Of a stretch of DNA of 64,000 bases, positions 1-64,000 are shown in pieces. A model generated the notes under the pieces. The model worked only from the letters and a program-made list of their open reading frames with translations, made no database searches and had not been told where the DNA came from. Source of the stretch: an uncultured delta proteobacterium (lineage in GTDB: Bacteria > Desulfobacterota > SM23-61). The translations under genes and the position numbers were made by a program. The stretch's first letter is position 1. The number at the start of each line of letters is the position of its first letter. The stretch spans positions 16,970 to 80,969 of the forward strand of contig CAVXFA010000040.1 of assembly GCA_963760605.1 (NCBI GenBank), in the 5' to 3' direction.

Positions 1-1756
1 GGACAAGGTATCCTCCTTCGACCAGGATCTGCCACTTCTCCCCGGCCAGGCGGTAGATTTCCCCCAAATGGCCCCACCTGAAATAATGATGGAAAAACGG
101 CCGGTCATCCGTGGCCGGACTTAGGTCGAAAGGGTAGGTCGAATAAAATTTTTCTCCATCCCGGAGCACCTTTTGTACGCCGCCGAAGTAGATGGGCGTC
201 GGGAAACGGTTATAAACGTTGGCCTCCCCCTCGGACATACCCGGGTAATAAACTAAATCAAAGCGCAATCGCTGGCAGAAAGACTTGAGGGCCTTGATTT
301 CCTGGGATTCGATGCGTCCTTTTTTTACCAGGAGGGAAAAGGTGGACCAGGAGCGGTAAGCCAGAAGGTAATCGCCAGGTCGCTTTCCGGCCCGCTCCAG
401 GGTTTCCTTGGTCACCGAAACCAGCCGCAGTTCTGCCCGAGGCGGAGGAAGGAGATAAAGACTTATGGAAAGAAAACCCCCAGGCTTGAGGACCTGCAAA
501 TAATCTTGAAAAGCTTCCGTTGTTAACCGGTAGTCTTCGTGAAGGCTGGAGAGTCCCGTGGCAGAAGCCCCCAGACTCTCCGTCAGGGAAAGGACGATCA
601 AGTCAAAGGCCGGGGGAGCCCCGCGCACATAGCCTCTTCCATCTCCTACCGCCACCTGGATTCCTGGGCGGGAGTAAATTCCTCCGGAATAGTCATGATA
701 AGTTCCCTGGAGAAGCTCGACGATCTTGGGGTTGACCTCGGTAACCACGATTTCTCTTGAACGATGGTGCAGGGCGTTGAGTATCTCCAGGCCGCCCATC
801 GGTTCGAAGATCAACACCCGGTCGGGCTTGGCCATCTGATAGGGAAAAGAAGAGGGAAGAAAATCGATGAATCTGAGTTCATCTTTCTCTCCCGGCTTCC
901 CGCTAAATCGGGTAATGGCATTCAGGTGATCGGCATCGACCGTGAGGCCCAACTGGGGCGGAAGAGGTTCCAAATACTGAAGGCTCAACCCCGGAGCCGT
1001 CCGGGCAGCCGGGCTTTCCAAAATATCAACCCTGGAGAAGACATTCCAATGGGTTTCCAGCAAGCGCGCGCCGGGAAAGAGAAGGGCTGCGTTCAGGGCT
1101 TTGTAAGGGGAGAGCCGCAGGTCTAGAAAGGGGGGCTGCCACAGGAGAAGGAGTGCTAGAAAGCAGACCCAGGACCATCGCAGGATGGATATCGGTTTGC
1201 TGGCCCAGGCGAAAGCGATCGAAGCCAGACCCCCTAAAAGGCAAGCAAACAATAGAGTTCCTGGCCCGCCGAAAATTCCGAAAAGGCCTAGGACGAGAAG
1301 GCATCCCAGGGATGCGCCGGTCAAGTCGGAGAAATAGAGTTTCCCCGACAGGGTGCTCCATTTGGCCAGAGCGGAAGAAATGGCCAGGCCCGAGAAAAAA
1401 AATGGAATGGAAAAAACCAGATAATACAGGAAGACATAAAAAATCTGCCACCGGTCCCAGGATATACGGGCCGTGTCGAAGGGAATGAAGTTGCTAAGAA
1501 GATAAGCAGCGAGCGCACTGAATGAGAAGAGCCCCGAAGCCCGGATCAGGGTCTGGGGTGTCTCCCGACGCATGAGAGAAGGGAAAGAAGAGAGAAAAGA
1601 ACCGCTGGCCCCGTACCCGAGGAGGGCCATGCTCACGACCATGAAGGCGAAATGATACCCCTGGGCAACCGAAAGGAGGCGGATCAGGGATATCTCCAGG
1701 GTGAGGGTAGCGGCAGAATTGAGGAAGATTCCCAGGAGCAAGGAAAAAGAGACCAT
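1..1756 (-). CDS. Polyamine aminopropyltransferase (spermidine synthase)-like protein with N-terminal multi-TM domain; 5'-partial, runs off the window start
   Basis: Not in the ORF track because there is no in-window stop. Manual reverse-strand translation from ATG at 1756 gives a hydrophobic multi-helix N-terminus (MVSFSLLLGIFLNSAATLTLEISLIRLLSVAQGYHFAFMVVSMALLGYGASG...) continuous with a spermidine-synthase-like domain (MAKPDRVLIFEPMGGLEI...VVTEVNPKIVEL...VGDGRGY...LKPGGFLSISLY). Confidence 0.7.
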   Translation of the reverse strand, partial: MVSFSLLLGIFLNSAATLTLEISLIRLLSVAQGYHFAFMVVSMALLGYGASGSFLSSFPSLMRRETPQTLIRASGLFSFSALAAYLLSNFIPFDTARISWDRWQIFYVFLYYLVFSIPFFFSGLAISSALAKWSTLSGKLYFSDLTGASLGCLLVLGLFGIFGGPGTLLFACLLGGLASIAFAWASKPISILRWSWVCFLALLLLWQPPFLDLRLSPYKALNAALLFPGARLLETHWNVFSRVDILESPAARTAPGLSLQYLEPLPPQLGLTVDADHLNAITRFSGKPGEKDELRFIDFLPSSFPYQMAKPDRVLIFEPMGGLEILNALHHRSREIVVTEVNPKIVELLQGTYHDYSGGIYSRPGIQVAVGDGRGYVRGAPPAFDLIVLSLTESLGASATGLSSLHEDYRLTTEAFQDYLQVLKPGGFLSISLYLLPPPRAELRLVSVTKETLERAGKRPGDYLLAYRSWSTFSLLVKKGRIESQEIKALKSFCQRLRFDLVYYPGMSEGEANVYNRFPTPIYFGGVQKVLRDGEKFYSTYPFDLSPATDDRPFFHHYFRWGHLGEIYRLAGEKWQILVEGGYLV

Positions 1757-1864
1757 GGCTAAGCTAAAAGGGTTTAATAAGTCCTTGCCTTTATGCGTCC
1801 AGGAAGGATTATAATATACCAGGGTTTTTGAGCCAATGGAAATTTTCCTCCTGGGGAATGAATC

Positions 1865-2281
1865 TTGAAAAGGTACGAGACTTTTGACCATACTGCAGAC
1901 TTGGGCGTGCGAGTTTTTGGCCAGACCTGTGAGGAGGTCTTCGCCAACGCAGCCTACGCCCTTTTCGATTTGCTGACAGACCTGAATCACGTCCGGGAGA
2001 ATCTTTCTTACGATCTCCGAGTTGAGGCAGCGGACCGCGAAGAACTTCTGGTGCGCTGGCTGAGCGAGCTCCTGTCTCTCAGCGAGAGTCGGGGTTACCT
2101 TTTCAAAAATTTTTCCTTTTCCCATCTGGATCAGACCTCTCTGCAGGCGGAGGCTCGCGGGGAGACTTTTGAGCCTTCCCGCCATGAATTCAAGATGGAA
2201 ATCAAGGCCGTGACCTATCATCAGGTGGAATTAAAAGAGAAAGATGGGAAATGGGAAGCGAGGGTTATTTTTGACATCTAA
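1865..2281 (+). CDS. Archease (RtcB activator/chaperone)
   Basis: 138 aa; N-terminal FDHTADLG motif typical of archease; immediately upstream of rtcB. Confidence 0.85.
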   Translation: MKRYETFDHTADLGVRVFGQTCEEVFANAAYALFDLLTDLNHVRENLSYDLRVEAADREELLVRWLSELLSLSESRGYLFKNFSFSHLDQTSLQAEARGETFEPSRHEFKMEIKAVTYHQVELKEKDGKWEARVIFDI

Positions 2282-2299
2282 GAAAGAAGGGGATCGAAG

Positions 2300-3751
2300 A
2301 TGAGCGGCCAGGAGAAGATTCATCTGGAAAAGATTGATGATTATCGCTGGCGGATTCCTCGCACGGGGAAGATGCGGGTCGATGGAGTGATCTATGCAGA
2401 TGAACAGCTACTCCAGGATATTCATGAAGACGAGAGCCCGAAGCAAGTGGCCAATGTTGCCCACCTGCCGGGGATCCAGCTGTATTCTCTAGCCATGCCT
2501 GACATCCACTGGGGCTATGGCTTTCCGATCGGTGGAGTCGCTGCCTTCGACTGGCAGGAAGGCGTCATTTCTCCCGGCGGGGTAGGGTATGACATCAATT
2601 GCGGAACCCGACTGCTGGGCACCAACCTCTCCACCCGGGACCTGCGGGAAAAAATCAAGGGTTTAGTGAATGCCCTCTACCAACATATTCCTTCGGGCGT
2701 TGGGTCCAAGGGCGCCCTGCGCCTCTCCGCCCAGGAACTGCGGGAGGTCCTCAAGCAGGGTTCGACCTGGGCCGTGAAGAAGGGGTATGGCTGGCCGGAA
2801 GACCTGGATCATACGGAAGACAGAGGCTGCATGGAGGGAGCGGAGCCTGGGGTGATCAGCGAAAGAGCGATGGATCGAGGGAGGCCTCAGCTCGGCACGC
2901 TGGGTTCGGGAAATCATTTTTTGGAAGTGGGGTTCGTGGAAGAGATTTACGACCCGGAAGTCGCCCGCATCTTCGGCCTGAGGAAAGATCAGGTCACGGT
3001 TCTCATTCATTCCGGTTCTCGAGGACTGGGGTACCAGGTCTGCGATGATTTCCTGAAAAAGATGGGCGAACGGGTTCGCCAGTTAGGCTGGGAACTCCCG
3101 GACCGGCAACTGGCCTGCGACTTCGTCCGGTCATCAACGGGTCGAGATTATTTCTCTGGAATGGCCTGCGCCGCCAATTACGCCTGGGTCAACCGGCAGA
3201 TGCTTATGCACTGGACGCGAGAAGTCTTTGAGCGATTCCTCCAGATGGGTCCAAAAGAGTTGGGCATGCGTTTAGTTTACGACGTTTGTCACAACATCGC
3301 CAAGCGCGAGTTTCACACCATCGCCGGAGAGATCCGGGAGGTCTGCGTTCACCGCAAAGGGGCAACGCGCGCCTTCCCCCCGGGCCATTCCGCTGTGCCG
3401 GAAGACTACCGCAGCGTCGGCCAGCCGGTTCTCATCCCCGGCGATATGGGGCGGTACTCTTACGTGCTCGTTGGCACAGAGGGGGCTATGAAGGAAACTT
3501 TTGGCAGCACTTGCCACGGTGCCGGACGGGTACAAAGCCGAACGCAGGCGAAAAAGGCGAGCAAAGGAAGGCCGCTCCAACGCGAACTGGAAGACCGCGG
3601 GATCTTCGTCATGGCCGCAAGCCGGGGAACCCTGGCGGAAGAAGCACCGGAGGCTTACAAAGACGTAAGTCAAGTGGTGGAGGTCGTCCACCGGGCTGGG
3701 ATTTCCCGGAAAGTGGCTAAGCTCCGTCCTTGGGGAGTGGTGAAGGGATAA
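2300..3751 (+). CDS. rtcB: RNA-splicing ligase RtcB
   Basis: 483 aa; conserved RtcB blocks (GYDINCG, GSGNHF, HSGSRGLG, GRYSYVLVGT, CHGAGR). Confidence 0.95.
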   Translation: MSGQEKIHLEKIDDYRWRIPRTGKMRVDGVIYADEQLLQDIHEDESPKQVANVAHLPGIQLYSLAMPDIHWGYGFPIGGVAAFDWQEGVISPGGVGYDINCGTRLLGTNLSTRDLREKIKGLVNALYQHIPSGVGSKGALRLSAQELREVLKQGSTWAVKKGYGWPEDLDHTEDRGCMEGAEPGVISERAMDRGRPQLGTLGSGNHFLEVGFVEEIYDPEVARIFGLRKDQVTVLIHSGSRGLGYQVCDDFLKKMGERVRQLGWELPDRQLACDFVRSSTGRDYFSGMACAANYAWVNRQMLMHWTREVFERFLQMGPKELGMRLVYDVCHNIAKREFHTIAGEIREVCVHRKGATRAFPPGHSAVPEDYRSVGQPVLIPGDMGRYSYVLVGTEGAMKETFGSTCHGAGRVQSRTQAKKASKGRPLQRELEDRGIFVMAASRGTLAEEAPEAYKDVSQVVEVVHRAGISRKVAKLRPWGVVKG

Positions 3752-3753
3752 AT

Positions 3754-5766
3754 TTAAGGGGAAATTGCCACGGGGACGGTCCCTTCCCGGAAGCATTCGA
3801 AAATAACTTTCTCGGATTGCGCCGGATGCCCTGGCCCGAGGGGCTCGCCAGTGGCTGCGTCTACCTTGGCGAAGACAATTCCTTCGGGGAGGGAGAAATT
3901 TTCTACCGGTTCTCCGGCGACGGCTTCTTTCATAAATTCCAACCAGATCGGCAGAGCGGCGACAGCTCCGGTCTCGTGGGTCCCCAGAGGCTTCTCAATA
4001 TCATACCCCATCCAGGCTCCGGCGACCAATCGCTGGGGGACGAAGCCGATAAACCAGGCATCCCGGGTGTCGTTGGTCGTTCCCGTCTTCCCGGCCGCGG
4101 GCCGACCCAATGTTCTGGCCCGTTGGGCCGTTCCTTCCTGAATAACGCTCTGCAACAAGCTGGTGATCAGGTACGAAGTTTGGGGGCTGATGACTTCAAC
4201 GGCAGAAGGTTCCACTTCTTCCAGGATGTTGCCGTCTTTGTCCAAAATCCGGGTGATCAATAACGGCTCGGCCCGGTAACCCTGAGCAGCGAAGACCCCA
4301 TAAGCGCTGGTCAGCTCCAGCAGGGTTACATTTGCGGAGCCCAAAGCCAGCGAGAGGTTCGGTTCGAGTTTGGATTTGATTCCTAAGTTCTTGGCGTACT
4401 CGATCAGGTAGTCTATCCCGATGGACTGGGCGATCTTTACCGTGACCACGTTTCGGGAAAAGTTCAGGGCCTTGCGCAAGGTAATCGGCCCCCAGAACTC
4501 CCGGTCGAAATTTTGGGGCTCCCAAGGCTCCTTTCCGGGAACGTCGACGTAGGAGAAGGGCTCATCCACGATTACCGTGGCCGGGGTGAACCCCTTATCC
4601 AAAGCAGCGGCATAGACGATGGGCTTGAAAGCTGACCCGGCTTGCCTGCTGGCCTGAGTGGCTCGGTTGAACTGGCTCGACGAGAAATCCCGTCCTCCGA
4701 CCATGGCCAGGATATAACCCGTCTGCGGATCGAGGGCGATCAGTGCTCCCTCCACTTGATCCCGGCCCTTTCCCTGACCTTCCCGGGTCTCGAACTCCTC
4801 CAGCCCTTTCAGTACCGCTTTTTGAGCGGCCCGCTGCAGCCTGGAAGTGATGGTCGTGTAGATCTTCAGGCCCCCTTTATACAACCGGTCTTTGCCGTAC
4901 TTCTCCTCAACGTACAGGCGCACCTGTTCCAGGGCGAAAGGGGCTTCATTGTAGCCCTTAGGCCCCTTGGGCCGTAACCTGATTTCCTCGGCCATGGCTT
5001 TTAGGGCCTGTTCCGGCATGATCATTTGGCGCTCGACCATGCGGTTGAGCACATAGAGTTGGCGATCCCGCGCCTTCTTGGGATGGCGCAGAGGAGATAG
5101 GTTATTCGGGGACGGAGGTAGACCGGCGAGCATCGCGCATTCGGCCAACGTCAAGTTCTGTGGGGATTTCCCAAAATAGGCCTTGGATGCGGCGCCTACC
5201 CCGAAGGCTCCTTCTCCCAAGTATATTTGATTGAGGTAAAGGTAAAGGATCTCGTTCTTGGTCAGGTAGTGCTCGATGCGCTGGGCCAAGATAGCCTCCT
5301 TGACTTTGCGGATAAAGCTCCGCTCGGGGGTAAGGAAGAATGATTTGGCGATCTGCTGGGTGATCGTGGACCCTCCCTGCACCACGTCGAAGGCCTCGAT
5401 ATTGCGGAAGGCGGCCCCCAGTATCCTCCGGTAATCAATCCCCTGGTGTTCGAAAAAACGCGCATCCTCCGCGGCGACGAAGGCCTTGATCAATAATCGG
5501 GACATCTGGGAAAGAGGCAGGACAGTCCGCCTTTCCAAAAAGAACTCGCCGATCAAGACTTCATCGTCGGAATAGACTTCGGAGACAATGTAGGGCTGAT
5601 AATCTTTCAGGGTGGTCAACCTGGGAAGATCGTAGACGAAGGCGAAGTAGAAGACGGTGGCGGCCCCGGCCAGGAGCAGGAGGATCAAGAAAAAAACCAG
5701 AACCAGAGCATTCCAGCGGATTCCCATTTTTTTCTTTGCCGGTTTTGCATTCTGATTATTCATCAT
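3754..5766 (-). CDS. mrcA: Class A penicillin-binding protein 1A (transglycosylase/transpeptidase)
   Basis: 670 aa; N-terminal TM anchor; glycosyltransferase motifs (EDARFFEHQGID, GGSTITQQ); transpeptidase SxxK-like STFK region (RQAGSAFKP) and KTGTT. Confidence 0.9.
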   Translation of the reverse strand: MMNNQNAKPAKKKMGIRWNALVLVFFLILLLLAGAATVFYFAFVYDLPRLTTLKDYQPYIVSEVYSDDEVLIGEFFLERRTVLPLSQMSRLLIKAFVAAEDARFFEHQGIDYRRILGAAFRNIEAFDVVQGGSTITQQIAKSFFLTPERSFIRKVKEAILAQRIEHYLTKNEILYLYLNQIYLGEGAFGVGAASKAYFGKSPQNLTLAECAMLAGLPPSPNNLSPLRHPKKARDRQLYVLNRMVERQMIMPEQALKAMAEEIRLRPKGPKGYNEAPFALEQVRLYVEEKYGKDRLYKGGLKIYTTITSRLQRAAQKAVLKGLEEFETREGQGKGRDQVEGALIALDPQTGYILAMVGGRDFSSSQFNRATQASRQAGSAFKPIVYAAALDKGFTPATVIVDEPFSYVDVPGKEPWEPQNFDREFWGPITLRKALNFSRNVVTVKIAQSIGIDYLIEYAKNLGIKSKLEPNLSLALGSANVTLLELTSAYGVFAAQGYRAEPLLITRILDKDGNILEEVEPSAVEVISPQTSYLITSLLQSVIQEGTAQRARTLGRPAAGKTGTTNDTRDAWFIGFVPQRLVAGAWMGYDIEKPLGTHETGAVAALPIWLEFMKEAVAGEPVENFSLPEGIVFAKVDAATGEPLGPGHPAQSEKVIFECFREGTVPVAISP

Positions 5767-5854
5767 TTTAAATTATACCACATCTTCGACGATTGAGCCT
5801 CCCCGGCCGAAAAGGATCGGAAGTCAAGGAAATATTTCTAGAAACCCCGAGGAA

Positions 5855-6712
5855 CTAAGGCTGTTTTTTGAATACGCCAATCCCATTAGGAATGGCCCAT
5901 CCCCCGGGAATGTCAATTTTCAAGGACTTATATTCTGCGTACATTTGGGCCGAGCCTCCACCGTCGAGGGCTAAAGCATCTCGGCACTCCAGACCGCCCT
6001 CGGATTCAGGAAGGCGAAAAATCCTTGCCAAATCCTGGAAGTAGGCGTCCGTATCCTCCGTGTTCAGTAGGATAATCTGATTCTTGAACGTAATGCCCAG
6101 AGCAGAGCGCCTGGATACCTGCTTTTTCATAATCTTTACCTTGCCATCGACTACGAGCCGCGGGCCAACCTGGAGCGCCTGGGAAATGGTCCCGTCATTT
6201 TCGAACTCTTTCGTGTGGATAATACGGGGGCGGCTGTCCTGGATCAGAAAAATTCCCCAATCTGCTTTCCGCAAGGGGTTGACCTCCCGGCCGTCAACGA
6301 TCAAAAAGCCGAGGGGCCTATAATCTGGGAAAAAGAATCCACCGTTGATCGCAGCCAGGGCTTGGGCTCGCCTGGCCAGGGTCTTGATCTCCATCCTGTC
6401 CACCCCAAAAGCCCGGCTGTCGAGCACTCGAACCTGGAACCGATCCGGGTCTATCCTCAGAACCCTCAGCTTGAAGAAGGTTTGGTATGGCGGGCCGTCA
6501 AGTTGTATGAACCCGGCCTCGAATCCTTCATCGATTTTTTGCCAAAAAGTGCCCGCGGAGGAGTTGGCGGCCTGGCCCATCAGCATCGGGGACGCTGTAA
6601 GGACCAAGAGCAAGGAGGCCCACTGTAATTTTTTTCCCCCCAAAAGTTTAATCTCCCCCCTTCTTTTAATAAAAATTATATACCAAATAGTTGCCCTAAT
6701 GGAATACCCCAT
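5855..6712 (-). CDS. Phosphodiester glycosidase (NAGPA-like/DUF2233) family secreted protein
   Basis: 285 aa; signal-peptide-like N-terminus; family-like blocks (INGGFF, ALALDGGGS). True start is probably internal to the track ORF. Confidence 0.55.
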   Translation of the reverse strand: MGYSIRATIWYIIFIKRRGEIKLLGGKKLQWASLLLVLTASPMLMGQAANSSAGTFWQKIDEGFEAGFIQLDGPPYQTFFKLRVLRIDPDRFQVRVLDSRAFGVDRMEIKTLARRAQALAAINGGFFFPDYRPLGFLIVDGREVNPLRKADWGIFLIQDSRPRIIHTKEFENDGTISQALQVGPRLVVDGKVKIMKKQVSRRSALGITFKNQIILLNTEDTDAYFQDLARIFRLPESEGGLECRDALALDGGGSAQMYAEYKSLKIDIPGGWAIPNGIGVFKKQP

Positions 6713-6841
6713 AAATCTTGCCCATAAATAACCCTAAGAATTGGCCCATGAGGCATGATGGAATGAAGCTTCGCCTGCGCAACAGAGGACTCTTAGCGGA
6801 AGGGGAGAATGAGAGAATAAAAAATGCCAGGGGGCCAGAAT

Positions 6842-8236
6842 TCAGGATTCCTGGAAGGTTTTCTCCAAAATCTCCAAGGCCATGTCGATCTCCCGCTGGC
6901 GGACATCCAGAGGCGGGAGGAAGCGGATGACCTTATACCCACAGCCCAGGAGTAAAAGGCCGCGGTCCAATGCTCTGCGCAGGATCCGGTCCCGCCTCTC
7001 CGATCCATCGATTTCGATGCCATCCATCAGGCCGATGCCCCGCACATCCAAGATGAAGGGGTATCTCCTCTGCAGCCTCCTGAGTTGGCCTAAAAAGTAA
7101 TTTCCCTGGCGGGTGGCATTGTCCAGCAGATTTTCCTTCTGGATGACTTCGATAATTGTGTAGCCGATGGCCGAGCTTAGAGCATTCCCTTCCCCCCAAG
7201 TGCTGGAGATGCGGTATTCCAGCTGGGGAAAGAGCTCTGTTTTACCCAGGGTAGCGCCCACGCGAAGAGACTTGGCGACGGTGATGATGTCCGGCTGAAT
7301 GCCAAAGTGCTCAATGGCCCACCATTTTCCGGTTCGACCCAATCCGGTCTGAATCTCGTCGGCGATCAGGGGAATAGAATATTTTTTCGCCAGACGTTCT
7401 ACTTCTCTCATGAACTCTAGGCTGGGAACGTTATAGCCACCTTCTCCTTGGATGGGCTCGAGGATGATAAAGGCCACTTCTCCCGGGTCCACCAGGCCGA
7501 TGTCCGGGTCCAGATAATGATCCAACCGGCTGCGTATCCCTTCCTTTCCCGTACAGCAAACCATCCAGCCGCAGTTACAGGGATGGTCCCGACAGGTGCA
7601 GAAAGGGAAGTCCGCGATGTTGGGGATTTGGGGAAACCAGTCCCGCTGGATCCTCTTGCTGCGGTTGAGGGAAAGCGCACCTAACGTACGGCCATGGAAA
7701 GCCCCATAGAAACAGATGCCATAGCCATAATTCTTTTTGTGGTCATAGCAAATTTTTATAGCATTCTCCACCGCCTCAGCCCCGGAGCTGGTGAAGAAGG
7801 CTGAGCCGAATCCAAACTGGGAGGTAATTTCCATCAGTTTGTAATGAAGGTGCGATGGCGTGGGGATCTCCGATTTTTCCGGGTCTTCCCCCCAGGCGCC
7901 GATAAAGTCGCATCCGGCATACCGGTCAGGGTCGACGCCTTGGAGCTGGGCGGCCCTGCGTACCAGAGCAGGGTGGTTGTAGCCCAGGGCTGAGCTTCCG
8001 ACGTGCGAGACAAAATCCAAGATCACGTTTCCGTCCACGTCCGTGCAGAAGGGCCCGATGGCCGGTTGGGATCGGTCCCAAATGAATCCTTCATGATAGG
8101 TGGAACGGGCGGCATACCGGCGATGGAATTCAGCCCACTTGCGGGCATTAGGGCCGGGGGGTGGGGTCTTGATTTTTACGAAAGCTGTGTCTCTCTCCAT
8201 GGACTTCGACTCCTCAGATTCAGGTTGAAGGGCCAA
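6842..8236 (-). CDS. Class III (PLP-dependent) aminotransferase with a Cys-rich insertion
   Basis: 464 aa; class-III AT blocks (GSAFFTSSGAEAVENAIK, FHGRT, ILEPIQGEGG, ADEIQTGLGRTGKWWA, TVAKSL). An extra segment of about 40 aa containing FCTCRDHPCNCGWMVCC lies between the FHGRT and EPIQGEGG blocks. Confidence 0.8.
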   Translation of the reverse strand: MALQPESEESKSMERDTAFVKIKTPPPGPNARKWAEFHRRYAARSTYHEGFIWDRSQPAIGPFCTDVDGNVILDFVSHVGSSALGYNHPALVRRAAQLQGVDPDRYAGCDFIGAWGEDPEKSEIPTPSHLHYKLMEITSQFGFGSAFFTSSGAEAVENAIKICYDHKKNYGYGICFYGAFHGRTLGALSLNRSKRIQRDWFPQIPNIADFPFCTCRDHPCNCGWMVCCTGKEGIRSRLDHYLDPDIGLVDPGEVAFIILEPIQGEGGYNVPSLEFMREVERLAKKYSIPLIADEIQTGLGRTGKWWAIEHFGIQPDIITVAKSLRVGATLGKTELFPQLEYRISSTWGEGNALSSAIGYTIIEVIQKENLLDNATRQGNYFLGQLRRLQRRYPFILDVRGIGLMDGIEIDGSERRDRILRRALDRGLLLLGCGYKVIRFLPPLDVRQREIDMALEILEKTFQES

Positions 8237-8520
8237 AAAATACTAACAGCCAAGGGCGGTGTTTGTCAAATTTAGACCCCCCCAGGCCGGACCCCGATCA
8301 CCAGGCGATGAGGGGGGTGGCCTGCGCGGGAGGCTGATGCTCCCTCGTTCATCGGCCTCCTACCTCGACCAGGAGGGAATTTCTCCAAAAAGCGAAGGGG
8401 GCAAGTTTGTGAATGGGGAAAGGGGGTCAAAAAGGGGCAATTGTAATAAAGTATTTCGTTGCTCTTCTCACTCAGATTCATTTCCATGATTTCAACTCTT
8501 TTAGAAAAATCCTTATCTCG

Positions 8521-8830
8521 CTAGAGGAGGTTTTCGACCTTTTTTATCCCTAAACTAATGGTCATCGGCTCGCGCTTAAAATGCTGCGCAATTTCTTTGA
8601 CCCCGAACCCTGCCAACTTCCTTGCCAGATACGCTGCCAGGTTACGACCATAAGCTTCCTGGCGGTCACGGCCGGTCAATAAAACGAGACCGATCTTGGT
8701 CATCTTCAAGAATCGCCGCCTTGTTGATTCCCCGCACCATAATATGGTGAAGGGCGCCAGGGACGTAAGGCGAAATCAGAGAGATGAGCTTCGGTCCCTG
8801 CTTGGGGCGGTGCCGAGCGCTTTCATTTTG
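8521..8830 (-). pseudogene. Remnant of an IS200/IS605-like (REP-associated tyrosine transposase-type) transposase gene
   Basis: The 62-aa track ORF matches the DnaA-like HTH C-terminus seen in these transposases. Manual translation just upstream (8740-8830, minus) gives the HUH-transposase N-terminal motif PGALHHIMVRGINKAAI. The middle of the gene is missing. Confidence 0.5.
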
Positions 8831-8913
8831 GACTTTTTTCTGATATAAATGTTTCAGAAAACGGATACCAATCGAAGCAATACGGATAGTTCTGTTTTGA
8901 AGGGAGAAGGAAA

Positions 8914-9105
8914 ATGTCTACATTCCAGGAACAGTTTGTTGTGGACCCGAAGGGGAAGAAAACCGGCGTGATTCTTCCTCTGGCCCGTTATCGGAAACTT
9001 ATGGAAGATTTGCACGACCTCGCGGTTGTCGCCGAACGTCGGGACGAAAAACCGATTCCATTTGAAGAACTAAAACGGCGGTTGAAAAGGAATGGCCTCC
9101 TATAA
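8914..9105 (+). CDS. Type II antitoxin (Phd/YefM or RelB-like)
   Basis: 63 aa; overlaps the downstream RelE-family toxin gene by 14 nt; typical TA architecture. Confidence 0.65.
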   Translation: MSTFQEQFVVDPKGKKTGVILPLARYRKLMEDLHDLAVVAERRDEKPIPFEELKRRLKRNGLL

Positions 9106-9355
9106 CATCGTTTTCAAACCATCGGTTGAAAAAGATCTACGCTCTCTGCCTAAATCGGTGATCGCCCGGGTCTTAAGACAGATTGAGGCTCTGAGGGAGA
9201 ATCCATTTCCGCGTCAGTCCGTAAAGTTGGCTGGCGCGGAACAGCTTTACCGAATACGCGTCGGGGACTATCGCGTCGTCTACGCGGTGGATAAAGAGGC
9301 GCAAGAGATTATAGTTCAATACATCCGGCATCGCCGAGAAGTTTATCGCGGATAA
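9092..9355 (+). CDS. RelE/ParE-family type II toxin
   Basis: 87 aa; RelE/ParE-like ending (RIRVGDYRVVYAVDKEAQEIIVQYIRHRREVY). Confidence 0.8.
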   Translation: MASYNIVFKPSVEKDLRSLPKSVIARVLRQIEALRENPFPRQSVKLAGAEQLYRIRVGDYRVVYAVDKEAQEIIVQYIRHRREVYRG

Positions 9356-9616
9356 TAGAAAACCTTCCGAACCATATATGGCGTCTCCATGATCGTTTTC
9401 TGATCAGAGCTGCTATATTCTAATTCAAGCATTGCTGCCAGGCAACGAAAATGTGGTGCTACGCTAAAGCCTCCGCTACTACCTCGGTGATATCCATAAC
9501 CTTCAGCGACCTTTTCTTTTCTCTTCGGATTCGGGCAGCCGCTTCTTGAAGGCTTGATTCGCATGAGGGGCAAGCGGACAAAAAGCCAAGAAAGGCAAGT
9601 CTGTGATACCTCTGCG

Positions 9617-9686
9617 CAAATTTCTTTGACACACAATTGCCTTTCTTGTATATTTAACCCACCCAAAAGCGAGTTCTTATCAATTC
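9617..9686 (+). promoter_or_regulatory. Promoter-operator module, copy 1: TTGACA-N17-TATATT followed by the 31-bp box TTAACCCACCCAAAAGCGAGTTCTTATCAAT
   Basis: Near-consensus sigma70 hexamers with 17-bp spacing read directly from the sequence; the same module recurs at 12233-12340. Confidence 0.5.
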
Positions 9687-9774
9687 GATCGAGAAGAATG
9701 GGGAGGGCTATGACATCCGGCACGTTTTCTGGGTGGAAACGATCCTGCGGCGAACCCGCTGGGAGATGGAAGCC

Positions 9775-11067
9775 ATGAAGAAGGTGCTCAGGCCCCGAAT
9801 CGTCCTCTTGCTGGTTGCGGGGATGCTATCGACTCAGGCCTGTCGGGCGCTGGCCGATACAGGGAGTCGATTGCCCGGCACTGTTGACATACGCTGGAAC
9901 GGCCACTTCGTTGAGGTGATCAAGGAGTTCAACGATTCCACCCATCGGGAGATGGGGTCGCTTTACACCCAAGAGCTGCTCCGGTTGTTCCCCAGCCTGG
10001 AGACTGACTATGATGCATCCATTGCCAGCAGCATGGACAGGCAGACCTACGATGATCGTATGGAGAAGCTTCAATATTTGAAGCCCCAGGTTCCGGAAGA
10101 GTATCGGGAGGAAATCGAGGGTATGGCCTCTTCCTTCTCGGGGGGCACCCAGAATGTCCCAGGCGATGGCAAGCTCTCGATCGATGAGCTCTATTACGTC
10201 AACCTATACATAGACTTGATTATGGCAGGGGCGTGCTCTGCCATCTCGGTGTACGGGCCCCTCTCCTCCAGTGGGAAGAATATCGTCGCCAGGCTGGTGG
10301 ACTGGTATCCCAGAAGGGATAATGCGGTTTTCACCATCAGGAATGGAAAGAGATCCTTCGGGAATATTGGCCGTCTTTTGAGCGTCATGGCGGGAACGGC
10401 ATTCAATGAGGACGGAGTATTCGCAGCTCTTTTGGCGGCCGATCCCACTCGGCCAGTGGATGTTCAATCCGGACCGTACCGGTCCGTCACGATGGATATC
10501 CGATACGCCCTCGAGAATTTCAGCAACCTGGAAGAGGTGGCGGATTTCCTGCGTAGCCAGAAATACATCTTCAGCCACCAGGTCTTCCTCGCTGATGCCG
10601 AGAAAAGTGCAGTCCTGGAAAACAACCTTCTGGAAGGAGGGATGCGTGCCCTCCGACATGCGAATTCCGAGCTCGGCGACGGCGTGGATTGGGGATTCTC
10701 TCACGCCGTTGCCGCAGTGAACACCTTCTTTCTTGAGGGCAATTACCGCGGGGATGGAGTGGATCCGAGATGGATCCACATCAGAAACCAGCTTGCCGGG
10801 AAACTAAGGAATTCTGAGCGTGGGGAAGTGGGGCAGGTCACCTTCAACGAGCTGAAGGAAATCGCGACATACTACCATCGAGGCGACCCCAGGAATTCTC
10901 CCGGCTCATCCACCGGAGACATCTATAACTCGATGACTCAGCATATTGTCCTTTTTGAACCGGATACCCTTCATCTTGAAGTATTCTTTCGTGAGGCCAG
11001 CCCGCTTCCCGTCAGGCATCCTGCATTCACGGCGATCCCCATCTCCTTCTCCCACTCAAGAGATTAA
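9775..11067 (+). CDS. Secreted Ntn-hydrolase-like protein (peptidase C45/acyl-CoA:6-APA acyltransferase-like)
   Basis: Signal-peptide-like start MKKVLRPRIVLLLVAGMLSTQA. Internal Gly/Ala-Cys junction (MAGACSAISVYG) is reminiscent of the autoproteolytic N-terminal-Cys site of C45-family enzymes. Assignment is tentative. Confidence 0.4.
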   Translation: MKKVLRPRIVLLLVAGMLSTQACRALADTGSRLPGTVDIRWNGHFVEVIKEFNDSTHREMGSLYTQELLRLFPSLETDYDASIASSMDRQTYDDRMEKLQYLKPQVPEEYREEIEGMASSFSGGTQNVPGDGKLSIDELYYVNLYIDLIMAGACSAISVYGPLSSSGKNIVARLVDWYPRRDNAVFTIRNGKRSFGNIGRLLSVMAGTAFNEDGVFAALLAADPTRPVDVQSGPYRSVTMDIRYALENFSNLEEVADFLRSQKYIFSHQVFLADAEKSAVLENNLLEGGMRALRHANSELGDGVDWGFSHAVAAVNTFFLEGNYRGDGVDPRWIHIRNQLAGKLRNSERGEVGQVTFNELKEIATYYHRGDPRNSPGSSTGDIYNSMTQHIVLFEPDTLHLEVFFREASPLPVRHPAFTAIPISFSHSRD

Positions 11068-11233
11068 GCACAGGCTCCAGGGACTCCCAGGGGGGCAAAA
11101 GCGGGCTCAGGTTCTCGTTTTCCATTGACTCGCATGTAAGTGCTGATGTAAAAGACTCAAGGCGAAGGATGAGCGGAGCAATGCCCGACTTCCCGGGCTC
11201 GTCCCAAATCAATTCCGCGGAGAGTCATTCCCT

Positions 11234-12022
11234 TTGAAGGAGATGGCCATGGAGATCAGACCCAACCTATTCGACCTGAGCGGGCGCGTTGCGATCGTAA
11301 CGGGTGCCGCCTCTGGCCTCGGAGAGGCCATAGCGTATGGCCTGGCTGTATTTGGAGCGGACATCCTGGCAGTGGATATCGAAGCTGATGGACTCAAGCA
11401 GGTGAGCCAGAAGGTAAAGGGGGTGGGTCGAAGGGCGTTACCCGTCACCTGTGATGTGCGGTCCGCCGAAGAGATACGATCGATGGTGACGAAATGCCTG
11501 GATTCCTTCGGCAGGATCGATATCCTGGTGAACAATGCCGGTATTTCGCGAAGGGCCCCGGCAGAAGAGATGACCCGCGACATGTGGGACGACGTCCTTG
11601 CGGTGGACCTGACAGGCCCATTTCTCTGCTCCCAGGAAGTCGGGCGAGTGATGATCCGACAGGGTGGCGGGAGGATCATCAATATGGCCTCTGTGGCGGG
11701 GATCGTCGGCCTCAAGACGGGAAACGCAAACTACTGTGCCGCAAAAGGCGGACTCGTCTCAATGACCCGGGCCCTGGCGCTCGAGTGGGCCAAGCACAAT
11801 GTCCTCGTCAATGCCATCGCACCCACCCATATCCGCACCCCCCTCATCGAAGCACTTCTCAGCGACCCTGCCAAGAAGGCTTATTTCCTCGGCAACGTCC
11901 CGCTGGGCCGGCTGGGTGAGGTCAGCGAGATCGTCGGGCCGGTGGTATTCCTGGCCTCTGATGCTGCCACCCTGGTCACGGGAACAGTGTTGTGCGTGGA
12001 CGGCGGGCACACGGCCCAATAA
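11234..12022 (+). CDS. Short-chain dehydrogenase/reductase (SDR) family oxidoreductase
   Basis: 262 aa; TGAASGLG Rossmann motif, NNAG, catalytic YxxxK (YCAAKGG). Confidence 0.9.
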   Translation: MKEMAMEIRPNLFDLSGRVAIVTGAASGLGEAIAYGLAVFGADILAVDIEADGLKQVSQKVKGVGRRALPVTCDVRSAEEIRSMVTKCLDSFGRIDILVNNAGISRRAPAEEMTRDMWDDVLAVDLTGPFLCSQEVGRVMIRQGGGRIINMASVAGIVGLKTGNANYCAAKGGLVSMTRALALEWAKHNVLVNAIAPTHIRTPLIEALLSDPAKKAYFLGNVPLGRLGEVSEIVGPVVFLASDAATLVTGTVLCVDGGHTAQ

Positions 12023-12232
12023 GCATGGGTTGATCTGGCCTCCGCTTGATCTCGATGGGTCGGCGAATCGAACTGGAATCCCTTCCCATGATCTATCTCG
12101 AAAACAAGAAAGGAGGACATTTTGCCAAAACACCCTGGGGTCTATAGGGCCGAAAAGCGGCGGAAAGAGCTATCCCGCCAGAAGAAGCAGGAAGAGAGGA
12201 GACAGCGGCGGTTAAAGATCTTGTGCCAACAT

Positions 12233-12340
12233 TTCCTTGACACACAATTGCCTTTTTTGCATATTTAACCCACCCAAAAGCGAATTCTTATCAATAATTC
12301 AATTCAATTAACCCACCTAAAAGCGAATTCTTATCAATCA
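12233..12340 (+). promoter_or_regulatory. Promoter-operator module, copy 2 (TTGACA-N17-CATATT) with two tandem copies of the 31-bp TTAACCCACCYAAAAGCGARTTCTTATCAAT box
   Basis: Direct comparison with 9617-9686. A second TTGACA-N17-TATTTT and a GGGAGG RBS follow before the ferredoxin start at 12424. Confidence 0.5.
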
Positions 12341-12423
12341 ATGGTCTGTGAATCCTTGACATGGACTGAATAAAATTGTATTTTTTCTGATGTTCACGGA
12401 TTTTTAAGGGTAGGGAGGAAAAT

Positions 12424-12963
12424 ATGTCTTGGAAACTGGCCGTTGTGCCTGAACGCTGTTCTGGATGCAAGATTTGTGAACTGGTCTGCTCCATCGAACG
12501 TTTTGGAGTGAACAACCCAAAGAAGAGCGCGATTCAAGTGATGGTGGTCTATCCCCACCCGATCATAAGAATGCCGATCGTCTGCCGACAATGCAAGGTG
12601 GCCAAATGCATGGAGAACTGCCCGACGGGCGCCATTGCGACGAAAGACGGGATCTATGACATCGACGGGGAGAAATGTATCTCCTGCCAGCAGTGTGTCA
12701 TCTCCTGTCCCTTTGGGGCCATCTACCTCCACGACGAGATTGAGACACCCTTCAAATGCAATCTCTGTAACGGGTCACCCCGCTGTGTGGAGGCCTGCCC
12801 CAAAAATGCCCTTCTGTTTCTTCCGGATCACGTTCTCGGTCAGACCCAGAGGATGGCAAGTGTGTTGAAATACGGGCACATGAAAGAAGTGGAATACGTT
12901 GAAAAAGGAGAAAGGAAGGTTCTGAGATATGCCGACATCGAAAAGGGAAAAGCGGAAGATTAA
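12424..12963 (+). CDS. 4Fe-4S dicluster ferredoxin-domain protein (electron-transfer partner of AOR)
   Basis: 179 aa with four CxxCxxCxxxCP-type cluster motifs; overlaps and precedes the AOR gene. Confidence 0.85.
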   Translation: MSWKLAVVPERCSGCKICELVCSIERFGVNNPKKSAIQVMVVYPHPIIRMPIVCRQCKVAKCMENCPTGAIATKDGIYDIDGEKCISCQQCVISCPFGAIYLHDEIETPFKCNLCNGSPRCVEACPKNALLFLPDHVLGQTQRMASVLKYGHMKEVEYVEKGERKVLRYADIEKGKAED

Positions 12964-14794
12964 GGGTGGATATTTCTGGAAGATCCTCTGGGTTGACCTC
13001 GATCGGGAAGAGGCAAAACCACTCGAATTTGATGAATCCTTTGCTGCCAAGTATATCGGCGGAAGGGGATTTGGGGCCAAACTGGTCTGGGATAACCTTC
13101 GGCAAAAAGGAAGCGTTGATCCTCTCGGTCCTGAAAACCTTCTAGCCATCTCCCCGGGACCCCTGGCCGGTCTTTATCTTCCCGCCTCCGGAAAGACCTC
13201 CTTTATTTCGATCTCTCCGGAGACCAGGATTTACGGGGATTCAAGCATGGGCGGCTCCTTTGGTACCGAGCTCCGCCAGGCCGGTATCGATGCCCTGGCC
13301 ATTACGGGGAAGGCGAAGACCCTCTCCTATCTCTGGATCGACAACGAATCGGCGAGAATCATGCCCAACGAGAAATTGAAAGGAAAGGGGAGCTTAGAAG
13401 CCGAGGGATTGATTAAGGAAGAACTGAAGGACCAACATATTAAAGTGGCGACCATCGGCGTCGCCGGGGAGAATCGAGTCAAATTTGCCTGCGTCAGCTC
13501 AGATTGGGGGAGAAATTCCGGAAGGACGGGCATTGGCGCAGTCCTGGGATCGAAAAATCTTAAGGCCATTGCCGTCCGGGGTTCTCATGATCTCCCGGTC
13601 TTCGATCTCCCCAGGTTGCGGAAGGTATCCGATGCTTCCTTCCGCAGTCTGAGAGAGAACAAGAATCTGCCTTTCTGGCAGGAGCAGGGTCTGATGTCGG
13701 TTATCGACTATGTCAATGAGGCTGGAGTGATGCCGACCTATAACTTCAAGGAAGGCGTCTTCGAAGACGCGAAGAAGATCAATGGATACGAGATGCTCTC
13801 CAGATACAAGATTGGCGATACGGCCTGCTTTGCCTGCCCCATGGCCTGTGGAAACGTCTGTTTGGTGAAGGAAGGCAAATACCGCGGCACGGTCGTCGAA
13901 GGACCGGAATATGAGACGGCCTGTATGTTTGGCTCGAATATCGGAGTCAGCAACTTTGCGGCCATTGTCAAGGCCAACCAGCTCTGCGACGAACTTGGAT
14001 TGGACACGATCTCTGCGGGAAACCTGATCGGGGTCATGATGGAAGCGATCGAAACCGGCCTCCTCTCGGAAAAGGACCTCGATGGTCTCCCGCTCAAATG
14101 GGGAAATGAAGAAGCGATCATCGAAACCCTTCATCGGATCGCCCATCGCAAGGGCATCGGGAACATCCTCGCCGAGGGCACTCCGGGAGTGACCAAACAG
14201 TGGCCTCAGCTTCGACCGATCATTTCCCAGGTAAAAGGATTGGAGCAATCTGCTTATGATGCGAGAATTGCCATTTCCATGGCGCTGGGATACGCCACCT
14301 CCGATATCGGAGCCCACCATGCCCGAGCCTGGACCATTGCGAAGGAACTGGAGATGGGGATGGATTGGCCTCTCGAAAAGAAGGCCGACCTGGTGATCTA
14401 TCATCAAACGCTGCGGCCTCTCTTCGATATGCTCGGGGTCTGCCGGCTGCCCTGGATCGAACTCGGTTTTGATCAGAACAATTATGCGGAATATTATTCG
14501 GCGGTCACCGGCATAGAAACGACATTGGACCAACTCCTCCAGCGCTCTGCGGATCTCTACGACCTTACCCGGGCAATTAATATGAGATTAGGCATCTCCC
14601 GAAAAGATGACTATCCACCCGTGAGGGTCTTCGATTTACCGATGACGGAAGGACCTCATGCCGGAAAGATATTGAAGCGCGAGGATTACGAAATGATTCT
14701 CGACATCTACTATCAGAAGCGAGGCTGGACGAAGGACGGGCAGGTCCCGGATGAAAAGATCACCAAGTTCAATGATGCGCTGGTTACAGGATAG
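12929..14794 (+). CDS. Tungsten-containing aldehyde:ferredoxin oxidoreductase (AOR family)
   Basis: 621 aa; AOR N-terminal pattern GYFWKILWVDL; exact start codon uncertain (overlaps the ferredoxin gene). Confidence 0.85.
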   Translation: MPTSKREKRKIKGGYFWKILWVDLDREEAKPLEFDESFAAKYIGGRGFGAKLVWDNLRQKGSVDPLGPENLLAISPGPLAGLYLPASGKTSFISISPETRIYGDSSMGGSFGTELRQAGIDALAITGKAKTLSYLWIDNESARIMPNEKLKGKGSLEAEGLIKEELKDQHIKVATIGVAGENRVKFACVSSDWGRNSGRTGIGAVLGSKNLKAIAVRGSHDLPVFDLPRLRKVSDASFRSLRENKNLPFWQEQGLMSVIDYVNEAGVMPTYNFKEGVFEDAKKINGYEMLSRYKIGDTACFACPMACGNVCLVKEGKYRGTVVEGPEYETACMFGSNIGVSNFAAIVKANQLCDELGLDTISAGNLIGVMMEAIETGLLSEKDLDGLPLKWGNEEAIIETLHRIAHRKGIGNILAEGTPGVTKQWPQLRPIISQVKGLEQSAYDARIAISMALGYATSDIGAHHARAWTIAKELEMGMDWPLEKKADLVIYHQTLRPLFDMLGVCRLPWIELGFDQNNYAEYYSAVTGIETTLDQLLQRSADLYDLTRAINMRLGISRKDDYPPVRVFDLPMTEGPHAGKILKREDYEMILDIYYQKRGWTKDGQVPDEKITKFNDALVTG

Positions 14795-15017
14795 TCAGGT
14801 TTTTATCCCTATCTTTCCCAGTTCGATTCAGGATAGAACGTTGGGCCCGGGCGGGAGGATCACGCCTGAGGTGGGACTGGGCCCAGGGAATGATTGAGAA
14901 CCTGTTAAGAAACCGGCGGGTGGCACCCCTTAGAGGAAAGAAGAGAGGGCGGGATCGCCAAGGGGGTCGTGCTTGGCGTAGGGAGGCTAAACCCACGAGA
15001 TTGGCAGCTTCTACTCC

Positions 15018-15944
15018 ATGAGACCAGCAGCAAAATTCTCAGGTATTTTATACATTGTCTCCACCCCCATCGGGAATCTGGAGGACATCACGCTGCGGGC
15101 TCTTCGCGTGCTCAAAGAAGTAGACCTGATCGCGGCTGAGGACACCCGTCGGACCCGGCAACTCCTCAGCCACTATGGAATTCACAAACCATTGCTTAGC
15201 TACCATGAGCACAACCGGAGGATGCGGGAAGAGTCTCTGCTGGAAGAACTTCGAGGAGGGAAGAGCATTGCCTTGGTCACGGATGCTGGCACACCGGGGA
15301 TCTCTGACCCAGGTGAGCCGTTGGTGAGGAGGGCGGTACAGGAATCTATCCCCCTTGTTCCGATCCCCGGTCCTTCCGCTTTGGTGGCTGCCTTGAGTGT
15401 TTCGGGTCTGCCCACGGAAAGTTTTCTGTTCTATGGTTTCTTGCCTTCGAAGGCTGCTGGCAGACAGAAACTATTGCTTTCCCTGAAGGACCGCCCGGAG
15501 ACGCTCATCTTCTACGAATCTCCCAGACGCCTGCGTTCCTTTCTGGAAGATGCCTCGCGGATTCTGGGAGAACGCCAGGTCATGGTGGCCCGGGAGATGA
15601 CCAAGGTTTACGAGGAGGTCTACCGGGGGACCCTCTCCGAAGTGTTAAAGGAATTCGCCGAAGAAGAAATCAAGGGAGAAGTAACGATCGTCCTGGAGGG
15701 TAGCACCCTTCCGGCCAGGGTTGCCAGGCCGGCGATTGAAGAAGCGCTCGAGCTCTACTACCGCGAAATGGGCCTATCCATGAAAAAAGCCATCGCTCGG
15801 GTGGCGGAGGAGCTGGAGGTTTCCAAAAAGGATGTCTACAGAGAGAGTTTACAGGTGAAGAGGAAAATCAGAGATCAGGCCCGGGAAGAGAACCTGCTCC
15901 CCGGGAAGAACTCCGCAAAAGCCTCCGGGGAGCAGGAAACCTGA
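15018..15944 (+). CDS. rsmI: 16S rRNA (cytidine1402-2'-O)-methyltransferase RsmI
   Basis: 308 aa; tetrapyrrole-methylase fold motifs (LYIVSTPIGNLEDITLRA, AAEDTR). Confidence 0.9.
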   Translation: MRPAAKFSGILYIVSTPIGNLEDITLRALRVLKEVDLIAAEDTRRTRQLLSHYGIHKPLLSYHEHNRRMREESLLEELRGGKSIALVTDAGTPGISDPGEPLVRRAVQESIPLVPIPGPSALVAALSVSGLPTESFLFYGFLPSKAAGRQKLLLSLKDRPETLIFYESPRRLRSFLEDASRILGERQVMVAREMTKVYEEVYRGTLSEVLKEFAEEEIKGEVTIVLEGSTLPARVARPAIEEALELYYREMGLSMKKAIARVAEELEVSKKDVYRESLQVKRKIRDQAREENLLPGKNSAKASGEQET

Positions 15945-15945
15945 G

Positions 15946-16137
15946 TTACTTCTTGCCGCGTTTCTTTTTCATGGGCGTTTCGCAGCAGATGATGTCGCAG
16001 GCATCCACGCAGCCACAGACATCGTCCACGATGACGGACAAGCCGCAAACCTCGCAGGCATAAGCATCGCCGGCTTTGGTCTTCGTCTTGGCCACGCCCT
16101 TCTTGGCCGTTTTCGCCACTCTCTTTTTAACTGCCAT
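15946..16137 (-). CDS. Small Lys-rich, Cys-rich protein of unknown function (7 Cys in a 24-residue core: C-x2-C-x10-C-x-C-x3-C-x3-CC)
   Basis: 63-aa ORF convergent with rsmI; basic tails on both ends (MAVKKRVAKTAKKGVAKTKTKAG ... MKKKRGKK) flank an acidic Cys-rich core. Confidence 0.45.
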   Translation of the reverse strand: MAVKKRVAKTAKKGVAKTKTKAGDAYACEVCGLSVIVDDVCGCVDACDIICCETPMKKKRGKK

Positions 16138-16185
16138 CTTCCTGACCTCCTTTTTTTTATTTTTCGCCTGGGTGAACTTCGGGGT

Positions 16186-17511
16186 TCACCCCGTCATTTC
16201 CACCGGACCCAATGGCTCGAACTCCCGGCGGAACTTTTCTGCTCGGCCAACAACAACGATAAGCATCTTTTCCGGATGAATGTGCCCGCGGGCTGTTCGG
16301 GCGACCTCTTCGAGGGAAATTTCCGAAACCCGATCTGGGTAGGCCGCAAGGTATTCCAACCCCAAGCCATGAATCTCCGCTTGAATGATCCTTTGGGCAA
16401 CCTGAGAGAGGGTCTCAAACTTCATGGGGTAGCTTCCGGCGAGGAAGTGGATGGCTTCTTCCCGTTCCTGATCCGTGGCGCCCTGCGCGATAAAGGATTG
16501 GATGACGGCCAAGATCTCCTGCACGCAAGGGAAAGTAGTCCCGGTGGGAGTGAACGTGGAGATGGTGAATGGCCCGGGATTTTTCCGGGGCTCCAGCGCC
16601 GCGCGAATGCCATAGGTATAGCCCAGTTCCGAGCGGATCTTCTGCATCAGCCGGGAGGAGAAGCCACCCGCCCCCAGGATATAGTTCATGACCTCGAAGG
16701 CGAGATAATCCGGATGAGCATGAGGAATCCCGATATGCCCCAGACGAATCTGGCTCTGGGTCAAATCTGGGCGGTTGATTAAAAAGCTCCGGACCCCGGA
16801 AAGAGCCGGGGCGGAGAATTCACCCTCCCCGAAGCTTCGGCCTTGATTCCCCGCGGGGAAATTTTCCTCAACCCACCGGAAGCAGGCTTCAGCCTGTAAA
16901 TCCCCCACGAAGACCAACAGGCTTCCTGCCGGCAAAAGGCGCCGCTGGTAGAACTCTTGCGATTCCTCCCCGAGGAGGTGGGGAAGAGACTGCAGGGTCC
17001 CGTAAACGGGATGATCAAAGGGGGTGCCCTGGAAAAGGACTTCCTGGAACCTTTCATCCGCGATGATTTCAGATTCATCCTTTTGTTGCACCAGGGCGGC
17101 GATGCGACGTTGTTTTAACTGTTTGAACTCTTCGGGAGAAAAAGCAGGTTGAGTGTAGAGTTCCAGGAGCAGGTTCATCAGCTGCCCAAAGTCTTCATTC
17201 AGCCCGAAGATATGCAAGGAAGTAGAGTTCCATCCGGAGTGAGCGGATAGGGTGGCGCCCCATCCATCCACTTCCGCAGCCAATTGGCTGGCGGATCTTT
17301 TTTTCGTGCCCAGGATCAGCATTTCCGCCGAAAGGTTGGATAGGCCTGCTTTCCCGGGAGGGTCGGCCTCAGCTCCGCAGGGAATGACGAGGTGGATGCT
17401 GATTAAGGGAAGCTCCGGGCGCTGGATCGCATAAACCTTCAATCCATTCCGCAAAACCGCGGAAGAGACCGGTGGAAGGTAGAAAACCCTGGATTGAGCC
17501 CCCCCGCTCAT
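16186..17511 (-). CDS. M16-family peptidase, non-catalytic partner subunit
   Basis: 441 aa; M16 fold signature without an HxxEH motif; paired with the upstream active M16 gene. Confidence 0.75.
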   Translation of the reverse strand: MSGGAQSRVFYLPPVSSAVLRNGLKVYAIQRPELPLISIHLVIPCGAEADPPGKAGLSNLSAEMLILGTKKRSASQLAAEVDGWGATLSAHSGWNSTSLHIFGLNEDFGQLMNLLLELYTQPAFSPEEFKQLKQRRIAALVQQKDESEIIADERFQEVLFQGTPFDHPVYGTLQSLPHLLGEESQEFYQRRLLPAGSLLVFVGDLQAEACFRWVEENFPAGNQGRSFGEGEFSAPALSGVRSFLINRPDLTQSQIRLGHIGIPHAHPDYLAFEVMNYILGAGGFSSRLMQKIRSELGYTYGIRAALEPRKNPGPFTISTFTPTGTTFPCVQEILAVIQSFIAQGATDQEREEAIHFLAGSYPMKFETLSQVAQRIIQAEIHGLGLEYLAAYPDRVSEISLEEVARTARGHIHPEKMLIVVVGRAEKFRREFEPLGPVEMTG

Positions 17512-18845
17512 TCTACCTCCCCCAGCCCCTCGTGTTCGCTTTGGTTTACCGGCTGGAGAGTAATCACGGTTCGGTTTTCAGGCGGGAGATATTTCCGGGC
17601 TACCCGCAGGAGGTCATCCGCCTTCACGGCTTCGTAATTGGGCAGGAGGGTATAGAGAAGGCGAAAATCTCCGGCTCGCACCTGGTAGAGTCCGGCCAAC
17701 AGTCCTTTGAAAAAAAGCGTTTCCAAGGCTTGGAGAAAATAGGAGCGCACCTGTTTTTTTACTTTGAGAAGTTCTTCCCCGGAAAGGGGTTCCTGGCGAA
17801 GGTTTTCCACTTCCTCCCAGATCTCCCTTTCCAGGGTACCTAAGGAAGTGGCCGGGGAGGCAATGGCATAAATTTGCAAGAGACCCGGGTCCGCAGTGAA
17901 GAAGGGAGGATACCCCATCTCCGCTCGTACTTCCACGGCTTTTCCCGGTTTTTCAAATTTCTCAAAAAAACGGGAGGAGCGACCTGCGGATAGGGTTGCG
18001 CAGAGGATTTGCAAAGGAAAGAGGTCCGGATGAGTGATCCCCGGAATGTGAAAGCCCGCGAAAAAGGCGGCGACCTGAGAAACTTTTTTGAAGATGGCCC
18101 GCTTTTCTCCTCGTTGGGGTTTCTCCAGGGGAAGGATGAGGCGCGGGGGAATGGGAGACGCCAGGTGCCCGTAGTATCTCTCCACGGTTTCAAAAACCTC
18201 ATCGGCAGCAACATCTCCAACGACAACAACCACAGCATTGCGGGGAGAATAATGGACCCGGTAATACTCCCGGCAGTCATCCAGGGTCAGGTTTTTCAGG
18301 TCGTGGTCCCAGCCGATGACCGGCCAGCGGTAAGGATGCTGCTCGTAGGCCAAGGAGAAGAGCTGCTCGATGAGGAGTCCGAAGGGGCTGTTCACGGAGC
18401 GCAGCTTGCGCTCGCTGCGAACCACTTCTCGTTCCGGCTCCAAACTCTCTTGGGTTAGACGGAGGTTTTCCAGGCGATCCGCCTCCAGGCGTATGGCCAG
18501 CTCAAGCTTGTCGGTCGGCAGGTTTTCAAAGTACGAGGTGTTGTCCGTGGTCGTAAAAGCGTTCAGGGTTCCCCCGTTGGCCTGGATAATCCGGGAAAAC
18601 TCTTCGGGGCCCAGATCTTTCGTTCCCTTGAACATCATGTGTTCGAAGAGATGGGTAATGCCTGTGATGCCCGGCCTTTCATACCGGGAGCCCGCGGCAA
18701 AATGCATCTGATAAGTGATGAGGGGGAGGGAGTGGACCTCGCCCACGAGAATGCGGAGGCCGTTTGCCAGACGATGCTCCAGAAATTCGGGAAGCCCTCT
18801 CACTTCACTCTTTCCAATGGATGCACTGGACCGGACAACTGTCAA
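17508..18845 (-). CDS. M16-family (pitrilysin-like) zinc peptidase, catalytic subunit
   Basis: 445 aa; inverted zinc-binding HxxEH motif (HLFEHMMFKGT). Confidence 0.85.
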   Translation of the reverse strand: MTVVRSSASIGKSEVRGLPEFLEHRLANGLRILVGEVHSLPLITYQMHFAAGSRYERPGITGITHLFEHMMFKGTKDLGPEEFSRIIQANGGTLNAFTTTDNTSYFENLPTDKLELAIRLEADRLENLRLTQESLEPEREVVRSERKLRSVNSPFGLLIEQLFSLAYEQHPYRWPVIGWDHDLKNLTLDDCREYYRVHYSPRNAVVVVVGDVAADEVFETVERYYGHLASPIPPRLILPLEKPQRGEKRAIFKKVSQVAAFFAGFHIPGITHPDLFPLQILCATLSAGRSSRFFEKFEKPGKAVEVRAEMGYPPFFTADPGLLQIYAIASPATSLGTLEREIWEEVENLRQEPLSGEELLKVKKQVRSYFLQALETLFFKGLLAGLYQVRAGDFRLLYTLLPNYEAVKADDLLRVARKYLPPENRTVITLQPVNQSEHEGLGEVE

Positions 18846-18996
18846 TGGCTTCCTGGATCTTCTCTCCGGAAGCGCCGGTGGGATTGTAGACTTCCGAGAG
18901 GTCGTTATCGTTCAGACGGAAGACCTCCGGGCAGATTTCCACACAAAGTCCGCAGGAGATACACTCATCCTGATTGACCGCGGGGATCTGATTCAT
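18805..18996 (-). CDS. Small [4Fe-4S]/[3Fe-4S] ferredoxin
   Basis: 63 aa; CISCGLCVEICP ... CPVQCI arrangement of single-cluster ferredoxins. Confidence 0.8.
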   Translation of the reverse strand: MNQIPAVNQDECISCGLCVEICPEVFRLNDNDLSEVYNPTGASGEKIQEAIDSCPVQCIHWKE

Positions 18997-19266
18997 GAAA
19001 ATCCTCCATTTTTAGGCTTGCGCGACCCGAAATTTTCCATTCGAATAGAAAGCAGATAAAAAAATTATAGCATTGGGATGGAGGAATGTCATCCGATTAA
19101 AACAGTGACCCTCACCCTTTCACTGACCCTACTTTATCCTCAGGGTTGACTTGCCCTATCGCTTACGCAATAATGCCTTCTTGAAAGGGGGGAAAATGAA
19201 GCGCATCGAGATCCGGACGCCCCCGAAAGGATGGATGGAGAAGGTAAACAAAGAGGATGGCTTAGA

Positions 19267-19905
19267 ATGACCCGGGTTTATCTCGTGCGTCACGGAACGA
19301 CGGATTGGAACAAAGAGGAAATCTTTCGCGGCCGGGTTGACTGCAAGCTCAATGAGACGGGGCAAGCAGAGGCCCGCGCCCTGGCAGGATATTTTAAAGA
19401 TATTCCCGTCGAGGTCATTTACAGCAGCCCGCTCTCCCGGGCTACGGAGACCGCTCAAGTCATCGCGGCAGCCAAAGGCTTGCGAGTCCTCCCCGATCCA
19501 GCCTTTATGGACATGGACTTTGGTGCCTGGCAGGGTTTGCCCTTGAAAGAGGTAAAGGAAAAATACTCAGATCTCTACCGGGTCTGGCGGGAGCGGCCCC
19601 AGGCGATCACCTTTCCCGGAGGGGAGAACCTTGCCCAGGTGAGAGCCCGGGCCCGGGAAGGCCTTACCAGGGTCGTGCAGGACAACCCGGAAAAGACCGT
19701 GCTGATTATTTCCCACCGGGTCGTCACCAAGGTTCTGATCTGCGCGGTCCTGGGCCTGGATGATTCTCATTTCTGGCAGATCCAACAGGACACCACGGCA
19801 GTCAACTGCTTCCAGCACAATCGGAGTATTTTCATAACCTCCCTGATCAATGATACCTGCCACCTGAAGTCCCTCCATTCTTACGCTTTGCTGAAGGATT
19901 TTTGA
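19267..19905 (+). CDS. Histidine phosphatase (phosphoglycerate mutase-like) family protein
   Basis: RHG catalytic motif (YLVRHGTTDWN), SPLSRA. Start chosen at the internal Met preceding RHG. Confidence 0.8.
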   Translation: MTRVYLVRHGTTDWNKEEIFRGRVDCKLNETGQAEARALAGYFKDIPVEVIYSSPLSRATETAQVIAAAKGLRVLPDPAFMDMDFGAWQGLPLKEVKEKYSDLYRVWRERPQAITFPGGENLAQVRARAREGLTRVVQDNPEKTVLIISHRVVTKVLICAVLGLDDSHFWQIQQDTTAVNCFQHNRSIFITSLINDTCHLKSLHSYALLKDF

Positions 19906-20810
19906 TGCGTCTTTGGAAGCGAAAGGTATCTGCTCTTTGGACGGAGCGATTCCGCTTCCAGTTGCGGACAGTTTGGGATATCTTATGGGAGGCCCGCCGG
20001 GCTTTCTCGCAGGACGCCTGCCTGAATCTATCCGCCGCCCTGGCTTTTTACTCGATCCTCTCCTTGATCCCTTATCTTTTTCTGCTGGTCTCGGCGGCGG
20101 GTTACCTTTTGGGCCCCTCTCAGGATGCTCATCAGATGGCGATGTCTTTTTTCGACCGCTTATTTCCCCAGGCCAGCGCTTTGATTTTCCAAGAGGTGAA
20201 GGCCATCTCTCAGCGCGCCGGAGTTCTGGGGTGGGTCGGTTTCCTCTCCCTGATCTGGACTGCCAGCGTATTTTTTTCCTCCCTGGAATTCGCCATGGGG
20301 GTCGTCTTTCGGGTGGAGCACAGGAGAAATATTCTGAAGTCCAAACTGTTGGCCTTAGGCATGATTCCAGCTTCGGCTGTAATCTTCTTTCTTTCTTTAT
20401 TTGTGACCGCTTTCGCGGGGATCATGCAAACCTATGAACTCAAAGTTTTTGGAATAGATTGGGGGAAATCGAACCTTTTCGAATTCTTTGTGGGGTATCT
20501 CCTTCCTTATCTGGTTTTGGCCCTGGCTTTCACGGCCATTTACAAGATTATCCCCAACACCTCGATTTCTGTTCGCCACGCCCTAGCCGGCGGAGCAAGC
20601 TGCTCGTTTCTTTTTGAGATGGTCAAACATTTTTTTACCTGGTATCTCGGGCGTTCTCAGCACTACAACGTGATTTACGGATCTTTAGAGGCCATCGTCA
20701 TCCTGGTGGTCTGGGCTTTTTATTCATCGAGCGTCCTGCTGTTTTGCGCCGAAGTGGTTTCGGCTTACCGCCGCCGGGACATTACTTTGTTGGAAAAGGC
20801 TTTTCTTTAA
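19902..20810 (+). CDS. YihY/BrkB-family inner-membrane protein
   Basis: 302 aa; multi-TM; family motif AALAFYSILSLIP. Confidence 0.8.
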   Translation: MMRLWKRKVSALWTERFRFQLRTVWDILWEARRAFSQDACLNLSAALAFYSILSLIPYLFLLVSAAGYLLGPSQDAHQMAMSFFDRLFPQASALIFQEVKAISQRAGVLGWVGFLSLIWTASVFFSSLEFAMGVVFRVEHRRNILKSKLLALGMIPASAVIFFLSLFVTAFAGIMQTYELKVFGIDWGKSNLFEFFVGYLLPYLVLALAFTAIYKIIPNTSISVRHALAGGASCSFLFEMVKHFFTWYLGRSQHYNVIYGSLEAIVILVVWAFYSSSVLLFCAEVVSAYRRRDITLLEKAFL

Positions 20811-21160
20811 AGCCGGGAAGGGTAAGCTTTGAATGCGGAATTTTTTTCGCTGCCTGCGGATATCGGGCTCGCGAAATTCGCCTAAAAAAATCCGCCAGCC
20901 GCTCCGCCGTGAGGAAGCTTGGGAATGAAATTTAAGAGGAAGACCGGGGCGGGTTTTATCATTACCTGTTGCTCCTGGTAACCGAGGAGGAACTAAAGGA
21001 GCGCGTCATCAAGGTTTACCCGGCGAAGAAGAACCCTTGAAAAACTTCATCCTCGTCAGTCGTCCAAGCGGGGCAAGCCGAACGACCGATTTCGCCGTCC
21101 CGATCCTCTCCTCCTCCCAGATGGGCGGCGGACGTCCCAGCAGCCCAAAAGGAAGAAAGC

Positions 21161-22345
21161 TTGCCTAAATCGGAAAAAGGCGGACGAGGCCGGACCCTCT
21201 TCTCTTTCTGTGCCTTCCATTTCCTAGACGATGGCTTTACAGATTCCATCTACCTACTTCTTCCCTTCATCGCCGCCGAGTTGCACCTTTCCTTCAGCCA
21301 GGTGGGGTTACTCAAAGGGGTCTTCTCGGCCTCCATGAGTCTCTTCCAGTTTCCCTTAAGTCTTCTGGGGGAGAAGGTCGGAGAATTAACGATGATCGCC
21401 GGCGGAACTTTTGGCCTGGCCGGCGGGTTCTTGATCTTGAGCAGGTCTCACACTTTTTTGACAATTCTTCTTTCTCTCATTTTTGCCAAGGGAACCGCTG
21501 GCGGCCAGCATGGGCTGGCTTCTTCCATCCTCTCCCGGGCCTTTGAAGTGTCCGGGCGCCGGGCGGCGATGGGAACTTATAATTTTTCCGGTGATCTGGG
21601 AAAGGTTTGCTTGTCTTTTCTGGTAGCTCTGATGATTAACCTCTGGAACTGGCGGCAGGCAATTTTCATTTTCTCCCTCGGCGGGTTTACGGCTGGCGTA
21701 GTTCTCTGGACCCTGGCTGAACAGAGAAAGGCCCGACCTCCATCCTCGCGGCGCGAAGACCATCTCGCAGCGAAAGTTATTGGCTGGGGGATCCGCAACC
21801 GGAAAAGCTTCTCAGCCCTGCTGACCATTGGAGTCATCGACATCGCCGCGCGCATGGCCTTGCTCACCTTCCTTCCTTTCCTTCTTTTACAGAAAGGGAT
21901 TCCCTCTACACAGGTCGGGTTTGCCCTAAGTCTCCTTTTCGCCGGCGGGGCGATGGGAAAGTTTGCCTGCGGGATTCTGGCTGAATGGCTCGGAATCATT
22001 CCCATGGTGGTGGGCACGGAAATTCTGACCACCATCGGGATTTTATCTTTGCTCTGGTCTTCGCCCTCGGTCGTCTGGGTTTTCCTGCCATTTGTAGGGA
22101 TCGTGCTAAATGGCACTTCTTCCGTGCTCTACGCCACAGTTGCAGAGGTCATCTCTCCCGCTGGCCGCTCCCGGGGATATGGACTCTACTACGCAATCAC
22201 TTTGGGCTGCGGTGCGATCTCCCCGATGATCTACGGTCTGGTTACCGACTCCCTGGGCCTTCCTTTAACGATCATGAGCACAGCCCTGATGGTCTTGATC
22301 ACCCTTCCTTTGAGCCGATACCTCACTCAGCCCGTGAAGGGCTGA
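21161..22345 (+). CDS. MFS transporter
   Basis: 394 aa; about 12 predicted TM helices; MFS-like loop motifs. Start uncertain. Confidence 0.75.
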   Translation: MPKSEKGGRGRTLFSFCAFHFLDDGFTDSIYLLLPFIAAELHLSFSQVGLLKGVFSASMSLFQFPLSLLGEKVGELTMIAGGTFGLAGGFLILSRSHTFLTILLSLIFAKGTAGGQHGLASSILSRAFEVSGRRAAMGTYNFSGDLGKVCLSFLVALMINLWNWRQAIFIFSLGGFTAGVVLWTLAEQRKARPPSSRREDHLAAKVIGWGIRNRKSFSALLTIGVIDIAARMALLTFLPFLLLQKGIPSTQVGFALSLLFAGGAMGKFACGILAEWLGIIPMVVGTEILTTIGILSLLWSSPSVVWVFLPFVGIVLNGTSSVLYATVAEVISPAGRSRGYGLYYAITLGCGAISPMIYGLVTDSLGLPLTIMSTALMVLITLPLSRYLTQPVKG

Positions 22346-22512
22346 CCTTTTCCATCCATAGCCCAGTGCCGAAACGGGATCTTTCCTTTTTTATGAATAA
22401 TCCACCCCCAGTTTTGGGAACATGAAAAACTGTGGCCAAGTTTTTTGGTAGTGGGTCAGTTTGAAAAATAATGGGGATTGACAATGCTTGAGCGGATAAG
22501 TAAAATGGAGGC

Positions 22513-22770
22513 ATGGAAAATAAAAAGAAAAGACCACTAGATGTAAATGTGGCCGCCTTCCAGATCGTCCAGGAGGCAACGAAAGAGTCCGATAAACCCA
22601 AACAAGACACTACCCCAAAACCCACCACCAAAGAAAAGAACCCCTCCGCCGTCGCCCTTGGTCGCCTTGGTGGACTTAAAGGCGGTCCTGCCAGAGCAAA
22701 AAAATTATCTAAAAAAAGAAGACGCGAAATAGCCAAGCATGCCGCATTAAGCCGTTGGAAAAAATCATAA
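22513..22770 (+). CDS. Small basic hypothetical protein (Lys/Arg-rich C-terminus, mobile-element-associated type)
   Basis: 85 aa; preceded by TTGACA-N17-TAAAAT and a GGAGG RBS; lies in the AT-rich islet. Confidence 0.5.
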   Translation: MENKKKRPLDVNVAAFQIVQEATKESDKPKQDTTPKPTTKEKNPSAVALGRLGGLKGGPARAKKLSKKRRREIAKHAALSRWKKS

Positions 22771-22924
22771 GGATATTAATGCCTTAGTTATAATTGCTAT
22801 CCAAGCACTAGATGTAGTGGTTATCCAACCACAACTATACAATTCCTCCACTAAAACATTTTGTCATTGACAATTATAGTTGTCTTTTGGTAAATTAATC
22901 TAAAACACAACTACGAGGAAAAGC

Positions 22925-23398
22925 ATGGACAAAACCAACAAGGAAAAATTCGCGGAGATTAAGAAGTTCATTAGGACGGAATTTGAGTCTAGGGTGGAAA
23001 TATTAAGGCAGGCAATGGAAAACGCGATTGCTGGTATTTCCCGCCTTGAAGATACCTTTGACCTTGCCGATAGGCAAAGCACGAAAGGAATCCCCATTCA
23101 AACACAACCACCATCTGCCCTTTTAAATAGAGTCAATAGGCGGCCAGCTATTAGGGGTAAAAAGAAAAAAACGGCGGGCCAAAGGATGGATGTAGCCTTG
23201 GCGGGTATTCCAGAGAAATTTACTCGTAAAGAACTTAAAGACAAAATAAATAGCGATGGCAAAAAGTCTATAAAAGATGGTACTTTTGGGAGTGAGTTTG
23301 CAAAGCGCCTAAACAGAGGAAAGATATTTGTGCAACAAGAGAGTGTCGGAAACAAACCCGGAATTTACTCTAAACTCAAGGATGCCGGACAGGCCTAA
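22925..23398 (+). CDS. Hypothetical protein (islet-encoded)
   Basis: 157 aa; preceded by TTGACA-N18-TAAATT and an inverted repeat ACAACTATA...TATAGTTGT; no recognisable domain. Confidence 0.4.
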   Translation: MDKTNKEKFAEIKKFIRTEFESRVEILRQAMENAIAGISRLEDTFDLADRQSTKGIPIQTQPPSALLNRVNRRPAIRGKKKKTAGQRMDVALAGIPEKFTRKELKDKINSDGKKSIKDGTFGSEFAKRLNRGKIFVQQESVGNKPGIYSKLKDAGQA

Positions 23399-23586
23399 TC
23401 CTTCCCAGCCATCAAAGAAAGCTAGAGGGAGGGGAAAGGGGGATAAATATGAGACCACCAAAGAGAAAGCGCCGGGTGGATGTTTCACTGAGGGGCGGCG
23501 CGATACAAATAAAAAAATAAAGGGAAGTGCATGAGCTTGGCCGCTAGTCACTTCCCTTTATCCCCTAACCATCTAGGGTTTACCGT

Positions 23587-23659
23587 GCCCCTGTAGCTCA
23601 AACGGATAGAGCGCCTGCCTACTAAGCTGGGGATCTCAGTTCGAACCTGAGCAGGGGCA
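23587..23659 (+). tRNA. tRNA-like gene with aberrant anticodon arm (possible pseudo-tRNA or islet-borne tRNA; no encoded CCA)
   Basis: Cloverleaf read by hand: acceptor GCCCCTG/CAGGGGC, D-arm GCTC-AAACGGATA-GAGC, T-arm CTCAG-TTCGAAC-CTGAG. The anticodon stem CCTGC/GCTGG has a central U-U mismatch and the loop CTACTAA gives an unusual ACU anticodon. Confidence 0.5.
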
Positions 23660-23729
23660 CCCCCGATATCTCTATCGGTTTTTTGTATTTTAGTATAAGG
23701 AATATTTTTAGTCAAGGTCAATTTTTCTC

Positions 23730-23758
23730 TTGACAGCTTGAGCGCTCAAGCATATAAT
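23730..23758 (+). promoter_or_regulatory. Consensus sigma70 promoter TTGACA-N17-TATAAT whose spacer is the perfect palindrome GCTTGAGCGCTCAAGC; drives the IS1-family transposase
   Basis: Read directly. The ATG at 23765 lies only about 7 nt after the -10, implying a leaderless mRNA. The GCTTGAGCG half-site also occurs in the 22440-22470 promoter. Confidence 0.5.
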
Positions 23759-23764
23759 ATAATC

Positions 23765-24589
23765 ATGAACACGCTCAAACCAGAAAAACAAAAACAGGTT
23801 TTGGCCGCTCTGGTAGAGGGGAATTCAATCAGAGCAACGTGCAGAATGACAGGAACGGCGAAAGGCACCGTCTTAAAACTTCTGCGGGCTATCGGGAAAG
23901 CTTGCGCCGAATATCAAGACAAGGTGCTTCGAAACCTTTCCTGCAAACGTTTGCAATGTGACGAAGTCTGGGCTTTCTGCTATGCGAAAGAAAAGAACGT
24001 CCCGAAGGACAAAAAGGGTCAATTTGGCTTTGGGGATGTTTGGACTTTCACAGCCCTTTGCGCTGATTCTAAGCTTGTCCCTTCTTGGCGTTTCGGGCGG
24101 CGGGATCTTCAAAATGCTACTGCCTTCATGAAGGATTTGGCCGGACGTCTTAAAAATAGGGTCCAATTAACCACGGACGGTCACAAGATGTATTTAGAGG
24201 CCGTTGAAGATGCCTTCGGTGGGGAGGTAGATTTTAGTCAATTGGTCAAAATATACGGGAGTAGTCCTGAAAGTGAAGTAAGGTACAGCCCAGCAGAGTG
24301 CATAGGAACTGAGAGACACAGAATAGAAGGGAATCCAGATCCCGATCATGTTTCAACGAGCTTCGTAGAACGGCAGAATTTAACCATGAGAATGAATATG
24401 AGGCGGTATACCAGATTGACCAATGCTTTTTCTAAGAAGGTTGAAAACCTAAAGCTATGCCGTGGCCCTTCACTTTATGTACTACAATTTTTGTCGGGTT
24501 CATCAGACTTTAAGGGTTACTCCTGCAATGGAGGCCAAGGTTACGGATCATGTTTGGGAGATTGAAGAGATTTTAAACCTAATGAAATA
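23765..24589 (+). mobile_element. IS1-family (fused InsAB-type) transposase gene with a C-terminal 1-bp frameshift
   Basis: N-terminal HTH and DDE core with IS1-like blocks ([65 protein letters not shown]). After about 24452 the conserved IS1 C-terminus ([39 protein letters not shown]) continues in another frame to a stop at 24589. No terminal inverted repeats were identified. Confidence 0.7.
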
Positions 24590-24594
24590 AATAA

Positions 24595-25806
24595 TTATGG
24601 TAAAAGCTCCGCGAAAGCCCTAAGTTGCTCGGCAACTTCTTTTATGGAGCGAGGGTTGTTCGCGGTTCTACAGTGCGAAGGTAGCCGTCCGACGTTAATA
24701 CCAGAAGCTCCAATCTCCTCTGCGATACCTGAACATTTCAATGCAAACTTGTCGTCGTATAAAGACGCAGTTAGGAAGATGGTTTCCTTGATCTTCAAAG
24801 CCTCTTTGCTTCGCATAGCATCGAAATCTATTTTTTCTCGTTCGTCAGCAAAAAAAATCAAATCAGCAGAAATACTAAAAGCACGCTTCTTCAGATCCGG
24901 ACCTGGAATCACGCGACGAACTTTCTCACGTTGACTAGGAAATTGATTAGAAGGATATTTGAATAGGCGTAGAATCCTAAAACTTTTAGGAATGGATGGC
25001 ATATTGCCGCTGAATGCATCGTCGTTTGCCAACATCAATCCAGCAGGAGAGGGGAAAATTCCATTTATGACGATATGGTATGGTGTTCGATAGATAAGCT
25101 GAAAAACCGGAGCTTTCTTATTGTTTACAACCTCAAGCGCATTTGAATCAAAATTCCGATCCCAACCCGGAACCCTTACAGTAAATTCGTTGCGTTTAAC
25201 CTCTACTGGTGCTTGTCCAGGACCACCATATATTGAAACATCTACAAACAACTTTCCCTTATCAAGATACATCCGAATTGGTTTATAGCCTCCAAAATTG
25301 AATGGTTCTACGGCACGGGTTTCAAGGGCGGAAAGTGCGACGCCAGAAGTTATTCCGCCTTCGCCAAGGGATACCGTTGCTTCTTCTACTTTTTCTTTAA
25401 AGGTGGGCTGTCTTTCTGTCTCTCTGGAACCCTGTGGTTGTGATTTTTGGGGGGATTCAGGAATTAAACCTGGAATTCTTTTCATAACTTCTACGGCGAT
25501 TTCTTCTGCTGTCGGTTGTCTTTGAGCCTGTGTTTTGGCATTTTCCTGAAGTGCCGGAGTTGAAATGGTATATTTCCAGGCCAATCCAGCAGCCACACAA
25601 CCTATTACTCCACCAATGGCGACAACCAACCAGAACGGAGTTTTCATATTTCCAACCTCCGATATTATCTTACCAGAAATTCCAAAGATGATTAATCCGA
25701 TAGCCAAGAAATGGAAAATAATTCTCATTGGCGCACTCCTTGGACGTAAAAATTTGAGCAATATTCCTGCGCCAATGGAAATATATAAATTATAATCCTG
25801 AGACAA
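24595..25806 (-). CDS. Membrane-anchored hypothetical protein (2 N-terminal TM helices and a soluble domain of about 300 aa, unknown function)
   Basis: 403-aa ORF in the AT-rich islet, convergent with the IS1 gene; no recognisable catalytic motif by eye. Confidence 0.45.
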   Translation of the reverse strand: MSQDYNLYISIGAGILLKFLRPRSAPMRIIFHFLAIGLIIFGISGKIISEVGNMKTPFWLVVAIGGVIGCVAAGLAWKYTISTPALQENAKTQAQRQPTAEEIAVEVMKRIPGLIPESPQKSQPQGSRETERQPTFKEKVEEATVSLGEGGITSGVALSALETRAVEPFNFGGYKPIRMYLDKGKLFVDVSIYGGPGQAPVEVKRNEFTVRVPGWDRNFDSNALEVVNNKKAPVFQLIYRTPYHIVINGIFPSPAGLMLANDDAFSGNMPSIPKSFRILRLFKYPSNQFPSQREKVRRVIPGPDLKKRAFSISADLIFFADEREKIDFDAMRSKEALKIKETIFLTASLYDDKFALKCSGIAEEIGASGINVGRLPSHCRTANNPRSIKEVAEQLRAFAELLP

Positions 25807-26122
25807 TCTAACCCCCCCTATTGATGACTAGAATCATATACCAAATTACCTTGCCTTTCCACTCATCAAAGGATGAGTATTCCCAAATTGACCCACTACC
25901 AGTTTTTTATTGTACTTGATTCTCCGGCTTGCCTCCGGTTAGAATAACTTTTGAAAATCGGGATGGAACTTTTGATAAATTAACCTTTCCTTGTAGCTGG
26001 CTGCCCGCGTCCTCCTCCGGATAGAGCCAATCCAAGAACTAGGTAATGGGAATCCTTTACCGGAATGGATGCGCCAGGATGAAAACGAACGAGAACCAAA
26101 TTCGCCCAAGTAGGTCTGGAAT

Positions 26123-27148
26123 ATGGAAATGAAGGAAATGCTTCGTCTAGCCAGGGAGCGATTTAAGGGGGTCTGCCGGGTCTGCCCGGTATGCAACGGC
26201 CGGGCATGCGCCGGGGAAATGCCCGGGATGGGGGGAATCGGCACCGGCTCATCATTCATGGCCAACTTTGACAGCCTGGCCAGAATCAAATTGAACCTGC
26301 GCACGATCCACGCAGCTTCCGACCCAGACATCGCCTATGATTTTTTCGGCCAGCGGTTACAGATGCCCATTCTTGTCGCCCCGCTGGCCGGCATGGCCAT
26401 GAACATGGGCAATGCCATGGATGAAAAGGAATATCTTTCTGCCATGGTCGCTGGCGGAAAAGAGGCAGGGTCCCTCACCTTCACCTGCGACGGGCCCAAC
26501 CCTATGTTTTTCGACCTGGGCCTGGAGGTTCTAGGAAAAAATCAGGGCTGGGGGGTGCCGACCCTCAAGCCCCGGCAGCAAGAAGCATTCCTTTCCCTGG
26601 TCAAAAGAGCTGAAGATTGCGGCGTGGTGGCGATTGCCTCGGACATCGACGCTGCCGGGATCATACATATGAGGCGCGCCGGTCAGCCCGCAGGCCCATG
26701 GCCGGTCAAGGTCTGGGAAAAAACCATTGGCCAAACAAAACTGCCCGTCATCCTGAAGGGCATCATGACCGTCCAGGATGCAAAATTGGCAGTACAAGCT
26801 GGGGCCGCCGGGATTGTCGTTTCCAATCACGGGGGGCGGGTCCTCGACCACACTCCCGGAACGGCGGCGGTATTGCCCGAAATTGCCTCAGCGGTGAAAG
26901 GAAAAATCAAGATCTTCGTCGACGGCGGGGTGCGCAGCGGGACAGATGTCCTGAAAATGCTAGCCTTGGGCGCAGAGGCCGTTCTCGTGGGCCGGCCGAT
27001 GGCTGTAATCGCAGTGGGGGGCGGCCAGGAAGGCGTCTCTTCCCTTCTCAAACAGTATTCCGAGCAGTTGCGCACGGCCATGCTTTACAGCGGCTCTGGG
27101 TCGCTGGCAGAAATAACACCTTCCATTTTGCGCGGGGAAGGGAGATGA
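26123..27148 (+). CDS. FMN-dependent alpha-hydroxy-acid dehydrogenase/oxidase family protein with N-terminal Cys4 motif
   Basis: 341 aa; TIM-barrel FMN-dehydrogenase blocks (SNHGGR, DGGVRSGTD); N-terminal CRVCPVCNGRAC. Confidence 0.8.
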   Translation: MEMKEMLRLARERFKGVCRVCPVCNGRACAGEMPGMGGIGTGSSFMANFDSLARIKLNLRTIHAASDPDIAYDFFGQRLQMPILVAPLAGMAMNMGNAMDEKEYLSAMVAGGKEAGSLTFTCDGPNPMFFDLGLEVLGKNQGWGVPTLKPRQQEAFLSLVKRAEDCGVVAIASDIDAAGIIHMRRAGQPAGPWPVKVWEKTIGQTKLPVILKGIMTVQDAKLAVQAGAAGIVVSNHGGRVLDHTPGTAAVLPEIASAVKGKIKIFVDGGVRSGTDVLKMLALGAEAVLVGRPMAVIAVGGGQEGVSSLLKQYSEQLRTAMLYSGSGSLAEITPSILRGEGR

Positions 27149-27164
27149 GAAGGGGTTGAACCCT

Positions 27165-27665
27165 TTATTTGCCGGGATTTGCCTTCTTAAAATCCTCTAT
27201 GAGAAGGGTAAGCAATTTCCCCAGAATTTCGTAGGTTCCCAGGAGCGGATCCTTTCCTGAAAAGACCACGGTGTTTTCCCAAACCTGGGAGAAGGCAGGG
27301 AAATCTCCCTTGGGGGATAGAACGATGACCGCCCGATCGACGTGCACGCTGATCAGGCCATAATAGAGATCCTCTTTCTTGCGTTTATGCAGGACGATGC
27401 GCACGTAAAGGGAGGGACCTTCTTTCCCGTCAAGGGAAACTTCCGGGAGAGAAGTCTGGAAGTGGGCGGCGACCTGGTTCCTTGCGGCCTCCTCTGTGAT
27501 TCCGGCTTCGCGAGCATCCGCGGTTGGCCTCTCCACAATAATTTGGAAGGTGGAAATGTCCCGCAAATTCCCAGCCTTCGGGTCCTCACCGGCTGTGGAA
27601 TAAATGGGACACAGCAAGAAGAGCAATAGAATAATTAAACCCACTTTACTCATCCCCATGATCAT
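27165..27665 (-). CDS. Secreted hypothetical protein
   Basis: 166 aa; signal peptide (MSKVGLIILLLFLLCPIYSTA); no known domain recognised. Confidence 0.45.
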   Translation of the reverse strand: MIMGMSKVGLIILLLFLLCPIYSTAGEDPKAGNLRDISTFQIIVERPTADAREAGITEEAARNQVAAHFQTSLPEVSLDGKEGPSLYVRIVLHKRKKEDLYYGLISVHVDRAVIVLSPKGDFPAFSQVWENTVVFSGKDPLLGTYEILGKLLTLLIEDFKKANPGK

Positions 27666-27687
27666 TGGCCCCAGAGCTATTTCTGAA

Positions 27688-28656
27688 TCATCCTTCCTTG
27701 GCCGAGTTGAGGGCCTGTCTTAAATGTTCCATTGAGGTATTACCGCCGGAGCAAACGAGTCCTACCTTCTTGCCCCGCAGTTCGCTGCGCAGGCGGAAGG
27801 CTGCAGCCAGCGGGGCTGCACCAGCTCCCTCCGCTAGGGTATGGGCTCGCTCCACCATCCACACCATGGCCTGTAAGATCTCTTCATCGCTCAGCAGCAC
27901 GAAGTCATGCAGCGACTCCCACAAAATGGCCTGCGGCAGCGCAAAGGGGGTGCCTGTGGCGAGTCCTTCAGCAAAGGTGCGGTTGGGAGCTTCTACGAAC
28001 CTCCGCTGCCGCCAGGACTCGTAAGCTGCCGGAGACGCTTCGGACTGGACCCCGATGACCCGAATGGCCGGGTGGATGGCCCGAGCTACAATGCAAGCCC
28101 CCGCCGCGCCGCTTCCCCCTCCGATGGGCACAAGGAGGACCTGCAGATCGGGTTGGTCCTCCAGCATTTCTAACACTTCGGTGGCCACACCAGCGATGAG
28201 TAAGGGCTCATCGCCAGGGTGGATATAGCGATAACCCTGCTCTCGCGCCAGAGCCTCACAATGCAGCCTGGCATCGTCGAACGTGGCCCCGAAAAAGATC
28301 ACCTCCGCCCCCATGCCTTGAATCGCGGCTACCTTCCCTGGGTTTGCTTTTTCTGGCACGACGATGCGAGCCTTGACCCGAAATAATCGGGCAGCAAACG
28401 CCACAGACTGTCCGTGATTACCCGTGGAGGCGGTGATCACTCCCCGGATTCGTTCCTCTGGGCTGAGCTGAGAGATCAAATTAACACCGCCGCGAACCTT
28501 GAAGGCTCCCACGGGTTGATAGTTTTCATGCTTGATGTATACTTCCGTGCCCACCAGAGCGTTGATGGAGGGGTAGGTGTGCAGGGGTGTGCGGGTCAAG
28601 TGCGGGCGGATCTGCCGTTGCGCGACCAGCACATCTTTAAAATCGGGAACTGGCAT
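27688..28656 (-). CDS. Threonine/serine dehydratase-family PLP enzyme (catabolic type, no ACT domain)
   Basis: PLP-lysine motif (VGAFKVRGG), glycine-rich loop GGGSGAAG; start taken at the internal Met MPVPDFKDV. Confidence 0.85.
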   Translation of the reverse strand: MPVPDFKDVLVAQRQIRPHLTRTPLHTYPSINALVGTEVYIKHENYQPVGAFKVRGGVNLISQLSPEERIRGVITASTGNHGQSVAFAARLFRVKARIVVPEKANPGKVAAIQGMGAEVIFFGATFDDARLHCEALAREQGYRYIHPGDEPLLIAGVATEVLEMLEDQPDLQVLLVPIGGGSGAAGACIVARAIHPAIRVIGVQSEASPAAYESWRQRRFVEAPNRTFAEGLATGTPFALPQAILWESLHDFVLLSDEEILQAMVWMVERAHTLAEGAGAAPLAAAFRLRSELRGKKVGLVCSGGNTSMEHLRQALNSAKEG

Positions 28657-28764
28657 TCTTAAACTCCTCTTCCAACCCACCTGGCTTCCCAAACTTCCCT
28701 AAACCCAAAACGGACTATCCATGAGCTCTTAAGAAAATCCCTAAATTCAAGGTTCCCATTCGCC

Positions 28765-30018
28765 TCAAACGATCGGGGTGAACTGCAAAGAACCATTAGG
28801 GAATATAGCAGCAAGCTGACCTGATCCCCCTCCTTTTGATTCTTTCAAGATCTCTTCCCAGGCGTTTCGAATCATGACATTCTTAGGATACCTTGTGTAA
28901 AGGTCGGAAGGAGAGCAATTGGGCGATAAAACAAAGACCTTGCGGCCTTTAAAAATTTCAGCGATTTCCTTTCTCTGGTCCACCTGGCGATACAGGCGCA
29001 TCCCCATATCCACCAAGGAATGGAAGCCCAGACCGTCAGAGCTTGCCGTGGCGATAACCACGGTTCCCCCTTCTCTGACGATCCGGCGGCTCATGTTTCC
29101 GGTCCAAACGTTGAGGGCCTTTTGAGCCTGCACCAATTCCGTATCTTCGGGGAAGGCGTTGAAGATGCCCATGTCCACATCCGTGGGAGCCTCGGTCACG
29201 TACACTCTCCTGGCCAGTTCCACGGCCGCCCGGTGGGCTTGAACCAGGTCCCCCACAAAAACGCCCGCGGTCTTACCCTCGGAAGTGCCGACGGAATTCA
29301 CGATGATGCTCAAACCAGCCATCCTGGCCCCTTCCTCCATATCCAACCGGAGTTCGTTTGTATTCAAATCGTATCCCTGGGAGAACCCAGTGCCCCCAAT
29401 CTTTCCCATGAGAGCAGGGGTGTGGTTTTTCTCGATCGTCTCCATGCTTCCCAGTCCCGGGATTACAATCTTGCCTCCGCCGCCAAAGCCCGCGTTGGGG
29501 TGGGGGGTGATGAAGCCGACCCCGATCTTTACATCTGCTTCCACAAAATGCCGGTTGATCTGCACCGGGGTTCCTCTGGAAGTGGTGCCGACATTTACCA
29601 GGTTCTCATAAGGATGATGGTTAAAAACGGAAAGGCGATTGGCCATTTTTTTCCCTAACTTTTTTTCTTGGTCGTTTTTCATCAAAGGACGGTGGCACCC
29701 GATGGCCAAGACGATCTTAATATCTTCATCTTTGATTCCACCTCTGTTCAATTCCTCCACGATGAACGGCAAGAAGCGGTAGGCCTGGGTGGGTCGCGTT
29801 AGGTCATCCACGGCAATGGCCGCTGTTTTCTTCCCCTCGGCCATCTTGCGGATCGTTTCCTGCCCCATAGGGTTGGCGAATGCCTGCCGGATGGCGGTCT
29901 GACTAACATCCGGTCCATCGGCCATGGAGGCCATGATTAACTTCCAATTTTTGGGAAACGTTAAAGAGAGTCCTTTATTTTTGCGCCAAGAACCCCATGG
30001 AATCATAACCGACTTCAT
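28765..30018 (-). CDS. LarA-like (lactate-racemase N-terminal domain, DUF2088) protein
   Basis: About 418 aa; conserved LarA-family blocks (DDLTRPT, IGCHRP, GFITPHPNAGFGGGGK, HS). The specific substrate cannot be inferred. Confidence 0.75.
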   Translation of the reverse strand: MKSVMIPWGSWRKNKGLSLTFPKNWKLIMASMADGPDVSQTAIRQAFANPMGQETIRKMAEGKKTAAIAVDDLTRPTQAYRFLPFIVEELNRGGIKDEDIKIVLAIGCHRPLMKNDQEKKLGKKMANRLSVFNHHPYENLVNVGTTSRGTPVQINRHFVEADVKIGVGFITPHPNAGFGGGGKIVIPGLGSMETIEKNHTPALMGKIGGTGFSQGYDLNTNELRLDMEEGARMAGLSIIVNSVGTSEGKTAGVFVGDLVQAHRAAVELARRVYVTEAPTDVDMGIFNAFPEDTELVQAQKALNVWTGNMSRRIVREGGTVVIATASSDGLGFHSLVDMGMRLYRQVDQRKEIAEIFKGRKVFVLSPNCSPSDLYTRYPKNVMIRNAWEEILKESKGGGSGQLAAIFPNGSLQFTPIV

Positions 30019-30315
30019 GCTTTTGCCCTCCTTATACTTAGATCTAAATTCGCTTTTTAGCATGGCCCTTGGGTGCCCCTCACTCTCCCTTGGGCGCCAT
30101 CAAACCAATTCTGCTCTGCCAGAACTACAAATAAATCAAGATAGCACAATCTGGGTTTTCCGAAAAGGCATTGAAAGAGAAGGGGAGCCTCATCTGCTCA
30201 TGGATCAGGCGGAGTGGCCGCTTAGCGACCCGCACCTCTTTAAACTCAGGAAGTTTGAAGGCTCAGACTCCTCTTTTTCTCAATTGGCCATCCGCGATTC
30301 GGCGAAGGGGGGCGT

Positions 30316-31227
30316 TCACGGAAAGAACAGCTCGATGGTTTCCTGAATCGCGGATACATCATAAACAATCCCCAGTCCAGCGAATGTTGGAAACATATGG
30401 TCTTCCACTCGGAGTGTGGCCGTTTCAGAAGCAGAAACAATCCCCAAGAGATAGGGCGGGGCGATTTCCATGACGATTTTCTCCCCTACCGTCCGGCCGA
30501 TGATAGGTTTCAGAATCACCGGACTTCCACTCGACCCCGGGACAATCGCGGCGTCCACCAGGAACCCGGGAATTTCTATGGGCTTGGATTCCCCCGACGG
30601 CAAGCGCATCCGGATTTGAATCCGTTCCCCAATTTTGGTGGCGATGATTCCCTGGCGTACAAGGGGAGAGTGCCTGCGGGCGTGATAAAGACCCAGGGGA
30701 TAGCCGATAATAAATACTTCATCGCCTTCCGTAATGTTCTCTTTCTTCAGGACATCGGGAAACCCGAATAGGGAATAATCCGCCCCCCTATTTTCGATCC
30801 TGGGATTGCTGTTGACCAGGTCCGTAACATCCACCGTGAATACATCCACGTCTGGATGGGGATGTTCCCGCCAGAGCCGTTGCCCATTTTCGACGAGCGG
30901 CGTGCGAAACGAGGCCCCGGAAATCCGGCCATCTTCTTCCCGGACATTCAGGTAGAGCGTCAGAAAAAGGGCGTCCATCCGCCTCTGCGGGTCCGCATGG
31001 ATCACATGCTTATTGGTGACCAGAAAAACTTTACCCTCTCTCTCATTCATTTTTCTGATTACGAGAAAGCCCGTGCCGCCCTTGCCCCACTCGTTCTCAA
31101 CCCGCACGGTCGCATGGACCCAATTGAGGGAAATCGGTGAAGGGATGGCCTTTTCGTCAGCCCCGAGGATGACAGCCACCCAGAGAGCGCAGACCAAGCC
31201 GCAAAAGGTAACCCATCGGCCCCTCAC
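30316..31227 (-). CDS. Secreted trypsin-like (S1/chymotrypsin-fold) serine protease
   Basis: 303 aa; signal peptide; His region TNKHVI and catalytic Ser motif GSSGSPV. Confidence 0.8.
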   Translation of the reverse strand: MRGRWVTFCGLVCALWVAVILGADEKAIPSPISLNWVHATVRVENEWGKGGTGFLVIRKMNEREGKVFLVTNKHVIHADPQRRMDALFLTLYLNVREEDGRISGASFRTPLVENGQRLWREHPHPDVDVFTVDVTDLVNSNPRIENRGADYSLFGFPDVLKKENITEGDEVFIIGYPLGLYHARRHSPLVRQGIIATKIGERIQIRMRLPSGESKPIEIPGFLVDAAIVPGSSGSPVILKPIIGRTVGEKIVMEIAPPYLLGIVSASETATLRVEDHMFPTFAGLGIVYDVSAIQETIELFFP

Positions 31228-31242
31228 AATCCTCCACCTCCT

Positions 31243-34135
31243 TTACGCCGGGATCCCAGGGGAATCGCCGAGGCGCGGAGAAAATTTATTTTCTTTAGGT
31301 TCCATGCGAGCGCGGTCCCGGGCAAAGATCTTCTGCAGAAACTGGCCAGTGTAGGAGAAGGGAATATTCGCGATTTCCTCGGGAGTCCCCTCGGCGATGA
31401 TCTCCCCTCCGGCATCCCCGCCCTCGGGGCCAAGGTCAACGACGTGGTCGGCGGTTTTGATCACTTCTAAATTGTGCTCGATGACGATCACGGTGTTCCC
31501 GGATTCGGTCAGGCGGTTTAGGACATCCAGGAGCTTGCGGATGTCGTCGAAGTGCAGGCCGGTGGTGGGTTCATCCAAGATGTATACGGTCCTCCCGGTA
31601 GAACGTTTGGAGAGCTCCCTGGAGAGCTTGACCCGCTGGGCTTCGCCACCCGAGAGGGTCGTCGCTTGCTGCCCCAGCTTGATGTAGCCCATGCCCACAT
31701 CGGCCAGGGTCTGAAGCTTCCTCCGGATTTTGGGGATGTGTTCGAAGAACTCCAGCGCTTGGTCAACGGTCATGTCCAGAATATCCCAGATGCTCTTCCC
31801 TTTATACTGGACCTCCAGCGTCTCCCGGTTGTAGCGTTTACCCCGGCAGACTTCACAGGTCACGAAAATATCGGGCAAAAAGTGCATCTCGATTTTGATG
31901 ATTCCATCGCCCCCGCAGGCCTCGCATCGCCCGCCTTTGACGTTAAAGCTATAGCGCCCCGGAAGGTATCCACGGGCCCGCGATTCCGGGAGTTGGGCGA
32001 AGAGTTCCCGGATGTAAGTGAAGACCCCCGTATAGGTGGCGGGATTCGAGCGCGGGGTGCGACCGATAGGGGATTGGTCAATTTCGATCACCTTATCGAC
32101 CTCTGAGGTCCCCTGCAGCTCCCGCACCTTCCCGGGCCTTTCTTTAGCATGATAGATCTTCTGGGCCAGCGCCCGGTAGAGAGTGTCCAGAATTAAGGTA
32201 CTTTTCCCAGAACCCGAGACTCCCGTCACGCAGGTAAAAAGCCCCAGAGGAATTTTTACGGTGATGTTCTTCAGGTTGTTTTCGCTGGCCCTGAATCAGG
32301 GTTAGATATTTTCCTTTGGGCTTTCTGCGCAACCTGGGGGTGGGAATATTCAACCGTCCGGACAGGTACTGGCCGGTGAGAGAATTTTCTGCCCGCAGCA
32401 TTTCTTGCGGGGTCCCATGAAAGACGACCCTCCCCCCGTTGACTCCTGCTCCCGGACCCAGGTCCAGGACATAATCTGCATTCCAAATCGTTTCTTCATC
32501 GTGCTCCACGACCAGGATGGTGTTACCCAGATCTCTAAGCCGTTTCAATGTAGACAGGAGGCGGGCGTTGTCCCGCTGGTGCAAACCGATGCTGGGCTCG
32601 TCCAGGATGTAGAGCACGCCGACCAGCCCAGACCCGATCTGCGTGGCCAGCCGGATGCGTTCCGATTCCCCGCCGGATAACGTCGCCGAAGAGCGGCTCA
32701 GAGTCAGGTAGTCCAACCCGACATCGACCAGGAACCCCAAACGCTCGGAGATTTCTTTCAGCACCCGGCGGGCGATTTCCCGCTCCCGGGCCGAGAGGTC
32801 CAGAGTAGAAAAGAAATCCCTGGCTTCGCGGATGGATTTCTGCGTGACCTGGTGCAGGTTTAACCCGTTGATCTTGACGAAAAGGCTCTCCTTCCGCAGC
32901 CGGGCGCCCTGGCACATCGGGCAGGGCCGGATATTCATGGACCTCTCCATTTCCTCGCGGATGATCTCCGAATCCGTCTCCCGATACCGCCGTTCCAGAT
33001 TGGGAATGACCCCCTCAAATTCCCGGAAATAAAAGTGCCGCCGGTCGTCCCGGTCGGTATAAAACTTAATCTGTTCTCCATTGGACCCGTAGAGAATGAC
33101 CTTCTGCACCTGCGGAGACAGGGTCTTGAAAGGAGCATAGAGGTCGATGTGGTAATGCTCGGCCAGAGAATCGAGGGTTTGATAGAAGTGCATCGAGCTC
33201 CGCCCTTGCCAGGGAATGACTGCTCCTTCTCGGATGGAGAGGTCTTTATTGGGGACGATCAAATCCGGGTCGAAGTACATCTTCGTCCCCAGGCCGTCGC
33301 ATTCTGGGCAGGCCCCATAAGGATTATTGAAGGAGAACATTCGCGGGCTGATCTCAGGGTAGCTGATCCCGCAATTCACGCAGGCGAACTTTTCGCTGAA
33401 GACCAATTCTTCTCCCCCCACCACTTCCACTTTGGCAATCCCAGCGGAAAGTCCGAGGGCCGTGGCCAGAGAGTCGGCTAAACGTTTCTCCGCCTTCTCT
33501 TTGACCACCAGGCGGTCCACGAGGACCTCGAGGGTGTGCTTTTTGTTCTTATCTAGAATGATCTCTTCGCTCAGGTCCCGGATCGCCCCATCTACTTTAA
33601 CCCGGGCGTACCCGCTTTTGCGCAGGTGATCAAACTCCTTGCGGTATTCCCCTTTGCGTCCCCGGATGATCGGAGAGAGAATCTGCAGCCGCGTCCCGGG
33701 TGCCAGAGCCATGACTTGGTCCACGATCTGCTGGACCGTTTGGGACTTGATCTCTTGGCCACACTGGAAGCAGTGGGGCCGGCCGATCCGGGCGAAGAGC
33801 AGACGGAGGTAATCGTGGATTTCGGTGATGGTTCCCACGGTGGAACGCGGGTTTTTAGAGGTCGTCTTTTGCTCGATGGAAATAGCCGGAGAAAGCCCCT
33901 CAATCGTGTCCACGTCCGGCTTCTCCATCTGCTCCAAAAACTGTCGGGCATAGGCCGAAAGGGATTCCACATAGCGCCGTTGCCCTTCGGCGTAAATCGT
34001 GTCGAAGGCCAAGGAGGACTTGCCGGAACCCGAGAGGCCGGTGATCACCACGAGCTTGTCCCGGGGAATTTCCACGTGGATATTTTTCAGGTTGTGTTCA
34101 CGGGCACCGCGAACGATGATTTTATCGGAAGCCAT
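31243..34135 (-). pseudogene. uvrA: Excinuclease ABC subunit A (uvrA) interrupted by a 1-bp frameshift near 32283-32292
   Basis: Two overlapping minus-strand ORFs (32144-34135 N-terminal part, 31243-32229 C-terminal part). Around the junction the conserved ...[35 protein letters not shown] sequence is recovered only by changing frame. Could be a real pseudogene or an indel error. Confidence 0.85.
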
Positions 34136-34153
34136 GGGTTGAAAATGCCAAAA

Positions 34154-35230
34154 TCATTCTGATCCACCCTTCCTCCGGCCCTCTCCCATAAGGGAGAGGG
34201 GAAGGGGGGATTTTGGTTTTAACTCCTTGATTCCAGCCATGCGCGCGGCCAACCGGATGGCCTCTACCATGGAACTGGGATTCGCCATACCTTTGCCCGC
34301 GATGTCGTAGGCCACTCCGTGGTCCACGGAAGTGCGGACAAAAGGAAGGCCCAGGGTGACGTTCACCGCGGTATCGAAATGGAGAAGCTTCAGAGGAATC
34401 AAACCCTGGTCGTGATACATGCAAACCACGGCATCGAATTCACCCTGCTGAGCGCGGTGGAACAGAGAGTCAGCCGGCCAGGGGCCGGAAACGCAAAGAC
34501 CCTGATCGCGGGCGCTTTGGACAGCCCGGGAAATGATCCCCTCTTCTTCCCCGAACAGTCCCCCCTCGCCCGCGTGGGGATTAAGGGCAGCCACAGCCAT
34601 CCGAGGCGGGCGCAGATTGAAATAAGCCTGCAATCCCCTGCCGGTGATTTCGATGACGGAAAGAATCTTCCTTTCCTGTAAAAGTTTGGCAACGGCCCCG
34701 AGGGGAATGTGGGTGGTTACGAATGCTACTTTCAGCCGTTCTCCGGCTACCATCATGACGAATTCCCTCGTTCCGGAAATTTCTGCCAGGTATTCGGTGT
34801 GTCCTCGGAAAGGAATCCCTGCCCCATGAATCGCCTCTTTGCTCACGGGGGCAGTAACGATGGCTTCTACTTTCCCCTCTAAAGCCATTCTTCCCGCCAT
34901 CTCCACATAGGCAAAAGAAGCGCGTGAGCTTTCCTGGGGAGAAATTTCGCCGGGACCCTTGTCCGGGGGTAGATGGGACAGCGGCAGGACGGGCAACACT
35001 CCAGGCCGGAACTCCTGGGGTCCTTCCTCGACCCCTACCACCCCCAGCCCTAAACCCATGCGGGCGACGGTCCGGGAGAGAACATTCACATCTCCCAGAA
35101 TCAGGGGTCTACAAACGTCGTGCAGAGAGGCGCGGGCCAAAGCTTGGGCAACCACTTCTGGCCCGATTCCCCGGGGATCCCCCATGGTAATGGCGATCTT
35201 AGGTTTGGGGTCTTTTTGTTTAGCCGTCAT
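34154..35230 (-). CDS. pdxA: 4-hydroxythreonine-4-phosphate dehydrogenase PdxA
   Basis: 358 aa; PdxA blocks (IAITMGDPRGIGPEV, HTEYL, NPHAGE). Confidence 0.9.
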   Translation of the reverse strand: MTAKQKDPKPKIAITMGDPRGIGPEVVAQALARASLHDVCRPLILGDVNVLSRTVARMGLGLGVVGVEEGPQEFRPGVLPVLPLSHLPPDKGPGEISPQESSRASFAYVEMAGRMALEGKVEAIVTAPVSKEAIHGAGIPFRGHTEYLAEISGTREFVMMVAGERLKVAFVTTHIPLGAVAKLLQERKILSVIEITGRGLQAYFNLRPPRMAVAALNPHAGEGGLFGEEEGIISRAVQSARDQGLCVSGPWPADSLFHRAQQGEFDAVVCMYHDQGLIPLKLLHFDTAVNVTLGLPFVRTSVDHGVAYDIAGKGMANPSSMVEAIRLAARMAGIKELKPKSPLPLSLMGEGRRKGGSE

Positions 35231-35297
35231 CTATAAAAATCCAATCGCAAAACTCAAAAGCAAATTTTGGATTTTGCTTCTTAGATTTTGCTTTTTC

Positions 35298-36278
35298 CTA
35301 TTGCAGCCTCACCTCGATGTAGGCCTTGGCTCTCAGGGCTTTCATCCATTCTCTGAATTGCCTCTCGCCCTCAGCCTGTACCATTTCATCGCGAATTTTG
35401 TCCTGGACTTCAGCGAAAGGCTTGGGCTCTCCGCCCTTCCGCTCCATGACCCGCAGGATATGAAAACCCTCCGGACTCTTGACGAGATCACTCAATTCCC
35501 CGGGTTTCAATTTGAAGGTCGCTTCCTCCAGCTCGGGCCTCAGTTCTTTGGGTTTGAAAAAACCTAGAACCCCCCCTTCACTGGCTTCTGGCCCCTTAGA
35601 ATAAGTTAGGGCCAGTTGAGCAAAGTCCTCCCCTTGGCGAGCCTTTCCCAGGATGGATTGAGCTTCTTTGCGGATGGTTGTAATTTGCTCTTCCGTGGCC
35701 CACTGGGGAATGGGTAAGAAAATCTGCTGCACCTTCACTTCCAACGGATCGGTGTATCCTTTTAAGTCCTGGCTATAGGTTTTCCTCAGGTCTTCTTCTT
35801 TGATGACAATCTTGGATTTGATTTCCCGGTTGATCAGATGCATTTTTCCGAGGCTCTCGCGGACCCGCTGCCGATAATGGGAATAAGTCAGGCCATCTTT
35901 GGCCAGAGCCTTCTTCAGCTCATTCTCTGTGATGTGATTGTGGTTCATGACGTCTTGGATCGCCGCGTCCACCTCCCGTTCCGGGACCTCAATTTTCTTG
36001 CTCCGGATCTCCTGGTCCAAAAGCTTGTTCTCAATCAATTGGTCCAGGACCGCCTTCCGGACTTCTCCCAGTTTCTCCTCTCGCTCCGATGGAGAGGTGG
36101 ACCGCTGCACCTGATCAAAGATCTGTCTGCCCTCTTCCTCTAACTCCGAGAGGGTGACGACCTCGGTATTTACCAAAGCCACGATTCGCTCCACCACTTC
36201 ACCCCGGGTGCCCCCCAGGGAAAAGAAGAGTAGCCCCGCCATTAGATAGGGAATGATTTTCTCGATCGCAGTTTTCAT
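35298..36278 (-). CDS. surA: Periplasmic chaperone/peptidyl-prolyl isomerase SurA-like
   Basis: Signal-anchor N-terminus, SurA N-domain and a PpiC-type parvulin domain; conserved surA-pdxA adjacency. Confidence 0.8.
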   Translation of the reverse strand: MKTAIEKIIPYLMAGLLFFSLGGTRGEVVERIVALVNTEVVTLSELEEEGRQIFDQVQRSTSPSEREEKLGEVRKAVLDQLIENKLLDQEIRSKKIEVPEREVDAAIQDVMNHNHITENELKKALAKDGLTYSHYRQRVRESLGKMHLINREIKSKIVIKEEDLRKTYSQDLKGYTDPLEVKVQQIFLPIPQWATEEQITTIRKEAQSILGKARQGEDFAQLALTYSKGPEASEGGVLGFFKPKELRPELEEATFKLKPGELSDLVKSPEGFHILRVMERKGGEPKPFAEVQDKIRDEMVQAEGERQFREWMKALRAKAYIEVRLQ

Positions 36279-36327
36279 CCGCCTATTTTCCCATCTGGAA
36301 AGTTCTACAAAATGTTGTGCGGCGAAG

Positions 36328-39300
36328 TTAAATTTTAATATTAACATCTCCGAGAATCTCCATCAATAGCTTTTTGGTCTCTCTAACCAGGCCACTCCAT
36401 CCTTTTTCTGCCAGACGAACCTTCAAGCGCCCATCGGGCGTGAACTCATGCTTCCCCTTGGCCTGGGCAACTACGGCCACCAGCCGCGCGGGATCCACCG
36501 GGGAATGGGAGTCAAAGGCCAGGACCACCTTTTCCTTTTCCGTAGATACACGTCTGACTCCTCCCTTCTTCAAAAGCAGCTTCAGATTCATGACCTCAAG
36601 GAGGTTTTCCAGGACCGGAGGAATTGGACCGTACCGATCCCGTAGCTCTTCGGCGATTTCTTCCACTTCTTCCTCGGACCGGGCCGTAGAGAAGCGCCGA
36701 TAAAAAACCAGCCGCTGGTTGATATCTTCCATATAATCCCCGGGGATGAAGGCCGGAATGGGTAGATCGATCTCCGGTTCGACCTCCTCTACCACCTCTT
36801 CTCCTTTCAATTCCTGGACCGCTCGTTCCAAAATCTGCAGGTACATGTCATACCCCACGGCGGCAATATGCCCGGATTGGGCATCCCCCAGGAGAGCTCC
36901 CGCGCCCCGGATCTCCAAGTCATGCATGGCCAGCTTCAGCCCGGAACCCAACTCGCTAACCTCCTGGAGGGCCTCCAGCCTCTTGCGAGCATCTGACCCC
37001 ATTACGGAAAGACCAGGGACCAAAAGATAGGCATAGGCTCTCTCCTTCGAACGTCCCACCCGTCCCCGCAGCTGATACATCTGGGCCAATCCCAATTTAT
37101 CCGCCCGGTTGATAATAATGGTATTCGCCGAGGGAAAGTCCAGCCCGGATTCGATGATGGTGGTGGTCAGCAGCAGATCGACCTCTTTCTTGACAAAAGC
37201 CAGCATGACCCGTTCCAGGTCTCGCTCAGGCATCTGTCCATGGGCGATGGCCAGGCGGGCCTCGGGAACTAATTTCCGCAAAAATCGTTCCATGGCAGCG
37301 ATGGATTGCACCCGATTGTGCACGAAGAAGACCTGGCCTCCACGCCGGAGCTCGCGGCGAATGGCGTCTCGGATCACTTCTTCATCAAACTCGGTGACGT
37401 AGGTGCGGATGGACAGTCGATCTTCCGGCGGGGTTTCGATCACGCTCAGGTCCCGAATGCCCCCCAGAGACATCTGCAGGGTCCGGGGAATGGGTGTGGC
37501 CGTCAGCGTGAGCACATCCACGTTGAAACGCAGGCGCTTGATTTTCTCCTTGTGCTTCACCCCAAAACGATGTTCTTCATCCACGATCAGCAGGCCCGGA
37601 TCCTTGAAGGACACGTCCCTTTGCAACAGGCGGTGCGTGCCGATGACCAGGTCCACCTTTCCTGTGCGCAGGTCTTCTAAGACCTTCCGCTGCTCGGCCG
37701 GCGAAAGGAACCGGCTGAGCATTTCCACGCGAAAAGGATAGGGAGCAAAACGCCGGGAAAAAGTCTGGTAATGCTGCTGGGCCAATACCGTCGTGGGGAC
37801 CAGCAGGGCCACCTGCTTTCCATCCATCATGGCCCGGAAAGACGCCCGCAGGGCCACTTCGGTTTTGCCGAAGCCGACATCTCCGCAGACCAGCCGATCC
37901 ATGGGTTTCTCCCTCCCCATGTCCGCCTGTACATCTTCGATGGCCTTCATCTGATCCGGCGTTTCTTCGTATTCGAAGGAGGCTTCGAACTCTGGGAAGG
38001 TTTCGTCAACCGGCAAAAAGGCGTGCCCCTGGATGACCGCCCGAGTCGCGTAAAGCTTTACGAGCTCCTCGGCCAGCTCGCGCAATGAATTCTTCACCCG
38101 CTTCTTGGCCTTCTGCCAAGAGGTTCCGCCGAGTTTGTCGATCCGCGGCCCACCCTCTCCCCCCCCCACATATTTCTGAACCAAGTTCAGGCGATAAACG
38201 GGAAGATAAAGCTTATCCCCCCCCCGGTATTCGATGAGGAGAAAATCATGTTCCTCCGCCCCCAGCTTAAGCTTCAGCAAACCCCGATAGATTCCGATGC
38301 CATGGTCGGCATGGACGACATAGTCGTCCACCTGAAGCTCGCTGAAGGCGGCCAGGGCATGGTCTTTCAGGGGGGCAGCCGGTCGTTTTCTCGGACGTTT
38401 CTCGCCGAAGAGCTCGCTCTCGGTAATGAGCGCCAGCCCGGCTTGCCGGAAGATAAATCCGCGGGAGAGATTTCCGATGAAAAGGGTCACATTCCATCCT
38501 GCGGAATCGGCGGGAGTCCAGGAGGAAAATGTTTTGCTAAGGATCTGTACGCTGAGTCCATGATTTTCGAGCATCTCCCCCAGTCGTTGGGCCGAGCGCA
38601 TGCTGGAACAGGTGAGAACCGTGGACACTCCTTTTTCCTCCCCGGAGCGAATGCGTTGCGCAAGGAGCTGCAAAATTCCTTCTTCGGATTTGGAAGAGAG
38701 AAGCTCGGAGCGTAAGCGCTCATTCGATTCCGTCCCCAGGCGCAATCGAGGCTCTTCCCCCTCCACTTCCAACCCCTGCAACGCCACCCGCGGGAGGACT
38801 CCACTCCCCCGGGCAAACTCCTCTGGGGATAGATAAAGCTCTCTGGGGGCCGGCCAGAACTCCCCTCTCCCAGAAGCATGTTGCCAGGCCTCTTCGGCCT
38901 CTTCCCAGAAATGAGTCAAGCTCTCCTCCAGCTCAGGGGGCTCTGCGAGAAAAATCACGGTTTGCGGGGAAAGATAATCGAAGAAACTTTCCAGCGAGGG
39001 ATAAAAATAGGGCTGGTAAAATTCTACAGCCGGGAAGGGGATGCCCTGCTGTACCTTTTCCAGGAGTTCCTCTGCTGATTCCCGCAAAGCCGGCGCGGCC
39101 GGAAGATGGGCCCCGAGTTTCTGAATGGCCTGCTCGATGAATTCGGGAAAAAACAAAACTTCCTTAACCGGCAGGATCCCCACCCGCTCTAAAGGCTCCG
39201 AGGAGCGCTGACTGTCCGGATCAAAGGCCCGCACCGATTCCACCCGATCCCCAGAGAATTCTACCCGTAGAGGAGCGGTGGCGGAGGGAGAAAAGACATC

Positions 39301-39840
39301 GATCAGGTGGCCGCGTACCGCAAACTCCCCCACTTCTGTGACCAGACTGACGCGGCCATAGCCCATTCCTTCCAGCCGAGCGATTAGCTCTTCCCGCTGG
39401 AATTCCTGGTCCGGGGAAATCGAAAAAGCCCATCGCTGGAGAACCTCCCGGGGAGGAACTCTCTGGATCACCGCTCTCAAAGAAGCCACCACGACTCCAG
39501 GGACAGGATCGGAAATCAGTTGGTACATTCCTTTCCATCGCTCTCCCATTACTTCGGATGGCGGTGAAATTTTTTCGAAAGGGGCGATCTCCCAGCTCGG
39601 GTAAAGGAGCACCCTCTGGCCGGGCTGGATGAAAAAGAGAAGTTCTTGGAAGAAGCGTTCTGCTTTCTCTTCGTTGGCGGTCAGGACAACCAGAGGACAA
39701 GGGATCTGGAGGGCCGCCTGAGAGATCAAGTAGGCCGCCGAGGACCCTTTCAAGCCATGGATTCTAAACCAGGGTCCCCGGGTTTCGATAAAATCAAAGA
39801 GGGCCTGGAAGGGAGAATTTTTATCAAACTCCGGAATCAT
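36328..39840 (-). CDS. mfd: Transcription-repair coupling factor Mfd
   Basis: 1170 aa; UvrB-homology N-region; superfamily-2 helicase motifs ([26 protein letters not shown]); TRCF C-terminal domain. Confidence 0.95.
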
Positions 39841-39912
39841 GGACAGCCTCGCCCAGCGAAACTCTCACCCCCTCTCTGGTTCTGACGCCGGACCCCTTGG
39901 CTCACTCTCACG

Positions 39913-40641
39913 TCAACCAGGGAACCACCGACCCAGCACTTCATTCAGAAAGGCGAAAGAATTGGTCAGCAATAGGACTCCCACGAGGATCAATAGGAAC
40001 CCGCCTACCTTGGTAAACACCCCAATGTATCCGCGGGCTTTCTGAAAAGTGGCGAGGAAGGTATTCAGGGCCAAAGAGCAAGCCAGGAAAGGAAGTCCCA
40101 GCCCCAACGAATAGAAAAGCAGAAGCAAGATTCCCGAACGCATGTCTTCGGCCGTGCTGGCATAAAGCAGGATGGAGGAGAGGATTGGACCCACGCAGGG
40201 GGTCCAACCAGCGGCAAAGGTCACGCCAACCAGGAAGGAACCCAGGTAGCCCAAGGGTTTATCGCGGAGATGAAATCTCTTCTCTCGCTGCAAGAAACCA
40301 AAAGAGAAGATCCCGCTCATGAAAAGCCCAAAGAGGATAATCAGAATTCCGCCCGCGATCCGGATCGTATCCCGGTGGGCAGCCAGAAATTGGCCCAGCA
40401 GCGTGGCCGACGCTCCGAGGATGGTGAAGAGGGTGCTGAACCCCAAGATGAAAAGCAGGGAATGACCGAGGATAAGCTGGCGCAGTTTCCGCCGGGGATG
40501 GTCAAGGGTAAGCTCTTCGAAGGATAGGCCCGTGATGAAGGCCACATAAGAAGGCAGCAAGGGTAAGACGCAGGGGGAGAGGAAAGAAAGCAGCCCAGCG
40601 GCGAAAGCCAAGTAAAGGGAAAGATCCTGAGTTCCGCTCAT
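39913..40641 (-). CDS. ccdA: Cytochrome c-type biogenesis/thiol-disulfide transporter CcdA (DsbD-core family)
   Basis: 242 aa; 6 TM helices with the two conserved Cys (SPCVLPLLP, WTPCVGP). Confidence 0.85.
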   Translation of the reverse strand: MSGTQDLSLYLAFAAGLLSFLSPCVLPLLPSYVAFITGLSFEELTLDHPRRKLRQLILGHSLLFILGFSTLFTILGASATLLGQFLAAHRDTIRIAGGILIILFGLFMSGIFSFGFLQREKRFHLRDKPLGYLGSFLVGVTFAAGWTPCVGPILSSILLYASTAEDMRSGILLLLFYSLGLGLPFLACSLALNTFLATFQKARGYIGVFTKVGGFLLILVGVLLLTNSFAFLNEVLGRWFPG

Positions 40642-41738
40642 CGAGAAGGTTCTCCTCCTTTTTCATAGGGGCTCTCGCGTTGGCTGATCGCCAGAGGAGT
40701 GTCTCTTGGAACCTTGGGCATCGAACCCCGCAGCAGCCAGTGATTCTGTAGGCCCTGGATCAGTTTCTCTGCCTCCGCCACACTCTCGTGTGTGGTAGCC
40801 AGGAAATCAGGAATTTCCGGGGCCGCCTTCTTCACATTTCCCGTGATGGCCTTCACATCCTTTGTGATCTCCTTTACATTTTCCGTGATCGCCGGGGCAT
40901 CGCCCGCCGCCTTCTGCACGTCCCCCATGACTTTGGGCAAGTTCGAAGTGGCCTTCTTTACGTCATTTAAAATCTTGGGAACCTCCTTTACCGCCTGGTC
41001 GACCTCAGAAAAAAGTTGGGGGAGGTCTCGGGAGACCTTGGAAGCATTCTGGGTTGTCTCCTCAAGGTTTGCCGCAGACCGACGGATGGCCTCGACTGCC
41101 GCAGTAATCTGCCTTTGCATTTTCTTATCCTGGAGGATGGCCCCTACATTTCCCTGGCCATTTTTCAGCTGGGCGGTGACGAATTCTACGTTCTTCAGTA
41201 AAGCGAAAAGCTCTCCCCTGGGGTCGTTGAGCTTTTCGGCGATGGATCTCACATTTTCCAGGGTCTCATCCAATTTCTTCAACGGCGCCTTGACGTCGAT
41301 CTCCTTTAGCATATCGGTTAGCTCCTTGGGTTCCTCGGAGGCGATGTTTGCCCCTTCCGGCAGGGGTGTTTGGTTTGGTGATCCCACGGTGACCTCTACC
41401 GTCTTGCCGCCGAGGAGTGTGCTGGCGATCGTCGCCTGGGAGTCTTTGCGGATGTAGTTCTTATAGGTCTCCAGCACCTCCAGGGTCAACTCTACTTTAT
41501 TCTGCGGGTTGAGCCGGAGTGATTTCACGGTGCCTACTTCCATCCCGGAGATGGTCACTCCTGTCCCCGGTTTCAGGCCCTGGACCTTATTGAAAACCGC
41601 GGTGTAATGATAGCGCTTCTCAAACCACTTCTGTCCCCGGCCGATGAAAACCAAAGTGACGATGAGAACGGCCAAGGCGGAAATGACGAAGATCCCCGCG
41701 TAACGATCAAAATGCTTGACCCGAAAGTGCATCAGCAT
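40638..41738 (-). CDS. mlaD: MlaD (MCE-domain) protein of the Mla phospholipid transport system
   Basis: 366 aa; N-terminal TM, MCE domain, long coiled-coil C-terminus. Confidence 0.8.
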   Translation of the reverse strand: MLMHFRVKHFDRYAGIFVISALAVLIVTLVFIGRGQKWFEKRYHYTAVFNKVQGLKPGTGVTISGMEVGTVKSLRLNPQNKVELTLEVLETYKNYIRKDSQATIASTLLGGKTVEVTVGSPNQTPLPEGANIASEEPKELTDMLKEIDVKAPLKKLDETLENVRSIAEKLNDPRGELFALLKNVEFVTAQLKNGQGNVGAILQDKKMQRQITAAVEAIRRSAANLEETTQNASKVSRDLPQLFSEVDQAVKEVPKILNDVKKATSNLPKVMGDVQKAAGDAPAITENVKEITKDVKAITGNVKKAAPEIPDFLATTHESVAEAEKLIQGLQNHWLLRGSMPKVPRDTPLAISQRESPYEKGGEPSR

Positions 41739-41763
41739 GGGCTATTCTCCTCAATTCATTCAT

Positions 41764-42498
41764 TCATTCCAATGGAGAACCCGATCTTTGCATCTGCTCT
41801 AGCTTAGCCAGCATTTCCTGGGCGGTGCCCTCGGCCACGATCCGGCCGTGGTCCAAGAAACCAACGCGATCGGCGATGGAAATCGCCGAGAGCCATTCGC
41901 TGGTTGCCATCAGAATGCTCGCCCGCTCTCTCTCCTGATAACTCTTTAAAATTCTAGCGATCAGGGAATCGGCCTCCGCTCCCAAACCTGTGGCCGGTTC
42001 ATCCAGGAAAAGAAGTTCGGGCTCTAAGACCAGAGCTCTGCCCAAAGCTGCTCGCTTGCGCATCCCCAGGCTGAGCTGGGCCGGAATGGAACGGTCGTAT
42101 TTCCGGTCCACTTCACAGAGGTCCATCTTTTCCGATACTTGGGCCTGTACCTTGGACTCCTCCAAGTCGGTGTGATACCGCAGGGGAAGGGCTATGTTGT
42201 CGAAGATCGACATATTGCTGATCAGCGCTGCATCCTGGAAGACGAACCCCATCTTAACCCAGATCGTTTCTAAGGCTTCCTTGGAGGCTGCGGCCAGGTC
42301 GATTCCTTCAATCTCTACCTTTCCCTTCTCGGGTGAGAGAAGGCCGCCTAGGAGTTTAAGAAAGACAGACTTTCCGCTGCCGCTCGCCCCCAGAAGGACG
42401 TAGATCTCTCCCCGGCGCAGCCGGAAGTTCAAGCCCTGGAAGATCTCCCTTCCATCCAAGCGAAAAGAAAGGTCACGGGCCTCCAGAACAATGTCCAT
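41764..42498 (-). CDS. mlaF: ABC transporter ATP-binding protein MlaF
   Basis: Walker A GASGSGKS, ABC signature LSLGMRKR, Walker B LLFLDEP. Confidence 0.85.
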   Translation of the reverse strand: MDIVLEARDLSFRLDGREIFQGLNFRLRRGEIYVLLGASGSGKSVFLKLLGGLLSPEKGKVEIEGIDLAAASKEALETIWVKMGFVFQDAALISNMSIFDNIALPLRYHTDLEESKVQAQVSEKMDLCEVDRKYDRSIPAQLSLGMRKRAALGRALVLEPELLFLDEPATGLGAEADSLIARILKSYQERERASILMATSEWLSAISIADRVGFLDHGRIVAEGTAQEMLAKLEQMQRSGSPLE

Positions 42499-42688
42499 AA
42501 AAACCCTTAAAGAGAATTTTATTCCAAAGATCATTTGCCCCAGAGATCACCGAGAACACCCATTCTCAAATACCTGGAATCATGCTGAGAGAGCAGCTCC
42601 TAAATCGTCCCTCGTTATTTTTTTCTATGATTAAGAAAGTAATTCGTAATTCTCCGTGACCTCTGTGTTCTCTGCGGCGAAAGCATCT

Positions 42689-43555
42689 TTACAAACGGAT
42701 CTCCATCCCCTCGGAGACGGCGAAGCATTCCAAACGAGCCCCGTTGTTCTCGATAATCCGGCGGCAATCTTGCACGATTTCATCGACCTCCGTATCCGTC
42801 CGATCTTGATTATGATGGAACAATCCCAGTTTCTTCGCCTGGGCATCCAGGGCTAACTTCAGGGCGTCTGGATAGGCCGAGTGCCCCCACGTTCTCCTGG
42901 TTTTATAATCTTCTTCGGTGTACTCCGAATCGTGAATGAGCAGGTCCGCCTTGGAGGAAAAGTTCACATAATCGACATAATCGAGCCCGCCCGGGTGTTT
43001 AAAGGCCAGTTCATTATCCGTGAGAAAAACAAAGCACCGGCCATTTTCAACGAACTTATATCCGATCCCCGGATTTGGATGGCTGGTTAAGATAGGAGTC
43101 ACCTCCATGGATTTTATGGAAAAAGTATTCTCGCAGGCCTCCTGGTAGGAAATGTCCGCTTGCACGTTAGCAAAATCTACAGGAAAGTTTGGGGCGGTCA
43201 TTACTTTGGCGATCATTTTTCTCACAGATTCCTGGGTAAAAGGACATCCAAACATGCGGATGGATGTTTCCTTACGGTAGAGGGGCTTAAAAAATGGAAA
43301 TCCTAAAATATGATCCCAATGAGAATGAGTAAAAATCATGTGGTAACGGTACCGTCTTTCTTTGAGCAGATGATTCCCCAGTTTCCGGATCCCCGTCCCC
43401 GCGTCAATGATGATGATCTCATCCTCACGGGTTCTGATTTCCAGGCAGGTCGTATCTCCCCCGTACTTAATATATTCCTGTCCGCAAACAGGGATTGAAC
43501 CTCTCGCTCCCCAGCATCGAATCATCATTTTTTTCTTCCCCTGTTCATCGGGCAA
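42689..43555 (-). CDS. MBL-fold metallo-hydrolase
   Basis: 288 aa; HxHxDH motif (HSHWDH); inserted between mlaF and mlaE. Confidence 0.8.
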   Translation of the reverse strand: MPDEQGKKKMMIRCWGARGSIPVCGQEYIKYGGDTTCLEIRTREDEIIIIDAGTGIRKLGNHLLKERRYRYHMIFTHSHWDHILGFPFFKPLYRKETSIRMFGCPFTQESVRKMIAKVMTAPNFPVDFANVQADISYQEACENTFSIKSMEVTPILTSHPNPGIGYKFVENGRCFVFLTDNELAFKHPGGLDYVDYVNFSSKADLLIHDSEYTEEDYKTRRTWGHSAYPDALKLALDAQAKKLGLFHHNQDRTDTEVDEIVQDCRRIIENNGARLECFAVSEGMEIRL

Positions 43556-43594
43556 TGACCCCGTTTGTTTTACCTTGCCTCGGTTCGTTAAGAT

Positions 43595-44419
43595 TTACAG
43601 GTAAAACAAGAGGGTTAGCAAGGCGTTACTTATGAAACAGAATAAGATCGCGCTCACCACGCCCCGGGTGGCCACCTGGGGCACTTCGATGCTCGAGTAG
43701 CGCACCCTCAATCCATGATAGGTGCAGGTCAAAGCAATCAGCAAGCCGAAGATGACGCTCTTTAGGATTCCGAAAACCAAGTCCATGGCCTTGAGCGAGG
43801 CCATCAACTCCCTCAGGAAAACCGGCAGGGTGATGGTCAAGATCAGCTTGGAGACGATGAAACCTCCCAACAAGGCCACCACGTTAAAATAGAGGTTGAG
43901 GCAGATGACCGCGATGGTAACGCCGATGATGCGGGGAGCCACGATGAAGTAAATCGGGTTGATCCCCATGGCCTGGATAGCCTCCAGTTCATGGGCCACG
44001 ATCATGTTCCCCAGTTCCGTGGCGATGGCTGTTCCTGACCGCCCGATCACGATGAAGGCCGTGAGCAGAGGGCCCAGTTCTCGGATGATCACCAAGACCA
44101 AGATGGTGATCATGAAGGGCACGCCCCCGAGGAGTTCCATCTGACTTCCCGATTGGACGATGACAATCGTTCCCAAGGTCAACGAGACCAAGGTGACGAC
44201 TTTCAGAGCCTGGACCCCCGTAAAATAGATCTGGCGTAGGGTAAATTCAAAGACCAGGGAGAACCCCTTCTTCCGCTCAAAAATCAGCTCCTTGAAGGTA
44301 AGGTAAAGGAGGGTGGAGAGGTCGAGAAAGACGGACAATCTGTCCCTGCCCCATCCCCCGATGGCTTCCAGAATTTCCGTTGGTTCTTGGCTCAAAACCT
44401 CTGGCAGATCTTTCTCCAT
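43595..44419 (-). CDS. mlaE: ABC transporter permease MlaE
   Basis: 274 aa; MlaE-type permease with about 5 TM helices. Confidence 0.85.
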   Translation of the reverse strand: MEKDLPEVLSQEPTEILEAIGGWGRDRLSVFLDLSTLLYLTFKELIFERKKGFSLVFEFTLRQIYFTGVQALKVVTLVSLTLGTIVIVQSGSQMELLGGVPFMITILVLVIIRELGPLLTAFIVIGRSGTAIATELGNMIVAHELEAIQAMGINPIYFIVAPRIIGVTIAVICLNLYFNVVALLGGFIVSKLILTITLPVFLRELMASLKAMDLVFGILKSVIFGLLIALTCTYHGLRVRYSSIEVPQVATRGVVSAILFCFISNALLTLLFYL

Positions 44420-44609
44420 CCTCCCCCTCTTCGTTCAACGAAAGGGTCAGGAATTCGCTTTATTCGCAAATAAAATATACCATCAACTCCCAGAATTTTC
44501 TAGTAAAATCTTGCCCTGCGGGGAGAAAACGTGCTATCTAAAAAATCCATTTATTCAACGCGGAGAAAGCAGAGAACCCGAGAGTAAGATAAAGTGGAGG
44601 TGAAAAGGG

Positions 44610-45050
44610 GTGAAAAAAATCATCTTCACGCTGGGAAGCAGCAACCGTACCCTTGAAGAGTTCGTTCAGCTCCTTCGAACGAACGCGATTGAGATGGTCA
44701 CGGACGTGCGCAGCTTTCCTACCAGCAAATTTCCCCATTTCAAGAAAGAGGCCCTTTCTCAATCCTTGGGTGAAAAGGGCCTGGGCTACTTTTTTCTGGG
44801 AAAGGAACTGGGAGGATACCGGAAGGGAGGCTATGAGGCTTATACCCAGACCCATGACTATCTGCGGGGCATGGAACTTCTGGAGCGACTGGCATCCAGG
44901 GGTCGATGCGCTCTCCTCTGCGCCGAGCGCTTGCCCTGGCGTTGCCACCGCCGGTTCATCGGGCGAAGTATGCAGGACCGCGGCTGGAAAGTGTGGCATA
45001 TCATAGAAGAAGGGAGAGTTTGGGAGGCTATCAGCCTTCTCGAACCATGA
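44610..45050 (+). CDS. DUF488-family protein
   Basis: 146 aa; typical DUF488 N-terminus (IFTLGSSNRTLEEF). Confidence 0.75.
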   Translation: MKKIIFTLGSSNRTLEEFVQLLRTNAIEMVTDVRSFPTSKFPHFKKEALSQSLGEKGLGYFFLGKELGGYRKGGYEAYTQTHDYLRGMELLERLASRGRCALLCAERLPWRCHRRFIGRSMQDRGWKVWHIIEEGRVWEAISLLEP

Positions 45051-45187
45051 TAGAGTCCAAAAAAGTTTGCCTCCGGGTCGGCTTCTTCCAGAAATCCTAC
45101 AGCGAGATCAACGGGAGGACGTTGCCCGGATCGTTTACCGGTAGGAAGAAGACCTTTCCCCACGGAGGCCCACCTCCAATAATTTGA

Positions 45188-45574
45188 TTGTCACGCCGCA
45201 TAAGGCACAATATAATACAAACCAATGGAGCTTACAGCGCCTCCAAGGCGGCGGCTCATCAAGTCGCCAAGATCGCAGCATTAGAACTGGCCGAATGGGG
45301 AGTCCGCGTCAACAGGATCAATCCAGATGCTGTATTTGGGGACGAAGAGATACCTTCAAAACTATGGGATTTAGTGGGACCAGAACGGATGAAATCCAGG
45401 GGTCTCGATCCGGAAGGCTTGAGGGAGTATTATCGTCAGAGAAGTCTGCTCAAGGTTCGCGTAAGGGCAGAACACGTGGGCAATGCCGTTGTTTTCTTTG
45501 CGAGTGAACAGACCCCCACCACGGGAGCAACCCTCCCGGTAGATGGAGGGAATCCCGCAGCATTTCCGAGATAA
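45188..45574 (+). pseudogene. C-terminal fragment of an SDR-family oxidoreductase (no Rossmann N-terminus)
   Basis: Begins at the catalytic YSASKAA (YxxxK) and RVNRINPD blocks; the N-terminal 120-130 aa of a normal SDR are absent. Confidence 0.55.
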
Positions 45575-45632
45575 TTCTATCGATAAAGTTAGGGGATTGA
45601 TGAAATGAGAGAAAGGGTGCGTTTGATTTGAA

Positions 45633-47234
45633 ATGGTCGCCAATCCTGATTTAGTGTTGCTGCACGCTCCGTCGGTTTACGATTTTCGTAAGCTCCCGAT
45701 CCTCTTCGGACCCATCAGTGACCTCGTTCCTTCCACACCCATATTCGAGATGTACCCGGTGGGCTTCTCCTCTATCGCGGAGCACCTGGAGAGGAATGGA
45801 ATCCATGTACGCATCATCAATCTGGCCCTGCGGATGCTCAAAAAAGAAAATTTCGATGCCGAAAAGTTCATCGCCAAGCTCCATCCGAAAGCCTTCGGCA
45901 TAGACCTCCACTGGCTTCCTCATGCCCAGGGCTCCCTGGAGATTGCCGCCCTCTGCAAAAAATACCATCCCCATACTCCCGTCGTCTTCGGCGGTTATTC
46001 CGCCACGTATTTTCACGAGGAGCTGATCGGTTACCCTCAGGTGGATTTCGTGGTGCGCGGCGATTCCGCAGAAGAGCCACTGCGCCGACTCCTCCTTACC
46101 CTGCAACAAGGAACTTCTTTTGAGGCCATCCCCAATCTGACCTGGAAGGATGAGAAGAATAAGGTACGCATCAACCCTCTGGCGCATATCGTTCCCGCCC
46201 TCGACGAATACTCCAATAACTACCCCCATCTCTTCCGTTCGGCGATGAAATATCTTGACCTGAGGTCTCTAATCCCCATCCACGATTGGTGGGAATATCC
46301 CATCACCGCAGTTATGACTTGCCGAGGATGCACCCACAATTGTGTTATCTGCGGAGGGTCCCGTTATGCCTTGAGTCACTATTGTAGCCGGGAAGCTTGC
46401 GCCTACCGCAGCCCGGATAAGGTCGCTGAGGATATTATTTCCATCTCGAAATACACCAATGCACCCATTTTCATCGTCGGAGATCTGAGGCAAGCAGGGG
46501 ATGATTATGCCCGGACTGTTCTATCCCAAATTCGCCACGCCCGCCCGAGGAATCAGATTGTCCTGGAACTCTTCACCCCGGCTCCGGAATCTTATTTCCA
46601 GGAGGTGTCCGAAGCTCTTCCGCACTTCAATTGCGAAATCTCCCCGGAGTCCCATGATGAGCAGGTGCGGCGGGCCTCTGGAAAATTTTACACCAACGAA
46701 GCGATGGAGAAGTCAATCCGGTTCGCCCTGGACCACGGCTGTTCCAAGCTCGACGTCTTCTTCATGATCGGTCTGCCGCATCAGACCCCGTCTTCGGTCA
46801 TGGGGACCATCGATTATTGCGAACACCTGATGAAAACCTTCGACCGCCGCCTCAACCCGTTCATCTCTCCCTTGGCCCCTTTCCTCGACCCGGGGTCCAT
46901 CGCTTTCGAAAAAGCCGAGGAGATGGGCTATCGGGTGTTCAGTAAAACCTTGGAGGATTACCGGAAGGCCCTTCTGGCGCCGAGTTGGAAGTATACCCTT
47001 AGCTACGAGACAAAATGGATGACCCGCGAGGAGATCGTCGAAAGCTCATACCAGGCCGGGCTTCGTCTCACGCGGTTGAAAGGGCACTTCGGGCTGCTCG
47101 ACGGGGAGACAGCCCGGAAAACGGAAAAACGCATCCTCCTGGCCATGGAGATGATCCGGAAAATCGACGAGATCATCCTGCTTAGCGAACCAGAACGCCA
47201 GCCAGAAGCTCATGGCCTTGAAGGAAACTTTTGA
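45633..47234 (+). CDS. B12-binding-domain radical SAM protein
   Basis: 533 aa; N-terminal B12-binding-like Rossmann region followed by the radical-SAM CxxxCxxC motif (CTHNCVIC). Confidence 0.8.
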   Translation: MVANPDLVLLHAPSVYDFRKLPILFGPISDLVPSTPIFEMYPVGFSSIAEHLERNGIHVRIINLALRMLKKENFDAEKFIAKLHPKAFGIDLHWLPHAQGSLEIAALCKKYHPHTPVVFGGYSATYFHEELIGYPQVDFVVRGDSAEEPLRRLLLTLQQGTSFEAIPNLTWKDEKNKVRINPLAHIVPALDEYSNNYPHLFRSAMKYLDLRSLIPIHDWWEYPITAVMTCRGCTHNCVICGGSRYALSHYCSREACAYRSPDKVAEDIISISKYTNAPIFIVGDLRQAGDDYARTVLSQIRHARPRNQIVLELFTPAPESYFQEVSEALPHFNCEISPESHDEQVRRASGKFYTNEAMEKSIRFALDHGCSKLDVFFMIGLPHQTPSSVMGTIDYCEHLMKTFDRRLNPFISPLAPFLDPGSIAFEKAEEMGYRVFSKTLEDYRKALLAPSWKYTLSYETKWMTREEIVESSYQAGLRLTRLKGHFGLLDGETARKTEKRILLAMEMIRKIDEIILLSEPERQPEAHGLEGNF

Positions 47235-47444
47235 CCGGGCAAGTATGTCTACGGTTTGCGACAAAAAAGAGATCAAATGGCCCGTCTTCCGCTGGCGTCT
47301 GAATTTTCCCAATATCCTCAGGGCGCTCTTGGCCCGCGACCCGTCTTAAATGAAGCCACCTCGCTCCCCGCTTGGAGGTAAGCATTCTTCTTCGGTCATC
47401 TTCTCCGGGATCTCCAGGCCCATGGGTCCCGAGGTTCAGCCTCC

Positions 47445-48215
47445 TTATATTCTACCCCTTAATTTTGCCCAGGCCAAACCTAGGTATTCGTAAACTGCCG
47501 TTTCCGCATTTCCCAGCTCTCCGACGTTAGGGAAAAACATACCAGGATTTATCCCTGCTTCCTGCTTTTCCCTTACCCCATAGTCTGTCGGGGCGGGGAT
47601 GGGCTGCATACCCAGTTTTCTAAAAAGGGCCATCGATCGGGGCAGGTGGGAAGCGGAGGTGACCAAAACAAAAGGATCGTTTCCAACAATCTTTTTAATG
47701 AGTCTGGCTTCGTCTTCTGTATCTTTCGATAACGTTTCCAAGATCAAGCTCTGCCTGTCGACTCCCAAGGTCAGGGCAACATCCGCCAACACTTTGGCAT
47801 TGGAGACCGGATCGTAGAGGGCCCCCCCGGAAAGAATCAGTTTGCTTCCAGGGAGGGATTTATGAGCTCGGATCCCTTCTACAAGACGGGAAAGGGAGGA
47901 ACCTGAAAGTTGGCTGTTCGGGGGCATCTGTGGATCAGATGTATGGCCCCCACCTAGGACCGCGATCCACCTTACCTCTGCGAGATCTTTAAAGTTTAAA
48001 AGGGGAGGATACCTATATTCCAATGGCTTGAGAAGCATATCGGTGAACGCACCATAACTCAAAAGAATAAGCAAGGTAACCCCTAGGGAAACAATGACCT
48101 TTCCGGCCCTTTTTTTCGGCGTCAACCAAAGCAAGATCAACCCAATGATTAAAATTTCCAGACAGAGGGAAAGGGGAAAGAAGAAAGGCCCAACGATCTT
48201 TTTAAATAGAAACAT
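47445..48215 (-). CDS. YdcF/ElyC (DUF218)-family envelope protein
   Basis: 256 aa; N-terminal TM helices and DUF218-like core. Confidence 0.7.
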   Translation of the reverse strand: MFLFKKIVGPFFFPLSLCLEILIIGLILLWLTPKKRAGKVIVSLGVTLLILLSYGAFTDMLLKPLEYRYPPLLNFKDLAEVRWIAVLGGGHTSDPQMPPNSQLSGSSLSRLVEGIRAHKSLPGSKLILSGGALYDPVSNAKVLADVALTLGVDRQSLILETLSKDTEDEARLIKKIVGNDPFVLVTSASHLPRSMALFRKLGMQPIPAPTDYGVREKQEAGINPGMFFPNVGELGNAETAVYEYLGLAWAKLRGRI

Positions 48216-48409
48216 TTTGCATTACCCCCGTTTTTCATACTCAGTAACCTTATCCTGGAAAAGACCGATGTCGAATTTGGATGGGGAAACCCCCTGCCTG
48301 ATCTGGCAGGTTATCCTGTATATTGCGGAACCTCATCGAGTTTCTTGACAGGCATCCCAGACTGCGGATAGAACTGGGTCTTTTTAAATTAAGTAGCTGC
48401 TCTCCTTAT

Positions 48410-48649
48410 TCACCATGCCTTGCGCAAAATCTCGACGACCTCGCCGACTTCATCAACGGGGCGAGGATTTTCCATCAGTGGCGCCTCATGCATTACAGCC
48501 TCAGCGAGCAAAGAAAAATCAGACTCCTTGACGCCTACCTCTCGCAGACGCGTGGGGCAACCAAGGTCTTTAACCAATCTCCGAACCGACTCAACCGCCG
48601 CCCTGGCCGCCTGTTGGGTACTTCGTTCTCGTTCCCACAATTTTGCCAC
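48410..48649 (-). pseudogene. C-terminal remnant of an iron-containing alcohol dehydrogenase gene
   Basis: 79-aa ORF resembling the last helices of Fe-ADHs (LGCPTRLREVGVKESDFSLLAEAVMHE...ENPRPV); no upstream remainder. Confidence 0.45.
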
Positions 48650-48665
48650 AGCCCAGCCCTCTTTT

Positions 48666-49871
48666 TCAAAGGATGACCTTCTTCTCCCGGAACTGGGCGA
48701 TCTCGCTTGAGCTATAGCCGTACTCTTTTAGGATTTCGTCGGTATGTTCACCTTGTCGTGGCGGATTGCGGCGAATACAAGGCTCTATCCGAGAGAAGGC
48801 CAAAGGAAACCCCACGATCGGGATTTTCCCCTGACGGGGTTGGTCCATTTGCCAGATCATGTTTTGCGCTCTAACCTGGGCATCTTCAAGGGCCTGGTCA
48901 ACTCGGTTGACCGGGGTAGCGGGTACCCCTGCTTCTTCAAGGAGCTTCAGTAAAGGCTTCCGGTTGAAGCGGCCAATGGCCTCTTGCACAATTCTTTCCA
49001 GTTCAACCCGGTTCTTTACCCGCTCGATGTTGGTGGCAAACCGTGGATCTTCCTTCAAAGAAGCCAATCCTATGGCGCCCGCCAGGCGCTTCCAGAGGTT
49101 GTCATTGGCGCCGGCAATAAAAACCCACTGGTCATCAGCGCAACGAAAGTTGCGATAGGGAGAGGTGCCTGGAGCACCTGACCCCAACGCCTTCGGAACA
49201 ACGCCAGCCAGCAAGTAGCCCTGGGCCAGGAAATTGAGCAGCCCGATCGCCGTCCTCAGCAGCGAACCATCAACACGTTGCCCCAAACCAGTATGGGCGC
49301 GTTGGTAAAGAGCGCAAACCGCACCTAAAGCACAGAGGATTCCAGTCGTGAGATCCAAGAAAGCAACCCCGCAGCGTACCGGCGAGCCATCGGGCTCGCC
49401 GGTGATCGACATGACCCCGGTGAAGGCCTGCATGAGCGCCTCATAGCCAGCTTCTTGTGCTCGGGGGCCACTCCGACCGAAGGCCGAAATGGAGCAGTAG
49501 ATCAATTTGGGGTTCATCTCGGAGAGTTTTTCATAACTGAGCCCGAACTCCTCCATAGTGCCGGTGCGAAAGTTTTCGATCAGCACATCGGCCTCTCGCG
49601 CCAGACGACGGATGATTTCCACTCCTTCCGGTTTCTTCATATCAATGGCCATTCCACGCTTGTTGCGGTTATTGACAAGGAAACAGGAAGATTCCCCCTC
49701 TTGGTGGGGTGGCCAGGTACGGACTTCGTCGCCTGCCTTTGTATCTTCCACTTTGATGACGTCAGCGCCCATGTCGCCGAGGATTGCCCCACAAAAGGGT
49801 CCCGCTAAGACCCTCGATAAATCAATCACCCGGATGCCTTCAAGAATAAGATTCGCCGCACTTATGCCCAT
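48666..49871 (-). CDS. Family III CoA-transferase (CaiB/BaiF type)
   Basis: 401 aa; N-terminal GIRVIDLSRVLAGPFCGAILGDMGADVIKVE is diagnostic of family III CoA transferases. Confidence 0.9.
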   Translation of the reverse strand: MGISAANLILEGIRVIDLSRVLAGPFCGAILGDMGADVIKVEDTKAGDEVRTWPPHQEGESSCFLVNNRNKRGMAIDMKKPEGVEIIRRLAREADVLIENFRTGTMEEFGLSYEKLSEMNPKLIYCSISAFGRSGPRAQEAGYEALMQAFTGVMSITGEPDGSPVRCGVAFLDLTTGILCALGAVCALYQRAHTGLGQRVDGSLLRTAIGLLNFLAQGYLLAGVVPKALGSGAPGTSPYRNFRCADDQWVFIAGANDNLWKRLAGAIGLASLKEDPRFATNIERVKNRVELERIVQEAIGRFNRKPLLKLLEEAGVPATPVNRVDQALEDAQVRAQNMIWQMDQPRQGKIPIVGFPLAFSRIEPCIRRNPPRQGEHTDEILKEYGYSSSEIAQFREKKVIL

Positions 49872-49940
49872 ACGTCACGCTCTCCTTACGTACATCTATT
49901 AAAATTCTCAAAGTTTCAGGAGCCTCCGAATATCTGTTCT

Positions 49941-50741
49941 TCATTGGCCTTTGAATATTGGATCTCTTTTCTCAAGGAAGGATCGGACCCCTTCTTCGTG
50001 GTCTGCTGTTCCAAAGAGATGAACAAGAGCAAGAGCTTCATATTGCAACTGACTTGCTAGGTCGGGTGCTCGTAAACCCTGGTAGAGAGCCCGTTTGGAA
50101 ATCGCCAAAGCGAGGGGAGGCATCTGGGCGATTTTTCGGGCCATGGCGTAGGTTTCTTCCATTACCTTCTCCAGGGGAACAACTTTATTTACCAGTCCAA
50201 TTTCTTTAGCTTCCTCGGCATCGATGGTCTGACCGGTGAAGACAAGTTCGCAGGCCTTACCAATCCCAACCAGACGAGGAAGATAATAGGTGGATCCGAA
50301 TTCCGGGAGAATCCCCACCCGCAGGAAGGGAAAGCTAAATTTAGCTGTTGAGGATGCAATGCGGATGTCGCAACCCAAGGCTAATGTACACCCAACCCCC
50401 GCGGCTACGCCATTTATCGCCGCAATCGTAACTTTTCGGACTCGGGAAAGAGCTAAAGCCCCGAGTTCGGAAAATTCCCTCGTAACATCTTTGAGGAACC
50501 CCTTTTTCCGCTGTTCAATCTTGGGTAAAAACCTTTCACGCAGATCGGCACCCGCACAAAAAGCTTTCCCTGCCCCGGTAATGATCACGGTATGAACATC
50601 CTGATCCTGGTCAATAGTCTCAAAACAATTCACCAGTTCTTCGGCCATCTGGTCATTCAAGGCGTTCATTTTATCCGGGCGGTTTAATGTAAGGGTAGCG
50701 ATATTTTCCTTTTTCTCAAAAAGGATTGTGGTGGGCGACAT
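49941..50741 (-). CDS. Enoyl-CoA hydratase/isomerase (crotonase) family protein
   Basis: 266 aa; crotonase blocks (ITGAGKAFCAGADL and oxyanion-hole region). Confidence 0.9.
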   Translation of the reverse strand: MSPTTILFEKKENIATLTLNRPDKMNALNDQMAEELVNCFETIDQDQDVHTVIITGAGKAFCAGADLRERFLPKIEQRKKGFLKDVTREFSELGALALSRVRKVTIAAINGVAAGVGCTLALGCDIRIASSTAKFSFPFLRVGILPEFGSTYYLPRLVGIGKACELVFTGQTIDAEEAKEIGLVNKVVPLEKVMEETYAMARKIAQMPPLALAISKRALYQGLRAPDLASQLQYEALALVHLFGTADHEEGVRSFLEKRDPIFKGQ

Positions 50742-51010
50742 CGTTTACCTCCTGGCAGCCTTGAATTAATTTCACGCGGGAAAATCGTGGGACAACTCCT
50801 CAGAACCGCCCCATCGACCAAAAGAAAGAGGATTAAATTTCAGACGGAATTCCAACAGCAATTTATCAGGATTGCCCTAGAATCCCCTATTTTCTTTATT
50901 CCCTTAACTGCAAATTGCAAAGTCTTTTTGAGCTATGAAGAGCAAAACTCTTCTGTCCCACCCCCCGAATAATTGGGAGATGAATTCTCTTTTTTAGATC
51001 TATTTAAATC

Positions 51011-51751
51011 CTAGCCAGTAGTAGCGATTCTGTTTAAGATCCGCTTGGCACTCATTTCCATCTTTTCTTTAAAATCCATAATTCTTGGTCCAAGACGGAA
51101 TTTTGCCCCAAAAATGCTTAAAGCAACCGGACAGAAATAACCCCTAAGGGGAACGGATATTGATATAGCTCCTTCTAACGTCTCACCGGAACTAATGGCA
51201 TATCCTTGCTTCTTTATTTTGTCTAATTCTTGAAACAGATTATTTCGGTCCGTTATGGTATTCGGTCCGACTCGAGTTAATTTTATATTTTTTAGTAAGT
51301 TGTTTAGCTCCTGATCGGTAAGTTCCGACAATAATATTTTCCCGGCAGATCCAGCGTATATTGGAGAAACCGATCCTTTCCCAATGACATATCGAATATT
51401 TTGATTTGCTTGCATTTCCTCCAAGCAAATCCTCTGAGTTCCAACACGGATATGTAGGGCAACGGTTTCCTCGCTGGTCTCTTTTAATTTTTTCATCTCT
51501 TCATAAGCACATACAATTAGGTGTTGGTGGGTATCTAAAGGGTTAGAGGAAAGTTTTATTATCAGATGTCCCAAGAAATATCGGTGGGAAGTCGGATCTT
51601 GAACAACAAATCCACATTTTTCTAAAGTTTTCAGTAATCTATGGGTAGTACTCTTGCTTAAACTTAGCTCTTTACCAATATCTGTTATCCGATTTTTCCC
51701 TACACTTAGCATATTTAGTATTTCCGCGGCACGGTAAACAGAATTTACCAT
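51011..51751 (-). CDS. IclR-family transcriptional regulator
   Basis: N-terminal wHTH and C-terminal IclR effector domain; lies in an AT-rich stretch. Confidence 0.85.
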   Translation of the reverse strand: MVNSVYRAAEILNMLSVGKNRITDIGKELSLSKSTTHRLLKTLEKCGFVVQDPTSHRYFLGHLIIKLSSNPLDTHQHLIVCAYEEMKKLKETSEETVALHIRVGTQRICLEEMQANQNIRYVIGKGSVSPIYAGSAGKILLSELTDQELNNLLKNIKLTRVGPNTITDRNNLFQELDKIKKQGYAISSGETLEGAISISVPLRGYFCPVALSIFGAKFRLGPRIMDFKEKMEMSAKRILNRIATTG

Positions 51752-51911
51752 ATATTTCGCCCTAATGTTTTTGAGTTTACGACGCAAGTCTTTAAAACCG
51801 GAGATAATTTAGATCGTTTACCTTTTAATTCTCGGTATGGAGGTAAATCAAAAATATCCGAAAACCTAATTCTCGGACAAGCTGTAAGCCATGGCGTATA
51901 AAACGCCATCC

Positions 51912-53058
51912 TTAAATTTTGAGTATCGTGACAGCGCAGTTATTGCCAGCTCCGAGAACATGGGCGAGTCCAGCTTTGGCTTGGGGAACCTGCCTTTTGC
52001 CCGCTTCTCCCCGCAATTGACTAACCATCTCGAAGATTTGACCTAAATGAGAAGCACCGATGGGTTCTCCTTTGCTAATTAATCCACCACTCATGTTAAC
52101 CGGATATCTTCCTCCGATTTCCGTTACTCCTTCATCAATAAGACGACCTCCCTCCCCGACTTGGCAAAGGCCTAACTGCTCACAGATTTCAATTTCACAG
52201 AAGGCATCCGTGTCCTGGACTTCAAAACAATTGATATCTTTGGGACCGATTCCCGCTTGCTCGTAAGCTTTTTTACCCGCAACTTCCGTCGGGCCAGGGT
52301 TGGTCGCTTTGGCACTTAAGCTATCCAAGGGGGCCCGAAAATCCGCCGAATAGTAAGCATTCGTAGGAACGCAGGCTGCAATGGTTATCGGTTTGCCCGT
52401 ATATCTTGCGGCCTGATCCTTTGGACAGAGAACCACAGCGGCAGCACCTTCGTTGGGGGCGCAGATTTCCAGAAGATGGATGGGGTCGCAGACCAAAGTA
52501 GAGTTGATGATTTCCTCGACGGTAAATTCTTTCTGGTACATCGCATAGGGATTATGGACGCTATTCTTATGGTTCTTATACGCCACTTTGGCAATCTGTA
52601 AATCGGTTGTCCCATACTCATACATATGTCGTCGCGCCCGCATGGCCCAATAACTCGGATTCGTGTCCATGCCCATTTGAATCTGCCATCTTCTCATAGA
52701 TCATAGAAGGATCCATGAATCCTCGGGGCATTTTTTCTGCCCCCAGAACCATAACGATATTAAAGGCCCCGGACTGAATCCCTAAAATCGCCTGGCTTAA
52801 GGCGATTCCTCCACTCGCACAGGCCGCCTCAATATCGCAAATGGGAATTCCCGTAGCCCCCATAGGCTTTAGGATTCTAGCCCCGGAAGTAGCAGGGAGG
52901 TACATCTTTGAAAGGTAGGCCATTTGGACATCTTTCCACTCTAAATTGGCATCCCGCAGAGCCATTTGGGCTGCCTCTTGGCCCAATTCCAGGTAGGATT
53001 TGGTTTCAAACCTACCGAACTTATGGATCCCTACACCAATGATGGCAATCTCTTTCAT
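51912..53058 (-). pseudogene. SCP2-type thiolase (thiolase-like, DUF35-associated) split by a 1-bp frameshift near 52690-52695
   Basis: N-terminal ORF (52618-53058; contains the catalytic-Cys block CASGGIAL) and C-terminal ORF (51912-52697) overlap by 80 nt. Removing one A in GAGAAGATGG restores the conserved ...IYERWQIQMGMDTNPSYWAMRARRHM stretch. Confidence 0.8.
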
Positions 53059-53069
53059 CTGGGTTCCTC

Positions 53070-53510
53070 CTAAACCGGCCTAAATCGAAAGGCCATAACC
53101 TCGTTTTTATTCTCATCCGTATATAGAGGATACACCTCCAGTTCTAACTCCATGCCAACGCTTATTCTTTTAAGATCGCATTGAATCGGCGATAGGACCC
53201 GAATTCCTTCTGGCAATTCTACAAGTCCCAAGCCAAAAGGTACGAAAGGATCTGGCCCTTTATAATCGCCCGGCGGCTTATGTCTAATGATCGTATAAGT
53301 CCATAATTTTCCCTTTCGGCTAAGAGGTATCTCTTCCAGCTTTTTACTTCCACAGTTTGAGCAGGTCTGCCGTTGGCCTAAGGAAATTTCACTGCAATCT
53401 TTACATTTGCTTCCCATTAACGTTACCTGTTCAACGGGTGCTAAAGGAGTCTTAAATAAACCTTCCCGGATCGGCAATTGTTTCTTTTCGCTTGCATTCA
53501 GAAGCGACAT
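53070..53510 (-). CDS. Zn-ribbon/OB-fold DUF35 protein (thiolase partner)
   Basis: CKDCSEISLGQRQTCSNCGS rubredoxin-like knuckle followed by an OB fold; upstream of and co-oriented with the thiolase. Confidence 0.8.
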   Translation of the reverse strand: MSLLNASEKKQLPIREGLFKTPLAPVEQVTLMGSKCKDCSEISLGQRQTCSNCGSKKLEEIPLSRKGKLWTYTIIRHKPPGDYKGPDPFVPFGLGLVELPEGIRVLSPIQCDLKRISVGMELELEVYPLYTDENKNEVMAFRFRPV

Positions 53511-53571
53511 GTGACGGACCTCCCCTTCAAGAAGAATTTGCGAATACGTCTTCAAGAAATATTTTTCCCTG

Positions 53572-53660
53572 AAAAAATGGGCATTTTCTATCCCAATGAA
53601 TAAAAATCTTTTTTTGAAAAGATCCTCCGATCGAGATGAAAAATGCCCATTTTCTGCCCC
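53572..53660. promoter_or_regulatory. Pair of mutually inverted 16-bp palindrome-like boxes (GAAAAAATGGGCATTTTC / GAAAAATGCCCATTTTC) in the AT-rich leader of the DUF35-thiolase operon
   Basis: Read directly; candidate IclR-type operator. Confidence 0.35.
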
Positions 53661-54218
53661 CTATTAAATGTTTTTTCTGAAAAGCTATTAGGTTCTCAGG
53701 GAAGCTCAATCTACATTTAGGTTTTGCGGGCTAAAAAACTCATTCGGTAAATAAAGTTTAAATAAATAATTATGGAAAAGAAATTCCATCACGCGGAACC
53801 TAACAAATATTCACAGACCTGTCAAGAAAATATTTACTGATGGATCGTATCCCAATCAGTCGATAGAAAAAAGGTAGGTGAAGATGCCCGGCGGGAAAAA
53901 CCCGGCCACCCTTATAGGAAGCTTGCCCGGGATCAATCCTGGTGAAGTTCTGGAGTTGTTGGGAGAATGGAGCAGGCAGAGAAATCAATAAGTCTCATCG
54001 ATGGCAGGAAACTCAATTGGCGCGATGTAGGAAATGGAATCCCTGAGATTTATCTGTCTGGGAAAAAAATGCCTAAGTGTCATTTTTTACCTGGGGCAGC
54101 ACGTTGAGAGAATTCTTGAAATACTCATTGTTATAATAGGCAGTTATCAAATGAGAAGCCTTTGCTGGCACATTTTATGCAGACCTACTTTTCAAATATC
54201 TTCGATAAGGAGTTCCTG

Positions 54219-55040
54219 ATGATTTCTCAACTTATATTTTCAATCCTCCTCTCGATCATGATTTTCTTCACGGCCTTTAATTGGAAGGTTGGGGAAATGG
54301 GATTGGCCTCCAACCTGAATGCCCTTATGATCGTATTGGGTGGGACTTTTGCCGCTACCCTCATCGCCTATCCCTGGGAAAAGATCACCTGGACCCTTCG
54401 ACTCCTTAAGAAGGCTTTCCTCGCGCAGAAGGAAATCGATTGGACGATAAAAAAGATAGTTGACTTAGCCCGGGCCTATCGGCAGGGGGGCATTCGTACC
54501 TTGGAACAGCAGGGAGAAGAATTGTCCCAAGGTCTTCTAAAGACTTCGATAGAACTGATCGCCTTTCAATGCTCGCGGGAAAAAATCGAACAGATTGTGC
54601 AAAAGGAGGCCCAACTGACTCATGGCCAATACGAGACCGGCTATAAAATCCTTTACAGCATGGCGCGGCTTGCTCCGGCACTAGGTTTGACCGGGACCAT
54701 CATTACTCTAATCCGCGTTTTTGGGCACATTACAGACCCTAAGAGTCTTGTTGAATATATGGCCATTGCTCTCTTGAACACTTTTTATGGGGTTGTCCTA
54801 GCCAACCTCTGCTTTGTCCCTCTGTCCAATAAGCTTAGGGAATTTATGGACCACGAGGCGATACGGCTGGAACTGATTCAGGAAGGTATCTTGGATCTCT
54901 ACGATAAAGAAAACCCCAGAGCCATACAGTTCAAATTGGAAGCCCTTTCTGCTGCCGTCATGAGGCCCAATCCAACCAGAAGACGGCCTGAATTTGTCTC
55001 GATCCCTGCCAAGAAACGGGCCTCTTCAGTGGCATCATGA
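54219..55040 (+). CDS. motA: MotA/PomA-family stator (proton-channel) protein
   Basis: 4 TM helices with the conserved C-terminal plug/TM3-4 region of MotA/TolQ/ExbB proteins. Confidence 0.75.
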   Translation: MISQLIFSILLSIMIFFTAFNWKVGEMGLASNLNALMIVLGGTFAATLIAYPWEKITWTLRLLKKAFLAQKEIDWTIKKIVDLARAYRQGGIRTLEQQGEELSQGLLKTSIELIAFQCSREKIEQIVQKEAQLTHGQYETGYKILYSMARLAPALGLTGTIITLIRVFGHITDPKSLVEYMAIALLNTFYGVVLANLCFVPLSNKLREFMDHEAIRLELIQEGILDLYDKENPRAIQFKLEALSAAVMRPNPTRRRPEFVSIPAKKRASSVAS

Positions 55041-55807
55041 AAGAGTTACTGATTCATCCACCTCCGCGAGAAAATGCTTCCGAATGGCTACCCTTGAAAA
55101 GGACTTGGCCCAACCCGTTAGGGTCTCAGAATAAACAGACCGGGGCAGAGAAAGGACACGATCTCTGGTTGTTGACCCTTAGTGATCTGCTCCTTCTCCT
55201 CATGATCTTTTTCGTCCTTCTTTTTGGAATGACGCTTCACCAGCAATACCAAGGATCTCATTCTCTACCCCAAGTGGCAGTCCCGAGGAAGTCCCAAGAA
55301 ACCCCTGTTGAGATGGGGCCAGCCGTCGTTCCGGACTTCGCTTCCAAAGGAATACTCGCTTCTCTCGAAACGGATCTGCGGGCGATTTTGGGCGATGAGG
55401 AGGGTAAGGAGGAAGTAAGTTTAACGCGCCAGGCTGACCATCTCATCTTAACCTTTCCTGAAAGGATCATCTTTGATCCTGGCCGGGCGCAGCTTAAACC
55501 TTCCGTCCAACCCATTTTAAATAAGGTATCTTCCTTGGCCTTGGCGCATCCTCATCTTTTTGTAGAAGTGCAGGGTCATACAGATGACAAGCCGATCAAC
55601 ACCAAGCGCTATCCATCAAACTGGGAGCTCTCGGTGGATCGAGCTACCCAAGTAGTTAAAGCGCTCATCGGTTTGGGCCTCGATCCCGCTCAGATCTCGG
55701 TGAAAGGGTTTGGAGAATATCGAACTCTTTATCCGAATGACAGTGATTCAAACAGGCACAAAAATCGACGGGTCGAGATTCAATTTTCTCTCGCACGCCA
55801 ATTTTGA
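55037..55807 (+). CDS. motB: MotB-family stator protein with OmpA-like peptidoglycan-binding domain
   Basis: 256 aa; single TM with the conserved Asp region (LSDLLLLLMIFF) and an OmpA domain (NRRVEI); 4-nt overlap with motA. Confidence 0.8.
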   Translation: MKELLIHPPPRENASEWLPLKRTWPNPLGSQNKQTGAEKGHDLWLLTLSDLLLLLMIFFVLLFGMTLHQQYQGSHSLPQVAVPRKSQETPVEMGPAVVPDFASKGILASLETDLRAILGDEEGKEEVSLTRQADHLILTFPERIIFDPGRAQLKPSVQPILNKVSSLALAHPHLFVEVQGHTDDKPINTKRYPSNWELSVDRATQVVKALIGLGLDPAQISVKGFGEYRTLYPNDSDSNRHKNRRVEIQFSLARQF

Positions 55808-55932
55808 TTCTCTGTCATTTTCTTCAGGCTCAGGAGGCAATTTTTTCCCATTTCGCGAAAAATCTCGCTCCTAAATTTCTAAACCTCATAATCATATAAC
55901 CTATCAGGTCAGATTGAAACCCCCCAAGTAGA

Positions 55933-57668
55933 ACCTTAATCCGTAATCAAATTGCTTGACAGGAAAAGAGAACACCTCCTAGGATAGCATAAACAGTAGC
56001 TACAAATGAGGTTGAACCACTCAACCTTTGCTTCACCCAGGAGGTGCAGGATGAATATAGCACAAGGCGTCCTTCCTTTCCAGCTCATTCCCGATACTTC
56101 TAAAGTCCTGATTACTTCCTTCGGAGGCCTTCCTTTGGTCATGGAAACCTTTCGGGCTTTGGGTCTTCCCCAGTCGGTGCAGAAGTATCTTCCCCTTCTG
56201 CAAAGGCAAGTGAAGTATGAAGAGGCCGATTATGTGGAGTCTTTCCTTTCCCTCTTTGCGGCGGGGGGAGATTGTTTGGATGATTTTCGTATTTTGCGTC
56301 AGGATGCGGCTTTGCAGAAGTTGGGTCTGAAGGTCCCTTCTCCCGAGGCTGCCCGGTTCTTTCTGAATGCTTTTCATGAACCGGAAGCTTTGCCAGGGCG
56401 AGGCCCCCATCAGGCCTTGATTCCGGAAGAGACGGATTTGCTTCAGGGATTGGGAGCGGTCAACCGGGATTTGATTCGCAAAGCTACTGCCCAGGAGCAG
56501 CCCTGGAAGGCCACGATTGATTTGGATGCCACGGTGATGGAGAGTGATAAACGGGAAGCTTATTACACCTATTTGGGGGTTCGGGGATATCAGCCGGTCA
56601 TCGCCTATTGGGCCGAGCTGGATTTGATTCTGATGGATCAGTTTCGGGATGGGAATGTGCCGGCGGGGATGGGGTTGTTGGCGGTTTTGCAGAAGGCCAT
56701 CCAGGCTTTGCCGGCCTCCGTCCGCCTGATCCGGGTTCGTTCCGATGCGGCGGCTTATGTTCATGAGTTTTTGGATTGGTGTCGGGAAGAAGTGGAAGGC
56801 AGACCTTCGGTGGAGTTTGCCATCAGTGCGGATATGACCGAGGAGTTGCGGGCGGCCATTCAGGCCCTTCCCGAGGAAGCCTGGAAACCCTTGCGCAAGA
56901 TTAGCGAGAAGGGGTTGGTCTGGGGGAGGAAAGAGTGGGCCGAGGTGGAGTTTATCCCGAGTCGGCCTTCCCGGAAGAAAGGGATGAAGCCGGATCGGTA
57001 TCTGGCCATTCGGATTCGGCCGGTGCAGGGAGAGCTGTTTACCGATGGGAATCCGTACCATTATTTTGCCGTGGTCACCAATATGTGGAGTTGGGATGGA
57101 GAAAGGCTGTTGCGGTGGCAAAGGGAGCGTTGTGGAACCGTAGAGCAGGTCCTCGATGTGCTGAAGAATGACCTGGCGGGTGGAAGTTTGCCTTGTTGGC
57201 GCTTCTTTGCCGACGCCGCTTGGTTTCGTCTGAATGTTTTGGCTTATAATGTCCTTTCGGTGATGAAGAGACAGAGTTTGCCCCAGTTTTGGTGGGCGGC
57301 TCGGCTGAAGGCGTTGCGCTTTCATTTGTTGCACTTGGCGGCTCGGGTCATTGTTCATGGGCGGAGAATTTATCTCAAGGTTGCTGGAGATCATCCCAGT
57401 TTTGCACTCTATCAAGAGGCGCGAAGAAAGCTCCTGATCTTCTCCTCGGCTTAATCGACCTTTTTTCCTTGGAAAATCTTCCTTCTTTAAGGCCCTGTCC
57501 TTGGGGTCGGTGGAGAGGTGTTTGCAAACTCTGAAAAAAGCCTCTTCGTCTCCTCTTTGAACTCTCTCTTTTTATTCTCCCAAACCTATACCTGAAAAAG
57601 AACTTCCCCAAATCTCCCTTTTTCGCTCCCAATTATCCCCTTTAAAAAATTTGATTACGGATTAAGGT
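55933..57668 (+). mobile_element. IS1380-family insertion sequence with 21-bp perfect terminal inverted repeats (ACCTTAATCCGTAATCAAATT)
   Basis: Inverted repeats read directly at 55933-55953 and 57648-57668, bracketing a single DDE transposase gene. Confidence 0.8.
56051..57454 (+). CDS. IS1380-family DDE transposase
   Basis: About 467 aa; IS1380-like conserved blocks (ITSFGGLPLV, IDLDATV, YLGVRGYQP). Confidence 0.85.
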   Translation: MNIAQGVLPFQLIPDTSKVLITSFGGLPLVMETFRALGLPQSVQKYLPLLQRQVKYEEADYVESFLSLFAAGGDCLDDFRILRQDAALQKLGLKVPSPEAARFFLNAFHEPEALPGRGPHQALIPEETDLLQGLGAVNRDLIRKATAQEQPWKATIDLDATVMESDKREAYYTYLGVRGYQPVIAYWAELDLILMDQFRDGNVPAGMGLLAVLQKAIQALPASVRLIRVRSDAAAYVHEFLDWCREEVEGRPSVEFAISADMTEELRAAIQALPEEAWKPLRKISEKGLVWGRKEWAEVEFIPSRPSRKKGMKPDRYLAIRIRPVQGELFTDGNPYHYFAVVTNMWSWDGERLLRWQRERCGTVEQVLDVLKNDLAGGSLPCWRFFADAAWFRLNVLAYNVLSVMKRQSLPQFWWAARLKALRFHLLHLAARVIVHGRRIYLKVAGDHPSFALYQEARRKLLIFSSA

Positions 57669-57797
57669 CTTTCTTACTTCGATTTTTGATAAAGCGATTC
57701 ATTCTTCACTCTTCTGGGAGTTATGTGCTAAGCTGTTACCTCATTGCGCCCAGTTTGGTAAAGCGATTCCAAAATCTTGAAGGAGAGATCATCACTT

Positions 57798-59405
57798 ATG
57801 GAAATCATCAAAACAGATATCCTGGTCATCGGAGGGGGAGGGGCGGGCATGAGGGCCGCGCTGGCTGCAAAAGAAAAAGGGCCTGAAGTTTTCCTGGCCT
57901 CGAAAACTCCGATTGGAAAATCCACCTGCACATATTTATCGGGAGGGGCTTTCTTGGTTGCGGCTGAAGGGGTATCCAAAGAAACCCACTTTAATCTAAC
58001 GCTGCAGGCGGGAAAGGGGATAAACTCGCGAGAACTTGTGAAAATCTTGGTAGAGGAGGCCCCAGAGCGCATTCGGGAAATGGAGCGTTTCGGACTGGTT
58101 GGGGAATGGCGAAAAGGGCGATTTTCCTGCTTGGGTAAACCACCGGCTTGGGGTGCTCCTTTGGCTGATGTTCTCGCGAATGCTCTCCAAAGGCAGGGCG
58201 TTTCTATTTTTCCCTGGGTGATGGTCTTCGATCTTTTGATTGAGGAGGGGAAAGCTGTCGGAGCTCTGGCATTCGATTTTCGTAAGGGGAAGCCGTTAGC
58301 TTTGGCGAGTAAGGCGCTCGTGCTGGCCAATGGAGGGGGAGGAGCGCTCTATCGGCGGCATGACAATCCTGTGCGCACCACCGGGGATGGTTATGCGTTG
58401 GCGTTCCTAGCTGGCTGTCGGTTGAGGGATATGGAGTTCGTGCAATTCATGCCTTCTGGATTGGCTGAGTCTGGGAAACCCATCCTTATTATTGCCCCAA
58501 CCATCTGTGACGTCGGCAGGGTGATCAATGCCGTGGGGGAGGACATCCTAAAAAAATATCAGATCACTGAAAAGCCAGTGGCCATTAGGGCCAGAGACTC
58601 GTTCTCGCTGGCCATTTTCAAGGAAGAAGCAGAAGGAAGGAATGTCTTTCTCGACCTGACGTCCGTCTCAGAAATAGATTGGCCCCAGGATAACATGGCG
58701 CAGAGCCAGCGGGAAATTTTGATGAAAAACTTTTCCGGTTCCCAGAAACCCCTGCGCATCTCCCCTATGTGCCACCATTTCATGGGGGGGGTTGTGACTG
58801 ATCAGAACGGGGCGACGGAAATTCCCGGGCTTTTCGCTGCCGGGGAGGTAGTCGGAGGGGTTCACGGAGCAAACCGCATGGGCGGAAATGCCCTTGATGA
58901 GATATTGGTCTTTGGGTACAGGGCGGGAGGAGCAGCGGCGGATTGGGCCAAAAAACAAACTTGGAATAAATATACTGAATCTTTGATCGGCGAGCGCTTG
59001 GGAGCATTTCTTAGGAAGCCAAGGAGATCAGCGCAGGGATCGCGACCGAAGATTCTCAGGAAAATGATCGGAGAGATCCTCTGGGAGCAAAGTGGGATCT
59101 TAAGAGATGAGAAAGGCTTGGTAAACGCCATGGAATCGCTGCAACGGATTCGAGCCAAAAACCTTCCAGAGATAAAAGCCGAGACACCGAAGGAGATCCT
59201 GGAGGCGATGGAGATGGAGAATGCCCTGTGGGTTGGAGAAATGATCACCCGCAGCGCTTTGACACGGAAGGAAAGCCGGGGAGCTCATTTCCGGAAGGAT
59301 TTCCCCAAGACGGATGACCAAAACTGGAAAGGAAATATTTTCCTTAAGAAAACGGAGGACGGGATGTCTCTCGATTTTCGCCCCCTGCCGGAAAAAATTC
59401 CTTGA
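57798..59405 (+). CDS. FAD-binding flavoprotein of the fumarate reductase/succinate dehydrogenase (L-aspartate oxidase-like) family
   Basis: Dinucleotide-binding ILVIGGGGAGMRAA; C-terminal catalytic Arg region (ESRGAHFRKDFP). Confidence 0.8.
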   Translation: MEIIKTDILVIGGGGAGMRAALAAKEKGPEVFLASKTPIGKSTCTYLSGGAFLVAAEGVSKETHFNLTLQAGKGINSRELVKILVEEAPERIREMERFGLVGEWRKGRFSCLGKPPAWGAPLADVLANALQRQGVSIFPWVMVFDLLIEEGKAVGALAFDFRKGKPLALASKALVLANGGGGALYRRHDNPVRTTGDGYALAFLAGCRLRDMEFVQFMPSGLAESGKPILIIAPTICDVGRVINAVGEDILKKYQITEKPVAIRARDSFSLAIFKEEAEGRNVFLDLTSVSEIDWPQDNMAQSQREILMKNFSGSQKPLRISPMCHHFMGGVVTDQNGATEIPGLFAAGEVVGGVHGANRMGGNALDEILVFGYRAGGAAADWAKKQTWNKYTESLIGERLGAFLRKPRRSAQGSRPKILRKMIGEILWEQSGILRDEKGLVNAMESLQRIRAKNLPEIKAETPKEILEAMEMENALWVGEMITRSALTRKESRGAHFRKDFPKTDDQNWKGNIFLKKTEDGMSLDFRPLPEKIP

Positions 59406-59629
59406 AACCTCTTTGCTTCATGCTAAGATATTTTCGGCCGCAGATAAACGCAGAATATAAAGATCTTAAATATTGAGAGGCTAGAAGTAATTTAGCGCTT
59501 TTTATTTTGGCTTTTACACTGCGAGAATCGACGAAGATCGGCGTCCTAATTTAATAAGAAAAACCTTGAATGTGTTGAAATTTCGCCTTTAAAAACTTTA
59601 GCTACTGTATTTCATGTCAAGGGAAAAAA

Positions 59630-60712
<1,083 letters not shown>

Positions 60713-60854
60713 CTAATATGTTTTACAAATTGTTTGGGCTATCCACAAGGGATTTTTCCCAAAAACGGAGACGCCAATCGATTTCTAAATAACTGACTTT
60801 TAATATACAAGGCACTTTAGCGCACTTTCGGCATTTCAGGCACTTATTTTGAAA

Positions 60855-60931
60855 GCCCCCGTAGCTCAGGTGGATAGAGCAAGGGATTCCTAATCCCTGC
60901 GCCCCGTGTTCGAGTCACGGCGGGGGCACCA
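60855..60931 (+). tRNA. tRNA-Arg (anticodon CCU), CCA encoded
   Basis: Hand-folded cloverleaf: acceptor GCCCCCG/CGGGGGC, D-arm GCTC/GAGC, anticodon stem AGGGA/TCCCT with loop TTCCTAA, T-arm CCGTG-TTCGAGT-CACGG, discriminator A plus CCA. Confidence 0.9.
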
Positions 60932-61391
60932 AATAAAATCAAAAGGTTAGATAAATAATATAAATAAAATTTTTTCTTTATTCTGATCCATTTATTCCTT
61001 TAGCCCCATAAGGGCCCCACATATTTTGGTAAATTAGAGTAAAGAGAAGTAAGGAAGAGTCTCGCCCCATACTGCGACTGTTATAATCCTCTCCGCCGCA
61101 TCTACAAAATAATCTCCACTCCAAACAGCATCCACCCGCTCCTTATCCTTCCCAGATCTATCCTCTGGCCAAAGTGCTGTGGAGCACCGCTCAGAGCATC
61201 AATTCAGAACCGCGGCAAGATGGGATTCCGGGACTGGACAGGTTTTGGTGCTCAAATTGGGTGCTTCTAAGATTCGATCTGAAGGAATCGCTCTCTTTAA
61301 GGGATAGCTTTCTCCCAAGGTAGGTGCTATTAGGATCTGATCTGAACCAGCTCTGGCCGGTAGAAACAGAATAGAACCCAACCACTGCATT

Positions 61392-61730
61392 CTATTTTTT
61401 CTTTGGAACGATTGCGTCCTTTGCTGCTTTTGCCACCCACATCTTGCCCATCCTCTTAGCCGGTCTCTTGATCTCCGCCCCTGTCGACGGATTGCCTCCG
61501 AGATGCGAGTTAGGATTCGATAGGGCCAGTTTTCGGGTACCAGCAATAAAGGAGCGGGGATTCTTGGATTGGGGGGTGGCCAGTAGCACGGGTGTAGCAA
61601 GGACTGTTGATACCGTCTTGTGGGAAACTCGGATTTTTTTCATGAGCCCAAATAGCGCTATGAAGAGCTATTGGAACTCGGAGATTCGTTGCTTCCTCTT
61701 ATGGTGGATTCGGAGATCAATAGCTGACGT
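61392..61730 (-). pseudogene. Degraded paralog of the HU gene (internal stop/frameshift)
   Basis: The 83-aa ORF aligns by eye to the C-terminal two-thirds of the HU at 62174-62473 (...NPSTGAEIKRPAKRMGKMWVAKAAKDAIVPKKK versus ...NPATGEAIKIPAKTVVKMRIAKAAKEAIVPGKK). The N-terminal third (MTRKRQLLISE...) lies in another frame, fused to the ORF at 61658-61921. Confidence 0.5.
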
Positions 61731-62173
61731 TTTCTTGTCATGCCCCGGATGGTTTCATTTATGGCTTTTGCTCCCCTATCCAGCTCATCGAATTTTGCGT
61801 CCTTCCCCCTAATTTCTGAATCTCCCCGGCAGGGCTGGAGGCGGAGGACAGCTTGATCCTTTTGTATCTCGGCCAGTTCTTTTTGCAGATCCCGTATTTG
61901 ATTTTCGAGTTGCTTGATCATTTTTCCTTAGGTTTGGCCACCTTGACCTTAGGCCGAAGGCAGGGGTCCACGAAAAATATCACTCGTTTATAAAAAATTA
62001 CTAGATGGATGATGGGGAGGCCTTCATGGAGAAAATTTACAGCCCTTCCATGACGTCGAGTCAAAAATGATCGCCCATCGCACCAAGGATTTTGAAAAAG
62101 TACAACAAAAGGACAACAGGCCCCGGTCGGCCAAAACCGACCTTTACTGATGGAAAAGACCTGCGCTGGTGTC

Positions 62174-62473
62174 CTATTTCTTTCCCGGTACAATCGCCTC
62201 TTTAGCCGCTTTTGCTATCCTCATTTTTACAACTGTCTTAGCAGGTATCTTGATCGCTTCACCAGTAGCTGGATTGCGACCCATGCGAGCTTTCCTCTTC
62301 ACCAGCACCAGTTTCCCGATTCCAGGAAGGGTAAAGGAGCCGGTCTTCTTGGTTTCGGAAACTGCCAGCGCTGCAACCTCGTCAATAATCTCTGAGGCGG
62401 TCTTTTTCGTGAGCTCAAATTTTCCTGAAAAATGGGATATGATTTGTCCTTTGGTCATGGGTTTTTTAGCCAT
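62174..62473 (-). CDS. hup: DNA-binding protein HU (with Lys-rich C-terminal extension)
   Basis: 99 aa; HU/IHF arm motif (GRNPATGEAIKIPA). Confidence 0.9.
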   Translation of the reverse strand: MAKKPMTKGQIISHFSGKFELTKKTASEIIDEVAALAVSETKKTGSFTLPGIGKLVLVKRKARMGRNPATGEAIKIPAKTVVKMRIAKAAKEAIVPGKK

Positions 62474-62647
62474 TTTTACCTCCTATTGGGATGGGATATA
62501 AAGCTGGATAAGGGGAGTATATTGGAAAGAGGAATGGGAAGCAAGCGGAAAAGTTCTCCTGGTCCATTGTTTCACGACCCTCACTAGAATCAAATTCGAA
62601 TCGGGATCCCTTCAGCGTTGTCCCTGAATATGTTTTGGCATCCCATA

Positions 62648-63511
62648 TTAAAGATCGGCATCGATAAGAAGGAAAGTGGCTCGTTCCAACCTTTCCTGAA
62701 AAGTCCTTCCCTCAAGGTTCATAAGGTGGTGGGCTAAATTCAGAAGACCTTCCCGTTCTTTTTCGGGCAGCCACCCGTAGGCTTCACCCCATTCCTTCCT
62801 AAGGTCTTGCGTCCCTTCCTTTTGAGCTCCAGCCAAGGTCACGACAACCAGAAGGATTTTAAGAAGAGCGGCGGAAGCGACCTTCTGCAAAGGGGGCGAG
62901 GCCCGGATCGCCTTCCAGACTTCGTGTTCCTCTTCCGTCTCCAAGATGAGGTGCCGGAGAAGTGCCACCTGGCCAAAACCGAGGCCAATTTGGGCCAGCC
63001 ACCGGACCACCTCCCGATCCTTAATGGCCACAGAAAGAAAATAAACACATTGCTGGAGAAGAGACATTTCCAGGCCATGGAACCGAGCCGCCTCATGAAG
63101 CCCTTTCGAGAAGGTGAAGGTGTAGAATTCCAAAGTGCCATGGTTTAGGGCATGGGCGATTTCATGGTGGACAACCCCCTGGATAATGGAGCCGGGGATT
63201 CCCGTCAGCCGTTCCTGGCAGATATGGATCCTCGGATAACCCCTCCATGCATCATGAGTGGCCAGAAATTCGGTCTCCTCCCCTGTTACCACCCCGAGGG
63301 CCTCCTTTTCACCCCGGCAAAACGCCTGATACTTGTCCATATTCTTCCAAACCATCAGGTGCAGAGCCGGTAACGAGTTAGGAAAAGATATCCTTTCAAA
63401 AACTTCATTGGCCCAGTAACGAATCTGGGTCAAAAAGCCTTCGTCGATCATTTCGGGGCACACGATTTGGATGCGCTCGCCCATATCATTGGCCTTATTT
63501 TTCAAAGGCAT
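62648..63511 (-). CDS. Putative zinc metallopeptidase (HExxH motif: HHEIAH)
   Basis: 287 aa; single HEXXH motif; no further family assignment possible by eye. Confidence 0.45.
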   Translation of the reverse strand: MPLKNKANDMGERIQIVCPEMIDEGFLTQIRYWANEVFERISFPNSLPALHLMVWKNMDKYQAFCRGEKEALGVVTGEETEFLATHDAWRGYPRIHICQERLTGIPGSIIQGVVHHEIAHALNHGTLEFYTFTFSKGLHEAARFHGLEMSLLQQCVYFLSVAIKDREVVRWLAQIGLGFGQVALLRHLILETEEEHEVWKAIRASPPLQKVASAALLKILLVVVTLAGAQKEGTQDLRKEWGEAYGWLPEKEREGLLNLAHHLMNLEGRTFQERLERATFLLIDADL

Positions 63512-63767
63512 ATCCCCATAAAAAATGAGATTCGATGGCCTGCTGGACCTCCTGATTTACCATATGGTCGAGTTCCGCCGCCGACCGGCTCCTGGCTTCT
63601 TTGAGCAGAAGAGGGCGGTTATAGCGGATTTTCCTGGACAGGGAGGATGAGAAAACCTTGCCCCCCTCCAACTGATATTCCATCTCGATCTGGATGGGAA
63701 CATCAAGGGCATACTGAAAATCTCTGAGATAAAGGCGGGTTCTGAGTTTCTCGATCATCCAAATCAT
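63495..63767 (-). CDS. Hypothetical protein
   Basis: 90-aa ORF co-oriented with and overlapping the metallopeptidase gene start by 17 nt. Confidence 0.3.
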   Translation of the reverse strand: MIWMIEKLRTRLYLRDFQYALDVPIQIEMEYQLEGGKVFSSSLSRKIRYNRPLLLKEARSRSAAELDHMVNQEVQQAIESHFLWGYAFEK

Positions 63768-64000
63768 ATACCTTCTTTTGTCTATCCGAGATAAATTTTA
63801 CTTCTTTTTGTCCTGAATTGACAATCTTGGCCTCACTAATTATTCCTGTACACACTCCTATTCATGAGCAAAAAAAGGGGGTAAAATTGGGTGACACTTT
63901 TTGGGGGATGTGCAATTTAATAAAACCCCTGGACTGGAGCCAGAACTCCGCCGCAATTCTCCAGGCCGCCTCCCGGGCCGATTTTCCAAACTGATTCATG

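Follow-up and report, generated by a model that had tools for sequence, protein, structure and literature searches.

What does it mean that one promoter-like sequence, followed by one 31-nt box (TTAACCCACCYAAAAGCGARTTCTTATCAAT), stands before two different transcription units only a few kilobases apart? A repeat search of the window (the whole stretch of DNA analyzed, 64 kb) identified a direct repeat of 72 nt with 90% identity at 9613-9684 and 12224-12295. The box occurs three times and the promoter part twice; no further copy of the box with up to 3 mismatches was found in the whole 64 kb (0 expected, 100 shuffles), and the chance expectation for the promoter part was also 0. The repeated promoter and box described in the initial annotation are indeed present, at coordinates a few bases away from those first given. 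The copies are listed here under the reading that we favor:

9610-9684, plus strand: module copy 1 (about 75 nt), a probable 5'-truncated solo end (oriIS side) of an IS91-family element, whose similarity to other copies starts at about -48 and lasts through the box
9626-9654, plus strand: predicted outward sigma-70-type promoter of copy 1, TTGACA-17-TATATT (consensus scan, 11/12)
9654-9684, plus strand: terminal box of copy 1, the probable extreme terminus of the element, with the predicted transcription start inside it; similarity between copies ends here
12215-12295, plus strand: module copy 2 (about 80 nt), a probable 5'-truncated solo end, with similarity from about -54
12237-12265, plus strand: predicted outward promoter of copy 2, TTGACA-17-CATATT (consensus scan, 10/12)
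12265-12295, plus strand: terminal box of copy 2 (box search)
12296-12341, plus strand: nested terminal duplications, namely a 43-nt unit ending in box 3 (12308-12338), then the 4-nt TCAA (12338-12341)
9580-9605, minus strand: inverted partial copy of the copy 1 promoter spacer (repeat search; 26 nt, 81% complementary)

Box 3 starts 43 nt after the start of box 2, and directly 3' of every box there is a stutter of its last few bases. Both features, as well as a promoter-like site at 12356-12384, had been overlooked in the initial annotation. The inverted spacer copy lies 24 nt upstream of the copy 1 spacer, and contig L038 has the same. The neighboring features are:

9766-11067, plus strand: gene for a secreted C45/AAT-like protein (weak match to Pfam AAT), downstream of copy 1
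11243-12022, plus strand: SDR gene between the two modules, in the window as in contig L069
12356-12384, plus strand: proximal promoter-like site of the ferredoxin-AOR operon, TTGACA-17-TATTTT (consensus scan), outside the repeat
12424-14794, plus strand: ferredoxin (12424-12963) and tungsten-type aldehyde:ferredoxin oxidoreductase (AOR; 12929-14794) genes, downstream of copies 2-3

The site at 12356-12384 lies between box 3 and the ferredoxin ATG and is conserved in L066, L067, and L069, its counterpart in L069 being located before CutA1; it is probably the operon's own promoter. An exact protein look-up succeeded for the ferredoxin, while the AOR and SDR of the window were not on record.

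Distribution, layout, and boundaries of the module

Beyond the window, 3 MAGs and 54 metagenome contigs contain the module. They come from many samples and lineages, and the genes downstream of these copies are unrelated. The box is thus widespread in other contigs and not, as the initial annotation had allowed, missing elsewhere and a plain local duplication. Its layout is TTGACAcACAA, 17-18 nt, TATAyT, 4-5 nt, and CCACCnAAAAGCGAGTTCTTATCA, and the box is nearly always preceded, in a fixed register, by the TTGACAcACAA-17/18-TATAyT promoter; box and promoter move together as one unit. Among 46 copies, the hexamers are conserved at near 2 bits and the spacer far less. Since the box is fixed in one register, 4-5 nt past the -10 hexamer, it corresponds to the predicted start of the transcript. 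A small palindrome (TTG-ACACA-CAA) is present at the -35 region, and weak subterminal palindromes (CAAGATCTTG / CCAyATGTTGyGG) occur at about -58 to -45, CAAGATCTTG at about -58 to -49 in one subfamily; window copy 1 lacks the upstream palindrome. The downstream gene is co-directional with the module in 37 cases and not in 15, a count that depends on crude ORF calling and on non-independent contigs; at L002 the module faces a convergent gene.

All-against-all BLAST of the copies revealed a marked asymmetry between the two sides of the module. In non-orthologous copies, similarity always stops at +24 to +30, that is, at the end of the box, whereas its upstream reach varies (-48, -66, -79, -110, -124, -145, -160, -200, -221, -250, -310, and -360). 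When examined as a candidate MITE, the 72-nt unit proved to have ends that are not inverted repeats, and its 5' ends are ragged.

Two further candidates were discarded. The only match in viral contigs (L058) is a 17-mer that arose by chance within coding sequence, with neither the promoter nor CCACC. A conserved coding C-terminus was suggested by a small ORF running through the copy 2 promoter (12122-12267), which has no Pfam match; since this ORF stops before the promoter in L038 (KIL*) and is replaced by an IS relic in L067, the repeat is not conserved coding sequence.

The module and the 3' end of an IS91-family transposase gene

On their upstream side, the longer copies include the C-terminal part of a Y2_Tnp transposase (PF04986, E=8.5e-12). 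Transposase relics lie by the module in L002, L012, L014, L027, L034, L049, L054, and L069, with relic peptides such as 'DPDYPWDAY*' and 'ILKHLGLWLVKPKPPPRAN' upstream of modules, and in L039, L059, L060-62, and L063-65 the transposase stop is followed by the module at a distance of 170-220 nt. This protein combines a zinc-binding N-terminal domain with a Y2 domain (Pfam PF14319 and PF04986), and the NCBIfam IS91 model matches it at E~1e-28. An intact ORF of 449 aa is present in L060 (3575-4924; also called as the 449-aa P0222), and in intact elements the predicted outward promoter is found between the transposase stop and the end of the IS. Three transposases fetched by protein homology alone (P0010, P0070, and P0084; mutually 62-71% identical) likewise have the module 170-220 nt past the stop, on the same strand. 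Because these homology-fetched transposases all bear the module downstream, the module corresponds to the oriIS-side terminus of an IS91-family element. In addition, each of three diverged transposase lineages has its own, co-diverged version of the module.

Comparison of the copies thus establishes the module as an IS end, by its identity, its common 3' boundary, its nested 5' truncations, and the breakpoints in relatives. For the window itself, where tblastn detected no transposase gene or relic in the 64 kb, the assignment rests on homology to copies elsewhere. Our conclusion is that the 72-nt unit is very probably the terminal segment of the right (oriIS-side, downstream of tnpA) end of an uncharacterized IS91-family rolling-circle IS, and this source IS is common in sediment Thermodesulfobacteriota/Syntrophaceae. 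Since the window holds only transposase-less stumps of the IS, the module is best described as a putative portable promoter borne by a transposon and not as the operator of a regulon. The proposal, made in the initial annotation, of a miniature repeat that propagates a promoter was essentially correct, its source being the IS91-family end.

Other attributes of the element are less canonical. The target tetranucleotide and the left (terIS) end were sought, and neither could be defined: a CTTG/GTTC abutting the ori end, the classic IS91 rule, is not evident, the terminus being followed by T and then by T/G/A, and a GTTC is found within the conserved end, 7 nt from its edge, where variants have ATTC, CTTC, or TTTC. 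A different target may serve this IS lineage, or cleavage may take place at a different point. Upstream DNA appears to have been co-mobilized with the element, as suggested by the dnaE2 3' fragment carried in L060. Several full-length copies, including those of L063 and L039, are frameshifted, and the current activity of the IS family is therefore uncertain.

Rearrangement between strains and competing explanations

Strain variants of the locus (L038, L066, L067, and L069) break exactly at module ends. L038 diverges from the window directly past the copy 2 box; L067 has a longer IS relic (to -130) at the place of copy 2; the upstream gene of L066 is a different one; and in L069, the orthologue of copy 1 still has a transposase C-terminal relic upstream. 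Nested units comparable to the 43-nt unit of the window were found in L067 (35 nt), L045 (39 nt), and L066 (43 nt). More generally, 17 of 65 distinct copies (26%) are directly followed by perfect 4-10-nt copies of their own terminus, as compared with 0.49 on average and at most 4 in the shuffle control. A parallel case is provided by L063 and L064, which represent one locus. Relative to L063, L064 contains 1.33 kb of additional DNA, on either side of which the final 428 nt of the IS (transposase 3' end plus module) stand as a direct repeat, with the junction directly after the box stutter. L064 is an independent module-segment-module insertion with the same layout as the window. These comparisons bear on the suggestion that the two copies mark the boundaries of a 2.6-kb insertion, which holds in part. 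Breakpoints in relatives do fall at module ends, and L064 is a parallel; however, the modules of L069 flank the SDR gene alone, and its C45-like homologue (95% identical) lies in a different place without a module, so that the 2.6 kb is not one simple insertion. The G+C profile gave no anomaly or foreign-DNA signature across 9.7-12.2 kb.

Several other explanations were weighed against an IS end. The initial annotation had favored a shared cis-regulatory module for one TunR/ModE-like regulator, in which the box would be the site of one host factor (e.g., a tungstate/molybdate regulator) co-regulating the C45-like/SDR genes and the ferredoxin-AOR operon. The box does cover the predicted transcription start, where repressors classically bind; two boxes stand in tandem before the tungsten-enzyme operon, and an IS-encoded or host protein could bind them. 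However, the box has no dyad symmetry, is seen in a single orientation and register relative to one particular promoter, stands before unrelated and even convergent genes (L002), is contiguous with the 3' ends of IS91 transposase genes, and varies among strains in its spacing (35, 39, or 43 nt) or is single. No regulator gene is present in the neighborhood of the modules, and the unit is an IS91-family end at dozens of unrelated loci; we therefore abandoned the operator, which is very unlikely. The location of the three window copies within 2.7 kb could also reflect a simple local segmental duplication without wider meaning, to which we give practically no credence, as it is already refuted by the occurrence of the unit in 57 other contigs of many samples and lineages and in different gene contexts.

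A host promoter/leader cassette beside which IS91-family elements preferentially insert, such as a boxA-like Nus antitermination leader, would explain why new insertions land directly after existing ends (L064), and GTTCTTATCAA of the module (GTTCTTATCAAT) loosely resembles the E. coli boxA (GCTCTTTAACAAT). Sequence-specific targets are, moreover, known for IS91-family elements (PMC13181058). Yet such a cassette predicts a fixed IS/module junction, whereas similarity fades at many points between -48 and -360; the duplicated unit of L064 comprises transposase 3' end and module in one piece; and the module has co-diverged in the three transposase lineages. These observations, an RNA that does not fold, and the lack of Rfam matches leave the cassette unlikely. 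The folding results also weigh against a structured cis-regulatory RNA (a riboswitch or an sRNA gene) starting at the box, which we consider highly improbable despite the strong predicted promoter followed by a conserved transcribed segment and despite L002, where the convergent gene means that only a short transcript is possible. Conservation ends about 25-30 nt past the start, the box folds at 0 kcal/mol, neither leader folds better than its shuffles (z-scores 0.06 and 0.98), and an alignment fold of 35 diverse modules yielded no consensus hairpin on either strand. A known RNA family was rejected as well: Rfam matched only two tRNAs in the whole window at the gathering threshold and, by E-value, no relevant family in 8200-12500 and L001-L003, even at E<5.

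We therefore return to the IS end as the preferred explanation. Under this explanation, the near-consensus sigma-70 promoter would point out of the element, and the 31-nt box would form the outermost part of the element and also open the predicted outward transcript, supplying its first ~25 nt. Promoter activity and start site at the modules are predictions. If the promoter fires, it would read into the C45-like/SDR genes and, before ferredoxin-AOR, would act in tandem with the operon's proximal promoter, as POUT of ISCR1 does. Conservation of the box could reflect its recognition or cleavage by the HUH transposase, and transcription from the outward promoter might cross the ori-ter junction and enter tnpA if the element formed a circular or tandem intermediate. 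Two origins are conceivable for the solo ends and micro-duplications, namely insertion of truncated ends beside existing ends, or decay and recombination between ends. A more specific version, which we consider possible but doubtful, is that solo ends arise from rolling-circle transposition that aborts, in a LINE-like way, to give 5'-truncated products and that prefers sites beside existing ends, such that a transposase acting in trans spreads a portable consensus promoter and builds module-gene-module arrays (as in the window and L064), with the nested 4-43-nt duplications as its footprints.

Relation to known mobile elements and mobile promoters

In IS91-family elements the right end (oriIS) is distinct from terIS, the final 82 bp of IS91 are enough for transposition, and adjacent DNA is mobilized by one-ended transposition (PMC13181058). 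The element described here resembles IS91, IS801, and IS1294 in its HUH Y2 transposase with a zinc-binding N-terminal domain, in its distinct ends without terminal inverted repeats, and in its conserved right end downstream of tnpA; the apparent co-mobilization of upstream DNA and the module-segment-module layout are compatible with one-ended transposition. It differs in the lack of an evident abutting CTTG/GTTC, in a terminal sequence unrelated to known family ends, and in the nested micro-duplications of the terminus seen in 26% of copies. To our knowledge, nested terminal micro-duplications have not been described for IS91.

A close likeness to the outward promoter is found in ISCR1, where the oriIS region carries outward POUT promoters that raise downstream expression 13-15 fold (PMC6218425). 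Both elements have ~200 nt of non-coding DNA between the transposase stop and the oriIS-side end, as well as outward sigma-70-type promoter(s), here predicted, co-oriented with variable downstream genes, and in both the downstream operon may keep its own promoter, resulting in tandem promoters (PMC6218425). ISCR1 (POUT promoters PCR1-1/PCR1-2) has TAAACG/TAAGAT, whereas a single, closer-to-consensus TTGACA-17-TATAyT is found here, with the predicted start, unlike in ISCR1, inside the terminal box. In addition, the module's element has no integron association, its hosts are anaerobic sediment Thermodesulfobacteriota and not clinical gamma-proteobacteria, and its promoter is predicted from sequence, while the effect of ISCR1 on expression was measured.

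The mobilization mechanism of putative mobile promoters was 'still unknown' in the survey that described them (Matus-Garcia, Nijveen & van Passel 2012). They are defined by an identity of 80% or more across a stretch of 50 nt or longer in front of non-homologous genes of one genome. The window pair, which is 90% identical across 72 nt and precedes the C45-like gene and ferredoxin-AOR, falls within this definition. Like the module, they are also shared between taxa; unlike in the 2012 survey, a source element is named here. Truncated ISCR2-type remnants also keep only the oriIS side, beside passenger genes, but they usually measure hundreds of bases and retain some of the transposase gene, whereas the module series shrinks to 72, 43, and even 4-10 nt.

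With these results, a concrete mechanism can be named for at least one family of mobile promoters, namely an IS91-family ori-side end with a consensus promoter, left behind or spread as stumps. In practical terms, annotators should not take the identical 'operators', which number in the dozens in Syntrophaceae/Thermodesulfobacteriota genomes, for a regulon. The ferredoxin-AOR/C45-like/SDR locus is a rearrangement hot spot between strains, and transposon-derived promoters may drive or boost the ferredoxin-AOR operon and the C45-like/SDR genes. If made by the transposase, the nested terminal micro-duplications would be a new footprint of HUH/Y2 transposition, and if abortive transposition does generate the solo ends, the family would constitute an integron-like system of gene capture and expression driven by an HUH enzyme.

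The repeated module and its surroundings

Our repeat search recovered a 72-nt direct repeat in the window (90% identity between copies), with a sigma-70-like promoter in its 5' part and a 31-nt box, TTAACCCACCYAAAAGCGARTTCTTATCAAT, in its 3' part. The box has only three matches in the 64 kb at up to 3 mismatches (0 in 100 shuffles). The initial annotation had described promoter and box correctly and named the same flanking genes; its coordinates were a few bases off, and it overlooked the promoter-like site at 12356-12384.

Features around the module in the window
6845-8236, minus strand: aminotransferase gene
9613-9684 and 12224-12295, plus strand: 72-nt direct repeat (copies 1 and 2)
9626-9654: copy-1 promoter, TTGACA-17-TATATT
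9766-11067: secreted protein, weakly C45/AAT-like
11243-12022: SDR
12237-12265: copy-2 promoter, TTGACA-17-CATATT
12308-12338: third occurrence of the box
12356-12384: promoter-like site unrelated to the repeat, TTGACA-17-TATTTT, just 5' of the ferredoxin gene
12424-12963: 2x[4Fe-4S] ferredoxin
12929-14794: tungsten-type aldehyde:ferredoxin oxidoreductase (AOR)

Between the aminotransferase gene and copy 1, ~1.4 kb of slightly lower G+C (8237-9612; 0.49) contain no ORF above 90 aa and no Rfam match, and may represent untranslated sequence or what is left of a decayed gene. A 26-nt inverted repeat (9580-9605 versus 9630-9655; 81% complementary, 24-nt loop) pairs the sequence 5' of copy 1 with the copy-1 promoter spacer and -10; also present in L038 (L-numbers denote other contigs with the module or an IS), it is possibly a scar left by fold-back at truncation, or a promoter-occluding hairpin.

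Two small ORFs lie at the modules. One (12122-12267, plus strand) has a strong Shine-Dalgarno sequence (aaggagg-N6-TTG) and encodes a very basic 48 amino acid peptide, MPKHPGVYRAEKRRKELSRQKKQEERRQRRLKILCQHFLDTQLPFLHI, without a match in a Pfam search. It crosses the promoter of copy 2 and takes its stop codon from the TAA of the box; it ends earlier in L038 (..KIL*) and is replaced entirely by an IS relic in L067. The other, a 22-codon uORF (9710-9778, plus strand) in the leader 3' of copy 1, has its own GGAGG and ends in a TGA that overlaps the start codon of the C45-like gene (ATG at 9775) as ATGA, suggesting translational coupling of the two; it is kept in L038 and fused to the region 5' of SDR in L069.

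Distribution and conservation of promoter and box

A scan of species-representative genomes found the box core in three MAGs (Syntrophaceae/'delta proteobacterium'), and a metagenome scan found the box in 54 contigs, mostly from sediment, several of which carry two or three copies. A purely local duplication, which the initial annotation had set against its own proposal, is refuted by this distribution. Nearly all copies keep a fixed register 5' of the box (TTGACAcACAA, 17-18 nt, TATAyT, 4-5 nt), and with a relaxed pattern a -35-like hexamer is in place for 54 of 65 boxes. In 46 copies that share one register, values near 2 bits per position are reached by the box, the -10 hexamer and the -35 region (CTTGACACACAA); the promoter spacer is much less conserved, and conservation is about zero directly 3' of TTATCA(A/G/C). 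AAAAGCGAGTTCTTATCA is retained even in divergent copies, detected with a profile that left out the 3' half of the box. Register and conservation profile therefore place the predicted transcription start inside the box, which is predicted to supply the initial ~25 nt of the RNA and not an upstream operator.

Association with a transposase and the box end as breakpoint

In an all-against-all comparison of the copies, each with 450 nt of upstream sequence, similarity among non-orthologous copies always stops at +24 to +30, the box end, and reaches upstream to -48 (window copy 1), -54 (window copy 2), -66, -79, -110, -124, -145, -160, -200, -221, -250, -310 or -360. The longer copies extend into sequence for the C-terminal end of an IS91-family transposase: the gene in L039 is frameshifted (Pfam Y2_Tnp, E=8.5e-12), and the relics '...DPDYPWDAY*' (L002, L012, L014/L023, L027, L049/L057) and '...ILKHLGLWLVKPKPPPRAN' (L027, L034, L039, L054) are kept elsewhere. 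As an independent test, the transposase fragment served as protein query and the contigs of three full-length homologues (P0010, P0070 and P0084; 62-71% mutually identical) were taken without using the DNA motif; in all of them promoter and box lie 170-220 nt 3' of the transposase stop on the same strand, each in a co-diverged version. L060 (3575-4924) holds an uninterrupted 449-aa ORF with zinc-binding, HUH (NPHCHVL) and Y2 parts; gene calling elsewhere also gives it as a 449-aa protein (P0222). L063-65 have the gene in two pieces, Zn_Tnp_IS91 (146 aa) and Y2_Tnp (302 aa). The NCBIfam IS91 model matched at E~1e-28, which falls short of the model cutoff since the ORFs are incomplete or split. 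The 64-kb window itself contains no transposase.

Two diverged IS copies (62% identical transposases) lie directly 3' of the dnaE2 end (L063 447-3509, L060 3346-3582), preceded by a full imuB-dnaE2 cassette in L063 and only a 78-codon dnaE2 3' fragment in L060. This looks like co-mobilisation of upstream DNA by one-ended transposition; the arrangement puts tnpA downstream of an SOS-type mutagenesis operon.

L063 and L064 represent the same locus, imuB-dnaE2 followed by the IS, but L064 is longer by 1.33 kb that include a radical-SAM gene. On either side of this insert stands a direct repeat made of the final 428 nt of the IS (transposase 3' end plus module), and the novel joint falls directly after ...TTATCATCTCATC. 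The layout is that of the window, module-segment-module, and the box end is a real element boundary and breakpoint. L038, 97% identical to the window over 9536-12299, departs from it directly 3' of the copy-2 box and has a single box. The flanks of L067 are 98.6% identical to the window; its longer IS relic, in place of the small ORF, reaches to about -130, and its boxes are spaced by 35 nt versus 43 nt. L066 (97% identical in ferredoxin-AOR, with a TPR gene upstream) has the IS relic joined straight to the proximal promoter without a box, and at its 5' end a 43-nt unit beginning within the spacer. L069 (96% identical in C45/SDR, with the same downstream rsmI-M16 synteny) has the order (transposase C-terminal relic + module)-leader-SDR-(module)-thi genes, the C45-like gene lying at another place without a module and the proximal 'ferredoxin' promoter preceding cutA1. 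Since its copy-1 orthologue is joined to the relic, the transposase ancestry is still visible there; window copy 1, unlike this orthologue, has lost all sequence upstream of -48.

The proximal promoter is 94% identical between the window (12350-12400) and L069 (12474-12524); because it precedes cutA1-rsmI in L069, where no ferredoxin-AOR genes were called, the ferredoxin-AOR pair may itself have been inserted between this promoter and rsmI. L069 has two copies (2403-2477 and 9260-9334) of the final ~75 nt of the C45-like gene region (window 11034-11108), one after the C45 gene and one directly 3' of the copy-1 leader, 5' of SDR; the comparison points to the C45 gene having been translocated or deleted between the two lineages. 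In L020 (oriented 126-330), the module adjoins a histidine-kinase gene truncated to its C-terminal part (HATPase end), an example of a solo end that interrupts, and may also re-promote, a gene remnant and the response-regulator gene that follows.

The bases 3' of the box are repeats of the terminus (TCAA, ATCAA, TATCAA, TTATCAA, TTCTTATCAA), which follow the local variant (TATCAG in L020, TATCAC in L040, TATCCA in L003) and all share one terminal end point. Of 65 distinct copies, 17 have one or more perfect units of at least 4 nt abutting the end, whereas shuffled sequences average 0.49 and never exceed 4. The 35-43-nt 'promoter-less boxes' (window, L045, L066, L067) are the long end of this series, which the 72-430-nt solo ends continue. 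Repeated addition of 5'-truncated ends beside an existing end fits this continuum best; slippage, or decay plus recombination, could contribute.

The initial annotation favored a shared operator of one DNA-binding regulator. The box is unlikely to be the operator of a host regulator, as its register and orientation are fixed, it has no symmetry, the genes 3' of the copies are unrelated or even convergent, and promoter and box are contiguous with the IS. The ragged 5' boundaries, and the duplication of transposase 3' end and module as one piece, likewise make it improbable that the module is a host leader targeted by the IS. A structured RNA starting at the box is very unlikely: the box folds at 0 kcal/mol, the leader z-scores are about 0 to 1, and there were no Rfam matches.

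Proposed working and known parallels

IS91-family elements have two unlike ends, oriIS (right, 3' of tnpA) and terIS; at the right end of IS91 the terminal 82 bp suffice, and termination failure in the family mobilises adjacent DNA (PMC13181058). The 232-bp oriIS region of ISCR1 holds outward POUT promoters, which increase downstream expression 13-15 fold beside the genes' own promoters (PMC6218425). From this analogy and the near-consensus hexamers, we infer that the module, as an IS91-family end, would fire outward, copy 1 into the C45-like gene and SDR, and copy 2 as a supplement to the own promoter of ferredoxin-AOR at 12356-12384. That diverged transposase lineages share such a strongly conserved box suggests that the box is the recognition or cleavage region of the transposase. 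In a circular or tandem form, the outward promoter would read over the ori-ter junction into tnpA; the IS left ends seen leave little room for a tnpA promoter. Unlike in classic IS91-type ends, no CTTG/GTTC tetranucleotide abuts the end here, GTTC lying 7 nt inside. Subterminal palindromes are weak in the module region, and an alignment fold found no consensus hairpin in the module.

By a crude count, the first downstream ORF is co-directional in 37 cases versus 15 opposed, an excess that lends weak support to module retention where the promoter is useful. Our literature search did not find the box sequence in a relevant context. The kind is already known from 'putative mobile promoters', from IS91/ISCR ori-side ends that carry an outward promoter, and from ori-side remnants left by truncation; this IS family, its consensus promoter with the start inside the terminal box, and the nested terminal micro-duplications appear undescribed.

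Follow-up and report, generated by a model that had tools for sequence, protein, structure and literature searches.

A predicted small metalloprotein of strict anaerobes with a divergent desulforedoxin domain, an accessory cysteine triad and lysine-rich tails

For decades, desulforedoxin (Dx) of Desulfovibrio gigas (PDB 1dxg and 1cfw) has served biophysics as a model protein, without a settled role and with a narrow known distribution. It is a bare 36-aa domain, in which four invariant cysteines (C9, C12, C28 and C29) are the ligands of an Fe(Cys)4 site, and the adjacent Cys pair sets it apart from rubredoxin. The N-terminal domain of desulfoferrodoxin, the 2Fe superoxide reductase (SOR; Pfam PF06397; PDB 1dfx, 1vzg and 2ji1), belongs to the same domain family and is found in the oxygen-defence setting of anaerobes. 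Two further small proteins are associated with bacterioferritin: rubredoxin-2 is co-transcribed with it in Desulfovibrio desulfuricans, and Bfd has the motif C-x-C-x31-34-C-x2-C and a [2Fe-2S] cluster.

Here we describe a 63-aa protein, X, which to judge from its sequence is a small metalloprotein of strict anaerobes. Unlike Dx, it was found not in Desulfovibrio but in Syntrophia, other Thermodesulfobacteriota, Chloroflexota (Dehalococcoidia among them), Nitrospirota, Omnitrophota, WOR-3, Planctomycetia and Clostridia, so that the Dx knuckle proves to be common among anaerobes that have not been cultured. Two features mark this family: an elaborated form of Dx with a Cys/His triad and polycationic tails, and a genomic tie of a Dx-type protein to bacterioferritin, rubrerythrin, flavodiiron protein (FDP) and SOR.

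The gene, its operon and its relatives

The window (the whole stretch of 64,000 nucleotides that was analysed) encodes X on the minus strand at 15946..16137, with the stop codon TAA at 15946-15948. The reverse complement of 15946-16137 translates exactly to MAVKKRVAKTAKKGVAKTKTKAGDAYACEVCGLSVIVDDVCGCVDACDIICCETPMKKKRGKK*, and no ORF was found on the plus strand at these positions; therefore, the gene is assigned to the minus strand. The sequence-only reading of this DNA had given no strand. It had described a 63-aa ORF with Lys-rich tails and an acidic core packed with cysteines, and this description is borne out by the translation. The N-terminal Lys/Ala-rich tail (residues 1-22; 16072..16137, minus strand) has a net charge of +9, the acidic desulforedoxin-like core (residues 23-56; 15970..16071, minus strand), which holds all seven cysteines, has a net charge of -7, and the C-terminal basic tail KKKRGKK (residues 57-63; 15949..15969, minus strand) has a net charge of +6. 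The cysteines are C28, C31, C41, C43, C47, C51 and C52, with the spacing C-x2-C-x9-C-x-C-x3-C-x3-CC over 25 residues. Their number had been given correctly before, whereas the x10 spacing and the span of 24 residues are to be corrected to x9 and 25.

The ribosome-binding site (RBS) GGAGG lies 8 nt 5' of the ATG (16146..16150, minus strand). Of 79 related loci, 70 have an RBS-like motif ahead of the gene. X is a real gene under strong purifying selection. The statistics on selection and gene context rest on the best 80 of 150 loci, all 80 of them from metagenome-assembled genomes (MAGs); the median dN/dS in this set is 0.10, and the entropy of the three codon positions in the core is 0.48, 0.44 and 1.37, respectively.

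In the window, X closes an operon that begins with a ferredoxin gene and two M16 genes. The first gene of this co-directional cluster encodes a 63-aa single-cluster ferredoxin (18805..18996, minus strand; Pfam Fer4_13 at 3e-17). It is followed by an M16 peptidase subunit of the active type (17508..18845, minus strand), assigned by Pfam and with HLFEH at residue 65, the true start of which is probably downstream of 18805, as in the gene calls of loci L081 and L085. An M16 peptidase-like subunit of the inactive type (16186..17511, minus strand; Pfam PF00675 and PF05193), without the HxxEH motif, lies directly upstream of X. On the other side, an RsmI-like methyltransferase gene (TP_methylase in Pfam; 15018..15944, plus strand) converges on X, and the two stop codons are 1 nt apart. 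X thus fills the gap between the same-strand M16 gene and the convergent RsmI-like gene, and this synteny is kept in six loci and in close relatives. The ferredoxin-M16-M16-X arrangement is also present in loci L005, L071, L081, L082, L085 and L086, and in close relatives a Usp gene sometimes stands in front of the cluster. His_Phos_1 and BrkB genes are located divergently upstream of the cluster in the window, and a gene for aldehyde:ferredoxin oxidoreductase (AOR) lies 1.2 kb downstream of X. In the window, X has no oxygen-defence genes in its vicinity, and genes for ferritin, rubrerythrin or FDP were not found anywhere within the 64 kb. A scan around X for sigma-70-like promoters and intrinsic terminators found none, and an Rfam search gave nothing above noise.

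A conserved RNA hairpin, GGGTGAAC-loop-GTTCACCC, can be noted between the inactive-type M16 gene and X (16170..16191, minus strand), where it overlaps the stop codon of the M16 gene. On the 3' side of the hairpin come an A-rich spacer and AAAGGAGG; the RBS of X is located on this side as well. The hairpin folds in all nine syntenic loci examined; seven of its eight pairs are well kept, with compensatory changes in three, and 86% of the cells of the alignment are paired, compared with 27-42% when the 3' partner is slid. It may be a processing or stability element that uncouples the expression of X from that of the peptidase genes; the position of X at the end of the operon, with a conserved hairpin in front of it, may permit an expression level unlike that of the peptidase genes.

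A search with the single X sequence returned 185 clusters at 90% identity, with proteins of 52-86 aa each, the same cysteine pattern and one common architecture. An exhaustive search of 1.84 billion representatives with the X profile gave 378 clusters at 50% identity (E <= 1e-3), including 103 at E <= 1e-10; the profile search at 90% identity gave 900 clusters, and a scan of one genome per species gave 150 relatives. The hosts are uncultured anaerobes of at least seven phyla. The best 80 of the 150 loci belong to Syntrophaceae, Syntrophorhabdus, other Thermodesulfobacteriota, Dehalococcoidia, other Chloroflexota, Nitrospirota, Omnitrophota, WOR-3, Planctomycetia and Clostridia, and some genomes have two or three copies. 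Neither Pfam nor NCBIfam has a dedicated model of this family, and a literature search of limited coverage returned no paper describing a protein of this kind; what it did return was work on oxygen tolerance in C. difficile, without relation to the family.

A desulforedoxin-type core with accessory ligands and basic tails

The acidic core of X is a divergent Dx domain, homologous to desulforedoxin and to the N-terminal domain of desulfoferrodoxin. This assignment to the Dx domain family follows from the ligand pattern, the family-level profile match and the predicted fold taken together. When X was searched alone, it matched Pfam Desulfoferrod_N (PF06397) weakly (16 bits, E = 0.0098, with a gathering score of 23), and desulforedoxin in the PDB was also matched weakly (E = 0.23). 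Two alignments were used for profile searches, a narrow one of 47 members (A1) and a broad one of 72 diverse representatives (A2). All 47 members of A1 match PF06397 at E <= 1, the best of them at E = 8.6e-6, and a precomputed PF06397 match is present on several relatives. Against the PDB, the A1 profile found Dx 1cfw at E = 0.0029, and the A2 profile found it at E = 1.4e-5, together with four desulfoferrodoxins at 2-6e-4.

The HMMER alignment of X with Dx reads GD-Y-C-E-x-C-G ... V-x-V ... C-C-x3-M-K, with a four-residue gap in Dx; thus, X and Dx share the signature GD-Y-C-x2-C-G ... C-C-x3-M and the four invariant ligand cysteines. The only invariant columns of A2 are C28, C31, G32, C51 and C52, and C28 (16054-16056), C31 (16045-16047), C51 (15985-15987) and C52 (15982-15984; all codons on the minus strand) align with the iron ligands C9, C12, C28 and C29 of Dx. 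The four-Cys pattern C-x2-C ... C-C of the Dx domain is therefore present in X. The sequence-only reading had matched the cysteine motif to none of the rubredoxin, FmdB zinc-ribbon and SmtA-metallothionein spacings known to it; a known spacing does fit, in that the outer four cysteines are the desulforedoxin signature. The homology to a known family with a conserved four-Cys subset, which it had set against its own proposal, is found here with Dx, while its general idea of a metal-binding peptide agrees well with the four-Cys signature and with the profile and predicted-fold matches.

The predicted fold of X is the Dx fold. The AlphaFold2 model built on A2 has a pLDDT of 74.8, with 88-89 in the blocks of the core; the narrow A1 gave an unusable model (pLDDT 52), and only the broader alignment gave a usable one. 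In a Foldseek search of this model against the PDB, 1dxg_A ranked first (target-normalised TM 0.91, rmsd 1.1 Å, probability 1.00), ranks 2-6 were desulfoferrodoxin N-terminal domains, and all remaining matches had a probability of 0.25 or less. Like Dx, the model has a beta-hairpin around the first knuckle. The principal differences from Dx are in the loop and at the ends of the protein. There are 19 residues between the second and third ligands of X (C31 to C51) and 15 in Dx, so that the loop from the knuckle to the CC pair is four residues longer in X, and it contains three extra Cys/His ligands. Whereas Dx consists of the domain only, X has long polycationic tails on both sides of it. Compared with desulfoferrodoxin, X is free-standing, without the SOR catalytic domain.

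Rubredoxin was considered as a relative and rejected, since of its two C-x2-C-G knuckles, which are about 30 residues apart (the second usually C-P-x-C-G), only the first matches and the PDB rubredoxin profile matches cover 8-10 residues at E 0.4-3.5. X resembles rubredoxin in being a small protein with a (predicted) Fe(Cys)4 site, encoded beside bacterioferritin, rubrerythrin and flavodiiron genes, and differs from it in having CC in place of the second CPxCG knuckle.

The accessory cysteines of the loop, C41 (16015-16017), C43 (16009-16011) and C47 (15997-15999; codons on the minus strand), were surveyed in the best 149 representatives of the exhaustive profile search. Most of them have a loop of 18 residues from C-x2-C-G to CC, with or without the cysteines, and 111 representatives with this loop length were compared at positions 41, 43 and 47. 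The pattern CCC was found in 47 proteins, CCH in 33 and none of the three ligands in 16, and the remaining 15 have partial triads (CC- in nine, other patterns in six). In four of the partial-triad members, most of them CC-, a His is located at position 48. D38 is conserved in every class. The third position can change within one gene arrangement, as the His47 orthologue P0351 has the same ferredoxin-M16-M16-X synteny as the gene of the window. The triad C41-x-C43-x3-C47/H47 is thus essentially all-or-none, with Cys and His alternating at its third position. Since the three residues are kept or lost together, they probably work as a unit, for which a second metal site is the simplest explanation. 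The variants with four cysteines were met only on contigs of 1-1.5 kb, which are uninformative as to gene context.

The tails flank the core on both sides in every member of the family. The N-terminal tail has a median length of 24 aa (range 3-98) and the C-terminal tail a median of 7 aa (range 3-85); they contain 33% K, 21% A, 8% V, 7% T, 7% R and 5% P, and the median net charge of the core between them is -6. S/TPKK minor-groove motifs are present in 14 of 393 proteins of the family only and are therefore not a family trait of the tails. In being Lys/Ala-rich, of low complexity and presumably disordered, the tails are similar to chlamydial Hc1 and Hc2 and to the Lys-rich N-terminal tail of Dps. 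This is a likeness of composition and not homology, and in X, unlike in these proteins, the tails flank a core predicted to bind metal.

Gene neighbourhoods across the family

The neighbouring ORFs of the best 80 of 150 loci were clustered and annotated with Pfam and NCBIfam. The commonest context, found in about 24 loci of the Syntrophia type, is class II ribonucleotide reductase - DUF3108 - X - SdhA/NadB-like flavoprotein (a FAD oxidoreductase) - cobalamin adenosyltransferase - TAXI/TRAP transporter; in three of these loci, a rubrerythrin-like gene is inserted directly 5' of X. The TrxR matches obtained next to X in the Syntrophia loci were rejected as a cross-match of the FAD-binding motif to the SdhA/NadB-like oxidoreductase. 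The next context is that of the window, in which the ferredoxin gene and the M16 pair precede X and the convergent RsmI-like gene follows it; it occurs in seven of the 80 loci, the window included, and in one lineage.

A ferritin-family gene adjoins X in ten of the 80 loci. In seven of the ten (Dehalococcoidia, WOR-3, Clostridia and Omnitrophota), it is located directly downstream on the same strand. The best NCBIfam match of these genes is bacterioferritin, below its cutoff, and eight of the ten proteins keep all the di-iron ligands and the equivalent of bacterioferritin Met52, as compared with a sequence that we take to be that of E. coli Bfr. X is similar to Bfd in being a small Cys-rich protein encoded beside a bacterioferritin-like gene and, plausibly, an electron donor for iron release; however, the two have no relation in sequence or fold, and the link consists only in the gene adjacency in these ten of the 80 best loci.

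In Omnitrophota, Clostridia and Planctomycetia, X is located inside oxygen-defence islands, which hold flavodiiron protein, rubredoxin, rubrerythrins, FNR-like and TrxR-like flavoproteins, OsmC and superoxide reductase. The N-terminal domain of the SOR proteins encoded near X is rubredoxin-like and not of the Dx type found in desulfoferrodoxin. A gene for canonical rubredoxin immediately precedes X in L042 and L080 and is found nearby in L074, L065 and L032, which makes X a component in addition to rubredoxin rather than its replacement.

A ferritin, rubrerythrin-like or FDP gene lies within 400 nt of X in 17 of the 80 loci. When ORFs for ferritin, rubrerythrin-like proteins, FDP, SOR and OsmC were counted together, they numbered 29 among the 234 ORFs closer to X than 1 kb and 2 among the 331 at a distance of 2.5 kb or more, an enrichment of about 20-fold (odds ratio 23, Fisher p = 5e-10); the loci are phylogenetically related, and the p value therefore overstates their independence. 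The enrichment spans at least seven phyla. The X family is preferentially encoded beside genes for bacterioferritin, rubrerythrin-type proteins, FDP, SOR, OsmC and rubredoxin; no ferritin, rubrerythrin or FDP gene is present in 56 of the 80 best loci. A scan for Fur/PerR consensus sites in the 250 nt upstream of 79 X genes showed no enrichment over shuffled sequences.

Proposed role and alternative explanations

To our knowledge, no function has been established for Dx itself, so the homology of X to Dx does not fix a role. The reading that we favour, and consider reasonably probable, is that X is an iron protein of the Dx type, probably dimeric, with an accessory Cys/His site and with cationic tails that dock an acidic redox core on a polyanionic partner, and that it belongs to the network by which anaerobes meet iron and oxygen stress. 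The core would bind iron in a distorted rubredoxin-type site and would probably form a dimer as Dx does. The second metal site that the triad would form could belong to one chain, with an acidic residue as its fourth ligand, or be shared between the two chains of the dimer. The tails, being polycationic, would anchor the core to its partner; bacterioferritin or rubrerythrin-type proteins with their acidic shell, or else DNA, can be suggested. Within the stress network, X would pass electrons or iron, for example as a partner of bacterioferritin or rubrerythrin-type proteins, comparably to rubredoxin-2 or Bfd with bacterioferritin. If this is true, X adds a component to the oxygen- and iron-defence kit of strict anaerobes and offers a tractable system of 60 residues for a possible two-site Dx centre.

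The alternative that holds up best, although we regard it as unlikely, is a structural zinc knuckle on a nucleic-acid-binding protein, either nucleoid-associated and H1-like or associated with the ribosome or RNA, without a redox or iron role. The Cys core would then be a module for folding or dimerisation only, and the tails would do the work. The histone-H1-like tails are the reason why the idea of a nucleic-acid knuckle, raised by the sequence-only reading, stays among the candidates: they are universal, 3-98 aa long and share an abundance of K, A, P and T with the C-terminal domain of H1 and chlamydial Hc2, and some members match Pfam HC2 (histone H1-like) down to E = 4.3e-7, a match that is a likeness of composition and not homology. 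Many of the loci are also monocistronic with housekeeping neighbours, the RBS of X is strong, and Dx-type sites can hold Zn in vitro. However, the neighbours are enriched for iron- and oxygen-defence genes and not for replication, ribosome or nucleoid genes, and the adjacent Cys pair is the hallmark of the iron protein Dx and not of zinc ribbons. Moreover, selection has maintained the Cys/His triad, which points to a metal chemistry that a mere scaffold would not need. Ribosomal zinc ribbons (bL32, bL33, bL36 and others) were rejected as relatives of X, with no family match, poor Foldseek scores (TM 0.12-0.20) and no ribosomal neighbours.

A bolder reading, which we hold to be doubtful, is that X is a two-metal Dx held on the nucleoid by its histone-like tails, where it would either make up a split Dps together with bacterioferritin or serve as a redox sensor. 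As a split Dps, it would have a dimeric acidic core, each chain of which contains an Fe(Cys)4 site and a Cys2-Cys/His site, and its four polycationic tails would seat it on DNA. There it would capture or reduce iron and pass it to the co-encoded bacterioferritin, and the two proteins would shield the DNA of the strict anaerobe from Fenton chemistry. As a sensor, X could change its DNA binding with the metal or redox state.

A buffer or chaperone of the metallothionein type, in which all seven cysteines would take up Zn, Cd, Cu or Fe in a small thiolate cluster to store or detoxify the metal, is more doubtful still, and we think it improbable. It would account for seven cysteines in 25 residues, for the exchange of Cys for His at position 47 and for the adjoining iron-storage genes. 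But about one-fifth of the representatives are without the three inner cysteines, and in these the four Dx ligands and the tails are retained and the loop has its usual length; hence, the conserved function of X does not need a seven-Cys cluster. Moreover, no recurrent metal-efflux or resistance genes were found near X in the best 80 of 150 loci, and the fold and profile matches lead to Dx and not to proteins of the SmtA type. SmtA and BmtA were rejected as relatives, with no match in Pfam, NCBIfam or the PDB.

We consider it highly improbable that X is a precursor, the tails of which are cut by the co-encoded M16 pair, or the Cys core of which is modified by RiPP chemistry, to release a modified or trimmed core of 34 aa. 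In the window and its closest relatives, X does follow an active (HLFEH) and an inactive M16 subunit in one operon, M16B enzymes prefer short basic peptides, and radical-SAM/SPASM genes are located near X in a few loci. The adjacency to M16 is nevertheless restricted to seven of the 80 best loci and to a single lineage, and the tails are present whatever the context. The radical-SAM neighbours, four in number, are of different subfamilies; being heterogeneous, with none consistently adjacent, they were rejected as RiPP maturases. In L029, the gene beside X best matches a tungsten-cofactor maturase family, though below the cutoff of that family, and AOR is encoded nearby. The RiPP precursor proposed by the sequence-only reading is thus not upheld: modifying enzymes are not found beside X with any consistency, and its core, in contrast to RiPP cores, hardly varies from phylum to phylum over its whole length. 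RiPP precursors of the SCIFF/ranthipeptide and sactipeptide types were likewise rejected, as no maturase recurs in the best 80 of 150 loci, and, instead of the conserved leader and variable core of such precursors, X has its highest conservation in the core and its highest variability in the tails.

Finally, a spurious ORF in the intergenic gap, an option left by the sequence-only reading and consistent with the shortness of the ORF and with the public records, is refuted by hundreds of homologous clusters, by amino acids conserved across phyla with synonymous drift (the dN/dS of 0.10 given above) and by the highly conserved RBS. In these records, the relatives of X are named 'hypothetical protein' or are misnamed as rubrerythrin, L32 or TFIIE; the label 'L32' on one JGI record of the family is without support. 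A family model would therefore improve the annotation of hundreds of MAGs.

Gene order and RNA features around X

On the minus strand of the window, the gene of X, the 63-aa desulforedoxin (Dx)-like protein with seven cysteines and Lys-rich tails, is the last of a co-directional cluster headed by a gene for a 63-aa single-cluster ferredoxin (Fer4_13, 18805-18996, minus strand), which is followed by two M16 peptidase genes (16186-18845, minus strand). The order ferredoxin–M16–M16–X recurs in six loci containing X-family genes (L005, L071, L081, L082, L085, and L086), and in some of these a Usp gene stands in front. The M16 pair combines an active and an inactive member: the first gene encodes the HLFEH motif, and the second lacks HxxEH. 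The same arrangement is found in heterodimeric M16B and mitochondrial-processing-type peptidases, which favour short basic peptides. One candidate substrate of the M16 pair would be the basic tails of X.

A conserved RNA hairpin (16170-16191, minus strand) overlaps the second M16 gene at its stop codon and lies about 20 nt 5' of the X ribosome-binding site. It is present at the M16–X junction in all nine syntenic loci examined, with compensatory A-U/G-C exchanges. Because no U-tract lies 3' of it, the hairpin does not qualify as a classical terminator; it may serve in RNA processing or stability. At the other end of X, its stop codon TAA (15946-15948, minus strand) is separated by one base from the stop codon TGA (15942-15944) of a convergent RsmI-like gene. 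This leaves no space for terminators; therefore, the two transcripts must either overlap or end within the gene opposite.

Redox and iron-binding neighbours

In the oxygen-defence islands of three loci, the superoxide reductases (6195-6638 in L042; also in L065 and L080) carry an N-terminal rubredoxin-like domain (PF21349) in place of the Dx-type N-domain of classical desulfoferrodoxin. In these islands, the Dx-type domain is encoded by a separate gene, X.

Bacterioferritin-like genes adjoin X in seven loci (L014, L016, L020, L024, L026, L029, and L030). Their products are short, about 140-150 aa, and stop before the region corresponding to the last ~20 residues of E. coli Bfr in the alignment. 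The di-iron ligands are all kept, as is the equivalent of the heme-ligand Met. The NCBIfam bacterioferritin score of these proteins is 67.8 bits, below the cutoff of 125.6.

The window also encodes an aldehyde:ferredoxin oxidoreductase (AOR, 12929-14794) 1.2 kb from X. This gene (cluster f22 of the 80-locus neighbourhood comparison) recurs in four loci, which may reflect lineage synteny without a functional link. In L029, a radical SAM/SPASM gene (1467-2777) lies close to an AOR gene; its top NCBIfam match, the tungsten-cofactor oxidoreductase maturase family, scores 285 bits, short of the 380-bit cutoff.

The Syntrophia block and paralogues of X

About 24 loci (e.g., L001, L002, L013, L023, and L056) represent a conserved Syntrophia block with the order class II ribonucleotide reductase (RNR), DUF3108, X, SdhA/NadB-like flavoprotein, PduO-type cobalamin adenosyltransferase, and TAXI/TRAP transporter. 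The flavoprotein directly 3' of X is 530 aa in length. Several genomes encode two or three paralogues of X, as in the MAGs with L015, L036, and L056, with L039 and L058, and with L066 and L073. One paralogue is found in the RNR–DUF3108–X–flavoprotein context, and another adjoins rubrerythrin-like and flavin reductase genes. These differing contexts suggest sub-functionalisation of the paralogues.

Follow-up and report, generated by a model that had tools for sequence, protein, structure and literature searches.

The window, as we term the whole 64,000-nucleotide stretch analyzed here from an uncultured delta proteobacterium, contains a segment (roughly 22350-25950) in which GC content falls from ~0.55 to 0.38-0.45. 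The original prediction, made from the letters alone, had pointed to this sharp drop and to most of the genes within it, and these are present as described (Table 1): an 85-aa basic protein (orf85), a 157-aa protein (orf157), a tRNA-like gene, a frameshifted IS1-family transposase, and a convergent 403-aa protein with two strongly hydrophobic segments (orf403). All three promoters it proposed also exist, although the first lies at 22478-22506, ~37 nt from the coordinate given for it (22441), and two of them contain the shared motif GCTTGAGCG that it had reported. Absent from that description were terminal inverted repeats (22447-22463 and 25884-25900) and an 8-bp direct repeat that flanks them.

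Table 1. Features of the 22439-25908 segment of the window
Feature	Position	Strand	Evidence or remark
Target-site duplication AGTTTTTT, left copy	22439-22446	.	Identical to 25901-25908
Left terminal inverted repeat, GGTAGTGGGTCAGTTTG	22447-22463	+	Same sequence terminates elements at related loci
Promoter P1, TTGACA-N17-TAAAAT	22478-22506	+	11/12 match; layout beside left repeat kept in many elements
Operator half-site GCTTGAGCG in P1	22486-22494
orf85, 85-aa small basic protein	22513-22770	+	24 K+R vs 8 D+E
Promoter P2, TTGACA-N18-TAAATT, for orf157	22867-22896	+	10/12 match, TG extension
orf157, 157-aa, variable middle-module ORF	22925-23398	+	Same position as 144-183-aa ORFs in sister elements
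Hairpin, 13-bp stem, upstream of tRNA	23517-23561	+	Repeat listing; position conserved
Class I tRNA, anticodon ACU (ACT in DNA)	23587-23659	+	Rfam 60.5 bits
Intrinsic terminator, CCGATATCTCTATCGG then T6, closing the left-hand transcription unit	23663-23684	+	Sequence
Promoter P3, TTGACA-N17-TATAAT	23730-23758	+	12/12 match; conserved across family
Perfect 16-bp palindrome GCTTGAGCGCTCAAGC in P3 spacer	23736-23751		GCTTGAGCG at 23736-23744 forms one half
IS1-family DDE transposase, 274 aa once extra base removed	23765-24592	+	Frameshift repair; homology
orf403, 403-aa passenger gene	24595-25806	-	Two strongly hydrophobic segments
Candidate orf403 promoter, TGGAAA-N17-TATGAT	25833-25861	-	9/12 consensus match, weak evidence
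Right terminal inverted repeat, GGTAGTGGGTCAATTTG on minus strand	25884-25900	-	Repeat search
Target-site duplication AGTTTTTT, right copy	25901-25908	.	Identical to left copy

Borders and insertion site

The terminal inverted repeats are 17 nt long, with the sequence GGTAGTGGGTCA(G/A)TTTG, and occur nowhere in the segment except at its two borders, where they coincide exactly with the change in composition. Both ends carry GGTAGTG, which matches GGnnnTG, the ISfinder consensus for IS1-family ends, and the duplication outside them is perfect (8/8) and of the 8-9 bp length seen in that family. The transposase is followed by orf403, which lies between it and the right repeat, in a position where sister elements with a common backbone hold other cargo; this is the arrangement of a transporter IS. 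We consider the sequence from 22447 to 25900 (3454 bp) to be a single complete IS1-family transposon with passenger genes, with a probability of about 0.9.

The insertion is recent. At locus L090, flanks 95-98% identical to those of the window surround an uninterrupted site, with one diverged copy of the duplicated 8 bp and no element, and the genes for the MFS transporter and the FMN dehydrogenase that border the segment are adjacent in L092, L093, L095, L096, L108, and L117. The proposed horizontal acquisition is thus borne out by relatives that lack the element at exactly this site, and the synteny comparison that had been suggested for defining the borders agrees with an element spanning 22447-25900. 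DDE transposition into the intergenic region between these two genes would have duplicated 8 bp of the target. Inverted repeats and a target duplication form the borders, in place of the attachment site that had been envisaged.

Elements with the same ends could be delimited at 60 of 80 related genome loci in many phyla, with perfect 8-bp duplications at 54 of the 60 (55 of 61 when the window copy is included), so that other copies with these ends and varied duplications do exist. They range in length from ~1.8 to 5.3 kb and are more AT-rich than their flanks (GC 0.42 versus 0.51).

These observations also bear on the original view of the segment as an islet that contains an IS1 alongside a small basic protein, promoters, and a tRNA. 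The islet is instead the IS1-family element itself, and orf85, the promoters P1 and P3, and the tRNA slot recur in the transposon family. We regard it as very improbable that the segment arrived by another route, such as an integrase or recombination, and merely contains a degenerate IS1 and unrelated genes, its repeats being coincidental or, in the manner of a composite transposon, belonging to two separate IS remnants. The AT-rich composition, the mixed gene content, and the frameshifted transposase would suit such an origin. Against it, the segment holds only one transposase, its ORF and repeat listings include neither an integrase nor att repeats, orf85 lies beside the left repeat, and the twin promoters are seen again in dozens of independent elements; such an origin is contradicted by the delimited related elements, the conserved promoters, and the precise empty site in L090.

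Transposase and conserved backbone

The transposase reading frame is interrupted by one extra base (24452) within an AAA run (24451-24453). Once repaired, the 274-aa protein aligns over its full length to intact relatives, with full-length matches at 475 loci, and its conserved residues include D66, D138, and E202. The frameshift, in the +1 direction, is found in the window copy alone, and we detected no other sign of decay in the transposase. The description of this IS1 as "decaying" is therefore correct as to the frameshift but depends on a single 1-nt homopolymer indel; by sequence, the copy would be either freshly inactivated or mis-assembled in the homopolymer.

The NCBIfam model transpos_IS1 matches the transposase with E = 7e-15 (55 bits against a curated cutoff of 100), compared with 2e-4 for IS1595, and the Pfam model DDE_Tnp_IS1 scores 21 bits against a cutoff of 24. 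We assign the element to the IS1 family because of its ends, the length of its duplication, and the naming by PGAP of 54-60% identical proteins as "IS1 family transposase". A classical IS1 layout of insA and insB' with a programmed -1 frameshift does not apply, as relatives have a single uninterrupted 274-aa ORF, and in this the element fits single-ORF subgroups instead of IS1 proper. Passenger-carrying subgroups of the single-ORF and ISMhu11-like kinds are reportedly recognized in ISfinder and in reviews by Siguier and colleagues; the window element shares with them the GGnnnTG start, the 8-bp duplication, and a DDE transposase whose relatives PGAP names "IS1 family", and its length lies within the 0.9-4.6 kb that ISfinder gives for the IS1 subgroup with passengers. 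It differs from the IS1 family in lacking the InsA/InsAB' arrangement and in adding a separate conserved 85-aa basic protein, twin leaderless-type promoters with a common palindromic operator, and a recurrent tRNA slot. The IS1595 family, said to have been introduced with its transporter IS and its relation to IS1 by Siguier and colleagues in 2009, is a sister family that likewise holds passengers within inverted repeats and makes 8-bp duplications. Its inverted repeats differ from those of the window element, however, and the window transposase lacks the Zn-ribbon_IS1595 and DDE_Tnp_IS1595 domains.

Comparison of the related elements reveals, at the level of sequence, a shared order: left repeat, promoter with operator, orf85, variable middle ORF, optional tRNA slot with terminator, second copy of the promoter with operator, transposase, variable cargo, and right repeat. 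The closest illustration comes from L085 and L086, which have the left repeat, orf85, tRNA, and transposase in common with the window at 76-82% identity and differ from it in both the middle ORF and the convergent cargo.

Homologs of orf85 lie upstream of the transposase at ~55 of 80 loci. They share the invariant motif KNPxAVALGxLGGxKGGxxR..L..A..A..RW and number >4650, none of which belongs to a Pfam family; one is named "histone H1" by PGAP, and a comparison with solved structures identified no relative of orf85. We interpret orf85 as an accessory or regulatory gene conserved in this IS group, and both it and the two look-alike promoters P1 and P3 as parts of the vehicle, not cargo. The middle ORF is more variable: orf157 matches no family and has no homolog among sister elements by tblastn or jackhmmer. 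Judged by eye, the 144-183-aa ORFs at this position in sister elements have the appearance of a coiled coil and winged helix.

Promoter-like sites are more frequent in the region than in shuffled sequence (11 versus 5.7 +/- 2.0), and P1 and P3 recur in related elements, with TTGACA in 43 of 61 and an operator-like palindrome in 32 of 61; we consider this conservation a stronger argument for the promoters than the shuffle excess. Since P3 ends 6 nt before the transposase ATG, the transposase mRNA is probably leaderless. The same spacing separates P1 from the ATG of orf85, and leaderless mRNAs may arise from both conserved promoters. An element-encoded DNA binder, for which orf85 or the N-terminal HTH of the transposase are candidates, could repress P1 and P3 together via their common palindrome, GCTTGAGCG-CTCAAGC, and such repression would hold transposition low. 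The terminator 3' of the tRNA may in turn shield P3 from read-through. Upstream of the tRNA, the hairpin shows compensatory changes in L085 and L008 and has no match in an Rfam search.

The tRNA slot

The tRNA-like gene had been called "aberrant". We find a 73-nt tRNA whose variable loop has 4 nt and whose cloverleaf is 7/5. It has the U8, G18G19, T54-psi55-C56, and 7-nt anticodon loop of canonical elongator tRNAs; its anticodon stem contains a single U-U mismatch, and CCA is not encoded. Across 12 element-borne copies and the host tRNA-Arg, 96% of cloverleaf cells are paired, and compensatory change is seen at 18 of 21 pairs. This covariation indicates that the window tRNA is under structural selection.

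The body is of the Arg type (A20, C35, U36, A73; by E. coli and T. thermophilus rules, the identity elements of tRNA-Arg are A20, C35, and U/G36) and is closest to host tRNA-Arg(CCU), whereas the ACU anticodon reads the Ser codon AGU, not an Arg codon. ARAGORN names the gene tRNA-Ser. We reject this assignment on the basis of its length, its short variable loop, and A73; bacterial SerRS needs G73, and tRNA-Ser is a class II tRNA with a long variable arm.

Of the 61 delimited elements, 15 have a tRNA 74-181 nt upstream of the transposase on the same strand, and upstream tRNAs occur at further loci where the element ends were not delimited. Sister elements hold in this slot GCU/ACU Arg-like tRNAs or class II UAU tRNAs, whose acceptor stem spans 7-8 bp and whose variable arm is long, and the types across elements comprise Arg-like, class II, Gly, Thr, and Arg-CCG. 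Tandem tRNA arrays are present in L009 and L020. The class II UAU tRNAs resemble published allo-tRNAs, in which body and anticodon are mismatched and UAU species are the most abundant, and which, with "irregular tRNA" polycistrons, have been found near "transposon-related" genes and toxin-antitoxin systems (Mukai et al. 2017, NAR, PMC5389517). This description fits the class II UAU tRNAs of sister elements. It does not extend to the window tRNA, an Arg-type class I tRNA whose canonical 7/5 cloverleaf contrasts with the 8/4 or 9/3 Ser-type structure and long variable arm of allo-tRNAs. The carrying transposon, its ends, and the fixed slot upstream of the transposase were left undefined in that study.

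Most likely, the window tRNA serves the transposon as a functional RNA and is not a decoder that its genes need. That it is a non-decoding element is a possibility to which we give somewhat less than even odds. As an RNase P/Z processing site and transcription stop, it could terminate the left operon and keep the transposase promoter insulated; alternatively, it could have a regulatory or decoy function, binding a synthetase or a tRNA-targeting factor. Consistent with such roles, its place after the left operon and ahead of the transposase promoter is fixed, as is its orientation, a terminator or, in sister elements, a T-run lies directly 3' of the tRNA, one slot hosts very different tRNA types, and the codon usage of the elements is indifferent to the tRNA. 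However, a processing or terminator role alone does not account for the conservation of the anticodon loop, A20, and purine 34, and ~2/3 of delimited elements are without any tRNA.

These same conserved positions favor a missense tRNA, which we nonetheless judge improbable. ArgRS, predicted to charge the tRNA via A20, C35, and U36, would cause the Ser codons AGU/AGC to be read as Arg; a Ser-type class II tRNA would do likewise at AUA in sister elements. If this were true, the transposon would carry a deliberate mistranslation device, which might, for example, induce stress, enforce addiction, or be turned against AT-rich invaders. Conservation extends to the Arg identity set and to the anticodon loop CU-RCU-AA though the stems covary, a purine occupies position 34 in every case (10 GCU and 5 ACU), and the class II UAU/UAG/CAA tRNAs of the same slot also join a non-matching body and anticodon. 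In E. coli, other allo-tRNAs place Ser at codons that do not specify it, and two engineered allo-tRNA(UAU) variants killed cells (Mukai et al. 2017, PMC5389517). On the other hand, AGY codons are not avoided in element transposase genes (21.6 per 1000 codons with a class A tRNA versus 20.3 without) and fall at conserved Ser columns, never at Arg columns. The allo-tRNA(UAU) species were also inactive in E. coli translation (PMC5389517), a result that argues against missense decoding and, in suggesting no translational use, favors the non-decoding reading.

The passenger gene orf403

We conclude that orf403 is true cargo, as the original prediction had it, because a sister element with the same backbone has a different gene in that slot. 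In its model, two to three TM helices at the N terminus are followed by a disordered linker and a beta domain (about residues 140-300), and a four-helix bundle forms the C-terminal part. The original prediction could assign it to no known system, and orf403 matches no PADLOC, Pfam, or PHROG model, the defence-catalogue search that had been suggested returned no hits for orf403, orf157, or orf85 in PADLOC-DB 2.0 at E <= 0.1, and the confidently modeled beta domain resembles no solved fold and belongs to an unannotated family (1874 representatives when drawn widely).

In distant relatives the TM helices are replaced by TIR, PNP_UDP_1 (nucleosidase), or DUF676 (esterase) domains, each fusion being represented by one protein among 146 representatives, and PADLOC TIR/PNP effector models match these rare relatives only, via the fused domains. 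The union of TM helices with a conserved soluble domain, and this exchange of one effector-type domain for another, recall the CBASS, Thoeris, and Pycsar effectors of the PADLOC catalogue, with their exchangeable TM/TIR/PNP domains. Unlike those effectors, orf403 has no partner gene such as a cyclase or sensor, and its beta domain is no known sensor domain.

A defence or abortive-infection role, which had also been put forward, is plausible but unproven; it is supported indirectly, because of the cargo-slot genes of sister elements and the rare TIR/PNP/esterase fusions. We tentatively suggest, at distinctly less than even odds, that orf403 is a single-gene module of the conflict or abortive-infection type that aids transposon persistence. 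It would be anchored in the membrane, the beta domain probably serving as the sensing or binding module and the TM helices as the effector.

It is rather unlikely that orf403 is instead a transposition accessory, or a neutral or host-beneficial membrane protein hitch-hiking on IS1595 and IS1 elements. Close homologs adjoin IS1595 transposases in 6 of 6 readable contexts (IS1595 elements at L001-L004, L166, and L167 carry them), usually convergent and abutting the transposase 3' end, with inverted repeats and 8-bp duplications at L002 and L003. This tight coupling could mean a functional link with transposition, and the lack of a defence-model match is compatible with it. Yet orf403 rides two different transposase families, relatives substitute TIR, PNP, or esterase domains for the TM helices, and unrelated genes of the toxin-antitoxin and defence types occupy the cargo slot in the family to which the window element belongs. 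Cargo in sister elements includes PIN, SocA_Panacea, GNAT, NYN, and DUF3800 proteins, a dCTP-deaminase-like protein with a TM segment, a ClpP-like protease, and AlbA_2+HATPase_c_4.

A bounded IS1-type transposon and its relatives

Across roughly 22350-25950 of the window, GC content falls from about 0.55 to 0.38-0.45, and the edges of this AT-rich segment coincide with a 17-nt inverted repeat, GGTAGTGGGTCA(G/A)TTTG, which occurs exactly twice within the 64-kb window. An 8-bp target duplication, AGTTTTTT, lies outside each copy. Ends of the form GGnnnTG and duplications of 8-9 bp are hallmarks of the IS1 family in the ISfinder classification, and both the ends and the duplication length of the element place it there. 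Its transposase, once a single inserted nucleotide is repaired, is a 274-aa protein that aligns end to end with intact relatives. The protein is homologous to IS1 but scores below the NCBIfam curated cutoff; PGAP names its relatives IS1 family. The classical insA/insB' frameshift organisation is absent, and the element is therefore of the single-ORF type.

Features of the element and its immediate borders (window positions)
Feature	Position	Strand	Remark
Target duplication, left and right	22439-22446 and 25901-25908		8 bp
Terminal inverted repeats	22447-22463 and 25884-25900		17 nt
orf85	22513-22770		basic ORF, 85 aa
orf157	22925-23398		157 aa, variable middle module
Pre-tRNA hairpin	23517-23561
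tRNA	23587-23659		anticodon ACT; ARAGORN label "tRNA-Ser"
TTGTCAAG motif	23687-23721	minus
Perfect palindrome	23736-23751		16 bp, within spacer of transposase promoter
IS1-like transposase	starts 23765		1-nt break in frame at 24452, within AAA run
orf403	24595-25806	minus	convergent ORF, 403 aa

Comparison of loci syntenic for the FMN-dehydrogenase gene identified an unoccupied site. The flanks of one such locus, L090, share 95-98% identity with those of the window; it reads catgaaaaactgtggccCGGTTTTattgtacttgattc, in which the window's left and right flanks meet directly, with the target present once in diverged form. In six more distant relatives (L092, L093, L095, L096, L108 and L117), the MFS gene lies 220-260 nt from the FMN-dehydrogenase gene. 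The segment is thus missing from L090 and from these six loci rather than present in all relatives, and the empty site together with the proximity of the two genes in distant relatives identifies it as an insertion. A reconstructed empty site had no exact match in metagenomes; the site was instead recovered through synteny in L090, which differs from the reconstruction at a few bases. L090 (5526-5760), the closest relative, also lacks the whole MFS-transporter gene (window 21114-22420), replaced by about 230 nt of unrelated sequence, a second strain-level indel beside the insertion site.

The original prediction described a loosely defined islet containing an IS1. Its AT-rich, horizontally acquired character stands, but the islet itself is a single transposon bounded by repeats, duplication and empty site. 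A vague "islet" is thereby replaced by a precisely bounded mobile element, ordinary in kind, whose regulatory anatomy is kept across phyla. Functionally it resembles an IS1-family transporter IS, with exchangeable cargo and, as we infer, autoregulated transposase expression. The vehicle is of a known kind and may have a named ISfinder entry; the accessory protein, twin operator promoters, mismatched-tRNA slot and orphan beta-domain cargo are unreported or barely hinted at. In the accessible literature, searches for an IS1-tRNA link, for ISMhu11 and for IS1595 subgroups turned up no relevant work.

Used as a genome-wide query, the repaired transposase found at least 475 relatives. In 60 of the best 80 of these loci the terminal repeat is paired around the transposase, which, with the window copy, gives 61 delimited elements ranging from about 1.8 to 5.3 kb in length. 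A perfect 8-bp duplication of varied sequence flanks 55 of the 61. The elements are systematically AT-richer than their own flanks (GC 0.42 vs 0.51), and the hosts of the best 80 loci include Thermodesulfobacteriota, Aminicenantes, Acidobacteriota, Chloroflexota, Patescibacteria and Omnitrophota, among others.

Several of these loci have individual features. On an Acidobacteriota contig (L030, 4341-11932), three copies of a related element stand head to tail in tandem, with transposases at 6001, 8556 and 11111 and an orf85 homolog accompanying each. At L089 (27-4657), the IS1-type transposase gene is in pieces (about 2517-2859 and 4130-4629), separated by an insertion that codes for an HTH_Tnp_1 (IS3-like) protein, a case of one IS lying inside another. 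Ordinary host tRNA genes for Thr, Ala and Tyr (L037 6121-6193, L052 7293-7365 and L039 3455-3537) lie 50-90 nt outside element repeats, which could be coincidence or point to a slight preference for inserting near tRNA genes. The architecture also exists in a cultured organism: on Mesorhizobium loti plasmid p_1 (L165; CP050295.1, 470622-473432), two cargo genes accompany an 'IS1 family transposase' and a homolog of orf85 that is annotated 'histone H1'. This organism could serve as a model for experiments on the family.

Twin promoters and a small basic protein

Three near-consensus sigma-70 promoters had been predicted in the segment, and all three are present, at 22478, 22867 and 23730; the position first proposed for the leftmost was about 37 nt off. 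The first and third have the motif GCTTGAGCG in common. The DNA upstream of the transposase is kept family-wide as cTTGACAatGCTTGAGCGgTCAAGtATAAT, with the ATG a few bases past the -10 hexamer, and a second copy of the same promoter design adjoins the left repeat in front of orf85. In the window, the -10 hexamers of both promoters end 6 nt before the ATG, an arrangement suggesting that the orf85 and transposase mRNAs are leaderless. Judged from sequence, a protein encoded by the element would repress the two promoters, acting at an operator they share. The putative operator, GCTTGAGCGCTCAAGC, would be the site for such a binder, either orf85 or the N-terminal part of the transposase. The regulatory anatomy of the family comprises twin operator-bearing, probably leaderless promoters and a small basic protein.

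In many elements, a TTGTCAAG motif also precedes the transposase -35 hexamer by 25-30 nt. It may be an outward-facing -35 (the window has two minus-strand promoter-like sites here) or an extra operator half-site; a minus-strand promoter at this motif, if present, would be antisense to the tRNA.

Homologs of orf85 are found just inside the left repeat at about 55 of the 80 loci; among the 61 delimited elements, 44 have one there. The protein database contains more than 4650 homologs, none with a Pfam family, and a sequence profile search of the PDB gave no match. The invariant core reads KNPxAVALGxLGGxKGGxxR..L..A..A..RW, and the Mesorhizobium loti copy, named "histone H1" by PGAP, adjoins the "IS1 family transposase". 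Between orf85 and the tRNA, the middle ORF is variable: tblastn and jackhmmer found no homolog of orf157 among sister elements, where ORFs of 144-183 aa take its place.

Exchangeable cargo and the orf403 family

The closest view of modular exchange comes from a 3686-bp sister element (L085/L086) with target duplication GGGCCTAG. It matches the window over the left repeat and orf85 (82% nucleotide identity) and over the pre-tRNA hairpin, tRNA and transposase (76%), but its middle ORF differs, and a 468-aa AlbA_2+HATPase_c_4 protein occupies the position and orientation of orf403. Family-wide, this right-hand slot holds PIN, SocA_Panacea with a partner gene, GNAT, NYN, DUF3800, a dCTP-deaminase-like protein with a TM segment, a ClpP-like protease, a proteasome-like protein and DUF6731. 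ORF calling in the 61 elements gave 316 ORFs, of which 126 are singletons.

The 403-aa protein, which the original prediction could assign to no known system, belongs to no family in Pfam, NCBIfam, PHROG or PADLOC; across the family libraries, orf403, orf157 and orf85 drew only a weak PHROG match and SLATT at E = 0.1, which we took as noise. An AlphaFold2 model of orf403 built with 15 homologs (pLDDT 81.9) contains N-terminal helices, two of them strongly hydrophobic, followed by a disordered linker, a beta domain and a four-helix bundle. The apparently tiny family of 15 returned by a word-index protein search was a sensitivity artefact. An exhaustive profile search found at least 1874 representative clusters with the beta domain, most consisting of an N-terminal TM region and the beta domain and nothing more. 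Among 146 representatives are single cases in which the N-terminal part is swapped for another domain: TIR (P0140), a PNP_UDP_1 nucleosidase-type domain (P0185, which matches a CBASS effector model) or a DUF676 esterase. Immune effectors typically swap TM, TIR and nucleosidase domains in this way. Because of this exchange and the neighbours found in the cargo slot, we tentatively favor, at well below even odds, a role for orf403 in conflict or abortive infection, by guilt by association. The protein defines an unannotated family whose fold, though confidently predicted, is unmatched, and which hints at a modular build like that of immune effectors.

The window orf403 is so far the only copy found on an IS1-type vehicle. 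An IS1595-family transposase adjoins close homologs in all six cases with readable context, and at two of the homolog loci, L002 and L003, inverted repeats and 8-bp duplications are present too. orf403 and its homologs are usually convergent with the transposase 3' end, with 0-2 nt between stop codons (window 24590-24597; L002 3779/3780; L001 7210/7212; L167 1271/1274). This tight junction is seen on IS1-type and IS1595-type vehicles alike, despite their unrelated transposase C-termini.

A tRNA slot upstream of the transposase

The window tRNA folds as a 7/5 class I cloverleaf (Rfam, 60.5 bits) with one U-U mismatch in the anticodon stem. Bacterial SerRS needs a long variable arm and G73, and the window tRNA has neither; the tRNA-Ser label, which ARAGORN takes from the anticodon alone, was therefore rejected. 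The acceptor stem and D arm are of the tRNA-Arg(CCU) type, almost identical to the host copy at 60855-60931. We refer to this Arg-like type, with GCU or ACU anticodons, as class A. A class A model scores an independent host tRNA-Arg(CCU), in L050, above every other tRNA type. When 12 element-borne class A copies were aligned with the host tRNA-Arg, 96% of cells were paired and 18 of 21 pairs had compensatory changes, values reached by none of the shuffles, and A20, C35, U36, A37 and A38 were fixed. Because of this pairing, compensatory change and fixation, the window tRNA is, on sequence grounds, selected as a tRNA; its Arg identity set is intact, although the codons it would read are the Ser codons AGY. 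A tRNA pseudogene is ruled out by the strong covariation, and the covariance model found no degenerate copies. The window tRNA is an atypical tRNA-Arg look-alike, neither tRNA-Ser nor allo-tRNA.

Of the 61 delimited elements, 17 have an ARAGORN-detected tRNA on the same strand as the transposase; in 15 of these it lies 74-181 nt upstream of the ATG, and the same placement recurs in further loci whose element ends are not delimited. Class A is represented by 15 separate elements, namely the window copy, the L085 sister and 13 of the genome loci; the anticodon is GCU in 10 and ACU in 5. Class B tRNAs of sister elements, 91-97 nt in length, have G73, an acceptor stem of 7-8 bp and a long variable arm; the anticodon is UAU in most of them and UAG or CAA in others. 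They fit the published description of allo-tRNA(UAU) (Mukai et al. 2017, PMC5389517). Gly-UCC, Arg-CCG, Thr-CGU and a 90-nt Leu-UAA were also found in elements. Earlier work tied non-canonical tRNAs loosely to "transposon-related proteins and toxin-antitoxin systems" and did not define the carrying element (PMC5389517). The element family described here provides a genomic home for this puzzling class of tRNAs, and the toxin-antitoxin genes beside tRNAs in this family are cargo of the same transposon.

Recoding would put AGY at conserved Arg columns of the transposase, or AUA at conserved Ser columns. We compared transposase genes of elements with and without class A or class B tRNAs. In tRNA-bearing elements, AGY falls at conserved Ser or variable columns and never at Arg columns, and AUA was looked for at conserved Ser columns and not found; recoding, or a need for the tRNA in decoding the transposase, was rejected on these grounds. 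Frequencies of AGY (21.6 per 1000 with a class A tRNA vs 20.3 without) and AUA (16.5 with a class B tRNA vs 17.2 without) are alike, which gives codon supplementation no support, and the transposase genes show no sign of avoiding a strongly mistranslated codon. A non-decoding function, for example in processing, insulation or regulation linked to the tRNA machinery, is a serious candidate that we place somewhat short of an even chance; action as a low-level missense decoder seems to us unlikely. An Arg-type tRNA with a Ser anticodon, structurally selected, could represent natural mobile mistranslation or a new IS-encoded regulatory RNA.

The boldest reading, to which we assign a joint probability of roughly 0.3, is that a widespread, multi-phylum IS1-family group carries selected, position-fixed tRNAs whose identity elements mismatch their anticodons (an Arg body with Ser GCU/ACU, or a class II Ser/allo-like body with Ile UAU). 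These would form a device that either causes mistranslation at particular A/U-rich codons or uses the tRNA machinery to control the transposon, and would be the source of the most abundant soil-metagenome 'allo-tRNAs'. The same elements would spread the beta-domain membrane proteins as a new single-gene defence or abortive-infection module.

A terminator follows the window tRNA, and a T-run directly follows the tRNA in sister elements. The hairpin immediately before the Arg-like tRNA is long and keeps its position, with compensatory changes between elements (window, L085, L008, L010, L013 and L015); it has no Rfam match and may act as a processing signal or be another structured RNA. In one subgroup the pre-tRNA hairpin is a different one, of 18-20 bp and flanked by CGCCGCC..GGCGAT. 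Two tandem tRNA-like genes occur at L009 5475-5644, L020 about 5660-5820, L071 6083-6261 and L079 720-907, recalling the 'polycistrons of irregular tRNAs' of Mukai et al. (2017, PMC5389517). Examples are a class II UAU tRNA followed by an Arg-like GCU tRNA, and a class A tRNA preceded by the 3' half of a tRNA that ends in CCA; ARAGORN named one tandem gene 'tRNA-Stop' (TTA).
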